A DNA stretch of 64,000 nt, taken from IMG/VR virus record IMGVR_UViG_3300034102_002416; one strand, given 5' to 3'. Below, in pieces: positions 1 to 64,000 of this stretch. Source of the DNA: a virus. The translations under genes were made by a program, and so were the position numbers. The stretch's first letter is position 1. Every line of letters begins with the position of its first letter. A model generated the notes under the pieces. It was not told the DNA's origin, made no database searches, and saw only the letters and a list, made by a program, of their open reading frames with translations.

Positions 1-527
1 TGTACTTTATTTATCCATTTAATTTCAGGTACATTTCTCCAAATACGCCATTGAAAATCAGGCCAATTAACCCAACCTTTTTCGTTTACTTTCCAGCCCC
101 ATTGTTGAATATGTTCAGGTGTTAAACCCTCAACTGTGTTTACTCGTGGTACTAAGAAAATATCCATTTCAGGATTTAATTCTAAAAGCTCATGTAAATG
201 TTTAATTAAATCCTCTGATGGGTATTCATCAGCATCAATTTGGAAGATATAATCTCCGGTACATTGTTGGGTTAAATGATTTTTAAATGCTGAGAAATCG
301 CTATTTAATGGGTTAAATATAACTCGGCAATGCCCTTGTTCATTATGTTTCATGATATACTGCCAAACTAATTTTTTAGCTTCTGACATACTATTAAGAT
401 CAGCTACAGACAAATCCATTTGAATAACGATTTCGTCATGAGGTTGTTTATGTTCTAACAAAAACGCTAACAATCGTTGAATTTCTATAAATTCATCACA
501 AACGGTTACAGCATAACTTATTTTCAT
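1..527 (-). CDS. GT2-family glycosyltransferase (3' end runs off window)
   Basis: Not in the ORF track. Manual translation from ATG 527 gives MKISYAVTVCDEFIEIQRLL...CTGDYIFQIDADEYP, a GT-A N-terminal strand plus DxD motif. Confidence 0.8.
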   Translation of the reverse strand, partial: MKISYAVTVCDEFIEIQRLLAFLLEHKQPHDEIVIQMDLSVADLNSMSEAKKLVWQYIMKHNEQGHCRVIFNPLNSDFSAFKNHLTQQCTGDYIFQIDADEYPSEDLIKHLHELLELNPEMDIFLVPRVNTVEGLTPEHIQQWGWKVNEKGWVNWPDFQWRIWRNVPEIKWINKV

Positions 528-550
528 AATATATAATACGTTATTTTAAA

Positions 551-1816
551 TTATTCTCCAACCTTTTGTAACTTAGGCAATTCTATCTTTTTTAGCTGCG
601 GTAACTTAAGTTCTACTGGCTTTGGTATCTTTGCTACCATTTCTTCTATGTGCTGTAATACGTTCTTATAGATATCTGATACAGCAGTTTTAGTAAATGT
701 GCTATTAACAAAGTATCTTTGTCGTTTTGCTAAATCACACCATTTCTTGTAGTTTTTACGAACATCCTGCAACATCTTGCCGGCGTATGTATAATCAGGA
801 GTAAACCATTTTGCATCTCCAATTAAAAATGGATTTTGTGCAGATGCATGAATTGGTGTTAATCCGCCTGGCAATTCACATATAAAATCTTTTTTCAAGA
901 AATCAGCTTGTCCAGAATAATGCGGTGCTATAATAGGTTTACCGGTTGTAGAAAATTCTAATAATGGTCGACCAAATCCTTCAGATTTAGTAAATGTTAC
1001 CATTGCTTTTACTTTGCTATGATTATACAATGCATTCATTTCAGCATCTGTCAACTCACCATGCAATACATATACATTTGGAAGTTTTGCGTTACCGAAC
1101 ATATCTCGTATCTGTAATACTTTGGATTCAATATCCATTCGATCCATTATACTATAAGTAGCCCCACTCGTTTTTAATATTAAGGCCGGCATATCTTTTG
1201 TATTTTTGAATGTATTGAAAAAACAATGCACAAGTCCAGAAATATTTTTTCGATCCTCACCGATTTGTCCTTGCAACCAATGACCAACTGATAAATACGC
1301 CCAAGACTCTTTAATGTCATCCAATGCAGGTACTGATGCTACAACATCTTTATTATTATAAACCGTCTCAACAAAATATTCTGGAATTACCTCTATTTTA
1401 ACAGTTAATGGTTTGTTATGCTTTTTAGAAGTTTCAATAAACACTGTTTTAGTAAATTCACTCGGAACAATAATTAATTGCATGGCATTTAATTTATCAA
1501 TCCAATCCTCCGGGCAAATATCTCCTTCGGTTCCTGCAGTTACTCCGATATTGTATTTACCTACTGGTTGTAATTCATTAGGAACAGAAATTTGAATCCA
1601 TATGTCAGGTTGCTGTGTTAGTGGCAACGGAATGATTCTTCGTTGCAAATCAGGTACCAATGGATATGACATTGGAGTCGCTCCCCATGGCAATGATACT
1701 AATTTTACATCCCATTCATCTGATTTTTGTTCTATAATATTCGTGATAATTTCACGTGCATGATGTCCATAACCACTTTGTGTTGCTACTGGTGATGCTA
1801 TAACTACGTTTCTCAT
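551..1816 (-). CDS. GT4-like (GT-B) glycosyltransferase
   Basis: SGYG N-terminal motif and KSEGFGRPLLE (E-x7-E) motif; C-terminus has ELKLPQLKKIELPKLQK. Confidence 0.85.
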   Translation of the reverse strand: MRNVVIASPVATQSGYGHHAREIITNIIEQKSDEWDVKLVSLPWGATPMSYPLVPDLQRRIIPLPLTQQPDIWIQISVPNELQPVGKYNIGVTAGTEGDICPEDWIDKLNAMQLIIVPSEFTKTVFIETSKKHNKPLTVKIEVIPEYFVETVYNNKDVVASVPALDDIKESWAYLSVGHWLQGQIGEDRKNISGLVHCFFNTFKNTKDMPALILKTSGATYSIMDRMDIESKVLQIRDMFGNAKLPNVYVLHGELTDAEMNALYNHSKVKAMVTFTKSEGFGRPLLEFSTTGKPIIAPHYSGQADFLKKDFICELPGGLTPIHASAQNPFLIGDAKWFTPDYTYAGKMLQDVRKNYKKWCDLAKRQRYFVNSTFTKTAVSDIYKNVLQHIEEMVAKIPKPVELKLPQLKKIELPKLQKVGE

Positions 1817-3306
1817 TATGCTACTATTCCTGTTTGTTTATATTCTGTTGGCTGTACTTGGTGTAATGTGTATGAAGGTCTTGGTTGTTTATATGCGGTA
1901 AACAAATAACGATACATATCAATCATTTTATTACCCATTTGCTCTGCCGTTAATCCGTTTTCTAAAGCCCATTGTCTTCCTGCTAATCCTCTCGTGTCTC
2001 TTTCTAATTTAGACATTTGATACCAATACATGATTGCGTCTGAAACATCTTCAAATTGAGCTCTATCATCAAAAATATATGGTGTTGCTGGTGATCCTTG
2101 CAATGAACGGTTGGTTGGAAATACTGGTTTTACCCAAGATCCATGTTTTTTATATTTACCGGTGTGATTTGTAGAAAACTCTCCGTTAAAACAAATCCAT
2201 TCGCCATTTTCATCTACGAACCCACATTGATCTTGCAATCCGCCAGTTACGTTGTTAATAATCGGGATTCCAGCTAATATTGCTTCGGTTGAACTTAGAC
2301 CCCAACCTTCATTAGAACCAATATTTACCACTACATCTGCAACATTATACATTGCGTTTAGATCCGTTCCAGATAATTTTTGTTCTGAAAAAATAATTTT
2401 ACATTGCGGGGCAAGTACTTTTGCTACTGCACGTAAATCGGTTCCATTTTCGTCGATTGGTTGCGTATGCATTAGTAATGCAACTTTAGATCGTTTATCT
2501 TCTGGTAGTTGATCTGTAAAGTGTTTGAATGCTAATATTACATCACCTGGCTGTTTTCTTCGGATGTTTCGGTTATTCCAAAATACTACAAAGTCTACAT
2601 CATTTTGTTTTTTAATTCTTTCAAACATTGTTGCGTATGCTGGATTTGTAGCTTCTAATGGTTTGAACGTGTTATGATTTAATCCGTGAGGCACGAAACC
2701 GGTGATTGCATCATTCCATTTAATATCTGCAGGTACTGAATCTCCGTTGTCGTAATCTACAACACCAAATCCGTTCTGTTTAAGCACTTCTTTATGGATA
2801 TTATCAGACTGTTTGCTAATTCCCATAATCATATCACAACTACCGTAATATGGGGCATTCCACATTGGATATGGTAAATCATCCCAAATTGAATAATAGG
2901 TAATAGGAATACCAAAGGTTGTTTTGATTTCATGTTCGATCGCATACAACCAAGTCCAATAACGAGGATCGGTGAAATGAAGAATAGCATCAGGCTTTTC
3001 TTGATTTAGTACCGCAAATAAAATATTTCGGTCGCCATATCCATTATATGGTATCAATTTAACTGATGCATCTTCTACCCCAGTTTCTTGGGCAATTTCT
3101 GCAGACAAATCAAATGCCTTGCCAGCATCCGGATGATTGATTGCAGCTCCAATTTGAACCCAATCAAATTCTTTAACTGTGCTGAAAATAATTTCTTTGC
3201 TAATTGTTCCAATACCGGATGGTAAACGAAAATCATCTGCTAACAATAAAATTTTCTTTTTTGCTGGCTTGTTTGGATCAATTTTTTTTAACTTTGGTAA
3301 CTCCAT
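1816..3306 (-). CDS. GT4-like (GT-B) glycosyltransferase
   Basis: PSGIG, NRNIRRKQ and NEGWGLSSTEA motifs; AAGGA SD and late motif at 3330-3337 upstream. Confidence 0.85.
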   Translation of the reverse strand: MELPKLKKIDPNKPAKKKILLLADDFRLPSGIGTISKEIIFSTVKEFDWVQIGAAINHPDAGKAFDLSAEIAQETGVEDASVKLIPYNGYGDRNILFAVLNQEKPDAILHFTDPRYWTWLYAIEHEIKTTFGIPITYYSIWDDLPYPMWNAPYYGSCDMIMGISKQSDNIHKEVLKQNGFGVVDYDNGDSVPADIKWNDAITGFVPHGLNHNTFKPLEATNPAYATMFERIKKQNDVDFVVFWNNRNIRRKQPGDVILAFKHFTDQLPEDKRSKVALLMHTQPIDENGTDLRAVAKVLAPQCKIIFSEQKLSGTDLNAMYNVADVVVNIGSNEGWGLSSTEAILAGIPIINNVTGGLQDQCGFVDENGEWICFNGEFSTNHTGKYKKHGSWVKPVFPTNRSLQGSPATPYIFDDRAQFEDVSDAIMYWYQMSKLERDTRGLAGRQWALENGLTAEQMGNKMIDMYRYLFTAYKQPRPSYTLHQVQPTEYKQTGIVA

Positions 3307-3339
3307 TTATTATTCCTTATAACTTTATTATAAATATTA

Positions 3340-3744
3340 CTAACCTAAAATAACCACTGGTTTATTCAACTTGTTCACATTAGTATATGCTGTTTGTAAT
3401 ACCGGGTCTAATTGTGATTCATTAGTCATAATCATCATGTAATCACATTGTTGTGCAATTAGTTTCATGCGATGATGTAATTGTGAAAAATGATATTTTT
3501 TACCATAATATGATTCTGGCATTGCTGAATATAAATTATATCCAGAAAATGATGGATTGAATTCCTGATAATTCATTCCGAATTCTAATGCAAATTTTCT
3601 TACAAAATAATTAGCACCTTCATTCCCACCAGCTCCAATAATAATCAGATCATCTGGAAATTTACGTTTTAACATTTGCAATGTTTCCTGAACTTTGCGT
3701 TTATTTTGCCAACCTGTATTTCCGATTAATGCTACTTTTGCCAT
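3340..3744 (-). CDS. SLOG/YspA-like nucleotide-binding protein
   Basis: KVALIG, IIGAGGNEGAN, IAQQCDYM and KPVVILG match the SLOG pattern; start moved to MAKV at 3744. Confidence 0.55.
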   Translation of the reverse strand: MAKVALIGNTGWQNKRKVQETLQMLKRKFPDDLIIIGAGGNEGANYFVRKFALEFGMNYQEFNPSFSGYNLYSAMPESYYGKKYHFSQLHHRMKLIAQQCDYMMIMTNESQLDPVLQTAYTNVNKLNKPVVILG

Positions 3745-3745
3745 A

Positions 3746-3955
3746 TTATTTTTCATATGAAAATTTAACACTCTTTGGCATATGATTATATGCTATTCGT
3801 AATCCAGTTTCTAATAGTTGTCGGTTACTTTTACTATTAGGTCCAGTTTCATCAGTTAGTAAAACATATTCCATAACTTCCCATCCTACAAATGGGGCTC
3901 GCTTTTGTATTTCAAATCGATATACATATGCATGTTTATGTTTATATTGAATCAT
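3746..3955 (-). CDS. hypothetical protein
   Basis: 69-aa ORF fitting tightly into the operon. Confidence 0.55.
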   Translation of the reverse strand: MIQYKHKHAYVYRFEIQKRAPFVGWEVMEYVLLTDETGPNSKSNRQLLETGLRIAYNHMPKSVKFSYEK

Positions 3956-3967
3956 ACTATATTATAG

Positions 3968-4924
3968 TTATTTTTCGGCACGAATCCTATTTTCTTTAGG
4001 ACAATTCATATAATCTGTTTTGAATGGACAATACTTGCAATTTTTATCACCCTTTCCAGAAATGGCCATATATGGTTTATCTGCAAGTTTATTTCCTTCA
4101 GAATCGAAACAATGTTCTACAAATGCATCAATTTGACGTTGAACTTTGCGTTGTGTTACCGTGCCGGAGCTAGGTTTAAATAATTGTATGCGTTTTTGTG
4201 GAAACATTGACTCTTCAATCATTTTGCGTTTCACAATAAAAAACTCAACTACAATATTTTCTTTCGGGACACCAAATTGCTCGGAAAATTTATTTTTATA
4301 TAATACGAGTTGGGCTGCTTTTAAAGGATCTGATTTTTGATATTTGTTCCAACCGCCACGACTTGTTTTAATATCATATACATGTATAGTATTAGTTGGA
4401 ATATGGCGTATAACCAAATCAATAAATCCAAATAAATAAACCGATGGATTACTAGGCGATGCCGGGGTACATAACTCTATTTCAATGCCTACCAATTCCC
4501 AATCTTTAGTAGAAAAATACTGTTTGCGTCGTTTCTTGAACCATTCCAAAATAGCAACACCATCTTCTAAATATTCTGCTAACTGCAATGGATTGGAAAA
4601 GTGTGATCCGGTATCAGTTACATTGCGTTGATATTCTTCTCGCAGTTTGTTAGTTAGTATACTTCGCAAATCTAACGCATCTGCTTGTTTAACCGATTTG
4701 GTATACATAACTTCAATATAATACTGCATTGTCTCGTGGAATGCCGTACCAAAACATGTATCGATTGAAGCCTGGAATGGAGCCAATCCATCTATATAAG
4801 CAAGTTTCCAGGATAACGGACACCGTTCATACATGTACCATTGTGAATATGATATTCTACGAGGAACTGTGTCAGCATCGCGTAATGATAGCTTATAGAC
4901 AGGATTAATATAACCATTTTTCAT
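3968..4924 (-). CDS. PD-(D/E)XK RecB/Cas4-like exonuclease with probable Fe-S staple
   Basis: ISYSQ..ERCP, GTAFHE, GFIDLV, YDIKTS, QLVLY and C-terminal CKYCPF...C. Confidence 0.85.
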   Translation of the reverse strand: MKNGYINPVYKLSLRDADTVPRRISYSQWYMYERCPLSWKLAYIDGLAPFQASIDTCFGTAFHETMQYYIEVMYTKSVKQADALDLRSILTNKLREEYQRNVTDTGSHFSNPLQLAEYLEDGVAILEWFKKRRKQYFSTKDWELVGIEIELCTPASPSNPSVYLFGFIDLVIRHIPTNTIHVYDIKTSRGGWNKYQKSDPLKAAQLVLYKNKFSEQFGVPKENIVVEFFIVKRKMIEESMFPQKRIQLFKPSSGTVTQRKVQRQIDAFVEHCFDSEGNKLADKPYMAISGKGDKNCKYCPFKTDYMNCPKENRIRAEK

Positions 4925-4963
4925 ACATTAAATATAAGAAAAAATATAATAGGAAACAACCGG

Positions 4964-4994
4964 ACAGTAAAAAAGTGCAGCAATAATGCTGCAC
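4964..4994 (-). terminator. intrinsic terminator
   Basis: Stem GTGCAGCA/TGCTGCAC followed by TTTTTTACTGT on the minus strand. Confidence 0.8.
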
Positions 4995-4997
4995 CAC

Positions 4998-5078
4998 TTA
5001 TAAATAAAATACCATAAAATAAAAAAAACCCACTCTTTTTGTTGATTCTAATAATTGTCTAAATCTATTTAGTTCCAT
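4998..5078 (-). pseudogene. 26-aa remnant ORF MELNRFRQLLESTKRVGFFYFMVFYL
   Basis: Manual translation: a leader-like N-terminus (QLLE) runs into an orphan terminator half, GAGTGGG-T8. Confidence 0.4.
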
Positions 5079-5087
5079 AGTTTTTAT

Positions 5088-5525
5088 TTAAAAAATAAAT
5101 GTACCAACCTCTTGTTCATTCTCGTCTTTAATTGAGATACCTGGTTTTTGTTGCCCTGGAGCGTTAACACCCGTTGAAACAGTTTCACCATAAACCCAAT
5201 TATATTTACCACCTTTAGTTCCTCTCCCACCAAAATTTTTTGTGGTGAAGTTTGGTTGCCACTGAGTTTCATAATCTGTTATTTGAACTCCATCAACATC
5301 TGTTGGGAACCCGTAATCGTCAAAAGTAATTTGACCTTGTTTTTTATTAGTAAAATAATTTTTATCAAAATTAATGGTCTCTTGCTCCATTAAATAATGA
5401 TTTGCAATTTTATTGAGTCGTATAGCATCTTGTTGTGCATTATATGCTTTATCTTCATCTTCGTTTAAATTCTTAGTTTTAAAACGACGCATATTTTCTG
5501 CTAGAATATTTTTTAGTTTTATCAT
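5088..5525 (-). CDS. leader-tagged hypothetical protein (putative internal head protein)
   Basis: N-terminus MIKLKNILAENMRRFKTKNLNE shared with 12494-12880 and 26097-26597; has its own late motif and terminator. Confidence 0.7.
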   Translation of the reverse strand: MIKLKNILAENMRRFKTKNLNEDEDKAYNAQQDAIRLNKIANHYLMEQETINFDKNYFTNKKQGQITFDDYGFPTDVDGVQITDYETQWQPNFTTKNFGGRGTKGGKYNWVYGETVSTGVNAPGQQKPGISIKDENEQEVGTFIF

Positions 5526-5543
5526 ATATTTCCTAATTTTAAT

Positions 5544-5551
5544 ATAAATAT
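5544..5551 (-). promoter_or_regulatory. putative late promoter ATATTTAT (representative copy)
   Basis: The same 8-mer (plus-strand ATAAATAT) starts at 3330, 5544, 12906, 19613, 21565, 27049, 28713, 36636, 37650, 38254, 40839, 41426, 46985, 48461, 51804, 52790, 55611, 59193 and 61056, almost always just upstream of virion genes. Confidence 0.75.
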
Positions 5552-5568
5552 AATCAAAAAAAAAAATA

Positions 5569-5814
5569 CTATTTTGTTAAATCCAAAGAACATCCAATAA
5601 CATTTATTTTTGGAGTATGTGTATGTTGTTGTTCTGTTAAATAGATATCAATTAAATCTTTAGTCTTATTTAAATCTTCGGTAAATGATCCTTTGTAACG
5701 ACAACGTACGATTCGTTTAATAATATCAAATTCATAGCTATTAAGTTCCCAATCTTCTGCGAATTTATACAGGCTATCTTTACCTCGGTAATGTGATTGC
5801 GTGTTTACACTCAT
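5569..5814 (-). CDS. DUF3310/T7 gp1.7-like protein
   Basis: HY...IIKRIVRCRYKG..EDLNK pattern. Confidence 0.6.
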   Translation of the reverse strand: MSVNTQSHYRGKDSLYKFAEDWELNSYEFDIIKRIVRCRYKGSFTEDLNKTKDLIDIYLTEQQHTHTPKINVIGCSLDLTK

Positions 5815-6263
5815 TTTCTAACTCCTTTCATCATGTTTTTTACTTCTTTCTCCGAATATCCATATAAATTTAGCAGACGAGTGCAACTAGTTTGATCCAT
5901 CAAATCCACGTAATCAGTTGCTTCAGAACGACTTACTTTGTAGTGCTCTGCAACTTGAGAGATTAGTTTATCGGAAAATTTATCTTCTTTTTTACCTTTA
6001 ATGTATTTAGCAAATGCCTTGTTATGCGGTAATAGTTCGTAATAAAGACGATATGTTTCTTGTGGCCGTAATAACCCTATTGTGTATGTCTGTAACTCAT
6101 TAATAACCTCAACTAAATCTTGTCGCATAGAAAGCCAACGATTAACAATATATGGAGAAAATGCCTTTTGATCAGTTTCACTCCATTTATTCCATGCTTT
6201 CTTTTTGCTTGTTACGCCTTCGATAAAATCAAAGATAGTTGCACCCTTTTTTTCTTCTGCCAT
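5811..6263 (-). CDS. clamp loader small subunit (gp62-like)
   Basis: FSPYIVNRWLSM and KYIKGKK motifs; lies near the gp44-like gene. Confidence 0.7.
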   Translation of the reverse strand: MAEEKKGATIFDFIEGVTSKKKAWNKWSETDQKAFSPYIVNRWLSMRQDLVEVINELQTYTIGLLRPQETYRLYYELLPHNKAFAKYIKGKKEDKFSDKLISQVAEHYKVSRSEATDYVDLMDQTSCTRLLNLYGYSEKEVKNMMKGVRK

Positions 6264-6476
6264 TTATAGTTTATATTTAGTTCGCCATTGTTTTTCGAAA
6301 TTTGGACCAATACCCATTTCTAGTATAACTGCTGTATCTGGTATTCCGGGAATTTTACGTTCTAACACATCATCAATACTTTTATTGCGCAATGTTTTCA
6401 TTTTGGTTTTAGCATTGCTCCGAGCTGATGTTTTAAAAACAATTGTTACATCGTCTTTATAGTATGGGCTAGACAT
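6264..6476 (-). CDS. hypothetical protein
   Basis: 70-aa ORF abutting both neighbours. Confidence 0.55.
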   Translation of the reverse strand: MSSPYYKDDVTIVFKTSARSNAKTKMKTLRNKSIDDVLERKIPGIPDTAVILEMGIGPNFEKQWRTKYKL

Positions 6477-6694
6477 TATTTTTTCAGTTTAATGGGTTGA
6501 AACACTTCTGGAATAGACCCGCAATCATCACATCGAAACACAGGAACCGGAACCATTGTATCTTTATCCCCACCTGTTAGAAATTTTGATACTTTGTTAA
6601 TTGCCATTACTTGACGAAAATACATTCCATCACATTCTTTGCATTGAATTGGCTGCATATCGTTTGGGCCAATATTAACATTTAATTTACTCAT
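6476..6694 (-). CDS. small zinc-ribbon protein
   Basis: CKEC...CDDC; likely start MSKLNV at 6694 overlapping the upstream stop (ATGA). Confidence 0.65.
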   Translation of the reverse strand: MSKLNVNIGPNDMQPIQCKECDGMYFRQVMAINKVSKFLTGGDKDTMVPVPVFRCDDCGSIPEVFQPIKLKK

Positions 6695-7617
6695 ATTTCT
6701 CCTAATATATTTACAAACATGGACATTATGTTGATTTCTTTGTCTACAACAGATGCATCTTTGTATTGAGCTTCTGCAATAATTAAAATGCATGGAGCTA
6801 CATGTCCATGAGCGAATTCATCTAAATTGTCATATAGAAATGTGTATAGTGCCGTAAAATCTCTTACTTTGCTATCTGCAATAATTTGACGTATTTTAGT
6901 GAATGCACCTTTCTTGTCTGCAGAATTGCGTAATACATCTAATATTTCTGTCATGTAATTTGCTTGTATAGCACTTGCTTTATCTAGTTGCAATGTGTTA
7001 TTAACAACTGATGCTTGTGCTGCATTAATTGCACGACGAATATCTGGATATGATGCATTAATTATTGCAGCAACATCTTTAATATCAAACTCAATTTGCT
7101 TTTCTTCTAATACTTGCACAAGCCGCTTTGCTACATCTGTTTTATTCGGAGGAGTAATTGCAAATGTTTGACAACGAGATTGTATTGGATCAATAATCTT
7201 TTCTACATAATTACATGTAAGAATAAAACGGGTTGTTTTACTATATGTTTCCATTAAATTACGTAATGCTGCTTGAGCATTTGGTGTCAAATAATCAGCC
7301 TCATCCAATATAATGATTTTCCATCGTCGAAATCCTACTGTCGATGCATAACGTTTAATCTTATCCCGTACAGCATCTACTGAGTTTTCATCGGATGCAT
7401 TTATATACATAACATCGGCATCCACACTACCGGCAATGATTTTTGCCAACGTGGTCTTCCCAGTACCCGCGGTACCATAGAATAATAAGTGAGGAACATC
7501 ACCATTATTAATAAAGATGCGTACTTTTTCAATGATATGTTCATTACCTATATATCCTTCTAATGTGTCGGGACGAAATGATTCGACCCAAAGTGTATTT
7601 TCTTGTGTATTAAACAT
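6691..7617 (-). CDS. clamp loader AAA+ subunit (gp44/RFC small subunit-like)
   Basis: LWVESFRP, Walker A GTAGTGKTT, LDEAD and SRC motifs. Confidence 0.95.
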   Translation of the reverse strand: MFNTQENTLWVESFRPDTLEGYIGNEHIIEKVRIFINNGDVPHLLFYGTAGTGKTTLAKIIAGSVDADVMYINASDENSVDAVRDKIKRYASTVGFRRWKIIILDEADYLTPNAQAALRNLMETYSKTTRFILTCNYVEKIIDPIQSRCQTFAITPPNKTDVAKRLVQVLEEKQIEFDIKDVAAIINASYPDIRRAINAAQASVVNNTLQLDKASAIQANYMTEILDVLRNSADKKGAFTKIRQIIADSKVRDFTALYTFLYDNLDEFAHGHVAPCILIIAEAQYKDASVVDKEINIMSMFVNILGEI

Positions 7618-7624
7618 AATATAA

Positions 7625-8053
7625 TTATTTTCCTCCGGTAGAACCGAATCCTTTTTCTCCTCGTTTAGTTCCAGTTAATCCAGCTACCGGTAACCATTGT
7701 ATCTGTTCTACTTTGCATAAAACCATTTGTGCTATTCGGTCGCCTGGATTGAATATAATAGAGTGCGGACCATGATTAATCAAAATAACTTTTATTTCTC
7801 CCCGATAATCTGAATCAATCGTGCCCGGTGAATTTAACACAGTAATTCCATGTTTTAGTGCCAATCCACTTCTTGGTCTTATTTGCAATTCATAACCTTG
7901 CGGAACTTCTACAAATAATCCAGTTTCAACTAAACATCTGCCGCCTGAGTCAATTGCGACTTCATTAATACATCGGATATCTAAACCAGCACTACCCGGA
8001 GTTTCGTATGCAGGTAGTGCATTATTTGACTGATTTACTACAGATACTATCAT
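7625..8053 (-). CDS. dut: trimeric dUTPase
   Basis: AGLD, RPRSGLA, GTIDSDYRGE, RIAQ and RGEKGFGSTG motifs. Confidence 0.97.
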   Translation of the reverse strand: MIVSVVNQSNNALPAYETPGSAGLDIRCINEVAIDSGGRCLVETGLFVEVPQGYELQIRPRSGLALKHGITVLNSPGTIDSDYRGEIKVILINHGPHSIIFNPGDRIAQMVLCKVEQIQWLPVAGLTGTKRGEKGFGSTGGK

Positions 8054-8055
8054 AA

Positions 8056-8766
8056 TTAATTTTGCAATTGTACTAACCAATAAGATGATTCAAAATCAGT
8101 TCCGGTAAAATCAATTCTTGCTAATCCTTCTGGTGAAATATGAAGTTTACCAGAATCACCTTTATTTGCGATAAGAATTTCTTTTAATTTATCTGCTGAA
8201 AAACAGATAGGTTCCATATTAGTAATATTAGTAGGACCAACTTCAAATGAAATGTTATCTGCATTAATAGTGGTATAGTTAATAATAAATTTTATACTAC
8301 CATTTACAACTTGTACTGCAAAATTCTTAGCATCTGGCAATGCATTTTTTGCTTTAATAAATTTACTAATAAATTCATCATCAACATCGATTGAAACCTG
8401 ATAATCTGGTTCTGCATTAATTGTTGGTACTGCTGGAATTACAGTGGTATCTGCTAACATGAAGGTTAACTTTGTGGTACCTTCTGAAATTTTCATTGCA
8501 TAGTTTTTACCTGCAGATTCTTGCACGTCAATATTAATTTTTTCTCCTACGGCACTAAGCATTTTTGTCAATGCACCGGTATGATTAATACCTAACGATC
8601 CATTCATAAATGGTGTAGTTTTCCATTGAATTTTACCTACTACGGTTTGATCTTGATCGATTAGATTACAACCTACACCGGTAGAATTTTCATTAAGAAT
8701 AACCGCTTCACAATTTCCTGCTAAATAGTAGCGATTAATAAATGATTGTAATTTACTTTTTTCCAT
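8056..8766 (-). CDS. sliding clamp (gp45/PCNA-like)
   Basis: 236 aa, two-domain alpha/beta pattern, upstream of clamp-loader genes; assigned by size and synteny. Confidence 0.65.
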   Translation of the reverse strand: MEKSKLQSFINRYYLAGNCEAVILNENSTGVGCNLIDQDQTVVGKIQWKTTPFMNGSLGINHTGALTKMLSAVGEKINIDVQESAGKNYAMKISEGTTKLTFMLADTTVIPAVPTINAEPDYQVSIDVDDEFISKFIKAKNALPDAKNFAVQVVNGSIKFIINYTTINADNISFEVGPTNITNMEPICFSADKLKEILIANKGDSGKLHISPEGLARIDFTGTDFESSYWLVQLQN

Positions 8767-8775
8767 GTTTACCTT

Positions 8776-10026
8776 TTAAAATTTAAAGAATTCTGCGAAC
8801 TTATTTGCATCGGTAGTTGATATAGAATCCCCTCCGAATTTTTTATATGTTTTTTTGTATTTTGCATATACATGCATTGCATTTTCTGGATCTGCAAACA
8901 TATCATGTAATGATAATATCACATTAAACAAATCCGTTGGAATAGCTGTTTCTAACAATTCAACATGACTATCAACCATTTTGTCAATATCCTTTGCAAT
9001 ATTCACATACAAATGTGTATTATGCACAACCATTCTTGGCATACCTTCTTGTGAATATCGATCCAATCCATCTGTAGTCAGCCCGCCTAAATATTCATAC
9101 GTAAAATCTTTACATGCTGGACAATCCATACTACACGGTACATGTTTTGTCTTATCGATATCTACCGAATCTTTACCTTGCTTAATATGTGTCTTTCTAC
9201 GATATTCAGCATTCTTAGGGAAATACAATTCTGTAAATGTCTGTGTCTTATAATTACCTGAGTGAAGATATGTTCCATATACTGGATACTGACCCGGTGA
9301 CGATGAATCTGTCGATAATTGCACACGACCATTAGTTAAGTCATTAAGTAACTTTTGTAATGTGGATAGAATAAAGAAATCTGATATTTTTGAAATACCT
9401 AACAAGTGAATATATTGAACATGAGGCTTTTCAAATTCTCTTTCTTGCAACATTAATGCAATAACATACATAAAATCAACTAATCGCTTTGGACCTCCAA
9501 TACACCATCCGTTAAAGTCAAAGTCTTTAAATTTATGATACCATGTGTTATATTCTTCGTTATATGTACCCTGAATTACATTTAAGAATTTTGTCTTGCC
9601 TGATTGATGTTTTTCAAACCATTTAAAGTTATCAAAAGAAATATCCATCGAATCTTGAAAACGATTTTCAAATGTAACTCGAGGTGGAATATCTAAGTTA
9701 GCTGCTACATCGCTGTTAGCTTCTAACCAATGAAATATTTTTTCTCGAAGTGTGCTATCCCATTTCAATGCACCAGTAGCAATCTGGAATCCTCCTGAAT
9801 CTCCAAATACTAATACATCATCATCTAGACCAATCTGTTGACGAAAATCCATTTTCTTGTAATGGTGACCTGCTGTAATCAAAAAATATGGATGCCTCCA
9901 TTCTTCTGGATAATCTTTCCCGAAAAATCGCATAGTGGTACCATCTTCAAACTTAGCATCCTTTTTGAATGCTGATACCATTGATCCTGCTGATAATGAA
10001 GGATAGTAAATAAACTTTTTACTCAT
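8776..10026 (-). CDS. dpdA: DNA 7-deazaguanine transglycosylase (TGT fold, DpdA)
   Basis: DSGGFQ, LDIPP, HLLG, DSSS, Zn site CSMDCPAC...HN; folE/queD/queE in the same region. Confidence 0.85.
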   Translation of the reverse strand: MSKKFIYYPSLSAGSMVSAFKKDAKFEDGTTMRFFGKDYPEEWRHPYFLITAGHHYKKMDFRQQIGLDDDVLVFGDSGGFQIATGALKWDSTLREKIFHWLEANSDVAANLDIPPRVTFENRFQDSMDISFDNFKWFEKHQSGKTKFLNVIQGTYNEEYNTWYHKFKDFDFNGWCIGGPKRLVDFMYVIALMLQEREFEKPHVQYIHLLGISKISDFFILSTLQKLLNDLTNGRVQLSTDSSSPGQYPVYGTYLHSGNYKTQTFTELYFPKNAEYRRKTHIKQGKDSVDIDKTKHVPCSMDCPACKDFTYEYLGGLTTDGLDRYSQEGMPRMVVHNTHLYVNIAKDIDKMVDSHVELLETAIPTDLFNVILSLHDMFADPENAMHVYAKYKKTYKKFGGDSISTTDANKFAEFFKF

Positions 10027-11186
10027 TATTTTCCTTGTATTAAATGTTTACAATATGCTGTTTCATGCCATATATTATGTTCTTGAGTTATATCATTAAC
10101 CATAATATAAGCTTCTAACTGCCGACCTAAGTCAGAAATATCAACTATATTGTAATGTGTTCTTTGTGTTTCAATTGTATGCTGTAATAATCGTAATGCA
10201 CTCGTAACATCAAATGCTTTGTATAAACGATCATAATCTATAAATTCAGGGAAAGATCTGAAATTAGGATATACAATATCAGCACCAAATGCCGTTGCTT
10301 CAATAACTGTCCAAGACACGTAATCTTGTAATGCTGAATTGAACTGAATTTTACATGTAGCTAATTCAGTGTAATATTCTTCTTTTGACAATCCACTTAA
10401 CAATTTAAAACGAGGTTGACGTTTAGCTAATGCTTTCATTGCATCAATTACATCAGGAAGCATCGATCTAAATTCTTTACCAGATGTAGTTACATGCCAT
10501 TCCCATATAGTATGTTGTTCTAAAAACTGTTCTGCAACATCTAACATGAAAAACGGATTCTTTTCTTTGTCTAAACGAGATGAATATACTACTACATTTT
10601 TCTTTCGTTCAGATATATTTGGTAATTTTGCTAATGTAGCTTGTTTATGAATTGGTAATGAAACTACATGAATTGGTGCAGTGAATCCAGCTGCTCGAAG
10701 TTGTTCTCTATGAATAGTGCTACCGACAAAGATGCCAGACATTCGTTTATCTAATCCTAATTCATAATTACGCATCCACTTTGCCATTGGATATGTAAAA
10801 TCATATTCATCAACAGATTGTGCATGAAGCATTGCATACACTTTAACTTCAATGCCATATAAATCCAATGCATACCAAATTGCATCTAAACCAGGAGTCC
10901 AATAATCTTGCAAAAAGATAATATCTCCAGATTTAACTTCATCATTATAAATTCGTTGAAGAAAATTTTGACATTGTGTCAAACTAAATTTACCTCTACC
11001 AATAGCATCTAATACTGCACCAACTTTAATTTGCTGATCAGGATCAAATTCGCCTTCAATATCTATAAAGTTTAATTTTCCAGCTTTTACATATGGTTCG
11101 AATGTGGCTGGCATCCATTCTTTTGAAAGCTGATATGTGTATCGAGCTTTAAGTGGTTCTAAACCGAAATAAAATAAATTCCTCAT
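10026..11186 (-). CDS. GT-B fold glycosyltransferase coupled to dpdA
   Basis: SRLDKEKNP and ALQDYVSWTVIEA GT-B C-domain motifs; its stop overlaps the dpdA start. Confidence 0.75.
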   Translation of the reverse strand: MRNLFYFGLEPLKARYTYQLSKEWMPATFEPYVKAGKLNFIDIEGEFDPDQQIKVGAVLDAIGRGKFSLTQCQNFLQRIYNDEVKSGDIIFLQDYWTPGLDAIWYALDLYGIEVKVYAMLHAQSVDEYDFTYPMAKWMRNYELGLDKRMSGIFVGSTIHREQLRAAGFTAPIHVVSLPIHKQATLAKLPNISERKKNVVVYSSRLDKEKNPFFMLDVAEQFLEQHTIWEWHVTTSGKEFRSMLPDVIDAMKALAKRQPRFKLLSGLSKEEYYTELATCKIQFNSALQDYVSWTVIEATAFGADIVYPNFRSFPEFIDYDRLYKAFDVTSALRLLQHTIETQRTHYNIVDISDLGRQLEAYIMVNDITQEHNIWHETAYCKHLIQGK

Positions 11187-11190
11187 TATA

Positions 11191-11224
11191 ACTTATAATA
11201 ATAAATTTTTTAAAACTATCCAAG
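11191..11224 (-). promoter_or_regulatory. host-type (Bacteroidota-like) promoter TTG(G)-N16-20-TAnn(A/T)T (representative copy)
   Basis: Coding strand CTTGGATAGTTTTAAAAAATTTATTATTATAAG. Similar elements near 4928-4960, 12411-12442, 16241-16268, 18841-18874, 22951-22980, 26041-26071, 30011-30044, 41146-41177 and 56411-56442. Confidence 0.55.
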
Positions 11225-11578
11225 TTAATCACGCTCAATTATAGCGCCGTTTTCCCAATCTTCCCAAACTTCTACTTTGTATAGTTCTGGAAATTGATCT
11301 AATAACCATTCGCCAATTGCTTCACATGACATTGGTCCGAATTCTAACACATTGGCAAAGCCTTTTTCGAAGCTCAATTGTAATGTTCTTTTTATTTCAC
11401 GATTCAATAAAATAAATTCTTTGTCGCGATCTGTATGTGTTACTGTTGCATAACAACGAAACCCGAACATATGACGATGTCTATCTGATAAAAATGCTAC
11501 TGGTGGAAATATGTCTTTTGCTGCAGGCCAACAATGAAACCCTTCCATACTAAATGTTACTACTACGCTGTACTTCAT
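11225..11578 (-). CDS. dpdL: QueD-paralog T-fold protein, probable CDG decarboxylase DpdL
   Basis: LSDRHRHMF fits the LxxxHRHxF signature I recall for DpdL; also SCE and EDWENG; a canonical queD is present separately. Confidence 0.65.
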   Translation of the reverse strand: MKYSVVVTFSMEGFHCWPAAKDIFPPVAFLSDRHRHMFGFRCYATVTHTDRDKEFILLNREIKRTLQLSFEKGFANVLEFGPMSCEAIGEWLLDQFPELYKVEVWEDWENGAIIERD

Positions 11579-11966
11579 CTGCTATTTGTTTTTTAAATTT
11601 AGTGGTTGACCATCCATGGTCTCTGTTTATGTAATGAATATCGATACCTAATTCCTTACCAGTAAAATCTTTTCCAATATAATCATCGCCTAAAAACCGT
11701 ACATCTGGATCGATTCCTTTAAGGAATTCATATAGTATTTCTTCGGTAGAATATGCTATAACTTCATCAATCATTTCTAATGAATACAACATTTCTTTTC
11801 GGTCATCTAAAGATAATATTGGTTTCATTTTCTCTGGGCGTTCTAAACTAGGATCTTCATGTAATAATACTATTAACCAAGTACAATGTTTTTTACATTC
11901 TTTAAACATTTTAATGTAACCTGGATGCATTACATCAAAATTACCTGCTATAACTCCTAATTTCAT
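11550..11966 (-). CDS. TagD-like cytidylyltransferase
   Basis: GNFDVMHPGY (HxGH variant), LGDDY and RDHGWSTT motifs. Confidence 0.8.
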   Translation of the reverse strand: MKLGVIAGNFDVMHPGYIKMFKECKKHCTWLIVLLHEDPSLERPEKMKPILSLDDRKEMLYSLEMIDEVIAYSTEEILYEFLKGIDPDVRFLGDDYIGKDFTGKELGIDIHYINRDHGWSTTKFKKQIADEVQRSSNI

Positions 11967-12400
11967 AGTTCTTCATCAAATTTATAGTTATCAGGCTGAA
12001 TTTCCATCATATTGCACTTAGTAATCTGGTGCACACGATACCAACCAGCATCAATACTCAATGTATCGGTGTCTTTTAGCAGTTGTACTGCATCATCTTG
12101 TATACGATAAATAATGTGGCATCGATTAACAAGATCCACAGGAATGTTCTTTAAAGTGTCTTTAGCAGCTTCAATGGTTATAGCACAATTAGTTGTATCT
12201 AAAATATGCCGGATAATTGAAAGATATTGTGCATTATCTTCAATTTGTCGCATATATTCTATAGTAAAATAATAATGTGGATATTCTGTATATGATTTTA
12301 CTTCTAGTTTATTGTTAACTAACTCTCTAACAAAGAATGTCATAATATCCGAATACCGACCTTCTACTTCGCGGCCGCGCCATTGCTTTTTTCCGTACAT
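11963..12400 (-). CDS. hypothetical protein, first gene of the modification operon
   Basis: ATGA overlap with the cytidylyltransferase; TTTGG promoter upstream. Confidence 0.65.
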   Translation of the reverse strand: MYGKKQWRGREVEGRYSDIMTFFVRELVNNKLEVKSYTEYPHYYFTIEYMRQIEDNAQYLSIIRHILDTTNCAITIEAAKDTLKNIPVDLVNRCHIIYRIQDDAVQLLKDTDTLSIDAGWYRVHQITKCNMMEIQPDNYKFDEEL

Positions 12401-12448
12401 ATTTTTCTTTTATTATATGTAATAATATTAAAATAACCAAATGTTTTA

Positions 12449-12481
12449 ACAGTAAAAAAGTGCAACGTTTAAATTGCACTT
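12449..12481 (-). terminator. intrinsic terminator
   Basis: Stem AGTGCAA/TTGCACT followed by TTTTTACTGT. Confidence 0.75.
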
Positions 12482-12493
12482 AAAATATTTAGT

Positions 12494-12880
12494 TTAACTT
12501 AACGGAGTAGAATCGTCTTCATTTTCTGGATCTACATACAATCCTAATTGTCGACCTAATGCTTTCATAATTTCAATTCCAGTTGCATCATCTATAGTAG
12601 AATCTATCGATTTCATATATTTAAGAATTTCATCTGGATCTGTATCTTTTATAATCATGCTTTGTATGTTTAATACCATACGAGCTTGTTCTCGCTCTTT
12701 TGCACTTTTTCCAGAAAATACTTTTGCATATGTTGCAACTGCAGCTGCCAAAAGTCCTCCAGCTCCTATTGCCATTTTAGAAGCTGGAAATAAAATCCCA
12801 GGATGTTCTTCATTTAAATTTTTAGTTTTAAACCGACGCATATTTTCTGCTAGCAAATCTGTTAGTTTAATATTTGACAT
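12494..12880 (-). CDS. leader-tagged hypothetical protein with hydrophobic segment
   Basis: MSNIKLTDLLAENMRRFKTKNLNEE leader, then AIGAGGLLAAAVATYA. Confidence 0.7.
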   Translation of the reverse strand: MSNIKLTDLLAENMRRFKTKNLNEEHPGILFPASKMAIGAGGLLAAAVATYAKVFSGKSAKEREQARMVLNIQSMIIKDTDPDEILKYMKSIDSTIDDATGIEIMKALGRQLGLYVDPENEDDSTPLS

Positions 12881-12928
12881 TAGTATCCTTTAACATAATT
12901 TTAATATAAATATATGCAAAAAAAAAAA

Positions 12929-15439
12929 TCATTTACCAAAGCTAAAAAACTTTGCCGCATTATTATTTTCTGGCAATACGCCCCACGTCATTGCTGCATA
13001 GAAATCATCTAGTTTGCCTTTTAATTCGCGTTCAAACTGCTTGTTACGATCAATGTACATTGCAACAAAATCTACAATCTCCGTAGGATCCTGGTAACCT
13101 TTAAGTGCCATGGTATCAAATCCATATGGATTATTTCGAAGATATGCCCATTTCACTTTATCACCATCTTTGATAGAAACTACATCAGTTGTTAATGTTG
13201 TTAACATGTCATTGTAATTAATTGCTGATTTAACATGAGCTGGCGAACCAGATAAATATCCACTAAAAGGTTTACGTTTCTTAGTATATTTAGATATTTC
13301 TTTAACACCTGAATTCTTCATTACACTTGTTAATTCTGCATTATTCAATGAATCTTTGAATTTTAAAATCATTTCAGATGTAGCTTGTTTGCTGTTTTGT
13401 TTCAAAATATACCATAATGTTTCTTTCATTATAGTTTTAAACTCATCTGGGAATGATGATCTAACTACATCTAATCCTTTAATATCCATTTTGTTAGTAG
13501 GTTTACCTTCTTTAAAGATAACCCACTGTGCATATCTTTTCTTAGCAATCCATAAACCAGATTTTGCAACATATTCTTGTTTAATTGTGAACCGATGCGA
13601 ATCTGTATTTAAAAATACTTTTGCATACTGGTTGTACATTGTGTTTACTTTAAGTTGTACTTCAGATGCAATTTCATTGGTTTTTTCAATCATGAATTGT
13701 TCGTCTGTTTCATCGAATCCAGGATAACGATGCTGTATGAGCGGTAAACTAGAAACAAATGTTGAATCTGTGTCAGTATAAAATGCAAACTCAGCTTGTT
13801 GACCGGATGCATTAATAAAGTTTGAATGTCCAATTTCTTTTTGGTAATGATTATTAATAACTTTTGCTGAAAATTTAATAATACTTTGTCCAGTTGCTGT
13901 AATAGCACCAGCATTATCTAAATCGTGGAATCGAAACGTTTTAAGTCCTAATACTCCATAAAATGAATTAAGCAATACTTTTTGTGTTAACTGCATTGCA
14001 TCATAAAACTTATAATCATCACTACCTACTTCATATTCATCACGCTTATCTTTAAATTCTACCCGCTCATCAAACCATTTTGCTAGAATTGTTGGTAAAA
14101 ATCCTTTTATATCGGTTCGATACACCGTTCCATTGCTAGCAACTGTATATTTATTATCGGTTAACCATTGTTTAACATCTGTAATCGTTTTGTTTCCAAT
14201 TTGTACCGATACCGGATCAGTTTTTAATAAACATGTTTCATCCCAATTAGCAATAACTCCGATCTTTGTTTCTGGAGATATGTTTAAACTCATAATGATA
14301 CTCGGATACAGAGATGTTAAATCCAAGTCATATATCCATTTATACAATCCAGGCACCGGTGCCATTACATATGCACCTGCCAACACATCAGCTGCAGTTT
14401 CTTCTTCAATAAAACGGAATTGTTTATTTGGAGCTACATATCCATTACGTTTTAAATCTACTATAGCAGCACCATCTAGATATTTAGATGCATAATAAAC
14501 ATCTTCATATGGTACATGTCCTTTATGACATATAGTCCGTGCTAAGTTTATGAACTGTAACTTTTCATCTAATTCATAAACCAAATCGGTATCTGTCATG
14601 TTGTAAAAAGCAAACTTGTGAATATCTTGTGTAAAAAGAACATCTAAATCACCTTCATATTCAACTTTACCTCGACCCAATTCTAGTTTTGCAACAGTAT
14701 CTAATCGATAATTTGGTAATTCGCTGTATGTAAAGTTTTTATATAGTTTCAAATAATCTAAACTAGAAACACCAAATATTTTCCATTTTTCCTTTTTTGG
14801 ATTATAATCTACAATTCCAGCCGGACTTAATTTTTTGATGGCATTTACACCTAATACCTTTTTAGCACGACCCAATAAATATGGAATATCATATCCATCA
14901 GTGTTCCATCCTGTAATTACAGTTGGTTGTACAGCCGCAAATATGTTTATAAATCTGGTTAAAAGATCTCTTTCGTCTCGAAATATTTCTAAAACATAAC
15001 CATCGCCTTGTATTTCACGTTCTTTTATGCGATTCAGTTCGTCTAATATAAGTACTCGTCTATCATTACCAATTTTATCATAATATGCAATTGATGTTAT
15101 AGCCGTGCGCGTATCATGTATAGTACTATATCCATTTTCATCTTTTGCTGTTTCAATATCAAAGAAAAAATCGCGATGTCCTTTTGATACTAAATCTGAT
15201 TCATAGTATAAATCTATCAGGGTTCGGACTTCTTCATTTAGATCAGATTCGTATGAAGCAGGATTATCTTTATGATTTCCTGGTATCTGTTTTAATGTAG
15301 TGCCGTCTAATGATACATATGTTCCTGCAGAGTCTGGTAAATATGCATATGGTTTAAATGGAAATTTTTGATGTCCTAATTCATCATCCCACACGTGCAT
15401 AGTACCGGATTTTCTGTCATATGAAATATTTTGATACAT
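12929..15439 (-). CDS. family B DNA polymerase (gp43-like)
   Basis: Exonuclease motif FDIET; polymerase motifs DLTSLYPSII, KVLLNSFYG, YTDTDS and KKRY. Confidence 0.97.
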   Translation of the reverse strand: MYQNISYDRKSGTMHVWDDELGHQKFPFKPYAYLPDSAGTYVSLDGTTLKQIPGNHKDNPASYESDLNEEVRTLIDLYYESDLVSKGHRDFFFDIETAKDENGYSTIHDTRTAITSIAYYDKIGNDRRVLILDELNRIKEREIQGDGYVLEIFRDERDLLTRFINIFAAVQPTVITGWNTDGYDIPYLLGRAKKVLGVNAIKKLSPAGIVDYNPKKEKWKIFGVSSLDYLKLYKNFTYSELPNYRLDTVAKLELGRGKVEYEGDLDVLFTQDIHKFAFYNMTDTDLVYELDEKLQFINLARTICHKGHVPYEDVYYASKYLDGAAIVDLKRNGYVAPNKQFRFIEEETAADVLAGAYVMAPVPGLYKWIYDLDLTSLYPSIIMSLNISPETKIGVIANWDETCLLKTDPVSVQIGNKTITDVKQWLTDNKYTVASNGTVYRTDIKGFLPTILAKWFDERVEFKDKRDEYEVGSDDYKFYDAMQLTQKVLLNSFYGVLGLKTFRFHDLDNAGAITATGQSIIKFSAKVINNHYQKEIGHSNFINASGQQAEFAFYTDTDSTFVSSLPLIQHRYPGFDETDEQFMIEKTNEIASEVQLKVNTMYNQYAKVFLNTDSHRFTIKQEYVAKSGLWIAKKRYAQWVIFKEGKPTNKMDIKGLDVVRSSFPDEFKTIMKETLWYILKQNSKQATSEMILKFKDSLNNAELTSVMKNSGVKEISKYTKKRKPFSGYLSGSPAHVKSAINYNDMLTTLTTDVVSIKDGDKVKWAYLRNNPYGFDTMALKGYQDPTEIVDFVAMYIDRNKQFERELKGKLDDFYAAMTWGVLPENNNAAKFFSFGK

Positions 15440-15673
15440 TTACTTTGTAATTTCTTTATTGTGTAATATACGAATAATTCCGTATAAATTAATTGATATG
15501 ATGACAAAACTTAATACTAGGTGACTTATATTGTTTATATATAAATCATATGATACCCAACCAATATCACCAATTATCCAAGCAATCATCGCAAACATTG
15601 GATAGCCTTTGGCATTGGAAATGTATCCTAACAAAACCAATGCCGTGCTTACCCATCCTATGAATTCAATCAT
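15440..15673 (-). CDS. small 3-TM membrane protein (PnuC/SemiSWEET-like size)
   Basis: 77 aa with three hydrophobic segments. Confidence 0.5.
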   Translation of the reverse strand: MIEFIGWVSTALVLLGYISNAKGYPMFAMIAWIIGDIGWVSYDLYINNISHLVLSFVIISINLYGIIRILHNKEITK

Positions 15674-15969
15674 ACATTGGTATTTATCATAGCAATTTCT
15701 GATTCACGAATAAGTACATATTCATCGCCATCAATTGTAACTTTTTTCTGGGATCCGATATTCCCATTGTAAATTTTAACTTGCATGCCGGGTTTTGTTG
15801 TCATTGGAATTCGATCACCAGTATGCGTAAACAAACCATCGCCAATTGCAATGACATCACACGTTACATAATCATCCATACCAGCCATAACAATAATACC
15901 ACTCGCTGTTTTTTCTTGTTTTTCTTGCTGTTTAACAAGAACTTGATCTCCAATTGGTTTCCAATTCAT
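15670..15969 (-). CDS. groES: GroES-like co-chaperonin
   Basis: KPIGDQVLV, KTASGIIV, VIAIGDG and LIRESEI. Confidence 0.9.
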   Translation of the reverse strand: MNWKPIGDQVLVKQQEKQEKTASGIIVMAGMDDYVTCDVIAIGDGLFTHTGDRIPMTTKPGMQVKIYNGNIGSQKKVTIDGDEYVLIRESEIAMINTNV

Positions 15970-15984
15970 AACTTATTCCTTTTT

Positions 15985-16233
15985 TTATTTATTATATAAA
16001 TTTATTACTGCATCTTTTGTTATAGCAGTTCCTAGTATTCGTCCTACTTCTATTCCATTTTTAATTATCAGCAATGTAGGCACAGTTCGTACGTTGTATT
16101 TACTGCATGTATCTGGGCTTGCATCTGCGTCAATAAATGTAATTGTCATTTGAGATTGTAATTGTTGAATTTGTGGTTTAATCATTTTGCATGGTCCACA
16201 CCATTCTGCTGAAAAATAAAGTACTTGTTTCAT
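15985..16233 (-). CDS. trx: thioredoxin
   Basis: WCGPC active site and VPT cis-Pro motif. Confidence 0.93.
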   Translation of the reverse strand: MKQVLYFSAEWCGPCKMIKPQIQQLQSQMTITFIDADASPDTCSKYNVRTVPTLLIIKNGIEVGRILGTAITKDAVINLYNK

Positions 16234-16290
16234 TTCTTTATAATATAATTAATTTCATAATTTCCAAATGTCGTTGTCGTTGTCCACATA

Positions 16291-17067
16291 TCAAACTCCC
16301 CTTTTAGTATCATATGCCACGATATGGTCTCTTCCTGTCATGTTATAACCATGGTTAGCACACATTTCAAATACCAACGGATACATTTTAATCAATTCGT
16401 CTCTAGTATCACCAGCAGGCATTATGTACGTTTTATCCTTTGGAATATTATGTTGAATCCTAAACAATTCAATTTCTTGTAGATTCTCTTCAGTACCATC
16501 CCAGACTGGTTTATAGTGATAATCTGCGTGATATGCAATCATTTTATCTATCGCTTCGCTATTGAGACGGAATTTATTATGTTGCTTAACCATCTTTTCA
16601 TCCGTAATCGTCCCTTGCGGTGTAGCAACGCCCACAACGGGTACGCTATTGGCAAACTTAGGACTAATAGAAAGGAGGCCAATAGGGTAATCAGTTTCAA
16701 TATAATGAGAACCTTCAGTTTCAATAGTAATAAGAATATCTCTTTCATGTGCAAAATGTGTCAATTCATTAACTAGTGCTGGATGCATTGTCGGGGATCC
16801 TCCAGTTAACATCATTTCTTTAATATGTGGATTTTCGTCGTAAATTTTAATAATATCATTGAATGTAAAAGTACCTTTTTCTGGATGAATTGAACTGTAC
16901 CAGCTATCGCACCAGCCACCTTCACCAAAATAGCATCGATGAGTGCATCCGGTAGTGCGTACTGCGATTGTTGGTCTACCAAATCGGCTTCCTTCTGATT
17001 GCACACAACGATATAATTCTATGATTGGCAATGTTTTATTGTAGTCTGTTATTCTTCCTGGCTTCAT
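16291..17067 (-). CDS. queE: 7-carboxy-7-deazaguanine synthase (radical SAM)
   Basis: QSEG, GCTHRC...WCDS, TGGSP, ETEG and SISPK; start MKPGR at 17067 with AAGGA SD. Confidence 0.9.
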   Translation of the reverse strand: MKPGRITDYNKTLPIIELYRCVQSEGSRFGRPTIAVRTTGCTHRCYFGEGGWCDSWYSSIHPEKGTFTFNDIIKIYDENPHIKEMMLTGGSPTMHPALVNELTHFAHERDILITIETEGSHYIETDYPIGLLSISPKFANSVPVVGVATPQGTITDEKMVKQHNKFRLNSEAIDKMIAYHADYHYKPVWDGTEENLQEIELFRIQHNIPKDKTYIMPAGDTRDELIKMYPLVFEMCANHGYNMTGRDHIVAYDTKRGV

Positions 17068-17074
17068 AAATTCC

Positions 17075-17446
17075 TTAAAATGGTAGGTCGTCATCGATTG
17101 ACTCAACACTATTGGTAACATTGGTATCTAATTTTTTAATTAATTCATCAAACTTATTTTCTAATGAATATAAACGTTCAAGTAAATAACGCAAATCAGC
17201 CTGTGCTAATTCAGAAGCAAATGTATCACCGGGTGTAGTTTTGCCAAAGTATTCATCTAGAAATGATTTTGGATATGTTGCTACTCGATTATATTCTGGT
17301 CTAGATAAGTCTGGTGGTAGATCTTGATAAATAACATGAATATTTTTTGACTTTGCAGCTTCATACACTTTTTGACCTAGTCCACTTTCTCGAGATGCTT
17401 TACCACTGTAATCATACAGTGACATATATTGATCATTACTCTTCAT
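17075..17446 (-). CDS. hypothetical protein with coiled coil and SSB-like acidic tail
   Basis: Ends ESIDDDLPF. Confidence 0.7.
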   Translation of the reverse strand: MKSNDQYMSLYDYSGKASRESGLGQKVYEAAKSKNIHVIYQDLPPDLSRPEYNRVATYPKSFLDEYFGKTTPGDTFASELAQADLRYLLERLYSLENKFDELIKKLDTNVTNSVESIDDDLPF

Positions 17447-17449
17447 GGT

Positions 17450-17665
17450 TTAGTTATTTGGTTTAACCGTTATTGTATATTTTCTAGTATAACTAGAATC
17501 CTCGTTTTTTACTAACACACCTAGTACTGGTATAAATTCGTTAGGATCAAACATAATTGGTGTAACAACAACACTTAGATTGGAGTTTTCTAAAGCAATT
17601 TTAATTTGTTGAGTTATTGCCATCTCATTAACTTCTACTTTCATTTGGTCTTTATTATTGTTCAT
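17450..17665 (-). CDS. hypothetical protein
   Basis: 71-aa ORF within the que operon. Confidence 0.55.
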   Translation of the reverse strand: MNNNKDQMKVEVNEMAITQQIKIALENSNLSVVVTPIMFDPNEFIPVLGVLVKNEDSSYTRKYTITVKPNN

Positions 17666-18119
17666 AACTTGCTGAATTTCGTTCGTGTTCGTATACTTCT
17701 ATTTTGATAGCTTTTACTCGGCCTTCTGTTTCTTCTTTTAAGAATGCATTTATTACATAATATAAATGTTCTGCAAATTTTTCACATCCAGTAGCTGGTA
17801 AAATTCTTAATTGAATAATACCATCTTCATCCATTTGTTTGAATTTATCTAAATATGGATCATCTAATGCAACGATTGTAGTATGATCTAATAAAAATGT
17901 AAAATAATCTTTTGGAGACATACCTGCAATTTGAGTTTTAGAACGCTTCATACCGCCAAAATCCCATACCCAATTACGATGATCTAATTCTCCTTCAAAC
18001 CATACTCTAAATGATACAGCATATCCATGTAAGAATTTACAATGAGTATCTTCTGCTTTCCATTGACGGAAACAAGTTGAGTAACCATCAAATAATTTTG
18101 TTGAAATGTAACGTGCCAT
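17655..18119 (-). CDS. queD: 6-carboxy-5,6,7,8-tetrahydropterin synthase
   Basis: HCKFLHGY, WDFG, LDH, GCE and EHERNSA. Confidence 0.9.
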   Translation of the reverse strand: MARYISTKLFDGYSTCFRQWKAEDTHCKFLHGYAVSFRVWFEGELDHRNWVWDFGGMKRSKTQIAGMSPKDYFTFLLDHTTIVALDDPYLDKFKQMDEDGIIQLRILPATGCEKFAEHLYYVINAFLKEETEGRVKAIKIEVYEHERNSASYEQ

Positions 18120-18120
18120 A

Positions 18121-18825
18121 TTAATTATTATAACCTTTTACAAATTGATAAAATTCTGATCTTGCGTTGCCATCTTCTAAAAATGCACCAGATAATTTCG
18201 CAGTTTTCATTGAAGCACCACCATGCTTAACTCCTCGACATTGCACACAGTTATGAGTTGCTTCAATCATTACTGCTACACCTTTATTGTTTTCGATAAG
18301 TTCATCAATTGCGTGGTGGATAGCAACAGTTAATTGTTCTTGAATTGCACCTCGTCTGCCAAAGTGCTCAACTACTCGATTCAATTTACTTAAACCAATA
18401 ACGTTGCTATTTTCACCCGGAATATATGCAACGTGAACTAGACCCATAATAGTTTGATGATGATGGCTACACATTGATGTTAATGGAATACCTCCTTCAA
18501 ACACAATGCCATCGTATCCATCACTTGGAAATGCTGTAATATCTGACATTGGTTCATATCGACCGGCCCATAAGTCATTTACATATGCCTTTGCTACTCG
18601 CCGAGGTGTATCAGCCGAGTTTGGATCAGATTCCCATGTTACGCCTAATGCGGTTAAGAATTGACCATAATGATATGCAGCTTTATCGATAATAGCTTGT
18701 TTTTCTTCTGTAGTCAATCTAGCATCTGGACCTTCAATCGATTGTTTTGTTGCTAACTGAATAGAAACTCCATTTGCAAAGCCAGGATGCACTAATTCTA
18801 AATTTGTTCTTTGTTTCGTTGTCAT
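18121..18825 (-). CDS. folE: GTP cyclohydrolase I
   Basis: TPRRVAK, SMCSHH, GLSKLNR, IQEQLT and HNCVQCRG. Confidence 0.96.
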   Translation of the reverse strand: MTTKQRTNLELVHPGFANGVSIQLATKQSIEGPDARLTTEEKQAIIDKAAYHYGQFLTALGVTWESDPNSADTPRRVAKAYVNDLWAGRYEPMSDITAFPSDGYDGIVFEGGIPLTSMCSHHHQTIMGLVHVAYIPGENSNVIGLSKLNRVVEHFGRRGAIQEQLTVAIHHAIDELIENNKGVAVMIEATHNCVQCRGVKHGGASMKTAKLSGAFLEDGNARSEFYQFVKGYNN

Positions 18826-18857
18826 AACTTGTTTTATTAATTATAATATAGAATATT

Positions 18858-19608
<751 letters not shown>

Positions 19609-19627
19609 ATTAATAAATATCTAAATA

Positions 19628-21484
19628 TTATTTTATCTCACACGCTCCACCAGCACAAGCTAATTCGCCTGATAAGTCGGTATTATCATCTAATTCAATT
19701 ACTTGACTCAAATCAATATTATGAAGAGATTTCATCATGTTCTCATATGTTTCTTGAGTACAATCTTCAAATGGAGCTTGTGTATAAGTTCCGCCATCAT
19801 ATGGCAATACTGATAATCCGTTATAATGATCTCTATTCTCCCACATCCATTCGCCAGCTAATTCCCATTCATCTGCTTTAAGTGAAACGGTTGCAGAAAC
19901 ATTGTGAGTATTATTTCCTGATCGGTGTCCTGGTTTAACCCATTCTAGGTGTACCTTTTTAATACGATCTAATAATTGGAATGGGGATTCTGTTCTCATA
20001 ATAGCGCCTTCTGGTGCTTTTTGAGGAATTGAAATAACTGCAGTGTCATGTGGACGGAAATACTCATCTTCAATAAGTTCTGGATGATTGATTGCTAGGT
20101 ATGAATAAATTGCTTCATTTTTTCCTACACGAATGCGACGAATATAATAATCATTGTGCCAAGCGTGAATACCTGATGATGTTCCTAATGCTAATGATGT
20201 CGTCCCTGCAGGCTTAACTGTGGTAGTACGAGCTGATTTGTTGATTCCAATCAATTCAGCTACCCGTACATTTTCTTCTTTAACTGCCTTTGCGGCAGCT
20301 TTCATATCATAGCCTAACACTGTTCCAGAACCGATTCCTGTCATGGATACTCCGATAAGGGCATCTTTCTCAGTCGTACGTTTCCATACTGGACGAAGAT
20401 AATGAAAATCAGTGTAACCTGCTTGAAGTGTTCCAATAAATGCTGCTGCTCGTACTCTTGCTTCTAAATCTTCTTGTGATTCGATGTCAGACGCGTTAAC
20501 TTCACATAAATTACAGAACTGAAATGGTCGTAATGCAATTTCACAACATGGATTCGTTCCCCAATCTTTATCATTTGTTAAATAAATTCCTGGTTCACCT
20601 GCTCCTGACAATTCAACACGTTTCCATAAATCCATAAAGAATTCTTTTGTTAATTTATGACGCATTAATGTTGCTGAATTGTTTGCACGCCCTCGTTGTG
20701 GATTATGCTCCCACCAATTACCAGATTTGCATGAAATCATTTCTTCATCATCGGCACTAAAAAGACTAATAAGAGCTGCTCTACGAATACCCCCGGCTAA
20801 TACTGCATCTGCAATATGACAAACCATATCGTGTACTTCAATAGCAGTTAATTTATCGCCATCTTCTTTTGCATCTAAGATACCGGCTAATTTAATTAAA
20901 CATTCTTTAAGTGGTTGTGGGCCTGGTGCTTTTCCTCCGGATGTTACTAAACGAGCACCTTTGGCACGAATATCCGAAAAATCAAATGTAAACGTAGATC
21001 CACCTTCGAAATACGATTTAACTAATGCCTTTACTGCATCAGCCCATCCTTCGATCGAATCCGCGATAAGATATCTTCGTGTTTTCTTTGGATTAGGTTT
21101 ACGAATTTCAGGCAATTTTTCTACGTGATGTGTTTGAACTGAATATCCTACACCAGTACCGCCTAAAAGTAAAAACATTGCTTCGCCAAATGCTCGATAA
21201 TCATCAATTGGTAAATATGCACAGTTATAAATTCGGTTAGGGGAGATTTCAATTGGTTTTCCGCCGAATTGCAAACTACGCATCGATGGTAATACTTTTT
21301 TATCATAAACAAATTTATATGCAGCTTCAATTTCATCTCGCAAATGCGGATACTTCTTTTGATGCATTTCTTTGTTTCTCGTAACTAATTCTTCCCATGT
21401 TTCTCGACGATTGAGCTCGGGAACATACTTTGCATACTTCATGTATACTGTAATTTCACTTAAAATTTTGTTTGAAATCTCCAT
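19628..21484 (-). CDS. nrdJ: class II (B12-dependent) ribonucleotide reductase
   Basis: YNCA, GTNPCCEI, CNL, TVKPAGT and C-terminal CAGGAC; no small subunit nearby. Confidence 0.85.
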   Translation of the reverse strand: MEISNKILSEITVYMKYAKYVPELNRRETWEELVTRNKEMHQKKYPHLRDEIEAAYKFVYDKKVLPSMRSLQFGGKPIEISPNRIYNCAYLPIDDYRAFGEAMFLLLGGTGVGYSVQTHHVEKLPEIRKPNPKKTRRYLIADSIEGWADAVKALVKSYFEGGSTFTFDFSDIRAKGARLVTSGGKAPGPQPLKECLIKLAGILDAKEDGDKLTAIEVHDMVCHIADAVLAGGIRRAALISLFSADDEEMISCKSGNWWEHNPQRGRANNSATLMRHKLTKEFFMDLWKRVELSGAGEPGIYLTNDKDWGTNPCCEIALRPFQFCNLCEVNASDIESQEDLEARVRAAAFIGTLQAGYTDFHYLRPVWKRTTEKDALIGVSMTGIGSGTVLGYDMKAAAKAVKEENVRVAELIGINKSARTTTVKPAGTTSLALGTSSGIHAWHNDYYIRRIRVGKNEAIYSYLAINHPELIEDEYFRPHDTAVISIPQKAPEGAIMRTESPFQLLDRIKKVHLEWVKPGHRSGNNTHNVSATVSLKADEWELAGEWMWENRDHYNGLSVLPYDGGTYTQAPFEDCTQETYENMMKSLHNIDLSQVIELDDNTDLSGELACAGGACEIK

Positions 21485-21526
21485 GTTGTAATCTCTTTAA
21501 TTTAAAAAATATAAATGTTTATTAGA

Positions 21527-21557
21527 TAAAAAAAGGGCCGAATATTATCCGGACCTC
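21527..21557 (-). terminator. intrinsic terminator after helicase
   Basis: Imperfect stem AGGTCCGGA/TTCGGCCCT followed by a T-tract. Confidence 0.55.
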
Positions 21558-21576
21558 ATTTTATATAAATATGGTT

Positions 21577-22944
21577 TTATCCTAAAGTTCCACCCAAATC
21601 TTTGAATTTTTGTGCTAAATTTTTCTTCATAACATTTTCGCCTGTTTTCATAACTTGTGTGGTCTGTTTGCCTTGTGTTGTTTGTGGCTCAAAAAATTGA
21701 AATTGGCCGTTGTTTGTGTTAATTTTACTAGGCAAGGTAATGCCATCTGGGCCGAACCGATTCTTAATAACGTGACCTCTACCTGTACCTGACATTTTAT
21801 CTTCAACCTTACGAGACAATGACATCAAGAAGTCAGCTACCATCACTTTTCCATATGATGATGCAATTTTATCTGCTTCAATAATATCTTCTTCTAACGC
21901 ACTTCGACCTGCTTGTGATGCCGTCCAAACCGGAATATCATACTCACCTGCCATTCCTCGTAACTCCTCGTAAAGTTCTTCTAATGCCTCGTGTTTGTCC
22001 TTTTTTGTATTGATTTTTAACAAATCACCATAATCTACAATTACAACATCTGGCTTTTTACCTAGCATAATAGTTTTTTCTAAATGAGCTTTTAATCCCA
22101 TTACGCCAACTGATTTAGTTGGAAAATATTTTACAATCAAATCACCGCGTAAACTTTTCATTTTATCTTCAACTGTGTCTTGATGATTTTTTAAGCTCTG
22201 TGCATTAATACCAGTTAATACCGAATCATAACGTTGTCCTACATAATTTTCATTAAGTTCTAATGTGTAATGTATTACGGTATGACCTGCCTTTACTGCA
22301 TTAGCTCCAATGTTAATTAAGAGCCATGATTTACCAATACCAGCTGGTGCCATTACTACACCTAATTCACCTGGAGCTAATCCGCCGTCCATTAAATCAT
22401 CAATAACATCCCATCCGGTTGTAATTGTATGACGCGATGCTTCGGCGTATCGAGCTGATATATTAAGTTTATATTCTAACCCAATATTAGTATCAGCACC
22501 AGCTTTCATTGCTGTATCAATCTTTGACTTTATTTCATCATAATTTCCACGTTGCAACAAATTAACCGAATCCATAATTGCCCGTTTAATTTCCTGATTT
22601 TTACAGAAATTAAGTATTTCATCTTTGACAAAACTTAAATCATCTGATTCCATGTATCGGAACACATCTTTAAGTTGTTCTAGTATTGCAGTTTTAAGTA
22701 TAGATTCTGGACCAGATTCACTTAATGCAGTTAATCGAACTTTTAAAACATCTTTTGTTGGGGGTGTTTTATATTGTTGAAAATGATCTAAAACTGTTTC
22801 TAATACCCAATTATTTGCATCTGATTCGAAATACTCTGGGCGAATAATATCGGCAATTTGTTGTAAAAATATTCGGTCGGTAAACATTGCTGCTAAAACT
22901 TTTACTTGAAAGCTCCAGCCATATTCCGATAGTTTATCTGTCAT
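21577..22944 (-). CDS. DnaB-like replicative helicase (gp41-like)
   Basis: APAGIGKS, YTLEL, IVDYGD, WTASQ and KNRFG. Confidence 0.93.
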   Translation of the reverse strand: MTDKLSEYGWSFQVKVLAAMFTDRIFLQQIADIIRPEYFESDANNWVLETVLDHFQQYKTPPTKDVLKVRLTALSESGPESILKTAILEQLKDVFRYMESDDLSFVKDEILNFCKNQEIKRAIMDSVNLLQRGNYDEIKSKIDTAMKAGADTNIGLEYKLNISARYAEASRHTITTGWDVIDDLMDGGLAPGELGVVMAPAGIGKSWLLINIGANAVKAGHTVIHYTLELNENYVGQRYDSVLTGINAQSLKNHQDTVEDKMKSLRGDLIVKYFPTKSVGVMGLKAHLEKTIMLGKKPDVVIVDYGDLLKINTKKDKHEALEELYEELRGMAGEYDIPVWTASQAGRSALEEDIIEADKIASSYGKVMVADFLMSLSRKVEDKMSGTGRGHVIKNRFGPDGITLPSKINTNNGQFQFFEPQTTQGKQTTQVMKTGENVMKKNLAQKFKDLGGTLG

Positions 22945-22980
22945 AAACTTATTATATAATAGTTATGTATAAATTCCAAG

Positions 22981-24039
22981 TTATTTTTTATGTGTTTGTT
23001 GTGCAAATGCATTTAGTGATAACCATGTATTATTTAACCAATCTGGTAAATTTTTCATAGTTGACCACATTTTGTCTTCCATGAATAATCTTTGAAATTC
23101 CATTTTGTTCATCATTGGAATCGGCTGATCTAATATACCTCGAATTACCGTAGCACTCTGAGCTGGAATATCTAATAATTTAATATTCATTAAACGATAA
23201 TTCTTATCAATAGTATCCTGATTTTCTAGTATTTTACCATATGTTTTTGATTCATTTAAATTATTAGTGCATTTATTAAATAATGCATCTAACGTAAACT
23301 CAGTAGTATCAGCAAGTTCGGGTAATGTTTTTATAATTGTCTTTGGACCTATTCCAGATACCCCGGGTATGTTGTCAGAGGTGTCGCCTGTAAATGTTCG
23401 ATAAATAACATAGTTATTTGGATGTACTCCAAATTCATCTAATAATGCTTGTTCGTCATACATTTTCTTTTTGATAGGCGACCATACTTGAATTGTAGGA
23501 CTTATTAACTGATAAAAATCTCTATCCGTTGAAACTATGGTAATTTTTTTAGAAATACCTTGATACATATCAGCAATATATGCAATCGTATCATCTGCTT
23601 CGATACCATCAATTGAAATAAATGTTACTGGTAAATTATCTAGATATGATACTAATCGAGAAAATTGCCAACGCATTGCTTCCTGTTCATCTTCAATTGT
23701 AGCAAATTGTTGATGATCGTGTCTACGTAAACGTGTTTTATTTGCTCGATTACCTTTATAATCGCCGTAAATCTTTCTGCGACGAGCAGATCCGCCTCTA
23801 CCATCAAACACGATAACTAACCGAGATGGTTTAAAATCTCGAACTACTTTACCTATTGAAAATAAAAATCCAGTAATTCCTCCGATATGATCACCATCTT
23901 CATTTGTAGATGGAGTTGCTCCAAACGCTCTAATAAAGGTGTTTAGCCCATCAAGCACCATAATATGATCATTGACACTTGATGGACTATTTTCCTTTTC
24001 TTGTTGTAACTGTTTGAATAGCTGTTGATACCTGTTCAT
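22981..24039 (-). CDS. 5'-3' exonuclease / T4 RNase H-like
   Basis: DGLN, VFDG, YKGNR, EADD, STDRDF and GDTSDNIPGVSGIGPKT. Confidence 0.93.
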   Translation of the reverse strand: MNRYQQLFKQLQQEKENSPSSVNDHIMVLDGLNTFIRAFGATPSTNEDGDHIGGITGFLFSIGKVVRDFKPSRLVIVFDGRGGSARRRKIYGDYKGNRANKTRLRRHDHQQFATIEDEQEAMRWQFSRLVSYLDNLPVTFISIDGIEADDTIAYIADMYQGISKKITIVSTDRDFYQLISPTIQVWSPIKKKMYDEQALLDEFGVHPNNYVIYRTFTGDTSDNIPGVSGIGPKTIIKTLPELADTTEFTLDALFNKCTNNLNESKTYGKILENQDTIDKNYRLMNIKLLDIPAQSATVIRGILDQPIPMMNKMEFQRLFMEDKMWSTMKNLPDWLNNTWLSLNAFAQQTHKK

Positions 24040-25202
24040 TAAGCTTCTTCGTCTATAACCTCATCTGTAATAATTACGTCATCAATACCGCCATCGATAC
24101 CAGCTTGATACTTAAAGATATACGCATCGCATATTCTTTTATACAATCGATCTTTAATCTCTGGTTGATTGATTACCTTATCTACAAATGTTTTTGATTG
24201 AAATTTAATTTCTCCAAATACTTCTCCAGTTTCAATATCAGTGTCATCTAATGTATAATGAGCTCCTGATTGTTTTACTAGATTGTATTTTTTCATTGTT
24301 TCAAGCCATCCACCATAGTTATCAATACCACTATCATAATAGATGTCATAGTTGATTTTTCGATGCGGAGGACCCATTCTGTTTTTCACTACTTGTACTT
24401 CAGTCTTACTTCCTACCACTTGTTCAACGCCTTCAACTTTGGCTTTAATCATTCCAGTATTCTTAAGACGAAGACGTACAGATGCATGAAATGGAATCGC
24501 TTTACCACCCGATGTTGTCCACGCATCGCCGAATGATACCCCTAATTTAGTTCGTAACTGATTAGTCATAATCAAACAAATTCTTTCTCGTGCAATCCAG
24601 TTAGTTACCTTACGCATTGCTTTTGATAGAATAATTGATTTACTGGTAGCATATCCATCTTTGTCATATTCAGCAGCCATTTCTATTTTTGTAGATGCAC
24701 CCATAATAGAGTCAACAATAATAGTAACGAGACGATCTTTATCTGATTTACGTACCTGTTCAACAATAGTTTCAATTGTTTCAAAAATTTCTTCTACTGT
24801 TTCTAATGGAACATATAACATTGATTTCAAATCAATTCCAATAGCTGACATAAATTCAGCACTAGTTGCTGCTTCTGTATCAATATAAACTGCTAATCCA
24901 CCTTTTTTCTGTGTTTCTGCAGCTACATGAGATACTAATAAAGACTTACCTGATGCTTCTAATCCGGTAACTTCAGTTATCCGACCTACTGGGAATCCTC
25001 CGTTCGATCGGTTTGAAATCGCTAAATCGAGCATATCACAACCAGATGAAATCCATTCTGTTACATTGCTTGGTGAATCAGCATCTCCTTCTAAAAAGAA
25101 AGCTGTTTTAAGAGCTTGCCCTTTAAATTGCTTGTTAATGCTATCAGCTAATGTACTTGCTAATGAGTCTTCCAGTTCCAGTTTGCTTTTACTCTTTGCC
25201 AT
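24039..25202 (-). CDS. uvsX: RecA/UvsX recombinase
   Basis: GLEASGKS, YIDTE, IVDS, NQLR and SGGKAIPFHASVR. Confidence 0.93.
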   Translation of the reverse strand: MAKSKSKLELEDSLASTLADSINKQFKGQALKTAFFLEGDADSPSNVTEWISSGCDMLDLAISNRSNGGFPVGRITEVTGLEASGKSLLVSHVAAETQKKGGLAVYIDTEAATSAEFMSAIGIDLKSMLYVPLETVEEIFETIETIVEQVRKSDKDRLVTIIVDSIMGASTKIEMAAEYDKDGYATSKSIILSKAMRKVTNWIARERICLIMTNQLRTKLGVSFGDAWTTSGGKAIPFHASVRLRLKNTGMIKAKVEGVEQVVGSKTEVQVVKNRMGPPHRKINYDIYYDSGIDNYGGWLETMKKYNLVKQSGAHYTLDDTDIETGEVFGEIKFQSKTFVDKVINQPEIKDRLYKRICDAYIFKYQAGIDGGIDDVIITDEVIDEEA

Positions 25203-25215
25203 TTATAACTCCTTC

Positions 25216-25992
25216 TTAATTAAAAAGATCATTGAATGCTGATGCTACGTCATCAACTTTACCTGCTACTGGCTTTGCAGCTTTTGCTGGTGTTGAAACG
25301 CCTTGTGCCTCTTCTTCTTCATCAGCTGCTACATCTGAATCTGCATTTTCAGGATTCATCCATTCTGTTAATGCAACTTCTAACTCTTCATAAGTTGGTT
25401 CAGGAAATATGTCAGTAATTACTGGTTGATTCATAATCTTTTCAGCAATTGCTTTATCTTCTGTTGCTGGCTGTGTGTTTGGTTTCACTCGAATTGCAGT
25501 TTTTGGAAATGCACCACCTTCTGCAGGAGTAAATTCTACATCAATATCACGACCATTCATTAAATCTGTAATGTCTCCATAGTCTGGATCAGAGATAATT
25601 GATAATAGTTCTGCGTAGATAGTTTTACCAAATCCCCAAAACTTTACACCTTCTGCTTCTTTACCGCGCACGATAACAGGTACATAAGTTCTCATTTTAG
25701 GCTCAATTTTACGACCCATCATCCATTCATCCTTATCGCCAGTTTTTTTTAGTTTGTCTGAAAACTCTACGATTGGATCTGCATTGCCGAATGAGATCGG
25801 TGATAACATTGATCTTTTGCCAATGTCGTAATGAAAATACAATTCTAAGAATGGATTGTCTTTTCTGTGCACATATGGCACGATACGGATTCTTGTTTTA
25901 CCTGCTTCAGGTTTCCACAAATTGTTTTTCTTTTCATCAGTTTTGTTCAACTGATTGAGTTTTGCCTTTATGGCATCTAAATTTAAGCCCAT
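25216..25992 (-). CDS. single-stranded DNA-binding protein (gp32-like)
   Basis: LWKP..GKTRIRIVP, FWGFGKTIY, DITDLMNGRD; acidic tail ending FNDLFN. Confidence 0.85.
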   Translation of the reverse strand: MGLNLDAIKAKLNQLNKTDEKKNNLWKPEAGKTRIRIVPYVHRKDNPFLELYFHYDIGKRSMLSPISFGNADPIVEFSDKLKKTGDKDEWMMGRKIEPKMRTYVPVIVRGKEAEGVKFWGFGKTIYAELLSIISDPDYGDITDLMNGRDIDVEFTPAEGGAFPKTAIRVKPNTQPATEDKAIAEKIMNQPVITDIFPEPTYEELEVALTEWMNPENADSDVAADEEEEAQGVSTPAKAAKPVAGKVDDVASAFNDLFN

Positions 25993-26096
25993 TGGTTAAA
26001 TCCTTTTTTAATTGGTTAATAAAATATAAAATATTAATTACATTATAAGTAATTAAATCGTTAAATCAAAGTAATTTGTTAAGTTTTTTTTTGTTT

Positions 26097-26597
26097 TTAA
26101 AATAAATAATCCATAATCGTAGAATCACTTATTCCATATTTTGTAGCAATATCTTCATCCTGTATTTCTACATTTTGAATATCACCATCTTCATCATATG
26201 TAACTGTCAAATCGATAGTATCGGTACCAACTTTAAGTTCACAGTCAAATGTAATGTCGGATACTAATCTGGTTTGATCATATGCACCAGTTGGATCATT
26301 TTTACTTTCAATATCTTGTTTGATGTCGTTCACAATATCTTGAAATGTATTTTTATCATCAATTCCAGATCCTTGAAAATACATAGATGTAATACCAGAA
26401 ATGTTGGTATCATAATCAACTCGGTTAATATGAAGTTTTAAATTCTTAGGATCAAACATTGGATTACCTGTTCGAGGATCTCGATTGGCACCATCGAATC
26501 CTAATTTATTTTCCAAATCACTTAAATCAGCTTCGTGTAGATTTTTTGTATTAAAACGACGCATATTTTCTGCTAGGATGTTTTCTAGTTTTTTCAT
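26097..26597 (-). CDS. leader-tagged acidic hypothetical protein
   Basis: MKKLENILAENMRRFNTKNLHE leader. Confidence 0.7.
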   Translation of the reverse strand: MKKLENILAENMRRFNTKNLHEADLSDLENKLGFDGANRDPRTGNPMFDPKNLKLHINRVDYDTNISGITSMYFQGSGIDDKNTFQDIVNDIKQDIESKNDPTGAYDQTRLVSDITFDCELKVGTDTIDLTVTYDEDGDIQNVEIQDEDIATKYGISDSTIMDYLF

Positions 26598-26603
26598 AAT
26601 TAC

Positions 26604-27029
26604 TTATTTTGAAAATCGATATGCGTAACTGCTAGTATCGCCGGATTGGATTGCATATGCGTGTTGTAACATACGATTAAGATTATCTCTTACATCTCGG
26701 TAAGTTCCTTGCCATCCGCTATATGTTTTTGAATATGGATATAATTCTAAAAATGCATTTATAAAATCCATAGTAGTCGCACTGCCAGGCGTTTTATCTT
26801 TATAGATTGATAACAAATCCATCACATCATTTTTAAACTCAGCCATATCAATACGAGCTCGTTTTATTCTAGAATAGTTTTGTTCTAGTTTAGATAAAAA
26901 ACTATCCTGTATTCTTTGATCTGCTTCGGCATCTAATCCAGTCGTTTTACCTAATTGTGCTGGCGACTTATAATCAGCAGGATTCCATTTCTGCTCATCT
27001 TCTTTTAATAAATGTTTTAATTTTAGCAT
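26604..27029 (-). CDS. leader-tagged hypothetical protein
   Basis: MLKLKHLLKE N-terminus; late motif at 27049. Confidence 0.65.
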   Translation of the reverse strand: MLKLKHLLKEDEQKWNPADYKSPAQLGKTTGLDAEADQRIQDSFLSKLEQNYSRIKRARIDMAEFKNDVMDLLSIYKDKTPGSATTMDFINAFLELYPYSKTYSGWQGTYRDVRDNLNRMLQHAYAIQSGDTSSYAYRFSK

Positions 27030-27055
27030 AGTTATTCCTATTACTTATATAAATA

Positions 27056-27442
27056 TCAATTCCAAGTAATTTTCTTAAAAAATACCAATCCAACAACACG
27101 ATATCCAGCATCATCTGTTAATATAAATGAATTTTGATATTTACTCCAATCCAATTGATATGTTTTATCTAAAACTCCGTTATTAACCGTTCGTATAACT
27201 TCATTAAGTGCATTAACCGTATACAAGGTATTTGTTTCTTTTTTACGGTGTATGCTTATTGTGTTTTGTCCTCTGCGACCAGAATCGATAGCATTGTATG
27301 TGCAATACAAATTGTCTGCATGATCTTCGTTTGCAAATACAAATATTCGACGTTCTGGAATCTCGTAGTTATGTTGTATGTATTCGGATATAATGTTTAA
27401 ATCCGTTTTATGTGCAAATGTGCAAAGTAGTTGTGTTTTCAA
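27056..27442 (-). CDS. hypothetical phage protein
   Basis: 128-aa ORF with ATGA coupling to the upstream gene. Confidence 0.65.
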   Translation of the reverse strand: MKTQLLCTFAHKTDLNIISEYIQHNYEIPERRIFVFANEDHADNLYCTYNAIDSGRRGQNTISIHRKKETNTLYTVNALNEVIRTVNNGVLDKTYQLDWSKYQNSFILTDDAGYRVVGLVFFKKITWN

Positions 27443-28689
27443 AGTTCATATTCCTCAGTTATATCCGTATCGCTTAAATCAATTTTATCTGAACCAATTG
27501 CCGTTTCTATTATACGTATTTTTCCGGCATCTATAACTACATATCTAAATTCGTTTGTAACTCGTATACGATCTTTTCTAAAAACAATAAATTGTAAATC
27601 GTTACCTATAATTGAATCAACAGCTTCTTGTAAATCTACATCTAACATTTCTGGTTGTCGTACGTATTTTAATCGACGAAGTTCTGTGTTAATATATGTA
27701 ATGTCCTGACTACCATCATCGATAGGCTTAATAGTTACTGATCCATCAATTGTTTGTTTTAATGGCTCAATTGACATTTCTATAGGAGTAGCATTTGGTC
27801 CGCGTAAAATAACATTAGTATATCCTTGTATTTCAGAATTTAATAAGTTAGCTTCTCGATAAAATTGCATTAAAAATTGTTTATCTTTCATATTTAAATT
27901 TCCAGCTAAAATAAATGTGCGCCGATCATCTAAATATGCAATAGAATTTAACAACGATTCGTTAAAATATTTATGAAATTTAAATTTTGGGTTTTCAACA
28001 GTTCCTCGTAATTGATCTAGACGTTTCAAAGTTGTTACTATTTCATCCCAAAATTTAAATCTAGTAACACTAGCTTTAGTACCCAATCGAATCGATTTAG
28101 CATTTCCTTTCCCACCAGTATAATCTTTTATTTCATAGGATCGTCCATTTGCTGTCATATCAAATGATACTCCGCTGCCGTTTATTCGTGATCCTTTGAT
28201 TAAAGATGCTAATAAAATTTCACCTTTTCCTATACCCTTAGGTTCTAATTTGAATAAATCATGTCCAATGCCGGATTTGAAGTTTATAGTATTTAACTCA
28301 TCCTCTGTAACATCATTCAATGTATATAACAAAGAAGCAAACATTACAGATTGTTCCGAATTCAATTGATTTAAAAAATTTAAAGTTATAGCATCTGCTT
28401 CAGTTGGTAATAAATTTAAAAATTCTCGAAATTCATTGGTTTTATTTGCTTGTTGAATTGCATTAATTAATAATTGATTTTCGATAGAATCAAATTGTAT
28501 AGATTCAGTAACGAGTTGTTTAACGTTACCTCGAGCTCGTTCTACAATCAGTCGTGCTTCGTCTGGAGATATATTTACCACTTCTAATAAAACATCATAT
28601 AATGTCTCATAATCTTTAGATGCAGTAGGATATCCTTTTGGTAATCGATAACACCATTCTGTTAATATTAAATTAATGTCTATGTTCAT
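27439..28689 (-). CDS. hypothetical protein with possible PD-(D/E)XK nuclease core
   Basis: GKGE...FD...YEIKD; N-terminal ILTE; late motif at 28713. Confidence 0.55.
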   Translation of the reverse strand: MNIDINLILTEWCYRLPKGYPTASKDYETLYDVLLEVVNISPDEARLIVERARGNVKQLVTESIQFDSIENQLLINAIQQANKTNEFREFLNLLPTEADAITLNFLNQLNSEQSVMFASLLYTLNDVTEDELNTINFKSGIGHDLFKLEPKGIGKGEILLASLIKGSRINGSGVSFDMTANGRSYEIKDYTGGKGNAKSIRLGTKASVTRFKFWDEIVTTLKRLDQLRGTVENPKFKFHKYFNESLLNSIAYLDDRRTFILAGNLNMKDKQFLMQFYREANLLNSEIQGYTNVILRGPNATPIEMSIEPLKQTIDGSVTIKPIDDGSQDITYINTELRRLKYVRQPEMLDVDLQEAVDSIIGNDLQFIVFRKDRIRVTNEFRYVVIDAGKIRIIETAIGSDKIDLSDTDITEEYEL

Positions 28690-30008
28690 AACGAGATTGT
28701 TTTCATTTTACTATAAATATTAGCAACTTTCACTTTTACTGGAAAATTACCTTGTTCCAATGCCTGTTTTATCTGTGGTATGAGTTGTTGAGCTTCTTCA
28801 AATTTACTGTCTATCAAAATACTATCATACGTGTACAATATGAGTTTAGTTTCATAGTCGTGTAATATTTGTTGAACTGTTTGTAATTTTTGCACAGATA
28901 CCTCCGTTTCCATTGCTTGTAAATAATAGTTAAACACTTTGTTTGCGGTTGGATTTGAAATCATATCATGTGTAATTTGTCGTTTTAAAATCGGTGTTTC
29001 TATTCGCTTTTTTGTTTTCCAAGTATTCCATAATGAATAAATAAAATCATTTACCTTAGCAAAAAATGGAACGGATAAAAATTCTCGATCGATTCCACCA
29101 TATAACAAACGAAATGTTATTTGTTTGCTTTGTTCGTATTGTTCTTCTGTTAATTGTTCAGTGTCAAAATAGAACCGGCCAAAATATTCATGCACAGATC
29201 CAGCCGGTAACTCATATCCAATTATCCTAGCAATCAATCTAACATGATATGCATCAAAGTCCATTTCCACTAATGCTCCATTATCAAATCTGCTACAAAA
29301 TGCTGCACGTGTACCATCTTCTTTGTTCATTGCAGCAAAATTGAATCCTCGAGCTGCATTACTAGGTCGACCCGTAACCGTGTGATAGTTATAACTTGAA
29401 TACACTCGACCAGCATTAACTAAATCTGGCATACGGAATGTTTCATTAACAGCTAATCCCGTGCTTTCAATTTCAGCAAAAACTTTAGGATATATTTCAT
29501 TGAACCGTAAATATGAAGTTGACAGTTCGGCATTCATACACATCGGCCAAGCATATTTTCTAATTTTCTGACACATAGCTAAATGTTGTTGTAATGGCAC
29601 AATTGCATTAACATGTGCTAATGTTTGATGACGTCGCCAATAAAATGAATGAGCCGTTGTTGGATAATGTGATTCATCATATGCTTCATTGTATGTATAC
29701 CACCATAACGTCTTTATATCCAATACGGCATCATTTCCTCCGATTTGAAGCCAGGTTTTCTTGTCATGGACAAATATATTGCGTAATGCTAAAAAGTCTG
29801 GCAATCGTTTTGAAAACCCGGTTATCTGTTCTGTATGCCGGATTGGTATTAATCTTTCTACATCATCTTCAGTATAAATATAAATTGCAATAACTGGATT
29901 AATAACAGGATGTAATACTGGACTTGATAGTATTGGTATTAACAGAGTTCGCTTCTGTGCACAGTATTGCAATATTGCATCAATTTCATCTGCATGATCC
30001 GTTATCAT
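28686..30008 (-). CDS. compact family A DNA polymerase-like protein
   Basis: TVTGRPSN; motif A DFDAYHVRL; motif B SKQITFRLLYGG; motif C YTYDS. Confidence 0.8.
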   Translation of the reverse strand: MITDHADEIDAILQYCAQKRTLLIPILSSPVLHPVINPVIAIYIYTEDDVERLIPIRHTEQITGFSKRLPDFLALRNIFVHDKKTWLQIGGNDAVLDIKTLWWYTYNEAYDESHYPTTAHSFYWRRHQTLAHVNAIVPLQQHLAMCQKIRKYAWPMCMNAELSTSYLRFNEIYPKVFAEIESTGLAVNETFRMPDLVNAGRVYSSYNYHTVTGRPSNAARGFNFAAMNKEDGTRAAFCSRFDNGALVEMDFDAYHVRLIARIIGYELPAGSVHEYFGRFYFDTEQLTEEQYEQSKQITFRLLYGGIDREFLSVPFFAKVNDFIYSLWNTWKTKKRIETPILKRQITHDMISNPTANKVFNYYLQAMETEVSVQKLQTVQQILHDYETKLILYTYDSILIDSKFEEAQQLIPQIKQALEQGNFPVKVKVANIYSKMKTISL

Positions 30009-30045
30009 ACATTAAATATAAGAAAAATATTTCAATAAAACAATG

Positions 30046-30654
30046 TTATTGATTAATATCTGCAGGTACCACGTAATCCGAGTCAGAATAATATTGTAAT
30101 AAATCAGTAAAGAATGTAAATATATCAGGAATCGATTCTTGTAACTTGGTTAGTGTTTCTAAGTTTTTAGTGTATACACCTGGTTTTAATACGCCACCTT
30201 CATATACATCGGTAGTTGGTCCGGAGATATACCATTTAAACTGAAATGCTTGGTATAAATTATTATCTATTTGCCGAGCAATCCATTTTGTATATTGACC
30301 TGAATCGATTTCGGTTATTAAATTTTTATTTAACTGATATAAAATATATCTAGTAATGAATCCAGCTGTACGATCTGCTTCTGTGATTGTTGGTATACTA
30401 GTTACCGGCGGATCAAATTTTGTTTGTACAGTTTTTATTCTTTTGTACTGTTTCGTTAACTCGGATTCAAATACTATAGCAAATAATTTGATTGATGTTT
30501 GTGGATTCCATGTTGCACCAGAAAATACTTCACCGGTAGTGTATGTATGATATGGACCTATATATTCTTTCTGAGCTGAATTCATTAACTCAGATCCAGT
30601 AGTATATAGATTTTTAGTAATCTGACTTGGGGTGTAATGTAAACGTTGTCTCAT
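30046..30654 (-). CDS. hypothetical protein (baseplate operon)
   Basis: Coupled to the upstream baseplate gene. Confidence 0.6.
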   Translation of the reverse strand: MRQRLHYTPSQITKNLYTTGSELMNSAQKEYIGPYHTYTTGEVFSGATWNPQTSIKLFAIVFESELTKQYKRIKTVQTKFDPPVTSIPTITEADRTAGFITRYILYQLNKNLITEIDSGQYTKWIARQIDNNLYQAFQFKWYISGPTTDVYEGGVLKPGVYTKNLETLTKLQESIPDIFTFFTDLLQYYSDSDYVVPADINQ

Positions 30655-32720
30655 TCTAATATCCGAACTCTAGGTACACATCTAATTTTAGTAGTCCAAT
30701 CGCCAGTGTTTGAAACTTCATGTGTAACTGCCATTATAGTAAATACAAATGCATCTGTATATCTTCTCGGTAACCCAGCAAATGTTAAAACATCTCCATA
30801 TTTAAATCCATTAATACCATCAATTGTAAACTCTAATTCCATTGGAAACACAGTTTTATTACGTTGTATCGATTTTTTAATATCAGGCGTAAAATATGAT
30901 ATATATTGTTCTAAAACTTTAGCAAATGTTTTTTTAAGTACCGGGTCATCTGGTCTTTTTGAAAAAGTATTTTTAACAGTAGCCAAATCTTTGAGTGATT
31001 GTTCGTGATTAGCTCGCCACTCTTTTTCTAATTCAATTCTTTGCGCTTCAGTTCCATATATATATCCGTTATATGCAACTTGTTTCTGTGTACCGGTTGC
31101 CCCAGATGTAATACCAAAAATCATATTTTTAATTGAATTCGGTACATTTGATGTTAGTGAAAAATCACGAACTACTGATTGGCCAGTTTTTGATGTAAAT
31201 ATTGGAATTTCAAATTCTGTTACAACTCTGTCTGAATCAACATAATTTACATCAGTATATAATAAAGCATCTGGAATTATAGGATCTTGCACTAACACCA
31301 TACGTATAGCATTGCCAGTAGAAGTATATATTATATTACTTAATTTATTTAAAAAATGTCTAATAGATAAATCTGGTTTTTCTTGTGCGGACATTTCATT
31401 AATAATGTTTTGTATAACATCAATGTTTATGTATATTCGAGATGGATATGATACCCCAGCTGACCCTGCTATTACAGAAAATCCTTCTGATTGTGGGTTA
31501 ACGTTTGGAAACATTTTTAATGGGGAATCGGGTGGCCCAGCTGGGGTAACTTCAGGAACATCAGCCGTAGTTCCGAATATCACAGCTTCGCCTAATGGAG
31601 GTTGTGTAGTTATATCATAATTATATACATCAGTCTTAATACCGTTGGTGCCAGACCATAACAATATATTTTCTGGATCTGCTGATACTATTTTTTCATA
31701 AAAATTACTTAAACATACCGAATCATTACATACTATTCGCGATCCGACACGTTCTAATGCAAATGTATTAATATAGTTAATTAAATATCCTAAAGTTATT
31801 AAACGATGTTGATGTGGCGAATTAGTATTTCCTATTTTATATGGCACTCCAACTAATAAACCTTGATCTTTAGTTCCGGATGTTATTTGCTCAAATTCTA
31901 TATTCTCTTTGCCAGTTTCTTTGTATGCTTGAATAATATCATCAATTTGTCTCGATAATCCGGCGTACAAATCGCTAACTTGATTTTCAACATCTTTACC
32001 ACCAGATCCGCTATTTTTAGTTTTTACTGAATTCTTTATATAAAGCTGAACCTCTGCATATGTGTTACTAGTACCTATAGCTTCGATTTGCAATTCAACC
32101 GTACCAGCTGGTGTGTATGAAAATGTAAAATTTGATATACGTCCTTGAAAATAAAATTCATTCATGTTTTTTAGACGTTCTAAATCTACATTTGGATATA
32201 ACTTTGTCAAAGTTTGTGTGCTAGGCAATTCTAAATCAGATAATTTTGTATTTGTAATAACAGCTGTCTCTGGATGTGCAATTACTAATTGAATGTACCG
32301 ACCCGGTGCACAATATATACGTTCAATTTCATTTAAATCAGTTGTTGGATCCGGAATACTAATATCAATCGTAGTCTTATTCATATAGAATTTAGATTGA
32401 TCATAAAAACCAGTATTTACATTTGTTATAAATGGAGGTATACGGTGCGCCGGTCTAATTCTATCATTTAAAAATCCTTCCGGACCTGATGGCATGTATG
32501 CTTTAGATACCACTGAAGCTCCACCTAAAATACCATAACCATCAAATGGTTTAGAATCTTTTTGTGGTCGGGATTCATATGCAGTTAATTCAACATTTGC
32601 AATTTTTTCCAACATAAATTGCATAGCAGCAGTAGTTCGATCTATAGAACCAGCTCGGCCTCGAGCATTTAATTCAGCTCTTAAATTAGGATTAACTTGT
32701 GAATAAAATATAGCACTCAT
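30651..32720 (-). CDS. putative baseplate hub protein
   Basis: Position after the gp53/LysM-like gene; C-terminal FTIDGINGFKYGD...VTHEVS..DWTTKI hub-like strands. Confidence 0.5.
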   Translation of the reverse strand: MSAIFYSQVNPNLRAELNARGRAGSIDRTTAAMQFMLEKIANVELTAYESRPQKDSKPFDGYGILGGASVVSKAYMPSGPEGFLNDRIRPAHRIPPFITNVNTGFYDQSKFYMNKTTIDISIPDPTTDLNEIERIYCAPGRYIQLVIAHPETAVITNTKLSDLELPSTQTLTKLYPNVDLERLKNMNEFYFQGRISNFTFSYTPAGTVELQIEAIGTSNTYAEVQLYIKNSVKTKNSGSGGKDVENQVSDLYAGLSRQIDDIIQAYKETGKENIEFEQITSGTKDQGLLVGVPYKIGNTNSPHQHRLITLGYLINYINTFALERVGSRIVCNDSVCLSNFYEKIVSADPENILLWSGTNGIKTDVYNYDITTQPPLGEAVIFGTTADVPEVTPAGPPDSPLKMFPNVNPQSEGFSVIAGSAGVSYPSRIYINIDVIQNIINEMSAQEKPDLSIRHFLNKLSNIIYTSTGNAIRMVLVQDPIIPDALLYTDVNYVDSDRVVTEFEIPIFTSKTGQSVVRDFSLTSNVPNSIKNMIFGITSGATGTQKQVAYNGYIYGTEAQRIELEKEWRANHEQSLKDLATVKNTFSKRPDDPVLKKTFAKVLEQYISYFTPDIKKSIQRNKTVFPMELEFTIDGINGFKYGDVLTFAGLPRRYTDAFVFTIMAVTHEVSNTGDWTTKIRCVPRVRILE

Positions 32721-33019
32721 CTAGTTGTATTTACTGTTTGTATTTGTTGTTGTATACCAGTGATATCTGGAATACGTAATCGTGTATTAGGAGGGGCAAT
32801 CAATGATCCTTTACCTAAACCATTTGCAGATGCAATAACATACCATAAAGTAGCATCATTGTAGAATCTATATGCTAATAAATCTAAGCGTTCTAACGAT
32901 GTAACTTGAATATACACATCATTATTAGATATAGCTGGTACCGGAATAATCATTGTATCTTTTCTCCGGCGACCATTTGAGTCCTTTATCGTTTTAGTAT
33001 TTGAGTATCGATTTGCCAT
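32717..33019 (-). CDS. LysM/gp53-like baseplate wedge protein
   Basis: ERLDLLAYRFYNDATLWYVIASAN...LRIP. Confidence 0.75.
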   Translation of the reverse strand: MANRYSNTKTIKDSNGRRRKDTMIIPVPAISNNDVYIQVTSLERLDLLAYRFYNDATLWYVIASANGLGKGSLIAPPNTRLRIPDITGIQQQIQTVNTTR

Positions 33020-33056
33020 ATTATAATCCTCTGTTTAATATATATTTTTATAAACA

Positions 33057-34934
33057 TTATCCACCAACGCCAGGTTGGTTTTCTGTTGTTATACTAGCAC
33101 GATTAGCAGCTCGATTTTCAGCTATTTTTTTAGCTTTCTCATCAGTTTGGTTTGTACCAAAATCACTTAACCAATTATCGCCACCTTCTTTTGGAATTCC
33201 TAGATCATTATATTGTTTAGCCAATGAATACATACGTCCGCCTTTTTCAGGAAGATAATCAGATATAACATGTAATCCTAGTTGAACTGAAACTTTATGT
33301 GGTACTTGCATCATTGTGCTATCTTGTTCTATGTTAATTTCCCAGGTAGTATCAGAATCCATAAATGTATATTGTAATGATGTAATTACTACCGGCTGTT
33401 GGACTAATAAATCACCAATTGTCATTCGTAGCCATGGACCTTTCATTGCTATTGTATCACTCGAATAATCAGGAGTAGTATATGCTGCTAATGCATTAAT
33501 CTTACGATACATCGGTTTCATTTCATCACGGGATGTAGCAAACATTGTGAATGATAAACTAACATCGCGAGAATATCCGGTATAAATGTAATTAGGGTCA
33601 GCACGACCAACCATTTGAACTGCATCCCAGGATGGCGAATGACTATCAGAAAATGAATCTATTGTAGCTCGAAATACCATGATATCATCAACAGCATCTT
33701 CTGCTCCATTGTGTAATTTAGGACCAGTAAAATAAAATTTTATAAAATCTTGTGTTAAATCGGTAGCATTTAATATATTTGAAATAGCATTCCACGTATC
33801 ACTTCCATTAAATAGTTTAGGTTTCCACTGATATACTTGTGATAATTTTCGTTGACTGAAATCAATAACATTAATTTTATCACCTCTAAATTCAGTAGAT
33901 AACTCTATAGGATTAAATGTAGGGATCCATTTACCTTTTGTACTTAATTTACCATCAGGTCCTATAGATGGTATAGGTGACCAATTTGTAGCAACTTGAG
34001 TTCTTGCTGTGAAATCTCGTCGTTGAGCATTAGTATCACCGTGATTACCAAATCCATATACTGACTCTAAATTGAATAATGTATATGCACCCCCTGGAGC
34101 TGCAGATGTTGCAGCAAATAATCCACTAATTGCAGAAGATTTAATATTTCCGCTAAATAAATTTCTAGCAGCTGCAGCAGCACCATCTATTCTAACATCA
34201 TCTACGCTAAATACATATCCTTTAAACGTTCGAAAGTCTTTATATTTAGTTAATGACCATTCTTCTATTTCTTTTTTACGCGTGAATGGCATAATAGAAT
34301 ATGGTGTTCCTAAGTTTTCACTGCGAGTATCATCATCTAAACTTAATTTAAATATTGTAGAAATTGCAGTACTGGATAATTGATGAGTCATTGGAGTACC
34401 AAGACCAGCTGTAATTCCGACTAATGCATTTCTAATTGCATTTTTAAATATGGATCCCGGTGGTGTATTACCAATATTTTGCACAATATCAGCTCGTGTA
34501 CGATATGTAAATCCGCTTGGATTAGATAGAGTTGAATTGTCGCCATTTGCAGACGGACCTAACACAATTTCTGGTGTATTAAATGGTACTGCGTATGAAT
34601 ATTGTGATAATGATAATAAAATTCCGCCTGGAGTTGGATATTGTTTCGATACTGGACGAAATGAACTGTCAATAGTTGTTAAATAAATAGCACCTTCATA
34701 TTCAGATACCGTACCAATTGGAAATTGTGTATCAGAATATTTTTCTCGTCGGATTCCTATAGGAAATGGTGGAGGAGGAAATTCTGTGTCTGAATATTTC
34801 GATGGCTCTGCTGTATTTGGAAATGGCGGTGGCGGAAATTGTGTATCAGAATATTTTGATTGCCCTGCTGCCGGCGTAAATGGCGGAGGAGGAAAATTCG
34901 TACTGGAATATGGATTTTGATATGTATTTGACAT
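33057..34934 (-). CDS. putative baseplate tube-initiator protein with Pro-rich N-terminal repeats
   Basis: C-terminal VGRADPNYIYTGYSRDVSLSF...LRMTIGD domain; located after the tape measure gene. Confidence 0.55.
   Translation of the reverse strand: MSNTYQNPYSSTNFPPPPFTPAAGQSKYSDTQFPPPPFPNTAEPSKYSDTEFPPPPFPIGIRREKYSDTQFPIGTVSEYEGAIYLTTIDSSFRPVSKQYPTPGGILLSLSQYSYAVPFNTPEIVLGPSANGDNSTLSNPSGFTYRTRADIVQNIGNTPPGSIFKNAIRNALVGITAGLGTPMTHQLSSTAISTIFKLSLDDDTRSENLGTPYSIMPFTRKKEIEEWSLTKYKDFRTFKGYVFSVDDVRIDGAAAAARNLFSGNIKSSAISGLFAATSAAPGGAYTLFNLESVYGFGNHGDTNAQRRDFTARTQVATNWSPIPSIGPDGKLSTKGKWIPTFNPIELSTEFRGDKINVIDFSQRKLSQVYQWKPKLFNGSDTWNAISNILNATDLTQDFIKFYFTGPKLHNGAEDAVDDIMVFRATIDSFSDSHSPSWDAVQMVGRADPNYIYTGYSRDVSLSFTMFATSRDEMKPMYRKINALAAYTTPDYSSDTIAMKGPWLRMTIGDLLVQQPVVITSLQYTFMDSDTTWEINIEQDSTMMQVPHKVSVQLGLHVISDYLPEKGGRMYSLAKQYNDLGIPKEGGDNWLSDFGTNQTDEKAKKIAENRAANRASITTENQPGVGG
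34719..34910 (-). repeat. four YS(D/S)T(Q/E/N)FP(PPPF) coding repeats
   Basis: Visible in both the translation and the DNA. Confidence 0.85.
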
Positions 34935-34944
34935 TTTATTAATC

Positions 34945-36618
34945 CTATATTATATTCGTGTTATTCATTACTGAATTATCTAATATTTGTAATGAAGATC
35001 GAATTTTTTGACCATCAAATACATTGGTTACATGAAAACTCATTCCTTTTAATGCTGCAGCTACAGCAGATCCAACAGATTCTCCAGAACCATTTCCTCG
35101 CGATCCGACTGCGTCCCGAATACCTGGCATAGCTAATACATCATCTCGGCTATCTAATGCAAATGATCCAAATGGCCCTGACACGACAGTACCCGCGGAT
35201 GCTGGTATAAATACATCTTGTTTAGGGGTAGTATTTAATGGCAATGTGTCCCGATCTTGCCTGGTTGTTATTCCTTTTATATTTAATAAATCTACAACGA
35301 TACTACCAACATTCATTAACCCTATAGCAGTGCCGATTATTCCAGATCCTTTATTAATTGCCTGATTTGCTAGTTTACCAGCACCAGCATAAGTAGCGTC
35401 AGATGCAGCTTGGAATCCTGTATTTAGTTTTTTAACTTCTTCAGAATAATCTCCAAGTGCATCTATTTGTGCCTTAACGTTTCGATCTAGTTGTTGCACT
35501 TGCTGTGAACGTTCATCGCCTAATTTAATCTGCTCTTCAAAATTCTTACCATTAATTACTGTTGCATCGACTTGTGCGTTAATAAGTTTTAAACTATCTT
35601 CATGTGTTAGTTTTTGAGCTTTTAATTGTTCATACATTTTAAATGCATCATCTACCGATATACCTGCTATATCATTAAAACGTTGTTGTAGATAGACATT
35701 ATCTCGCAAGTCATCACCATATTTTTCAACCAATCCTGCATATAGTTCAACTTGACGATTTGCATCTTGCGCAAGTACAGCTTTTTGCATTTCAACTGCA
35801 AAATCTTCACCTTTTTGTGTAGTTAATTCTTCACCCGTTAATAATTGAAATTCTAGTTGACCAGCAATTGCGCTTTCTACATCTAAAAATTGTTGTGCAC
35901 CATCTGTAAGAGTTGATAATGATGTACCTAATAATTTTGTTTTAGCCAATGCTAGGCCTAGTTGGTGTGGCATTCTGCCGAATGTAACCCGTTGTTTTGC
36001 TTCTAAATCAGTAAACGAATCTAATATATCTGTCATTGCACCTTCATAGCCTAACTTTTCTAAAGATGCAGCTACATCAGCAAATTGTTCTGCTGACTGC
36101 TCGAATGTAATACCCATATTAGAATATAATACTGTTTGTGTACGAGCAAAACTTTCATTGGCTTCTGCGGTTAATCCTAATCGGTTTCGCAATGCTTCAC
36201 TTTGTTTCAATAACATTGCACCAGCACCGGTAGTATTATTATATATCTTAGTAGTGCCAACAAATAAATTTCTTAATTCAACAGCATATTGTTTATTCTT
36301 TTGTGAATTAGTTCCTAATTCGCGTGATATTTTATCAATTTTAACACCAAATTTAGCAGCGTTTTCTCCATTAATATTAAATCCTTCTGATAACTCTTGA
36401 TTTAGATCTTGAAGTATTGATAAATTTTGTACTACTCCACTAATCTGATCTGCTAGTTTACCAAATACATTTAAACGGATAATTTCATCGCCGCCGACTT
36501 TATATAAATCAAATACCTGTTTAAGACCAGCTGTTACTTGGCTTAATGGATCAACTGCCTGTCCATGCCTTGGTTGTTGTTTTAAGCGACTAATTAGTTG
36601 ATCTCGATGCAAATTCAT
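34945..36618 (-). CDS. putative tape measure protein
   Basis: Helical A/L/Q-rich 557 aa, downstream of the tube and chaperone genes. Confidence 0.6.
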   Translation of the reverse strand: MNLHRDQLISRLKQQPRHGQAVDPLSQVTAGLKQVFDLYKVGGDEIIRLNVFGKLADQISGVVQNLSILQDLNQELSEGFNINGENAAKFGVKIDKISRELGTNSQKNKQYAVELRNLFVGTTKIYNNTTGAGAMLLKQSEALRNRLGLTAEANESFARTQTVLYSNMGITFEQSAEQFADVAASLEKLGYEGAMTDILDSFTDLEAKQRVTFGRMPHQLGLALAKTKLLGTSLSTLTDGAQQFLDVESAIAGQLEFQLLTGEELTTQKGEDFAVEMQKAVLAQDANRQVELYAGLVEKYGDDLRDNVYLQQRFNDIAGISVDDAFKMYEQLKAQKLTHEDSLKLINAQVDATVINGKNFEEQIKLGDERSQQVQQLDRNVKAQIDALGDYSEEVKKLNTGFQAASDATYAGAGKLANQAINKGSGIIGTAIGLMNVGSIVVDLLNIKGITTRQDRDTLPLNTTPKQDVFIPASAGTVVSGPFGSFALDSRDDVLAMPGIRDAVGSRGNGSGESVGSAVAAALKGMSFHVTNVFDGQKIRSSLQILDNSVMNNTNII

Positions 36619-36643
36619 ATAAATCGTACTTTATTATAAATAT

Positions 36644-36880
36644 TTACAATGGAGATTTTACGATAGGTTTTTTAGAAGCAGACGCTTTGGCTTTCTTTTT
36701 CTCATGACGTTGTTTATCTTCTTCAATTATCTGATTGACTTTATTGATCCAGAATCTACGTAAATACACTGGCATACTGTATAAATCAGACCATGTCCAT
36801 CGACCTTGACCAAACCAAACTAGATTGAATAAAGATTCATGAAGTTGTACGCGGTCTTCTGGTTTAAAACCAAAAAAGGT
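36644..36880 (-). CDS. gp51-like tail/baseplate assembly chaperone C-terminal part (probably reached by frameshift)
   Basis: FFGFKPEDRVQLHESLF...WSDLYSMPVYLRRFW; overlaps the end of the upstream ORF in the +1 frame. Confidence 0.55.
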   Translation of the reverse strand, partial: TFFGFKPEDRVQLHESLFNLVWFGQGRWTWSDLYSMPVYLRRFWINKVNQIIEEDKQRHEKKKAKASASKKPIVKSPL

Positions 36881-37625
36881 CTGCTCCAATTTGAAACATT
36901 GCAGTGAAGGTGTCCCCATCTTCACCTTCGAATTCATATTCTAATACAACACTCGGTGTATTATCACTCATATAATTCCGGAATTTTTTAGATTCAGATG
37001 CTAAAAATTTATATCGAATGAAATCATCAATGTCTGTTTTTGATCGAGAATCATTAACTTGACAAATAGTATGTTCTAAAAATTTTGAAATAGATAAATC
37101 TACATTATCATTGTTTAACAAAAATTTAAATTTTAATTTAGTTCCATTTGTTAGTTCATAATCAAATTCACCATTTTCATCAGAAACTAAATTGAATTCT
37201 GAATGTTTTAATTTGTTTAAATCGACAATGCGTTGCAACGTGTTACTTGTTTTAGGATTTGTTACTTGAACTGGATAATCCTTTCCGTAACTTAATATAC
37301 GGGCTGAGATAATCAATCCATTTTTGTCTACGCGCGAAATAGTTGAATAATCTACAGGAGTTACTATCAATGATTCTAACAATTTATCTAATACAACGCC
37401 TTCTCGTATATATGATGGATTAGTTAGAATATCTTCATCATATGCTGTCATGTACCGCATTTCAATAGTACCATCACGTAATGGATGATCTTTTGGATAT
37501 ACCATTCCGTTGCTAACTAAACGAATTAATTCGCTAGGAATACTGCTTCGTTTGCTGTCTTCATACTGTTTTTTAGCAAGTTGTATTAAATCTTGATTGG
37601 TTACTCGATCTGTCATTGCACTCAT
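36864..37625 (-). CDS. gp26-like baseplate hub/tail assembly chaperone
   Basis: MRYMTAYDEDILT and ARILSYGKDY; start MSAM at 37625 with AAGGAG SD. Confidence 0.7.
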   Translation of the reverse strand: MSAMTDRVTNQDLIQLAKKQYEDSKRSSIPSELIRLVSNGMVYPKDHPLRDGTIEMRYMTAYDEDILTNPSYIREGVVLDKLLESLIVTPVDYSTISRVDKNGLIISARILSYGKDYPVQVTNPKTSNTLQRIVDLNKLKHSEFNLVSDENGEFDYELTNGTKLKFKFLLNNDNVDLSISKFLEHTICQVNDSRSKTDIDDFIRYKFLASESKKFRNYMSDNTPSVVLEYEFEGEDGDTFTAMFQIGADLFWF

Positions 37626-37664
37626 TATTCTCCTTATAACTTCTTTTAAATAAATATGTTTGAA

Positions 37665-37693
37665 CATAAAAAATGGGGACAACTGCCCCCATT
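37665..37693 (-). terminator. intrinsic terminator after tail tube
   Basis: ATGGGGGCA/TGTCCCCAT stem followed by a T-tract. Confidence 0.75.
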
Positions 37694-37712
37694 AAATAGT
37701 ATAATATCAATA

Positions 37713-38228
37713 TTAGTATTGAAGAATTGCGTAATCATATTTAAGCGTTAATTCAATCATCATCGCTTCTTCTGTTCCCCAATCCATGTTTCCAAAGTTT
37801 GCATCTGAAATAAATGCTCCTTTTAAAGTCCAGTTTTCAATTTTTTCACCTAATGCTGATAATGCATAAAATTCTAAATCGCGTTTATAATCAGTAGAAT
37901 ATCCATCTCTACCAGTTAATGATTCGTGGTGGAAACGTACCCATTCCATTACTGCCTGAGCGCCTTCTGATGTAATTGGATCATATATAGATATCGAAAC
38001 ATCACTCCAACGAGATTTTCCTTTAACTTTTCGGTCAATATTGATATGATCTAGAACAATTTCACCATTTGTTATAGTAGGGCGAGCTGCAGCTTTAACT
38101 AGATATGCCGGAATATTTGTACCTGCTAATTGCATAATAAATCTATTGGCATATTTCGGTTCCCACGAAAACGCACTATTAAATAAATCATTCTGACTAA
38201 TATCAGGTAAAGTTGGTGTTAATGCCAT
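37713..38228 (-). CDS. tail tube protein (gp19-like)
   Basis: EPKYANRF, WSDVSISIYDP, WTLKGAF and LKYDYA; follows the sheath gene. Confidence 0.85.
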   Translation of the reverse strand: MALTPTLPDISQNDLFNSAFSWEPKYANRFIMQLAGTNIPAYLVKAAARPTITNGEIVLDHINIDRKVKGKSRWSDVSISIYDPITSEGAQAVMEWVRFHHESLTGRDGYSTDYKRDLEFYALSALGEKIENWTLKGAFISDANFGNMDWGTEEAMMIELTLKYDYAILQY

Positions 38229-38265
38229 TTGGTATCCTTCATTACTTTTTTATATAAATATCAGC

Positions 38266-38300
38266 AAAGTAAAAAAGGTAGAACCGAAGTCCTACCTTTT
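38266..38300 (-). terminator. intrinsic terminator after sheath (CUUCGG loop)
   Basis: AAGGTAGGAC-TTCG-GTTCTACCTT followed by TTTTACT. Confidence 0.8.
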
Positions 38301-38319
38301 AATGATTAGATTTAAAATA

Positions 38320-40812
38320 CTATTCTGGGAAACTTGCTCCAGTAGGTTGAATATTGAAATCTAAAATAATAAATTCAGCCGTACGTGTCGGTTGAAGGAA
38401 GATTTGACCATATAAAATATTTTGATCAATCAAATCTGGTGTATTATTTGAAGAATCCATTACTACACGGAATGCAAATAATCCTTGTTTAGCTTTTACC
38501 TGATCTAGGTATGGATTAACAATTGACAAGAAACGTAAACGTGTTGCATCAGTGTTTTGTTCAAATACTAAGTATCTAGTAGATGATGCAATAAACTTCT
38601 TCACAGTAAGCAGTAAACGACGCACATTTACTCGGTCTAATGCACTTGGAATTCCTTGTAGAGTCTTTTGCCCCCAAATACATACTCCGTCGTTAGGGAA
38701 GTTGGCAATAGGGTTTACGCGAGCTTCATACAATGTGTCCCGATCTGATTGATTCAAGTTAGTATATACATCTGATACTGTGGTTAAACCACCGCGTGTC
38801 AATCCAGCTGGTGCATACCATGGTGCGGCAACAGAATCGTTAAATGATAACACGCCTGGTACTACAACGGATGGTGGAACCCATAATGGCACATTTTTAG
38901 CAGGATTAACTATTCTAACCCATGGCCAATATGTTGCAGTATAATTTGTATCTAATGTGGTAACATTATTAACCACGGTAGGAATTGATTCTGTTAATCC
39001 GTTTGAATCCATTACATAGAATGCATCTTGACGAGTTTCTACCATGTTAATTGCTGCACTAGTTACAATGCTGTGTTCGCTATTAATAATACCAGGGGTT
39101 ACTAACATGTTAATGTCATAGTAATCAGTATCACTTAGCAATGCAAATGCTTTGTTATATGCTTTTGTTCCAGCTGTGCTTGTACCTGAACAATTGAATC
39201 CAAATGTGTTGTCATTTGTAATGTATTGTCCTGAGTATTTTTTTAGGTTTGGTTTAGCCCCATCAAATCCGCCTTGCATCGGTACAATGAACTTACGTGT
39301 ACTAAGTGCTACGTTAGCTGTAAAGTATGAATTACCTGTTGTCAATGCTGTTTCTAAACTTCCGGAATATGGTGATGTTGTTGTAGGAAAACCTGCAGCT
39401 GCATCTTGATTCACATTACCTAAATAAAAGTCAGTGTTACTACCAGTTACTGAACCAGATGTTGGTACTGGTGCTAAGTAATTCAAGTTATTAACATTGC
39501 TAAAGTTAAATCCAAAATAGTTATTTGCGTTGTATGTAGTTACAACTTGTGATGTTAGATATGTAGTAGCAGTTAAGTTAACAGAACCAGATGGCATCGG
39601 TATTGGTGAATTCAACGCACGGAATCCAAATGGAATCAAACTTTTATCATTTGTTTTTGTTTCAACACCAGTTGTTACTTCTACTCGGATGTATTTTGAA
39701 AGGTTTGGATATGCACCGTAACGAACAATTTTATTATCATCTGACACAATCTGATAACGATCTCCAATTACCCGAGAGATGTATCTAGATGAATCTGGAT
39801 TTAAATTGACATTTTGAAATACTTCAACAATATCAGGATTTCGGTCTGTGTCTTGAGATGAATATGGTGAGTTTGGAATATTATTAGTATTAACTCGTCG
39901 AACTTCCACAGTAAATGTACCATATCCAGATGGATCAGAAACTTCAGCTGAAGTACGTACATCTCGAATACCAACTTTAACCTCATGGTTAACTGATGTA
40001 CCATCTGCTAATGCATAGAAACGGAACAAGTCTTTAGATACAACTCCTACTTTTTGTGATGTTATCCATGGAGTAGCAGCTTTACCATCTAAATTACCAT
40101 AATCAGTTAGCAATTCATAGTTTGAAATTATTGCTAGTTTCGTAGTAATATTGCCTGGATTTGCAAATGCAGCAAATGCAGTCGGATTTTCATACAATAC
40201 ATATGCTGGATAGTCTACCGATTTAGGACCAGTTCCAAATACTTTAGCTAAATAGTTATTAGCATTTGGATTAATAGAAGCGGATATCGCAGTATCTTGT
40301 GATACTAGGAATGATCCATCAAATCCAATGGCAGCATCGGTTGATGCAACTGCACTAGATCCGGATATTTTAATTGCAAATGATCCTGACCCAGCATCAG
40401 TTAACACTGAATTTTCAAATATTGGTGTAGCACCATCTGCTTCTACTGCTTGCACTGGATGAAGTACATGTGTTACTACTTCTACTTTAGATGCGCCAGA
40501 TCCCGAAGCTGCAATGATTGCTAATGCTCCATTTGTTAATTTATACCCATCTTCATATAAAAGACGAGTTACTGTGATTACACTTCCGTTACGTAAATAA
40601 TCTTGAACGACAAATGGCACATATGAATCATCTGTATATGATCCAAATGTTGCTACAAAATCGCTATAATTTCTTATTTGCGTAGGAATTAGTGCTGGTC
40701 CTTTCACAGTTGGACCTACTATTGCTGCACCTATTGCAGCAACGCCACCAGCTAAAAACGATTGATCTACTTCGTTCGTAAATACGCCTGGTGACACAAT
40801 TCTTTCTGCCAT
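38320..40812 (-). CDS. contractile tail sheath protein (gp18-like)
   Basis: SPGVFTNEVD, YWPWV, WYAPAGLTRG, WGQKTL, RVNVRRL and PTRTAEFI. Confidence 0.95.
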   Translation of the reverse strand: MAERIVSPGVFTNEVDQSFLAGGVAAIGAAIVGPTVKGPALIPTQIRNYSDFVATFGSYTDDSYVPFVVQDYLRNGSVITVTRLLYEDGYKLTNGALAIIAASGSGASKVEVVTHVLHPVQAVEADGATPIFENSVLTDAGSGSFAIKISGSSAVASTDAAIGFDGSFLVSQDTAISASINPNANNYLAKVFGTGPKSVDYPAYVLYENPTAFAAFANPGNITTKLAIISNYELLTDYGNLDGKAATPWITSQKVGVVSKDLFRFYALADGTSVNHEVKVGIRDVRTSAEVSDPSGYGTFTVEVRRVNTNNIPNSPYSSQDTDRNPDIVEVFQNVNLNPDSSRYISRVIGDRYQIVSDDNKIVRYGAYPNLSKYIRVEVTTGVETKTNDKSLIPFGFRALNSPIPMPSGSVNLTATTYLTSQVVTTYNANNYFGFNFSNVNNLNYLAPVPTSGSVTGSNTDFYLGNVNQDAAAGFPTTTSPYSGSLETALTTGNSYFTANVALSTRKFIVPMQGGFDGAKPNLKKYSGQYITNDNTFGFNCSGTSTAGTKAYNKAFALLSDTDYYDINMLVTPGIINSEHSIVTSAAINMVETRQDAFYVMDSNGLTESIPTVVNNVTTLDTNYTATYWPWVRIVNPAKNVPLWVPPSVVVPGVLSFNDSVAAPWYAPAGLTRGGLTTVSDVYTNLNQSDRDTLYEARVNPIANFPNDGVCIWGQKTLQGIPSALDRVNVRRLLLTVKKFIASSTRYLVFEQNTDATRLRFLSIVNPYLDQVKAKQGLFAFRVVMDSSNNTPDLIDQNILYGQIFLQPTRTAEFIILDFNIQPTGASFPE

Positions 40813-40856
40813 TAAATTACTCCTATGATTTGTTTATTATAAATATAATGCTAATG

Positions 40857-41129
40857 TTACTGACCAACAGGAGTAAATGTGCCGGCAGCAATATTTATTT
40901 CACCGTCTCCATACCGCTCTTTAAGTTTTTCTAGTAAGGATGATTCATCATTTCGTAATTTATCAAATCGAGCTAATAATTGAGTTTCTTGTTCAGCAAG
41001 TTGTTCTAGTTGCCGTTTTAATAGTTGTTTTTCAATTGATACATTGCCGATGTAAGATGCAACCTCAGAAAACCCTGTTCGTAACTCTTGTATTGCATCT
41101 AAATGTTCTTTGTCTAATTTTCGTGTCAT
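40857..41129 (-). CDS. small coiled-coil protein
   Basis: Heptad pattern; ends KERYGDGEINIAAGTF. Confidence 0.65.
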   Translation of the reverse strand: MTRKLDKEHLDAIQELRTGFSEVASYIGNVSIEKQLLKRQLEQLAEQETQLLARFDKLRNDESSLLEKLKERYGDGEINIAAGTFTPVGQ

Positions 41130-41177
41130 ATGTAACCGTTTCTTGATATAATAAGAAGTATTTATATAAAATCCAAA

Positions 41178-41414
41178 TTACCAACTAGTAATTATTATGA
41201 TTCCAGATCCGCCATAACCACCTTGACCACCAGTGCCTGTTGTATTTCCTATTAAACTTCCGCTTAATCTTAAACTTCCTGTTAAAGTAAATGAGCCAGA
41301 CACAGTTATATCGTATGCTTCAACTTTAGTAAAAGCATCAATTGATTGGGTAACATGCCAAGCATCAACTTGTTCTCCAGTTACTATTCCAGTTTTAGAT
41401 AAAACTTTAGCCAT
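41178..41414 (-). CDS. short fibre-like protein, possibly internally deleted
   Basis: SGS/TGS segment joined directly to GGQGGYGGSGIIIITSW. Confidence 0.55.
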   Translation of the reverse strand: MAKVLSKTGIVTGEQVDAWHVTQSIDAFTKVEAYDITVSGSFTLTGSLRLSGSLIGNTTGTGGQGGYGGSGIIIITSW

Positions 41415-41439
41415 TTAGTTTTATTATAAATATTAAATT

Positions 41440-41676
41440 TTAAAGCATTTCAACATCATTTATGTTGATAGAGAAATCACTTACAGATAGTGTATCTCCA
41501 TCCAATGTAAAATCTGTTCGATAGTCTAAAGGTGTACCTGCAGGTATATTTGAAGTGTCGATTTTTAATCCATATCCTGCTCCATCAACATAAACATTGA
41601 TGATTTGGTTGTAATCAAAATCAACTAATTCAACTGCTGTTAAAGTTTTGTCTTGTAAAAATTCTTTAAGTGTCAT
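41440..41676 (-). CDS. hypothetical acidic protein
   Basis: 78-aa ORF after the Delta-60 gene. Confidence 0.55.
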   Translation of the reverse strand: MTLKEFLQDKTLTAVELVDFDYNQIINVYVDGAGYGLKIDTSNIPAGTPLDYRTDFTLDGDTLSVSDFSININDVEML

Positions 41677-41694
41677 AAATTTAATTGTTTTACA

Positions 41695-43926
41695 TTAATA
41701 TATATATGGCAAAATTATACGTACAACGTTGTTAAAACCAGATCCTGTAGGAACAAATGTAGTATCTATAGTACCATTTGTATTTAGTCTTGCAATTCGG
41801 TTTACTGTTGAGCCTGAATATGTAGTAAATCCTCCACCTATTAAGATTTTTTGCGTTTCTGGGTCTAATGTTATGTTGGATACTTCTCCATTAGCTCCAG
41901 ACCCTACATTGAATGTTGCATCTATAGTACCATTTGTATTTAGTCTTATAATTCGATTTGTTGATGAACCGGAATATGAAGTAAATGATCCCCCTGCTAT
42001 AATTTTTCCATCGGTTTGGATTGCTAATGAGGTTACTGAGTTATTTCCGAATCCAGTTCCTATATTGAATGTTGTATCTAGAGTACCATTTGTATTTATT
42101 CTTACAATTCGATTTATGTTTGAACCAGAGTATGAAGTCAAGGCCCCACCGGCTATTATACGGTTCGAAGAGTCGATAGCTAATGCATTTACAGTATTGT
42201 TAAATCCAGTTCCTACGTTAAACGTAGCATCTATAGTACCACTTGTATTTAGTCTTACAATTCGATTTATGTTTGAACCAGAATATGAAGTGAAATCACC
42301 TCCAGCTATTATTTTATTATCTGTTTGTATTGATAAACTACTAAGACCACCACCAAAACCAGTTCCTATACTAAATGTAGTATCTCTAGTTCCATTAGAA
42401 TTAATTCGAGTTATTCTGTTCTGTGTTGAACCAGAGTATGAAGTAAATGATCCCCCTGCTATAATTTTTCCATCTGTTTGTAATGTTAATGAATTTACAG
42501 TACTGTTAAAACCATTTCCTATGTTAAAAGAGGCATCTATACTTCCGTTAGGGTTTATTCTAGTTATATAATTTCGAGATGATCCTGAATAATATGTAAA
42601 AGTTCCACCAGTTATAATTTTTCCATCAGTTTGTGCTTTTAGGTCGCGTATATTAAACCAAAACCCATTAGAGGCTATTATACTATTAGAAGTAGTGCTG
42701 CCAGTAGTATTTAAAAAGGTTAATGAATCTATATTATTCCCTGTGAAATTACCTCCGACAACAATATTATTATTAGGTAGTTGTAATATTATATTTGGAC
42801 GAGTAGATGAATTTATCCCATGATTAAAAGAAGTATCTACAGTACCATCAGTGTTTAATCTAATAGTTCTTACAGCTAACGATCCTGAGTATGAGGTAAA
42901 TTGACCTTGTATTAATATTTTTCCATCAGATTGGATTCCAATACTATCTACTGTTGGTGTAACACCACCAATTCCAGTTCCTATATTGAATGTTGTATCT
43001 AGAGTACCATTTGTATTTAGTCTTACAATTCGATTTATGTTTGAACCAGAGTATGAAGTGAAATTACCTACAACTATTACTTTATCATCGGATTGAATTG
43101 CTAATGAATTTACCTCACTATTAAATCCAGTTCCTATATTGAATGTTGTATCTAGAGTACCATTTGTGTTTAGTCTTACAATTCGGTTTATTGATGAGCC
43201 TGAATATGAAGTGAAATTACCTACAGCTATTACTTTACCGTCGGATTGTGACACCATATAATTTGCTTGGCCATTTAATCCGCTGGTGCCAACATTATAA
43301 GTTGTATCTCTTGTCCCATCAGTATTCAAACGTATTATACGAGTTGCACCGGATGACGAGCCTGAATATGATGTAAATGCTCCAGAGGCTATTATTTTAT
43401 TATCTGTTTGTATTGATAAACTACTAAGACTACCGTTGAAACCAGTTCCTATATTAAATGTAGTATCTCTAGTTCCATTAGAATTAATTCGAGTTATTCT
43501 GTTCTGTGTTGAACCAGAATATGAACTTAATGATCCGCCAGCTATTATACGACCCAATGAATCTATACCCAATGTAACTACACCACTATTAAAACCTGTA
43601 CCTATATTAAATGTAGTATCTCTAGTTCCGTTTGTATTAATTCGGGTTATATATGGTTGGGATGATCCTGAATAGTTAAGGAATATACCTCCTAGTACTA
43701 ATTTATCATCAGATTGTATGCTATAAGTGTATACAGTGCCATTTAAACCGTCACCTTGATTAAAATTACTAGCCTGGGATCCACTTGAATCTAAAACTCT
43801 AAAATATGGGTTGGTATTAGTAGCATATGTATTAAAATCACCTCCTATATAATAACCATTAACTATTATCCCAGGGGTTGGTAGTACTAAAGATAAAGGT
43901 TGAATAAATGCAAATGGTGTAAACAT
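41695..43926 (-). CDS. Delta-60 repeat beta-propeller protein (putative receptor-binding protein)
   Basis: Tandem ~54-aa repeats QxDGKIIAGGxFTSYSGS..NRIxRLNTNGTxDTTFNIGTG. Confidence 0.8.
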   Translation of the reverse strand: MFTPFAFIQPLSLVLPTPGIIVNGYYIGGDFNTYATNTNPYFRVLDSSGSQASNFNQGDGLNGTVYTYSIQSDDKLVLGGIFLNYSGSSQPYITRINTNGTRDTTFNIGTGFNSGVVTLGIDSLGRIIAGGSLSSYSGSTQNRITRINSNGTRDTTFNIGTGFNGSLSSLSIQTDNKIIASGAFTSYSGSSSGATRIIRLNTDGTRDTTYNVGTSGLNGQANYMVSQSDGKVIAVGNFTSYSGSSINRIVRLNTNGTLDTTFNIGTGFNSEVNSLAIQSDDKVIVVGNFTSYSGSNINRIVRLNTNGTLDTTFNIGTGIGGVTPTVDSIGIQSDGKILIQGQFTSYSGSLAVRTIRLNTDGTVDTSFNHGINSSTRPNIILQLPNNNIVVGGNFTGNNIDSLTFLNTTGSTTSNSIIASNGFWFNIRDLKAQTDGKIITGGTFTYYSGSSRNYITRINPNGSIDASFNIGNGFNSTVNSLTLQTDGKIIAGGSFTSYSGSTQNRITRINSNGTRDTTFSIGTGFGGGLSSLSIQTDNKIIAGGDFTSYSGSNINRIVRLNTSGTIDATFNVGTGFNNTVNALAIDSSNRIIAGGALTSYSGSNINRIVRINTNGTLDTTFNIGTGFGNNSVTSLAIQTDGKIIAGGSFTSYSGSSTNRIIRLNTNGTIDATFNVGSGANGEVSNITLDPETQKILIGGGFTTYSGSTVNRIARLNTNGTIDTTFVPTGSGFNNVVRIILPYIY

Positions 43927-43929
43927 AAC

Positions 43930-44742
43930 TTATATCATATTTCTTACAGAACTTAAAAATACTGTTGTTGAATCAAATGTAATCATTGTTACAATATCAA
44001 TTGCGTTTGATATTTGTGAACCAGTATATGCAGAACCACTTGGTTGATCAACGGTAGATGGAAAACTTACTGTACCTGTTCCAGCTGAACCTTGATTTAC
44101 TCTAATATTGACTGTTTGTCCTGGTTGTAGGTTAGTTGGGTTAATATGGGTGTTTGCTCCATTTACTAAATTTAAAATAAAGAAGTTACCAAAAGACATA
44201 TTAAGTGAAGCAGTATTTGATGAAATGGAAAGTGTGGATACATTTCCACGTAATGAACCAGTTATTACTTGACTTCCTGTTATAGTTAATGAACCAGTTA
44301 TAAGAGTATTACCTGTTGAAGTAATACGCATTCGTTCAATTGATGAATCTGAATTAGAAGGTAAAGTAGTAGAGGGTGAAGTGCTAAATATTATATCATC
44401 TGCATAAAAATTCGTTCCAGCATTATGATTAAATTCTATTTTTGAAGTAATATTATTACTAGATCCAAGATCATAACCATGACCTATTTTCATAGATACT
44501 GGGGCTGAATTAGTTCCAATTATATTTGGTTGGGTTGAGGTTGTAGATATATGAAGACTATGAGCTGGGGTAGTTGTTCCAATTCCAACTATTCCACCAA
44601 ATGAAGCTGTTGAAGCATTCTGTGTAATTGAACCTGTAATTACTACTTGTTGATTAAGTGGGTTGACAAATGAAGCCGTAGATGCAAATGAAGCACTCTC
44701 TGCTGTTATTTGAAAACCGTTTATTTTGCTTACGTTACTCAT
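43930..44742 (-). CDS. tail fibre/adaptor-like protein
   Basis: ASFAS and ITGS repeats, VGIGTTTP and ERMRITSTGN fibre motifs. Confidence 0.65.
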   Translation of the reverse strand: MSNVSKINGFQITAESASFASTASFVNPLNQQVVITGSITQNASTASFGGIVGIGTTTPAHSLHISTTSTQPNIIGTNSAPVSMKIGHGYDLGSSNNITSKIEFNHNAGTNFYADDIIFSTSPSTTLPSNSDSSIERMRITSTGNTLITGSLTITGSQVITGSLRGNVSTLSISSNTASLNMSFGNFFILNLVNGANTHINPTNLQPGQTVNIRVNQGSAGTGTVSFPSTVDQPSGSAYTGSQISNAIDIVTMITFDSTTVFLSSVRNMI

Positions 44743-46901
44743 ATCTCATACCAATCGTTAGATGGGTTAAATTTCATTATCCAATAGTCAGGTGTTGTTG
44801 CGCTGTTGTAGTACATATGGCCTACCACTCTCACATATCCTGAGGTTGGTTTAGTTGTAGTAAGGGATGACTGTGATCCGGTTAAATATACAGGCATACC
44901 GTAAAAGTTACTTCCTCTTACATATGGTACATCTATAATAGCAGATGAGGTTGTTACAGTAACTATTCCATCTATTAAGATACCACCTCTAACGTACCCA
45001 TTAGTACAAATTCCTAAAAGTTTTGTAGTATTATCTGTTGATTGGTCTGCTAGTTTCCATACACCATCTGTATCTAAAAATACAGTATTTGATGCTGTTA
45101 CTGCCAAATCAATATTTGGGCCAACCTCTATAAGTTTACCAGCAAAATTAGAAGCTATACTACCAAACCCGGTTGTGGTTGCAATAAATTCATCTTGAGA
45201 AGTTTCATTTGAAATTTCAATAGTAGGTCGATAATTTACTATATTAAGTCCAGAAGTACCACTCCAGTCTATTGATGGATTACCTCCGGTGTCGTCTGCT
45301 CGACGGTTTTCCCAATTTATAGATGTGTTACCTGACGAATCGAGATTAACTCTGTTTGTCCAATCACTTGATATATTACCGGCAGTATCTAATAAATAAC
45401 GGTTCTGCCAATCAATTGATTGAAGTTGGGTTGTATCATATGAAATACGATTTTGCCAATCTACGGAACTAATATTACTATCATCTGTTAATGTACTAGT
45501 TGCAGTATCTAGTTTAACATTAGTTCCATTATTTACAGAAAATGATCCAGTAACTCCTAAGCTTCCAGTTATCTGTGCTGAGCCAGTGTATGGGAATACC
45601 GGAGCATATGATGCTGATGTTGCGAATGATGCGGTACCTAGTAGTGACCCTGTAAATGAAGTTGCTGACAAACTTCCCGTTAATCCGTATGATCCGGTAA
45701 GCTGTCTACCACTAATCCAAACGCTTCCAGATTTTACTAATATATCACCAAAGGATGATGTAGTTGTAGTTTCTCTAACATCATGTAACTCCCCAATCTC
45801 CCATCCATTTGATATATGCGTAAATATAGATCCTACGGTATTATGCACCCTAACAATATATCCTAATAGTACTGTATGTTGTGGTGCTTGTGGCTGTGTA
45901 GTTGTCCATCCACCTGGGGTGGTTGGTGATAACCAAACTGGCGATCCGCCTATTGTACCACTGGTATTTATGTTATTAATAAATCCAAATGTAGTAACAT
46001 AACCTTCAGCACCAGATAATATAGATTCTGCAGTAAATCCTAAAGTTGTTGCTGAATATCCATCAGTCGTACCAATCGCTCTGTTAACCGAAGGTCTATT
46101 TCCTTGTGACCCGGAAACAAAAACTACTTCTCCTTTGTTTAAGGTAGTTCCTGTATTATTAAAAACCAATACAACATTTTCTTGACCTAACTCTACATTA
46201 ACGTTTCCGCCCTTTAACATTAAGTCTAACGTGCCGGCGCCATCATCCCAACCTAATTGCCCAACTTGAGTTACTCCACTCGCAGTTGTGTAAAAGTGTA
46301 TGCTGTTAGGATTGAAGATAGAACCAGATATGTTAAACGATCCAGTCATAGTAAGTGCTGAGCCGTCAAAGGTTAAAGCCGCTTCTCCGTTTAATTCTGG
46401 AGAGGTTCCGGTGGCTGTAATCAATCTGTTATTGACATTTGTACCACCGTTAAATGTAGCTCCGCCACCAGAACCTGATAGTAGATTTGTTCCAGCACCT
46501 CCGGCTGCAGCTGTTAGGTCAATGTATGCTCCTCTTGCAGCCCCTCCTTGTTCAAAAAATCGAATTTTATTTTGATACACATCAATGGTAACACCACTAC
46601 CAGTAAGGGATGTATTAGTAACCGGTTTGTTTAGCAGTATTTCTCCACCTTCATCTCCCGATTGATAAAGTACACTTAATTTAGAACCATCAAATGTTAG
46701 TAATGATTCAGCATTTAATGTGCCATCTCCGTTAGCAGTTAACACTCGAGTGTCTGCATCATTCGATATAGCAGGTGTTATGTTAGAAGCTGTTAGAGAA
46801 AATGAGGCTGTCCCAAGTAGAGACCCAGTTATACTAGGCGAATATAAAGAATTTAATGCAGCATCCGATCCGGATACTATGACTTTTTTCCATGCTGGCA
46901 T
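44739..46901 (-). CDS. tail fibre-like virion protein
   Basis: MPAWKKVIVSGS start, FTGSLLGTASFA segments and SIDWxNR repeats. Confidence 0.65.
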   Translation of the reverse strand: MPAWKKVIVSGSDAALNSLYSPSITGSLLGTASFSLTASNITPAISNDADTRVLTANGDGTLNAESLLTFDGSKLSVLYQSGDEGGEILLNKPVTNTSLTGSGVTIDVYQNKIRFFEQGGAARGAYIDLTAAAGGAGTNLLSGSGGGATFNGGTNVNNRLITATGTSPELNGEAALTFDGSALTMTGSFNISGSIFNPNSIHFYTTASGVTQVGQLGWDDGAGTLDLMLKGGNVNVELGQENVVLVFNNTGTTLNKGEVVFVSGSQGNRPSVNRAIGTTDGYSATTLGFTAESILSGAEGYVTTFGFINNINTSGTIGGSPVWLSPTTPGGWTTTQPQAPQHTVLLGYIVRVHNTVGSIFTHISNGWEIGELHDVRETTTTSSFGDILVKSGSVWISGRQLTGSYGLTGSLSATSFTGSLLGTASFATSASYAPVFPYTGSAQITGSLGVTGSFSVNNGTNVKLDTATSTLTDDSNISSVDWQNRISYDTTQLQSIDWQNRYLLDTAGNISSDWTNRVNLDSSGNTSINWENRRADDTGGNPSIDWSGTSGLNIVNYRPTIEISNETSQDEFIATTTGFGSIASNFAGKLIEVGPNIDLAVTASNTVFLDTDGVWKLADQSTDNTTKLLGICTNGYVRGGILIDGIVTVTTSSAIIDVPYVRGSNFYGMPVYLTGSQSSLTTTKPTSGYVRVVGHMYYNSATTPDYWIMKFNPSNDWYEI

Positions 46902-46914
46902 ATTATACTCCTAC

Positions 46915-46976
46915 CATTGTGGTTAGATACATACACTTATGCCGTGTATATGCCTACTTCCTTGCGGCCTACAATG
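46915..46976 (-). ncRNA. candidate structured 5'-leader RNA (three-way junction)
   Basis: P1 CAUUGU(A)GG/CCACAAUG, P2 CC-GCAA-GG, long P3 AUACAC/GUGUAU; lies between the late motif and the AGGAG SD. Confidence 0.55.
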
Positions 46977-46993
46977 ATTTATTAATAAATATA

Positions 46994-47179
46994 TTAACGA
47001 GGTTTTTTACTGGTTTGTTTAGAATCCATTTGTTTAGCAATTTCTGCAATCTCTGATTCTAATTTAACCTGAAGTGATGCAATAGTTTTAGCATCTTTAC
47101 CAGTAATAGTGATTACATCTAATGATTGTCGTAAAATACTAATTTCTTGCGGTGTTAAATCTATAGCAAATAAATCCAT
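46994..47179 (-). CDS. small hypothetical protein
   Basis: 61 aa; similar layout to its neighbour (LTPQEISIL...ITGKD vs LNTSELEFL...LTGEQ). Confidence 0.65.
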   Translation of the reverse strand: MDLFAIDLTPQEISILRQSLDVITITGKDAKTIASLQVKLESEIAEIAKQMDSKQTSKKPR

Positions 47180-47181
47180 AA

Positions 47182-47370
47182 CTATTTAGTTTGTTCGGTG
47201 TATTGATTTTGTAATTTGATTACCATATTATAAAACAATTCAACTTGTTCGCCGGTTAATGTGGATGTACGTAACATTGTTAATAAAAATTCTAATTCAG
47301 AAGTATTTAACTGATTTACGGATTGATTAGCTTGATGTGCCGGTTTATTTATTTTATTTATGATACCCAT
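47182..47370 (-). CDS. small hypothetical protein
   Basis: Likely start MGII at 47370; apparent paralog of 46994-47179. Confidence 0.6.
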   Translation of the reverse strand: MGIINKINKPAHQANQSVNQLNTSELEFLLTMLRTSTLTGEQVELFYNMVIKLQNQYTEQTK

Positions 47371-47390
47371 ATAACTTATTATATATAATA

Positions 47391-48434
47391 TTACGCATAA
47401 ATCCAAATATCACCTGCCGTAGATGTATACATTGCACCTTGAACTGCAAACTCACCAGTTACTGGTTTAGTAGCACCATGATTTGCTTCAGTAAATAAAT
47501 ATGGTACAAATGAACCACTAACTCCTCCAGCAGATGTCGGATCTAATGCATTGGTAGTATCAGTGACACCGGATTGGAATCCCCAACGATCTGTTGCTGC
47601 ATCAAATCCATATGCAATGTTACCAGCAGCATCCGAACCTCTATCGATAATAATACCACCATCACTTGATGCAGCAGATCCGGATGCTAACAAGATAAAT
47701 TTATCTTCTACATATAAATCTTGAACATTAATAAATGTAGTAGTACCATTAACAGTTAAATCTCCAGTTACAACTAAACTATTATTTACTGTAGTTGTAC
47801 CAGAACCAGCGCCTAAATTTAATGTTGTTGCTGCACCAAATGCGTTAACAGTAGTAGCATTGGTATTAAATACGGTGGCGGTTGCGGCGGTTGTAGTAAT
47901 ATCGCCGCCATTAACTGCTGCATCACCGGTTAATGTCAATCCTACAAATTGTGGCGAATCGCCAGTTTCTAAACCTAAATCGATAGTCGATCCTGCTACA
48001 CCGTTTGTTGTAAGTACAGCTTGTCCTTGACCCGGCGATGATAATACAGATGATGACACAATACCAGCTGGTAATTGAGCTGAACCAGACCAGACACCTG
48101 ATCCGTTAAGGATTTGTGCTTGTGTTATAGATCCGCCTAATGAAACAGAAGTTCCTGCTATTGTAATAGATGAATTTGTTAAGCTAGCATTTGGGATACT
48201 ACCGAGAGTAAATGTGATAGTGTCTGTAGTTGCATTTCCAGTAATATCTAATCCAGCACCAGATGATGATGCAAACGTTAATGTGTCAACGGATGAATCT
48301 GCAATTACAGAAATGCCGTTAATAGACATAGTAGCAAATGTATTTTGTTGTGTTACCGCGGTTAAATATCCAGCATCATTATTAAGTTGTGATATATTAC
48401 TACCGGATACAACTACCTTTTTCCAAACTGCCAT
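47391..48434 (-). CDS. fibre-like virion protein
   Basis: MAVWKKVVVSGS start (same as 44739-46901); GDLTVNGTTT motif. Confidence 0.7.
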   Translation of the reverse strand: MAVWKKVVVSGSNISQLNNDAGYLTAVTQQNTFATMSINGISVIADSSVDTLTFASSSGAGLDITGNATTDTITFTLGSIPNASLTNSSITIAGTSVSLGGSITQAQILNGSGVWSGSAQLPAGIVSSSVLSSPGQGQAVLTTNGVAGSTIDLGLETGDSPQFVGLTLTGDAAVNGGDITTTAATATVFNTNATTVNAFGAATTLNLGAGSGTTTVNNSLVVTGDLTVNGTTTFINVQDLYVEDKFILLASGSAASSDGGIIIDRGSDAAGNIAYGFDAATDRWGFQSGVTDTTNALDPTSAGGVSGSFVPYLFTEANHGATKPVTGEFAVQGAMYTSTAGDIWIYA

Positions 48435-48485
48435 TTTATTCCTTTACTATATTTTTTATAATAAATATGTTAAAACTTAAATTAA

Positions 48486-48800
48486 CTAATCCAATCCTAC
48501 AAAAAACGAACCTGATGTAAAATATATTCCGCCATTCGGTGCTGGATTTGATAATTCTGCTGATTGTGTTGCTACTACAATAACTCGATCAGATTGTATT
48601 TTAAACAAATCAATGCTAGCAGATTTAACTAAAAATAAATCATTAACTGTGTTAACTTGAGCTATAACGCTACCACTAATAATTCTAAATGATTCACCGC
48701 CTCCACCGTTTGCGACGTAAGATGCTGTTAATGCAAAACTAGAAGATATATCATAAAGAGATCCGGTACGTAATTGTCCTGGTTTAAACTGCCTTGCCAT
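48486..48800 (-). CDS. small virion-associated protein
   Basis: SGS/TGS-rich; TAATG coupling with the gp15-like gene. Confidence 0.6.
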   Translation of the reverse strand: MARQFKPGQLRTGSLYDISSSFALTASYVANGGGGESFRIISGSVIAQVNTVNDLFLVKSASIDLFKIQSDRVIVVATQSAELSNPAPNGGIYFTSGSFFVGLD

Positions 48801-50020
48801 TATTGCCATCTCCCATTAATAACAACGCTATCTAATGTATCAATAGTATAACCTAAGCCTATAGTATCAAAAACAATAGTTTGTGTTGATGATAATGATG
48901 GTGTCCATGTATAAAGAGCTTTATCGATATATTGGCCGTTTATATAAACATTAAATTCATTTTTAGTTGCAGCAACTGTTGTTACTGAATTATATGCAGC
49001 TGAAGCTGTTACAGTTACAGTGTTATTTGAAACATATACTGCTGTTTTATCGGATAAATTAGTCAAGTATGCCATTACTTCTGCATTAATTGTAGCAGTA
49101 GTACCTCCAGATACTGAAACCGACCCACCGTTTGCTATATATCCGCGGCTTTGCATTAATGCAGGTGGAACTACTGTTGATGCAAATATATCTTCAGAAA
49201 CATCGACTACTTGATCGAATGAAAGTTTTTTAATAGAAAACATTTTTCGAAGTGTGGATCTACGTGCTTCTTGTTCAGATAGCAATGTACCTAATACAGT
49301 TAATGGTATAGTAGCTCTAACTAATCGGTCTTCTCCAACAGTGTTAACTGTTTCGAATGATACTGACCCTAATGTTGTTGAAAATTTATTGTTTTCGTTA
49401 CCCCACGCAAATCGCCCATATGGCATTATTTGATCGACCAGTGAATTCATTTGTGTGGTAAAATCACACCAAAGTAGCATGTCATATTCAACTGTTACGT
49501 ATTTAGGAATATCTACAACATATACTTTTTCTGATGGCTGTGGGTTATTAATTGGAATTGGAAACAATTCATCTTGATATCTGGAACGTTCATTGTATTT
49601 GGTTTTATAAATCCGTACGTTTTCAGATTGTGGTCTGTTAACATCCAATGATTTAACAGAGTCTCGTTCAACCATAGAGTTACGTTTCAACATGATTACC
49701 GGAGATTGTAACATTCCTTTTTCATCGCGTAAATATCCTAATCGACGCACATTGTCCCATTTTTCACCATTTGAAAAAATTACTGGTACATTGATAGTTT
49801 GACTATTAGCTGTTACTTGAGGCTGTATTTCGTTGTCAATAAACCATTTAATTGCAAAGTCAATATCATAAATATTTCGTTTTGCTGTACGTATTATGTC
49901 ATCATCTCGTCGAATTTGTTCTGCCCGATTCAAAAACAAATCATTTCCTAATCCTTCTGTTTGTGTGGGATTGGGTTTATTTGTTTTTCGATCAATATTT
50001 TGTCTATTTAATCTAGGCAT
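48800..50020 (-). CDS. tail terminator/completion protein (gp15-like) with C-terminal extension
   Basis: VPVIFSNGEKW, P.IMLKR and VDIPKYVTVEY; follows the neck genes. Confidence 0.6.
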   Translation of the reverse strand: MPRLNRQNIDRKTNKPNPTQTEGLGNDLFLNRAEQIRRDDDIIRTAKRNIYDIDFAIKWFIDNEIQPQVTANSQTINVPVIFSNGEKWDNVRRLGYLRDEKGMLQSPVIMLKRNSMVERDSVKSLDVNRPQSENVRIYKTKYNERSRYQDELFPIPINNPQPSEKVYVVDIPKYVTVEYDMLLWCDFTTQMNSLVDQIMPYGRFAWGNENNKFSTTLGSVSFETVNTVGEDRLVRATIPLTVLGTLLSEQEARRSTLRKMFSIKKLSFDQVVDVSEDIFASTVVPPALMQSRGYIANGGSVSVSGGTTATINAEVMAYLTNLSDKTAVYVSNNTVTVTASAAYNSVTTVAATKNEFNVYINGQYIDKALYTWTPSLSSTQTIVFDTIGLGYTIDTLDSVVINGRWQ

Positions 50021-50538
50021 TAAAATCCTTTATATGCAAAATTGTTATTTCCACCTCTTCTGATATTTGTGATACCTGTTGGTGTTTGTCGTGTTGCATG
50101 AGCATCACATAGAACAGACACACTATAACCATGTTTATCGCCGTTTGGCCAAGTGTCTGGATTTTTACCCGTAAAATACTGATTAGCATCTACGTTATCA
50201 AGTTCATAATATTCATTGTCCCAGAATATTATATCACCTACTTCAGGATAAAAATCAGCTCGTTCTAATATATCACGCGTTATTGCAAATTGTGCCGTAC
50301 GAGTATATGTATGACCGTAATCATCCATAACAGCATTTTTAGTTTCTTTTGTGATTAAACATGGAATTAAAATTGAATCATAATATGATTTTGATTCAGA
50401 TTCGCCATATACATTTGAATCGCTTCGTTCAACAATTAATTTGAAAAATTCAATTTCAGTGTCTATTATGGAATTTAGTAGTTCTGCATTGATTGATGCT
50501 AAAAATTTTGCGTCCCGCATTCCGCCAAAAAGTGCCAT
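50020..50538 (-). CDS. neck protein (gp14-like)
   Basis: NVYGES and YPEVGDIIFWDNEYYE; synteny. Confidence 0.65.
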   Translation of the reverse strand: MALFGGMRDAKFLASINAELLNSIIDTEIEFFKLIVERSDSNVYGESESKSYYDSILIPCLITKETKNAVMDDYGHTYTRTAQFAITRDILERADFYPEVGDIIFWDNEYYELDNVDANQYFTGKNPDTWPNGDKHGYSVSVLCDAHATRQTPTGITNIRRGGNNNFAYKGF

Positions 50539-50546
50539 ATTTACTC

Positions 50547-51785
50547 CTATCCAACATATATTTTCAATGGAACTTTTGCTAAAATTTCATGCATCTGAGT
50601 TGATTCAGCATTTTGTCGTGTTAGCATTTGTTCTTTTGTCAATTTATCTAAAAATTCTCTCAACTGCGTTATTAATGCATCTTTTTCCGATTGTCCCTGT
50701 GAAATTAAATCTCCACCGTTCAATGTAACTTCGGAATTAGGTATTGGAATTGATGAATATTTATTACGTACAAATCCTAACATTTCTTTTACAAGTGCAG
50801 CACCATATTTAATTATCCAAGATCGCCCCATATCATTAATGCTACTGTATGTTTGATATGTATATGGTATATTAGATGCGTCACTCACAACGCCGTTTAA
50901 AAGTGCTGTATTACCAAATAATAAGGCATCCTTATCTTTTTCATCGGCAAATATATATTCTACCCATACTTGACCATAGAATATAGTAGATGCTGAACTA
51001 CCGGTGCCTGATGTTGGTATTGGATAAAACTTAATATCATCGCCATGTATTTCAAATGAATAATGAGACTTACGTACCTGGTCATTGAATTCAATCGATT
51101 GTAGTCTTAACAAATCTGCATGTATTGGCATCATCATGAAACTAATAGAAGGTGAAAATCCTCCAAAGTTAAATGAATCTAAAAGTTGTTGCGATCCTAA
51201 TCCAGTACCAACAAATGGATCAAAATATCTAACAATTGCTGGCGGTGGTGTATGTAATACTCGTTTAATTTCAATTGAGCTAGTTGGAGATAATGATGAT
51301 GATTCTGCTGCTAATGATGAAGATACAGCTGCGCGCATACTATATGTCTGCTGACCAGGAATCATATCTATCTGTACTTTTCTCCATTTTACAGTACCAC
51401 CAGAATCAGCTTCAGTACCATATGCTCTAGATAGTTTTGTAATGTATCCTAAAGAGCTTCCAACTACTGCTCCGGTAAAACCTTGCGGACCTAAGAAGCT
51501 AGATCCGGTTTGGATACCCAATGTACTCATCAAATTGTTAGTTATATTAATTTGATTGATTTGATTTGAGTATTCTATAACAGCAGCTTCAAATGCAGTA
51601 TAAAAATTAACATCAACTAATTCAACATCCATAATAGGATATCCAACATGTTGTGCTGCATATTTAGCAAATCGATCGGCTTGTTGTTGAAATAATGGAT
51701 CTGTATCAAAAAATCCAAATGGTGTAGATCCAGTTGTAAATGAAGAAGAACCGGGCCATATGGGCTTTGATACACTATAATCCAT
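50547..51785 (-). CDS. neck protein (gp13-like)
   Basis: GYPIMDVEL, WIIKYGAALVKEMLGFVRNKY and VTLNG. Confidence 0.75.
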   Translation of the reverse strand: MDYSVSKPIWPGSSSFTTGSTPFGFFDTDPLFQQQADRFAKYAAQHVGYPIMDVELVDVNFYTAFEAAVIEYSNQINQINITNNLMSTLGIQTGSSFLGPQGFTGAVVGSSLGYITKLSRAYGTEADSGGTVKWRKVQIDMIPGQQTYSMRAAVSSSLAAESSSLSPTSSIEIKRVLHTPPPAIVRYFDPFVGTGLGSQQLLDSFNFGGFSPSISFMMMPIHADLLRLQSIEFNDQVRKSHYSFEIHGDDIKFYPIPTSGTGSSASTIFYGQVWVEYIFADEKDKDALLFGNTALLNGVVSDASNIPYTYQTYSSINDMGRSWIIKYGAALVKEMLGFVRNKYSSIPIPNSEVTLNGGDLISQGQSEKDALITQLREFLDKLTKEQMLTRQNAESTQMHEILAKVPLKIYVG

Positions 51786-51810
51786 TATGTTTCCTTTTTA
51801 TATATAAATA

Positions 51811-52476
51811 TCAATACGTCTCATTTAAGAGCTTTAAAATTTCATCTAATGCTTCATGTCGATGATTATCTAACAATATAATTTCATTCACAAATCTAGA
51901 CTTAGTTAATTTAGGAACTTCATGCACTGCCGAATCATTTGTAAATTTTAAATCTATCTGATATTTATCGCCAGTTAATATCATTAAACTGTCTTTACCT
52001 AATCGAGACAACACCATTTGTAATTGTTGTTTGGTTAAATTCTGAAATTCATCCACAATACAAATTGCATGATCAAAAGTACGTCCTCGGAAATGTGCTA
52101 AAGAAACCAATTCAATGTTTTCTTCTTTTTCCATTTTTTCCAGTATATCCGGTTTATTGTATACCTTACGCATATTGCTTCGAAGCGGCACTAACCATGG
52201 CTCCATCTTTTCATTCAATGAGCCGGGTAAAAATCCATTATCTTCATTTGATACGGTAGGACGTGTTATAATGATTTTGTTTATTTGTCGTTTAAAAAAC
52301 ATATCCAAAGCAATTTGGACTGCTAACAAGGTTTTACCAGACCCAGCTTTACCTAGTATAAAATTGAATGGTGTTTCAATAATTTTTGCTTTTGCTAGTT
52401 TTTGTTCTTCTGATAATGTTATTGAAAATTTAATGTCGTTCTTCGGTGGAGTTTTCTCCTTGTTTGATGTTGTCAT
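51811..52476 (-). CDS. phoH: PhoH-family ATPase
   Basis: GKAGSGKT, GFLPG, RGRTF, DEFQN and GDKYQID. Confidence 0.95.
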   Translation of the reverse strand: MTTSNKEKTPPKNDIKFSITLSEEQKLAKAKIIETPFNFILGKAGSGKTLLAVQIALDMFFKRQINKIIITRPTVSNEDNGFLPGSLNEKMEPWLVPLRSNMRKVYNKPDILEKMEKEENIELVSLAHFRGRTFDHAICIVDEFQNLTKQQLQMVLSRLGKDSLMILTGDKYQIDLKFTNDSAVHEVPKLTKSRFVNEIILLDNHRHEALDEILKLLNETY

Positions 52477-52498
52477 AGTAACCTGTTTTAAGTTAAAA

Positions 52499-52774
52499 TT
52501 AAAATAATTTTGTAAGTGTAGATTCTCGAAGTGTCATGTCTTTAAGTGTTTCAATCTTACCTAAACAGGCTTGACGGATAGCTTTAAACGTGTCATGAGG
52601 AGAATGAGGTGTCATTACTTTGATGGTAATTAATTCTTTATCTGGACCTAAGTCTTGTTCGATATGAACCATTAATACCAAACTAATTGCTCGTATACGA
52701 TCTAATACATCGACTAAACGACCATCATATCGTATAATTGTTTGCATTGAATACTTGTTATAAGGTACTGCCAT
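52499..52774 (-). CDS. hypothetical late protein
   Basis: 91 aa; late motif at 52790. Confidence 0.65.
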   Translation of the reverse strand: MAVPYNKYSMQTIIRYDGRLVDVLDRIRAISLVLMVHIEQDLGPDKELITIKVMTPHSPHDTFKAIRQACLGKIETLKDMTLRESTLTKLF

Positions 52775-52800
52775 ATTATTTCTTTTAATATAAATATTGA

Positions 52801-52833
52801 ACAGTAAAAAAGGGTGACCGAAGCCACCCCTTT
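52801..52833 (-). terminator. intrinsic terminator after major capsid gene (CUUCGG loop)
   Basis: GGGGTGGC-TTCG-GTCACCC followed by TTTTTTACTGT. Confidence 0.85.
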
Positions 52834-52855
52834 CCTATTCGTTAAATATTAAATA

Positions 52856-54505
52856 CTATAGAGTATCTAATCCACGTACATATACCTTCCCATAAAATTC
52901 GGGGCGGACCACTTTCTTCGCGTAACGTGTCATAACACCTTTACGTGGAGTGAAGTTAACTGGATCGTATACCAACGGAGTCATGATAAGTGGAATGTAT
53001 GGGCTAAATACAGCACCTGTTTCTAGGAACTGTGCTCCACGGAATCCCATAAGGATTACATTCTCTTTCATGTATGGGTTTTTGTAAACTGTGTAACGGT
53101 TATTGATTGCACCAATTTTTTGTACACCAGCTGCAAATTCCATTTTAGTTCCATCTGTGTCAGCAGCAAATCCTGGGATAGACTCAAGGATAGTTGCAAC
53201 AGCAGGAGAAGTTACAAGGAAGTTAGCACCACCACGCAATGTTTTTTGGTGAATTTTATTAGATACTTTTTGAAGTTTAGTACCTAATGTTTGGAACCAA
53301 CCACCTTGAGTGTTATAGAAACCACCAGTAGTAGTAGAAGTTTGAGTGAAACCAGTTCCGTTCCATACTTCGTTGTTAACTGCTGACCAATACTCAGTTG
53401 TTGGAGCTGCTGCGATCAACATGTCAAGGATCTCAAGATCGATTTCCATTGATACATACTCAGAAAGCATTGAAGTCAATTCAGCTTCAGCATCAATTGA
53501 GTGGTAAGCATTAAGGTCTTGAGCAAATTCAGGAGTCCAAACTGCTTTCAACTTACGTGTTTTAGCAACAATTGGTTCTGATTGCATTTCAAGATTGATT
53601 TCTGGGATATCAATATCAATACCAGTATTAATACCTGTGTTAGCAGAAGATCCTTTAAATGGATTTTTATCTTCAAAATCACCTCTAGTAATATCAGTAG
53701 GTTGTTTGCTATAATTCAATTTGAAATTAGATGCACTAATTGCAGTTTGAATTGCAATTGCTTGAGTTGCAGTTACAACGAATGACGCAGTGTAGTTGCT
53801 AGTAATTGTTGAGAAAGCTTGTACCGGTACAATTTCTGTGTTAGCAGAACCAGAACTAAGTGTAAATGCACGAACTGCATATAAATCAGCATCTGTTGGT
53901 ACGTTAACTGTAACAACTTTATAATTTGATGATCCGTTTGTAAAATCTGAATCGAAATTTAAAGATGCAGATGATGGTGCAGAACCAGTTGCTGCAGTTA
54001 CTGTCGAACTAACGTTATGAATTGAATATCCAAAACGACCTGCTCCATAAAGACCTCCAGCTGCGTCAGATCCAGTTGTAGTAACACCAAACATTGAATC
54101 TAATGCATTAGGATTTCCAAATGGATCACCTGTACGGTTCAAGTTGTCATCATCGAATCCTGGTTGTGCTGTACCATATTTGAAATCAAGATAGAAAATA
54201 AGTCCTGATGGCAAGTTCATTGGTTGAACTGAAACGAATTCTTTAGCTGCAAATTCAGCAAAGATACGACGTACCAATGGAAGAGCTACACCAGCCCATT
54301 CTTCAGATCCTGCAGCAACACCCGTAGATGATGCTTCTTTTACTAATTGACGTGCTTGGTTTTCAAGCAATTGAGCCATACCTGCTTTTTCGGTTTCGCC
54401 CTTAAGACCTTCTAATAGACCGGTCTTTTCCCATTTTGCTGCTAACGCTTTTGCTTGATTTCTTTGTACAAAATCGTTAGTTTGCAATAAATTTGAAATA
54501 CTCAT
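52856..54505 (-). CDS. major capsid protein (gp23-like)
   Basis: LLENQ, VSVQPMNLPSGLIF, TRKLKAVWTPEFAQDL and FTPRKGVMTRYA. Confidence 0.97.
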   Translation of the reverse strand: MSISNLLQTNDFVQRNQAKALAAKWEKTGLLEGLKGETEKAGMAQLLENQARQLVKEASSTGVAAGSEEWAGVALPLVRRIFAEFAAKEFVSVQPMNLPSGLIFYLDFKYGTAQPGFDDDNLNRTGDPFGNPNALDSMFGVTTTGSDAAGGLYGAGRFGYSIHNVSSTVTAATGSAPSSASLNFDSDFTNGSSNYKVVTVNVPTDADLYAVRAFTLSSGSANTEIVPVQAFSTITSNYTASFVVTATQAIAIQTAISASNFKLNYSKQPTDITRGDFEDKNPFKGSSANTGINTGIDIDIPEINLEMQSEPIVAKTRKLKAVWTPEFAQDLNAYHSIDAEAELTSMLSEYVSMEIDLEILDMLIAAAPTTEYWSAVNNEVWNGTGFTQTSTTTGGFYNTQGGWFQTLGTKLQKVSNKIHQKTLRGGANFLVTSPAVATILESIPGFAADTDGTKMEFAAGVQKIGAINNRYTVYKNPYMKENVILMGFRGAQFLETGAVFSPYIPLIMTPLVYDPVNFTPRKGVMTRYAKKVVRPEFYGKVYVRGLDTL

Positions 54506-54529
54506 TTTTGTTTTCCTTTTTTTTAATGT

Positions 54530-55501
54530 TTATAGCAATCCTGCTAATTTTTTCCAACGGTTAGCTAATTCAAACCCTTCAGATAAAACTTGTGTTGTTG
54601 CTTTGCTAGGAGCTGTTGTTGCAACTGCTTTAGATGCATACGACTCTTTAACTACACGTTTTTTAACTGGACGAGTGAATGATTCAGCCAATGTAGTGAA
54701 TACTAATTTAACTTCTCTCGTTGTTCCGGCACGATCAAAATTTTCAATTACTTTCATTTTTTGAGTTTCGTTTAACTCAAAGTTACGGAACAATTTGTTT
54801 GTGTAAAGAAGTTTTGCATTTAAAAGATTAACTTCAGAAAGAATAGACTTAAGTTCATGAACCGTACGGTAAGCTTCTTTAAGTTCTTCTTCTTTAGCTT
54901 CCATTTCTTCTTTCATGTGATCTGCCTCTTCATCTTCTTCTGCTTCTTCCTCTTCACGTAAGATTGCTTCAATGATAGAATCGATATTTTCAGACATCAT
55001 TTCATCATCTTCGTCAGACATATAGCCATCTGCAACGATTTCTTCGTCAACATCTGTTTCCATTTCTGGTTCTGTTTCCATTTCTAAATCGCCTTCAAGC
55101 TCACGAATGATTGCTTCTAAATTTAGATCTTCTTCACCCTCTTCAGAAAATTCATCAGCTTCAATTTCTGCAGGTACGTCTGCCGGCATTTCTTCGTCAG
55201 CTGGTTCGTTAATTTCATAATCATAAGTTTCATCACCTACTGAAAATGAAATGTCATTGTCAACCCACTCAACTCCTTCGCCTTCGCCTTCCATACCAGC
55301 GTCAACATCCATTGAATCCATTTCTACATCCGCTTCCATCGCATCTTCGTCAGCCAATTCATTTTCGATTTCTGTTGCCAGCATCTCTTTAATTCTTGGT
55401 GCGAAAGCTTCTTGAAGCGCAAGTTTTGCGTTTGCTAATGCAGTTTCTTTAACAGCACGTGCATCAGCGATTGCTTCTTTTAGCAAATCTGATTTTGCCA
55501 T
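54530..55501 (-). CDS. prohead scaffold/core protein (gp22-like)
   Basis: Very acidic coiled coil directly upstream of the capsid gene; many LxE sites. Confidence 0.75.
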   Translation of the reverse strand: MAKSDLLKEAIADARAVKETALANAKLALQEAFAPRIKEMLATEIENELADEDAMEADVEMDSMDVDAGMEGEGEGVEWVDNDISFSVGDETYDYEINEPADEEMPADVPAEIEADEFSEEGEEDLNLEAIIRELEGDLEMETEPEMETDVDEEIVADGYMSDEDDEMMSENIDSIIEAILREEEEAEEDEEADHMKEEMEAKEEELKEAYRTVHELKSILSEVNLLNAKLLYTNKLFRNFELNETQKMKVIENFDRAGTTREVKLVFTTLAESFTRPVKKRVVKESYASKAVATTAPSKATTQVLSEGFELANRWKKLAGLL

Positions 55502-55634
55502 TTGTTTCTCCTTAAATTTTTTTTTTGGAAGTAAGATTATTATGAATCTTAATAGAATATTTTTTATACATCTAAACGCTATATAATAAAAGAAAATAGC
55601 GTATTCTTTAATAAATATATCAATGTATTAAAAA

Positions 55635-55670
55635 ACAGTAAAAAAGCCCCAACTTTTTTGTTGAGGCTTT
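55635..55670 (-). terminator. intrinsic terminator after bS21 gene
   Basis: AAAGCCTCAAC/GTTGGGGCTTT stem followed by TTTACTGT. Confidence 0.8.
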
Positions 55671-55693
55671 AAATTATTATATTTTCGTGTTTA

Positions 55694-55936
55694 TTATTCG
55701 TTTGCTGATTTTATACGTTGAATGTATGCAGCTTTGGTTTTTTGCTGACGATTTGTTACACTAGGTTTAATATATTCTTGTTTGTCTTTAACCCGATTCA
55801 ATATGTTAGCAGATTTTACTTTACGTTTCCATGCCTTTAATGCATGTGCTAAATCCATTGCTTCTGTACCTACTACATTTATAGCTAAAGAATTACCAGG
55901 AACAATTTGTTGATGTTGTTTTTGTTTTTTACTCAT
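55694..55936 (-). CDS. rpsU: phage-encoded 30S ribosomal protein bS21
   Basis: ALKAWKRKV..ANIL...K.KQEYIKPSV...KAAYIQ matches the bS21 pattern; sits in the head module as described for bS21 phages. Confidence 0.85.
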   Translation of the reverse strand: MSKKQKQHQQIVPGNSLAINVVGTEAMDLAHALKAWKRKVKSANILNRVKDKQEYIKPSVTNRQQKTKAAYIQRIKSANE

Positions 55937-55945
55937 ATAACTTGT

Positions 55946-56398
55946 TTATTTTTTAACTTTAAATTTAAATTTAGCAATTCCCGGAGACTGTGATATATAA
56001 CCTTGTATTCTCTGTGAATCTTTATACGGATCCGTACCAATTCTAAAATATAGATATCCAGCTACTGCACCAGATGATGTTTTGTATAAATCTTTTGTAA
56101 TTAGTTCAAATCCTTTTTTCTTTGACCAATCAATAATATCCATCATTGTTTGTTTTGCTGTTGCCGGATCAGCAAATAACATTCGTACGCCGCCTTGATA
56201 ATCAGTAATCTTATTAACTAATTCTGCTTCTTCTAATTCAGTATTTTCTAATTTAACATCTAATCCCTGATCAGTCATTTTTTTAATATCAGGTGCAGGT
56301 GTTGTTTTCGGTAAATGTACAGATCCTTTTTTATTATTAATTGATGTTTGTTCAGTTAATCCAAAAAAGTCACGATATAGTTTTTTTAGTTTATTCAT
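55946..56398 (-). CDS. hypothetical head-module protein
   Basis: MNKLKKLYRDFFGLTE leader-like start. Confidence 0.65.
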   Translation of the reverse strand: MNKLKKLYRDFFGLTEQTSINNKKGSVHLPKTTPAPDIKKMTDQGLDVKLENTELEEAELVNKITDYQGGVRMLFADPATAKQTMMDIIDWSKKKGFELITKDLYKTSSGAVAGYLYFRIGTDPYKDSQRIQGYISQSPGIAKFKFKVKK

Positions 56399-56442
56399 TT
56401 TATATTACCTTAATAATAAAGTATTTTATACTAATTTCCAAA

Positions 56443-56820
56443 TTATCCAACGCGGAAGTATCGGTTTAAATGCTGTCCAATATCTTCATATGCAGCTTCT
56501 AATCGTTGCTGTAATTGGTTTATTTCTTTAGAAGTAGCTTCAAATACTTTAAAAGCTTCCGTTAAACCTTTCGCATGACGACTTACAGTTACATTATCAA
56601 ACCAGTCTTTATCTTCGGTCATTATTCGTTGTGATTTGTCAACGATACCACGTACGCGTTCCGTTAAATCTTTTAGTTTTCCACTTCCATATACCGATTC
56701 ACCTAATGCAGAAAAATTTGCTACATCTTGCATAAACTGGCGTTTTTCTTCTTTTGTTAATGCTACTTCTTCTTCGCCAGTCATCATTTCTAAAATTCTT
56801 TTTAAATTCGGTGTATTCAT
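56443..56820 (-). CDS. hypothetical prohead core-like protein
   Basis: Likely start MNTPNLKRILE at 56820; helical. Confidence 0.6.
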   Translation of the reverse strand: MNTPNLKRILEMMTGEEEVALTKEEKRQFMQDVANFSALGESVYGSGKLKDLTERVRGIVDKSQRIMTEDKDWFDNVTVSRHAKGLTEAFKVFEATSKEINQLQQRLEAAYEDIGQHLNRYFRVG

Positions 56821-56821
56821 A

Positions 56822-57451
56822 TTATATCCTACATTTTCCATCTTCACACAATATAGATGTGATAATGTTATTAACATTTGCGTATTTATTTGTTGTTTGA
56901 TTTTTATTAACAGATTCATTCATTGATGTTGGTCGCATAAATGCACCGTGGGTTGATGGATTTGATACAAAGTCCCAACATATTAATTCAAAATCCTCTT
57001 GAACTTCTACTGCTGACTCGTTACGTAATTCCTTTACAGATCCCAATCCTCGCGATGATATTCCCAATGTAATTCCCGCTCGGAACAACTCTTTAAGAAT
57101 TTTACCAGATGGCGTATCTAATACTTGAACTGTACCATGTAGATCATCACCACTCCACCAAATTTTAAGAATATTGTGTGACACATTATTCAAGTTAACT
57201 ACCGATGATTCTGGATGATCTAATTCACCTAATGCTCTATGTTGATCAATATATTCTCGTTGATATCTCTGGCACTCTCTATGTAATATGTTTTTAGGAT
57301 ATATTCGTCCATTTTGATTTTTAGCACCAGCTCTTTGTAAAACTCCTTCAACTACAAAACCACCTGGTATTCCATATGCAGCCCCATTTGATTCATTTAA
57401 TGAACCAACCGGTTTAAATGGCATATATTCTACAATTAGTTGTTTTGACAT
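56822..57451 (-). CDS. prohead protease (gp21-like)
   Basis: KNQNGRIYP, ALGELDHP, VSH, GISSRGLGS and DFVSNPS. Confidence 0.95.
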   Translation of the reverse strand: MSKQLIVEYMPFKPVGSLNESNGAAYGIPGGFVVEGVLQRAGAKNQNGRIYPKNILHRECQRYQREYIDQHRALGELDHPESSVVNLNNVSHNILKIWWSGDDLHGTVQVLDTPSGKILKELFRAGITLGISSRGLGSVKELRNESAVEVQEDFELICWDFVSNPSTHGAFMRPTSMNESVNKNQTTNKYANVNNIITSILCEDGKCRI

Positions 57452-57452
57452 A

Positions 57453-58313
57453 TTATTCCCCTAATGATCTTATTCGTTCTGATATTTTTATTAATCTTTC
57501 TGATATTTTTTGTAACGCTTTTGTTGTCGCTGGTCCATATGATGTAGATGTTACACCAGATTCTGTTTTTAATTTTGTATTGTAATTAACCAACGTTTCA
57601 ATTTCAGAAAGTTTTTTTGCAATTTCTTGTATTGTTTTCTTAACTTTAACCGAAGGTTTTATATCTTCAGATTTAAAGTTTCGATAACTTTCAATTAACT
57701 GTTCATATTTTGTTTCTATCACTTCATTAACAGTTAATGTTTTATGTTTTTTAGTAGCAGTACCTGGTTTTCCTACTAAATTTTTTGATGGATATTCATA
57801 ATCAGAATGTTGCCAATCTTTACCATCAACTGCAAATGGAAATTTAGAATTATATTCTTCTTCCTCAGACTCAGGTTTTTGATACTGATCGTTATCTGTA
57901 AATGGATCGAATTTATATGTTGGTGGGGTATTTACTGATTCATATCTAGCTTGTTTACCACGCCATTTGCCTGGTTTAGCAAAAGCAGCTGGTGTATTAA
58001 ATCCAGCAACTCCCCCAGTTGTTGACATTTCATCCAATGAAATATTATGATCGATAATTTCAATATTTTGTTTAATAAACGTGTCATATAGATCTTGTAT
58101 TTCTTCTCCATTAAATGAAGCATATACATTAGATCCATATGTAGTAATTTCATTAAAACTTCTAGCAATATCCGCATATGTTTCTAAAGCTCGTTTAGCA
58201 TCACGTACTGCTACTTCGATGTAGTTTGGCTCATCTAAACTAGACTTTAAATTTTCATGAACTGAATTTAATTCTAAAAATTTATCTTCAATTTCTTTAA
58301 GAAATGACCTCAT
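57453..58313 (-). CDS. hypothetical prohead core-like protein
   Basis: MRSFLKE start and LDEMSTTGGVAGFNTP motif; between portal and protease. Confidence 0.6.
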   Translation of the reverse strand: MRSFLKEIEDKFLELNSVHENLKSSLDEPNYIEVAVRDAKRALETYADIARSFNEITTYGSNVYASFNGEEIQDLYDTFIKQNIEIIDHNISLDEMSTTGGVAGFNTPAAFAKPGKWRGKQARYESVNTPPTYKFDPFTDNDQYQKPESEEEEYNSKFPFAVDGKDWQHSDYEYPSKNLVGKPGTATKKHKTLTVNEVIETKYEQLIESYRNFKSEDIKPSVKVKKTIQEIAKKLSEIETLVNYNTKLKTESGVTSTSYGPATTKALQKISERLIKISERIRSLGE

Positions 58314-59164
58314 GAATGAATCCCTTTTAATTCGTCTATCAAATCAAAATAACGAAGTAATGATAAAATATGTGATTCTTTAATAGATTTCATTGTTTCA
58401 ACATTACATAACATTTCAGATAGTTTTGTTACTTTTATTTTAGTAGCAGGATCTGAGATATGCTTTGCTTGTGCAGCTAAATCTTTTTTAATAACAGGAA
58501 TAACATGTTGTATATATTCCTTTAAAGCAGTAGTATCATTAACATTTGTAATATATTTGTTTAATAAACGTTTCTGAGATTCGGATAATACTGAATATTT
58601 TTTATTAAATTTATCTACTAACATTTGATATGCTAACAAACGCATATCCTTAGATTGTGATTCAAATGTTTCGAGTATATTGTCTTTTTTTACATGGGTA
58701 CGTTGTTCTGATATTAATCCATGTGTAATAATTACATTTTTACATTCTAGCAATTGTTTTGGATTATGAGTTTCATCATGTTCGAACAACATGTTAATAG
58801 ATGCTAAAACTTTGTAATTATTGATATGCATTTTTGCCATATCTGAAAAAACAAATTTTTCTGAAATTTCTTTTACTAAATTATATCGTTGTCGCTTTAA
58901 TGCACTTTGATTTAATTTAGAGTGTGCAGATTTTACTGTACGTACATAATCTAATGCCTGAGCTTCACTTTTAAATTGCTCTTTAATTAACGTGTTATAC
59001 AAATGCAATTCTTTTGCTAATTCAGTATTACGTCCAAAGTATTTTTTAATTATATCAATTGTAACCGATTTATCAGAAGATAATGTTTCAGATGTTAATT
59101 TTCTTACTAACATTTCAAATAAAATACCCGTATTTTTATATTTCGAATGTTTTAATTTTTTCAT
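58310..59164 (-). CDS. hypothetical head-module protein
   Basis: KHSKYKNTGILFEML; late motif at 59193. Confidence 0.65.
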   Translation of the reverse strand: MKKLKHSKYKNTGILFEMLVRKLTSETLSSDKSVTIDIIKKYFGRNTELAKELHLYNTLIKEQFKSEAQALDYVRTVKSAHSKLNQSALKRQRYNLVKEISEKFVFSDMAKMHINNYKVLASINMLFEHDETHNPKQLLECKNVIITHGLISEQRTHVKKDNILETFESQSKDMRLLAYQMLVDKFNKKYSVLSESQKRLLNKYITNVNDTTALKEYIQHVIPVIKKDLAAQAKHISDPATKIKVTKLSEMLCNVETMKSIKESHILSLLRYFDLIDELKGIHS

Positions 59165-59208
59165 GTTTTATACGTTGCCCCGAATCTTTTAAATAAATAT
59201 GTTTATAA

Positions 59209-61041
59209 TTATAAAATGTTATTTTCATCTAGTATAGTTCCAGAATCTTCATCTTGTTTATTATTAGAATTTAATGTCTCAGTTATAATAGATACACTAT
59301 TTCCTTTTACAGACTGTAATTTTTTTACAAAACTTTCAACGGCAATTGTAGAACTATTCCGGAAATTTGGATCTGGCTGAAATGCTGTTTTTTGATTTTC
59401 AGGATCAAACGCTTGATCGATTTCTTTTTTACCAGTAACATCCCAACCAAACGCGTTTTTATGCTGACCTGATTTAATTCCTTCTTTTGGACGACCGCCT
59501 TTGTCTTTTTCTTCAACTTCATTAGATGACATATGAACCGTTGCTAGATCGTGTGGAGTTCCAAATGATACACCTGTTATTGCCGGATCATTACCTTCTT
59601 GTTCAATCTGATTTTGTCGGAATCTTAATTTAAGATCTTCAATAACATTGGTTCTTTCTTGTAACCATTGTTCTTCGGACATATTAAATATAAATTCGTA
59701 AATGTATTGATCTGATACTAATTTTGAATCTTTCATTGCGTTTGCTAATGTTATCTTTTCATTCATTAACGCAACTTTTTGTTGATCATAAATAATAGAT
59801 GGAGCTGTTAATTGTAATTCAAAACCGACTAAATCCTCTCCTTCAAATCCTTGAGCGTACAAATGCACAATTGCAATTTTAGTTAATTCAGAAATTACAA
59901 TTTTTTGTATTCGTTCAATAGTTCTAGCAAAACGAATATCCATTGATGCTAATGTAGATTTTCCTTCAACTGCTTCTGCATATCCTAAGAATGGTTTAGG
60001 TATTTTTAAAGCAGCCATCATTTTGTCTTTGATGTATTCAATATCATCCATTCCAGTAAATGTCATACCTGGTAATGTATCTATTTGCGTAGATGACTGT
60101 CCTCCTCGAACTGGTAAGTAATAATCTTCCAACATGTTATTAAGATTAAAACGTAAATTGTAATTACCTGTTTGTGGATCGATATGTGGAATTTTTTTCA
60201 TTTTATTGATAATTTGTTCCATGAAAGAATCAACTTCATTTGGTGGAATATTACCAATATCTATTTTGAAAATACGTTTTTCAGGTGCTCGCATAATACG
60301 ATGTATTAGCATAGCATCTTCCATCATCATTAATTTCTGAAACTCTTTACGAGCTCCTTCGAGCATAGATCTACCATATGGTAAAAAATTTGAATCGGAT
60401 AACATACGAAAATGTGCAATTTCAAACACATCATATTTCATTTGTTCCGATGCAATATTTTTAAATTTAATTTCATACTCACCAGTAGCTTCATTATATT
60501 CTTCCCAACGTTCCATTTCATAACTAGAAAATGGACGAGCATTGATAATTCCATACTCTTCAGCAATATCTAATTTTAAAAAGAAATCACCATATTTAGT
60601 TAAATTACGTATCCATGCCCATAAATTAAATTCAATGTTCAATACATCATAAAATAAATTATATAATATTTTTTGAATGTTCGATTTATTAGATTTAATT
60701 GTTAAAATTTCACCAAACTGATCGGCTAATGTAGATTCGTCAGAATAAATATCTAATGCTGAATGTATAATTGGATCTTTATCCATCATTTCATAATCAG
60801 CATAAAGTTGCATACGATTCTGATGCATATAATAGTTAGAATCATATCCACCCATTCCACCTACACGATGTTTATTAGCACCATGCAGTCTAGTATATCT
60901 GTCGGCTATTTTACTTTGACCTAAATTACCAGAGCTCTGTAATCTATTGGTATCTACAATTCGTAATTGGTCTTTACCATATGCACGGACAATTACATTA
61001 GTAGTAAATAGATTTTGTAAACGTTTTCTTAATGACGCCAT
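59209..61041 (-). CDS. portal protein (gp20-like)
   Basis: MEDAMLIHRIMRAPEKRIFKIDIGNIP, EDYYLPVRG, IDTLPG and ALKIP. Confidence 0.95.
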   Translation of the reverse strand: MASLRKRLQNLFTTNVIVRAYGKDQLRIVDTNRLQSSGNLGQSKIADRYTRLHGANKHRVGGMGGYDSNYYMHQNRMQLYADYEMMDKDPIIHSALDIYSDESTLADQFGEILTIKSNKSNIQKILYNLFYDVLNIEFNLWAWIRNLTKYGDFFLKLDIAEEYGIINARPFSSYEMERWEEYNEATGEYEIKFKNIASEQMKYDVFEIAHFRMLSDSNFLPYGRSMLEGARKEFQKLMMMEDAMLIHRIMRAPEKRIFKIDIGNIPPNEVDSFMEQIINKMKKIPHIDPQTGNYNLRFNLNNMLEDYYLPVRGGQSSTQIDTLPGMTFTGMDDIEYIKDKMMAALKIPKPFLGYAEAVEGKSTLASMDIRFARTIERIQKIVISELTKIAIVHLYAQGFEGEDLVGFELQLTAPSIIYDQQKVALMNEKITLANAMKDSKLVSDQYIYEFIFNMSEEQWLQERTNVIEDLKLRFRQNQIEQEGNDPAITGVSFGTPHDLATVHMSSNEVEEKDKGGRPKEGIKSGQHKNAFGWDVTGKKEIDQAFDPENQKTAFQPDPNFRNSSTIAVESFVKKLQSVKGNSVSIITETLNSNNKQDEDSGTILDENNIL

Positions 61042-61088
61042 ATTTTCTTTTTAATATAAATATAACTAGTTTTAGATCTACTTGTTTT

Positions 61089-62669
61089 TTATCGAATAAG
61101 CCAAGTTAAATCTTGATCGCCATCGCCTGGATTCCAATTCCATCCACTATCTTTTTGAGATGTTTTACCGGTATAAATAACTGTATCAGTTTTTTGAAAT
61201 GATGATAAAGCTCGTTTATTTAAATCAATTCCTTGTTGACGTAGTTTTAGCGCGGTGTCTCGTAACCAAAGTGTGATAGCAAATGCCATAACTAAATCGT
61301 CATTATATCCTTGTTGTGATTGTGCTTTACCATTTAACCAAATAAACACTAATAGTTCTTGTATAAGCCTTTTACTACGAATAATAGGGGTTTTTTGACG
61401 CATATACATTTCTAAGGCAGATATCATTAATGGTCGTGTTCTGGATGTTGTAGACACACCTGGTACCATTTGTGTTTTATCTTTCATATCATAACCTTTA
61501 CGAAGTTGTACATCAGCATCAGTATATCCATCGTCTTTGTATGTATAATGTAAATTTTGATATCCTCGATCTAATGCTGGCTGTATTGCTGCCCAACCAA
61601 TATTTGCATTTTCTATTGCTAGCAATGCATTATTCCATTCCGTAGCTACAGTTACAAGCATATTACCAAATTCATTCGGTGGAATTTTACCTTTATATTC
61701 GGCAACTTGACGTACTGATTCTACATCAAATATTTGAAAAGTAGAAAAGTCAGCTCCATCGCCTCGCGCGACGTCAGCTACTACTATATAATCACGTGCG
61801 TAGTCTGGATATTCCCAAACCCAATAATTGCCATCAAACCCACGTTTTTCTATTGGATCTGAACAATTTGCATCATATTCTAATAATAATGGACCATCAA
61901 CAACAGTATGTCCCGAACTTACAAAGTCACAATCACATTCTTGTGCAGCTCCCCGTTCACCTAAAAGCTGTGTTTGTTCATTACGCCATTGCTGATCTCG
62001 TTCTGGATGCACTGTCCAATGCAGTTTAATTGTGTGAAAGCCATTAATATCAGCTTCAGCATCTGCCCATGTTTGATGAAACCAGTTACCAACGCCATTG
62101 GGTGTAGATAATACAATAGCACCACCACCCGTTGATAGAGTTGCTTGTGATGCTATCCATATTTCTTCAATGTTTCTAATAAAAGCAGCCTCATCCACAA
62201 TTAATAATGATAATGCTTCTGATCGAGCTCCGGTGGTTGCTGATGATACTGCTTTAATCTGCGAACCATTTTTAAATTTTAAAGACAATTTATTGTCTGC
62301 TTCAACTGTACCTTTAAGCCAACTTGGTAAATTGTCATGCATCACTCGCACTTTAGTTACTAAGTTTTTTGCTACTTCTTGCGTAGTGGCAATAACAAGC
62401 ACATTGAAATCTTCTGCAAATAACATGCTCCATAAAGCAAAGCCAGCTGATAATGTTGATATACCTAACTGCCGAGATTTTAAAATAACATTGTATCGAT
62501 TATCTCGCAATTCAGTTAATGAATCTTCCTGAAATGGAAACAGATTAAATTTAATCTTACCCCGTTTTGGATGTTGGATATAACAATAATTACGCATAAA
62601 GAATACAGGATCTTTAGCACACATCATGTACTGTTGCTGTATTATTTGCTTTATGTTAGGTTGCGACAT
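61089..62669 (-). CDS. terminase large subunit (gp17-like)
   Basis: KSRQLGIST, IVDEAAF, STPNG, DVARG and NDDLVMA. Confidence 0.96.
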   Translation of the reverse strand: MSQPNIKQIIQQQYMMCAKDPVFFMRNYCYIQHPKRGKIKFNLFPFQEDSLTELRDNRYNVILKSRQLGISTLSAGFALWSMLFAEDFNVLVIATTQEVAKNLVTKVRVMHDNLPSWLKGTVEADNKLSLKFKNGSQIKAVSSATTGARSEALSLLIVDEAAFIRNIEEIWIASQATLSTGGGAIVLSTPNGVGNWFHQTWADAEADINGFHTIKLHWTVHPERDQQWRNEQTQLLGERGAAQECDCDFVSSGHTVVDGPLLLEYDANCSDPIEKRGFDGNYWVWEYPDYARDYIVVADVARGDGADFSTFQIFDVESVRQVAEYKGKIPPNEFGNMLVTVATEWNNALLAIENANIGWAAIQPALDRGYQNLHYTYKDDGYTDADVQLRKGYDMKDKTQMVPGVSTTSRTRPLMISALEMYMRQKTPIIRSKRLIQELLVFIWLNGKAQSQQGYNDDLVMAFAITLWLRDTALKLRQQGIDLNKRALSSFQKTDTVIYTGKTSQKDSGWNWNPGDGDQDLTWLIR

Positions 62670-63050
62670 TTATTTTAAATATTGATTGATAATTACGCCA
62701 GTAAATAACGTAGTTAAAATACCACTACCAAACCAAATTGCTTTATTATCAAACCATTTTGGCTGTAAACGCTTTTCTCGTTCAACATATAAATTTATAT
62801 TTTTCTGTAATAAATCTATTTGTTGTGTTTTATATGATAATTGTATTGAATCTAATTCAATTAATTTACTTTGTTTATCAATTAAAAATTCTTGTTCTAT
62901 TATGATATTATCATTTATATCAATAACTTTGTAAAGTGAATCGAGTGTAAATGAAATATCTAATATTTCTTGTTCCGTAAAACAAGTATCATCAACTTCT
63001 TGTGCAAAGCAAGAAATGGGAAATATTAATAATAATAATAAACGTTTCAT
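62670..63050 (-). CDS. secreted coiled-coil protein with C-terminal TM (spanin-like candidate)
   Basis: Signal peptide MKRLLLLLIFPISCFA|Q; C-terminal hydrophobic helix. Confidence 0.5.
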   Translation of the reverse strand: MKRLLLLLIFPISCFAQEVDDTCFTEQEILDISFTLDSLYKVIDINDNIIIEQEFLIDKQSKLIELDSIQLSYKTQQIDLLQKNINLYVEREKRLQPKWFDNKAIWFGSGILTTLFTGVIINQYLK

Positions 63051-63052
63051 AA

Positions 63053-63409
63053 CTATTTCTTTTTAGGTTTACGACCTCTGCGTGTTTTATTTAAAATATT
63101 TTCTTTTGCAGCTTGTACCGTTTTAGCTTCTTCTACAACAATATTTTCTTTTTCATGTTTTAACTCTTCAATTGTCTGTTCATGTTGTTCAATTTCTGTT
63201 TTAACAGATTCTCGTTGTTCTTCTATAACATCAACTTTACCTTGCAATTGATTAACTTGTTGCGTGTTGTCATCAATTTGTTTTTTTAGTTTATCCGATT
63301 TTTTATCAGAATTTCGACGCGATGTTACTGCAAATATTCCGATAATTGCAATAATTGCTCCTACTAGTATTGCCCAATATTTTTTAATCATTTTCATTTG
63401 TTTCTCCAT
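63053..63409 (-). CDS. N-terminal TM plus coiled-coil protein (i-spanin-like candidate)
   Basis: YWAILVGAIIAIIGIFAV followed by heptads. Confidence 0.5.
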   Translation of the reverse strand: MEKQMKMIKKYWAILVGAIIAIIGIFAVTSRRNSDKKSDKLKKQIDDNTQQVNQLQGKVDVIEEQRESVKTEIEQHEQTIEELKHEKENIVVEEAKTVQAAKENILNKTRRGRKPKKK

Positions 63410-64000
63410 TTAATTTTGTTAAAAAGTTTTCTTTAAATTTATCAAATTGTTTTTGTATTGTTTCTTCAAATTCCTCAGAAGTCATACGAGCTGACCATGA
63501 TTCTTTTTCGCCGGCCGAATTTGTTACGAATTCAGATGCTTGAGTATATGCTTGTTTTAACATAGCAACATCTCGTTCTGCAGAAGCTAACCAAGCTAAG
63601 GCATTTTCACGAATTTTTGTCTGTTCATATTCTGTATATTTGCCAGATTTTTTTAATTCATGTTCCATTTCAACCACACAATCAAAACACATTCCATGTA
63701 TTTTTTGCATTTTTTGATCTATGGGATGTTTACCTAAACATGTACATGTTTCTTTACGGCAATTAGGAAATGAACGAACTTCGTCTCGAACTTCTTGCAA
63801 TACATCACTGCTTTTTGTTTTTTTAATTCGAAACCCATCTCGTTGTTCGATTACATGGGTAATTCCGGTTGCAGAATCAGTTTCTTCCCAAACGTCTCCT
63901 ATTAAACGTTTTCGATTTTTTTCAGCAGTTTCATTTGCATCAGAAAATCCAATGGTCTTTTTTGTTTGAAACTTGTGATTACCTTCCAACATTTGTTGAA
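63384..64000 (-). CDS. hypothetical protein with Cys/His cluster (5' end beyond window)
   Basis: Frame is open to the window edge; CRKETCTC...HGMCFDC. Confidence 0.6.
   Translation of the reverse strand, partial: QQMLEGNHKFQTKKTIGFSDANETAEKNRKRLIGDVWEETDSATGITHVIEQRDGFRIKKTKSSDVLQEVRDEVRSFPNCRKETCTCLGKHPIDQKMQKIHGMCFDCVVEMEHELKKSGKYTEYEQTKIRENALAWLASAERDVAMLKQAYTQASEFVTNSAGEKESWSARMTSEEFEETIQKQFDKFKENFLTKLNGETNEND

Follow-up and report, generated by a model that had tools for sequence, protein, structure and literature searches.

In eukaryotes and archaea, FEN1, ligase, DNMT1 and UNG2 bind the sliding clamp PCNA through PIP boxes with an h-x-x-a-a core (h, hydrophobic; a, aromatic), and the clamp serves as a tool belt through which the upkeep and modification of DNA are coupled to replication. 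The motif that binds the bacterial beta clamp is QL[SD]LF, and the clients of the gp45 clamp of phages T4 and RB69 include gp33 and gp55. Both the tail of T4 gp43 (EKASLDFLFG) and a loop of T4 DNA ligase (LDFLF) bind the gp45 pocket (PMC6212786). The T4 alpha-glucosyltransferase also co-purifies with gp45 (Sommer et al. 2004, cited in PMC6024577; pull-down repeated in PMC13216743). According to PMC13216743, it is expression, and not the binding of this enzyme to gp45, that explains the dominance of alpha-glucosylation; by analogy with this precedent, clamp binding may not set the extent of modification.

Phage DpdA enzymes are derived from TGT, are encoded alongside 7-deazaguanine precursor genes and form subfamilies DpdA1-4, of which DpdA3, found in Cellulophaga phage phiST and Campylobacter phages, is the one with complete G replacement (PMC10516641). 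In its treatment of DpdA, that paper has 0 occurrences of the word "clamp" and does not mention a C-terminal motif, and we found no paper in the literature linking DpdA to a clamp. Here we describe a window of 64,000 nucleotides from an uncultured T4-like phage (IMG/VR record IMGVR_UViG_3300034102_002416) in which a DpdA-like gene directly precedes a sliding clamp gene. An initial annotation of this window had proposed that the transglycosylase rides the clamp behind the fork, by means of a C-terminal tail shared with the replicative polymerase, and thereby modifies nascent phage DNA nearly completely while sparing host DNA.

A DpdA-like gene in the replication module

Table 1. Features of the window discussed in the text.
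Feature	Position	Strand	Basis
Clamp loader A subunit (gp62-like)	5811..6263	-	Pfam Phage_clamp_A E 1.4e-6, above cut-off; phrog_225 E 3e-19
Clamp loader large subunit (gp44/RFC-like AAA+)	6691..7617	-	phrog_168 E 9e-84; Pfam AAA, DNA_pol3_delta2
dUTPase	7625..8080	-	Pfam dUTPase E 2e-32
gp45/PCNA-type sliding clamp, 236 aa	8056..8766	-	Profile PDB matches, AF2 model, Foldseek
Candidate DNA transglycosylase of the TGT superfamily, DpdA-like, 416 aa	8776..10026	-	Pfam TGT PF01702, conserved residues
DpdA C-terminal peptide F-A-E-F-F-K-F (h-x-x-a-a-x-a), putative docking	8779..8799	-	Conservation, family consensus
Glycosyltransferase (GT-B, group 1-like)	10026..11186	-	Pfam Glycos_transf_1 E 1e-4, below cut-off
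Family B replicative DNA polymerase, T4 gp43 type, 836 aa	12929..15439	-	Pfam DNA_pol_B E 5e-40 and exonuclease domain; phrog_262 E 5e-171
PolB C-terminal peptide A-A-K-F-F-S-F-G-K	12932..12958	-	Alignment with syn9 gp43 tail
QueE-like (radical SAM)	16291-17121	-	NCBIfam QueE models E 1e-14
QueD	17655-18119	-	Pfam PTPS E 4e-13
FolE	18121-18825	-	GTP_cyclohydroI E 2e-44

The DpdA-like protein matches the TGT domain of Pfam (PF01702, E 3.3e-7, 30.1 bits for a cut-off of 26.3) and the tgt_general model of NCBIfam (TIGR00449, E 4e-7, under the model's cut-off), and the profile of its family matches ArcTGT and bacterial TGT structures with E values of 1e-6 to 1e-3. The aspartates of DSGGxQ and DSSSP, which we take to be TGT Asp102 and Asp280, do not vary in sets of 36 and 32 diverse homologs, and a C-x-C-x-x-C...HN site, presumably the zinc site, is present and conserved in the homologs. 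When 50,697 phage records were searched with tblastn, only homologs of 22-35% identity that are unannotated or labelled "TGT domain" were retrieved, and no characterised DpdA1-4 member. From its sequence, this member of the TGT superfamily is predicted to swap guanine in DNA for a 7-deazaguanine.

As in the phages with DpdA1-4 (PMC10516641), this candidate enzyme is encoded alongside precursor genes, here those for 7-carboxy-7-deazaguanine (CDG), in a block on the minus strand (16291..18825). QueC, QueF and a formyltransferase were not found in the phage genome, which is 95% complete; a CDG-only pathway without QueC is likewise that of phiST and the Campylobacter DpdA3 phages, and the DpdA3 gene of phiST also lies between CDG genes and dUTPase/polymerase genes (PMC10516641).

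The gene order that had been proposed (glycosyltransferase, dpdA, clamp, dut, clamp loader) is confirmed by the open reading frames together with Pfam and PHROG, with all genes on the minus strand. The glycosyltransferase stop and the dpdA start overlap by 1 nt, 9 nt lie between the dpdA stop and the start of the clamp frame, and the gp44-like and gp62-like loader genes are at most 2.5 kb from the clamp gene. The same placement of dpdA directly upstream of the clamp gene recurs in loci L098, L112, L171, L173 and others, and in two phages with a PolA polymerase (L089 and L096) a weak glycosyltransferase-like gene is again directly upstream of the DpdA gene. The proposal that these genes form one unit driven by a promoter at 11191-11224 is without statistical support: the candidate is a 10/12 match to the sigma-70 consensus (TTTAAA-18-TATAAT, 11214-11185), and such matches are no commoner in this region than in shuffles (47 found, 64.7 expected).

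The gene downstream of dpdA encodes a sliding clamp

As a single sequence, the protein encoded directly downstream of dpdA has no match in Pfam or PHROG, and it reaches the NCBIfam sliding clamp model with an E value of 5.8e-5, below the model's cut-off. A profile built from 34 homologs and run against 177,635 PDB sequences, however, returned RB69 gp45 (E 4.5e-4), T4 gp45 (8e-4) and a gp45-ligase-peptide entry as its top three matches, all colinear and with E values of 4.5e-4 to 8.7e-4. The monomer predicted by AF2 with an alignment (pLDDT 94.6, pTM 0.90) has the two-domain PCNA fold, with four helices and two repeated sheet units, and Foldseek matches this model to PCNA and T4 gp45 at TM 0.75-0.82, including 3u61_F and 6drt_A, the best matches being PCNA-peptide complexes. 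A homolog of the gene stands in Mel-JY01 in the order PolB, clamp homolog, HolB, clamp loader A. The product is a sliding clamp, as the initial annotation had it, so diverged from T4 and RB69 gp45 that Pfam and PHROGs miss it.

Conservation of the DpdA tail

The DpdA-like protein terminates in ...NKFAEFFKF (...STTDANKFAEFFKF) and the family B polymerase in ...AAKFFSFGK (...ENNNAAKFFSFGK), so that both translations hold the A-x-F-F-x-F noticed earlier or, more generally, h-x-x-F-F-x-F. In 79 close relatives from IMG/VR (DpdA 84-97% identical) the aromatic positions of F..[FY]FK[FL] never change, while residues between and before them vary. Conservation of the tail extends to distant homologs: of 120 full-length proteins, each representing a separate cluster at 50% identity, 92 (77%) have a hydrophobic-[FW] pair as their last residues, a feature seen in 12% of the 191 other genes of the phage genome and in 14.6% of shuffled tails. 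The remaining 23% are without a hydrophobic-aromatic terminal motif; in the homologs from cultured phages Voja-6 and GR11A, Lys-rich basic tails stand in place of the aromatic one.

Across the family, phenylalanine accounts for 34-40% of residues at the last three positions versus 2-3% at positions -8 to -15, and between positions -6 and -15 polar or charged residues amount to 70-80% and aromatic ones to 2-8%. The family-wide consensus, [LI]-[ND]-x-[FL]-F-(x-F), follows a polar stretch free of aromatics and, depending on the homolog, either closes the protein or lies some 25 residues before its end. This composition and variability suggest that the tail segment is flexible.

Covariation of the DpdA and polymerase tails

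PolB and cyanophage gp43 share about 30% identity in an alignment that spans almost all of PolB (query residues 41-835), and relatives of PolB conserve [AVM]-x-K-F-F-x-F at the end. Since the PolB tail can be aligned residue by residue with that of syn9 gp43, SLEFLFG, we identify it by alignment as the positional homolog of the clamp-binding tail of T4-type gp43 (SL[DE]FLFG).

In 12 lineages defined by single-linkage clustering at <60% DpdA identity, the DpdA tail is closer to the PolB tail of its own lineage than to those of others, as the proposed covariation across related phages would predict. Own pairs score 238 versus 190.8 +/- 13.9 for permuted pairs (p ~0.0015), with a score that was chosen after seeing the data and a statistic that controls in part only for the shared ancestry of neighbouring genes. 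The p value is 0.018 without the best lineage, and 0.003 and 0.0008 at tail lengths of 10 and 16. The closest pair is KKINNLFKF in DpdA and KKINSLFKF in PolB (L112, 8/9 residues identical); other pairs are IETFFDF and IESFFEF (L171), GSLFD and DSLFY (L091), DIDNFF and LIDEFF (L097), and ITDLWQ and IDDLFG (L123). Because the two tails change together across lineages, base exchange is probably hitched to the sliding clamp.

DpdA tails in PolA phages

DpdA homologs of PolA phages keep the tail though their polymerase has no such tail, and end in ELSLF, KKTLF, KRLF or GLF. These ends, which belong to those phages and not to the window, resemble the bacterial beta-clamp motif. A clamp candidate is present in one of five PolA-phage lineages, on weak grounds (Pfam E 0.07 and language-model look-alikes). 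In L094, the DpdA gene, whose product ends in ELSLF, lies directly upstream of a gene that encodes a beta-clamp-like protein of 344 aa, and PolA and clamp-loader genes come next.

Probable docking on the clamp and alternative explanations

The clamp fold, the conservation of the tail, its covariation with PolB and the position of the PolB tail make docking of DpdA on the clamp the best reading of these sequences, and we consider it likely. Of the earlier proposal of clamp-tethered exchange, the conserved tail, the clamp and the covariation are borne out by sequence, and the proposal is supported in part. One shared motif is not significant alone, because FFxF also occurs near the C-terminus of a third protein of the phage genome, an unrelated DegT-type sugar aminotransferase. 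The initial annotation had moreover scanned many proteins, and phenylalanine-rich ends of an AT-rich genome might have been picked by eye. Such a chance origin is nevertheless extremely improbable: it is ruled out, not by the single DpdA/PolB pair, but by a hydrophobic-aromatic end in 77% of homologs for a background of 12-15%, by aromatics that are invariant in the 79 relatives and by the covariation (p 0.0015 to 0.018), and the FFxF tail of the aminotransferase, which serves as a specificity control, is not kept in DegT homologs. It is very unlikely, too, that the enzyme acts on tRNA, which would make any link to the clamp irrelevant to DNA modification. The similarity seen for DpdA does reach the TGT superfamily only, with characterised DpdA1-4 members missing from the tblastn matches, but dpdA sits in a replication module beside clamp and polymerase, with phage FolE, QueD and QueE. 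Phage TGT paralogs that occur with such pathways are regarded in the literature as DNA transglycosylases (PMC10516641), and an enzyme acting on tRNA would have little use for a replisome-type tail.

Covariation shows a shared constraint and not its identity, and the tail could dock DpdA and PolB on another replisome partner such as the gp32 SSB or the helicase/primase, or tether DpdA to PolB. Contacts centred on SSB are also made by aromatic-acidic tails, and clamp clients are not alone in having them, because the phage gp32 ends in SAFNDLFN; moreover, PolA phages, in which no gp45-like clamp turned up, retain the DpdA tail. We regard another partner as unlikely, however, since the T4-type gp43 tail with which the PolB tail is positionally homologous has gp45 as its solved partner (PMC6212786), dpdA recurs right in front of the clamp gene, and PIP-like clamp ligands share the h-x-x-a-a form of the motif. 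Alternatively, the tail might serve DpdA itself, in oligomerisation, autoinhibition, as a base-flipping wedge or in contact with the glycosyltransferase, its likeness to PolB being convergence on a generic sticky aromatic peptide. This would fit a tail that is family-wide even in phages with an unrelated polymerase, the conserved and overlapping glycosyltransferase-DpdA gene pair, and the basic tails of some homologs, which suggest a general DNA- or partner-tethering role. Yet a lineage-specific match to the PolB tail is unexpected for an internal function, and an aromatic-free polar stretch before a motif that lies at the end of the protein or some 25 residues inside is in keeping with a linear docking motif, and we hold such an internal role to be quite unlikely.

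In DpdA, the folded core leads into a brief polar stretch without aromatics and then the terminal F-x-x-F-F-K-F, and PolB has a peptide of this kind, [AVM]-x-K-F-F-S-F, at the gp45-binding position of T4-type polymerases. Under docking on the clamp, most likely both peptides would insert in a hydrophobic pocket of the gp45/PCNA-type clamp, predicted to be a trimer. Once the gp44/gp62-type loader had placed clamps on phage DNA, these would bring the transglycosylase to duplex that has just been replicated, and there it would replace G by a CDG-derived 7-deazaguanine from the phage FolE, QueD and QueE. We infer that binding of the peptide to the clamp would, on newly made phage DNA, raise the local concentration or the processivity of base exchange and affect how complete modification is; travel behind the fork could in this way lead to near-complete G replacement and spare host DNA.

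Such an arrangement would resemble that of the T4/RB69 gp45 clients, in that a short hydrophobic or aromatic peptide, borne on a flexible segment and common to the polymerase and other DNA enzymes, addresses one pocket of a trimeric two-domain clamp. It differs in the PIP-like h-x-x-F-F-x-F in place of LDFLF, and in its client, because the gp45 clients described to date do not include a base-exchange transglycosylase. The DpdA motif, in turn, shares the h-x-x-a-a core of the PIP box and the tool-belt principle, whereas it is without the leading glutamine, has an extra aromatic two positions past the pair and belongs to a viral system. The T4 alpha-glucosyltransferase is likewise a phage DNA-modifying enzyme paired with the replicative clamp, with modification proposed right after synthesis, a pairing that is predicted on the DpdA side. 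Unlike DpdA and PolB here, it has no terminal motif shared with gp43 described in the available text of its sources. It glucosylates a base that the polymerase has already incorporated, whereas DpdA would excise G and insert another base.

A sliding clamp gene adjoins dpdA

The source record (159,977 bp, 95% complete, GC ~33%) has 201 of its 207 simple gene calls on one strand of the 160-kb genome. Megablast of the region gave no match among cultured phages, and the nearest isolate, Microcystis phage Mel-JY01, has the PolB-clamp-loader module and no DpdA at the locus. Assignments of PolB, the TGT domain, the dUTPase and the gp44-like and gp62-like loader subunits are based on Pfam, PHROGs and NCBIfam, and translation of the open reading frames returned the DpdA and PolB tails exactly as the initial annotation gave them.

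Features of the dpdA region and of other loci discussed (window positions, or positions in the locus whose handle precedes them)
Feature	Position	Strand	Description
gp62-like loader A subunit	5811-6263		profile match
Clamp-loader ATPase, gp44-like	6691-7617	-	profile match
dUTPase	7625-8080	-	profile match
Sliding clamp	8056-8766	-	236 aa
DpdA-like protein	8776-10026	-	416 aa, TGT domain, C-terminus ...STTDANKFAEFFKF
Glycosyltransferase (GT)	10026-11186	-	1-base overlap with dpdA start
QueD paralog	11225-11578	-	phrog_17812
Cytidylyl/adenylyltransferase-like gene	11550-11966	-	RfaE domain II-like
Terminator-like hairpin	12458-12481	-	9-bp stem and T run
Four small genes	between PolB and GT	-	
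PolB	12929-15439	-	836 aa, gp43 type, C-terminus ...ENNNAAKFFSFGK
123-aa protein	17075-17446	-	ends ...SIDDDLPF; no Pfam match
gp32-type SSB	25216-25992	-	Pfam gp32 E 4.5e-13; ends ...SAFNDLFN
166-aa protein	26097-26597	-	family not recognised; ends ...TIMDYLF
T7 endonuclease I-like resolvase	L005:8081-8563 = G000:C1:48081-48563	+	outside window; Phage_endo_I (Pfam) E 1e-32; ends ...VRKFFA
Sugar-nucleotide cluster	L001:118-6354		just past window start
PolA phage DpdA locus	L094:9992-15734		
PA5oct EST35_0314	L226:313-1059		248 aa, annotated 'structural protein'
Voja-6 DpdA-like homolog	L227:1357-2727		Pseudomonas phage
GR11A DpdA-like homolog	L229:1219-2808		Vibrio phage

The protein at 8056-8766 has no match in Pfam or PHROGs, and among the database matches listed all 120 of its 120 homologs are without annotation. 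With 34 homologs (15-90% identity) aligned into a profile, the top three matches among all PDB sequences were RB69 gp45, T4 gp45 and a T4 gp45-ligase-peptide entry (E 4.5e-4 to 8.7e-4, colinear and agreeing in length), with PCNA fourth. AlphaFold2 gave a pLDDT of 37 from the single sequence; rerun with the 34-sequence alignment, it gave a model with pLDDT 94.6 and pTM 0.90, the Foldseek matches of which are PCNA and gp45 clamps only (TM 0.75-0.82). Furthermore, the Mel-JY01 homolog is located between the PolB and clamp-loader genes. Profile matches, predicted fold and gene order settle the identity of 8056-8766 as a sliding clamp, bearing out the initial call. The best-conserved stretch of the family in the 34-homolog alignment, residues 104-120, is the loop connecting the two domains in the model, and the equivalent region of PCNA and gp45 borders the peptide-binding pocket.

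The strongest terminator-like hairpin of the region lies between the 128-aa and 145-aa ORFs. The packed gene run through dpdA and the clamp gene may accordingly begin there, and not at 11191-11224, where a promoter had initially been placed.

The DpdA tail is conserved and covaries with that of PolB

A single shared A-x-F-F-x-F is by itself not convincing. We found, however, that F..[FY]FK[FL] is invariant in 79 IMG/VR loci whose DpdA is 84-97% identical, while the residues between and before the aromatics vary (ANKFAE, AHKFNE, AENFNK, AKQFEK, VKQFNK and further variants); PolB in these loci conserves the tail pattern [AVM]-x-K-F-F-[SNKT]-F. HMMER, run exhaustively against 1.84 billion cluster representatives, returned 791 relatives, and the best 150 of these include 120 of at least 370 aa. 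Of these 120 proteins, 92 carry a hydrophobic-[FW] pair among their five C-terminal residues or an aromatic pair among the final eight; by this measure the rate is 12% for the phage's remaining genes and 14.6% for shuffled tails. Conservation among DpdA orthologs, on which the initially proposed tethering depends, thus extends to 79 of 79 near loci and 77% of the 120 distant representatives, the motif being absent from the remaining 23%.

At the three C-terminal positions, phenylalanine accounts for 34-40% of residues across the family, compared with 2-3% in the predominantly polar segment from -8 to -15. The motif-anchored consensus, [LI]-[ND]-x-[FL]-F-(x-F), is a PIP-like h-x-x-a-a core following a polar stretch free of aromatics. 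Three loci taken for tail-less exceptions (L181, L193 and L209) carry the motif ~25 residues inside the C-terminus. The more distant DpdA-like homologs of Voja-6 and GR11A end in long Lys/Arg-rich basic tails with no aromatic peptide, which may be an alternative way of staying on DNA.

Two more IMG/VR scans with diverse alignments gave 108 loci having DpdA and the C-terminal part of PolB, representing 12 lineages at <60% DpdA identity. The aromatic motif is found on both proteins in 12/12 lineages, and the tail subtype often agrees between the two proteins of one lineage, as in the loci L112 (DpdA KKINNLFKF, PolB KKINSLFKF), L171 (IETFFDF, IESFFEF), L091 (GSLFD, DSLFY), L097 (DIDNFF, LIDEFF) and L123 (ITDLWQ, IDDLFG). 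Covariation of the two tails, raised in the initial annotation, was found across the 12 lineages: own pairs sum to 238 in BLOSUM62 similarity and permuted pairs to 190.8 +/- 13.9 (p value ~0.0015), with few lineages, a score picked post hoc and shared descent controlled incompletely. The own PolB tail ranks best in 6 of the 12. The p value is 0.018 without L112, 0.003 and 0.0008 at tail lengths of 10 and 16, respectively, and 5e-5 when seven sub-lineages are added. In several related lineages (L091, L097 and L130) PolB is split into two genes encoding an N-part of 608-701 aa and a C-part of ~305-313 aa; the C-terminal part bears the tail, and intervening DNA is present in L097 and L130.

The sliding clamp as probable partner of the tail

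The C-terminus of PolB aligns residue for residue with that of syn9 gp43, which ends in SLEFLFG. In T4, the gp43 C-terminus EKASLDFLFG and the ligase LDFLF loop occupy the gp45 hydrophobic pocket, the ligase peptide having a Kd of 10.7 uM, and the RB69 polymerase peptide binds in a PIP-box-like manner (PMC6212786). By homology, the PolB tail would be a clamp-binding peptide, and DpdA would bear a copy of the same peptide. The gene order agrees with the clamp as partner: in the window, as in several distant lineages, the gene immediately following dpdA encodes the clamp, and other lineages have dpdA no more than a few kb from PolB and the clamp gene. From these sequence comparisons we consider it likely that the DpdA tail docks on the sliding clamp and, should it do so, DpdA would probably constitute a new class of client for phage sliding clamps.

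We also sought the motif elsewhere in the 160-kb genome. A DegT-type sugar aminotransferase has FFxF near its C-terminus; the motif is absent from its homologs, which makes it a chance look-alike and a useful negative control for the DpdA tail. (Its gene belongs to a sugar-nucleotide cluster with GDP-mannose-4,6-dehydratase-like, methyltransferase-like and other genes.) Inspection of the C-termini of GT, the dUTPase and the clamp-loader subunits revealed no tail of this kind. The gp32-type SSB, on the other hand, has an aromatic-acidic C-terminus, which counts against a clamp-specific reading of such tails. Homologs of the resolvase end in IKTFFG (81% identity) and VKRFFS (76% identity), so that its h-x-x-F-F tail is conserved, and it may be a third clamp client. 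The 166-aa protein just upstream of gp32 could be a gp33-, gp55- or gp59-like factor; a 73%-identical homolog ends in TIYDFLF, which closely resembles the clamp motif LDFLF of T4.

The initial annotation had DpdA riding the clamp behind the fork, replacing nearly all G and sparing host DNA. The predicted docking is well supported; near-total G replacement and host-DNA sparing as its result are not. The precedent of T4 alpha-glucosyltransferase counts both ways: its binding to gp45 is real, yet in promoter-swap experiments its share of modification was set by expression and not by clamp binding (PMC13216743).

DpdA tails in phages with a family A polymerase and in distant homologs

L094 is a complete 97-kb PolA phage with terminal repeats (IMG/VR 3300032893_000017), in which a radical-SAM/SPASM gene, a 338-aa gene (GT-like), DpdA, a 344-aa protein, PolA and an RFC/delta'-like clamp loader follow one another. 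Its DpdA ends in ELSLF, similar to the bacterial beta-clamp motif QL[SD]LF. The 344-aa protein weakly matches the beta-clamp N-domain (E 0.07), and viral beta-clamp clusters are among its neighbours by language model (0.95-0.97). If it is indeed a beta-clamp, tail type would track clamp type, which we regard as a lead and not a result. It would be unusual for a family A polymerase to be paired with a dedicated clamp and clamp loader. A jackhmmer search with the 344-aa protein recovered nothing from the remaining PolA loci, no clamp candidate was seen in the loci of four other PolA lineages with tail-bearing DpdA, and the PolA of tail-bearing PolA phages has no tail motif. A 316-aa gene in the equivalent position of L089, another PolA phage, looks DHH-like, and the neighbour gene in Phosso is not clamp-like.

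In PA5oct, EST35_0314 is located between the genes for the DNA polymerase and the DpdA-like protein. Its end-to-end alignment to the profile of the clamp family is weak (hhalign probability 24%, E 8e-4), and it could be a clamp that has been mis-annotated. The DpdA-like protein of this phage, a distant homolog encoded near the polymerase, has an internal SFNSLFD motif.

Implications for base exchange

Modification of DNA with 7-deazaguanine is viewed as post-replicative base exchange; some phages replace all G, and some phage DpdAs are inactive on sole expression in E. coli (PMC10516641). That main DpdA paper contains no mention of a clamp, and our literature search found no paper connecting DpdA with a sliding clamp. 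Docking would bear on how the transglycosylase keeps up with the replication fork. A base-exchange enzyme would join the clamp 'tool belt', and heterologous use, such as production of modified DNA or restriction-escape studies, may require the cognate clamp. In a more tentative proposal, which we hold to be somewhat improbable, base exchange would be built into the replisome throughout the very large and mostly uncultured DpdA family, with the peptide re-tuned to each phage's clamp: an h-x-x-F-F-x-F or SLF peptide for gp45/PCNA-like clamps and an ELSLF type for beta-like clamps. The clamp, rather than the enzyme's own DNA affinity, would in that case deliver the transglycosylase to nascent DNA, which could account for a post-replicative base-swapping enzyme replacing every G and, speculatively, might account for the inactivity of DpdA expressed alone in E. 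coli. A tail matched to the polymerase tail offers a sequence signature for finding replisome-coupled modification enzymes in uncultured phages.

Precursor pathway and possible decoration of the base

Genes for FolE, QueD and a QueE-like enzyme are present in the phage, while QueC, QueF and a formyltransferase were not found in the 95%-complete genome. With QueC missing, the precursor ends at CDG, which is also the end point in DpdA3 phages with all G replaced (PMC10516641). The genes before dpdA (10026-12400, minus strand) are, in order, GT, the QueD paralog, the cytidylyl/adenylyltransferase-like gene and the 145-aa unknown, and L089 and L096, both PolA phages, likewise have a GT-like gene ahead of DpdA. 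Together with the CDG-only pathway, the GT, cytidylyltransferase-like gene and QueD paralog hint at a further-decorated deazaguanine. The C-terminus of the 123-aa protein encoded in the deazaguanine gene block resembles the bacterial SSB tip.
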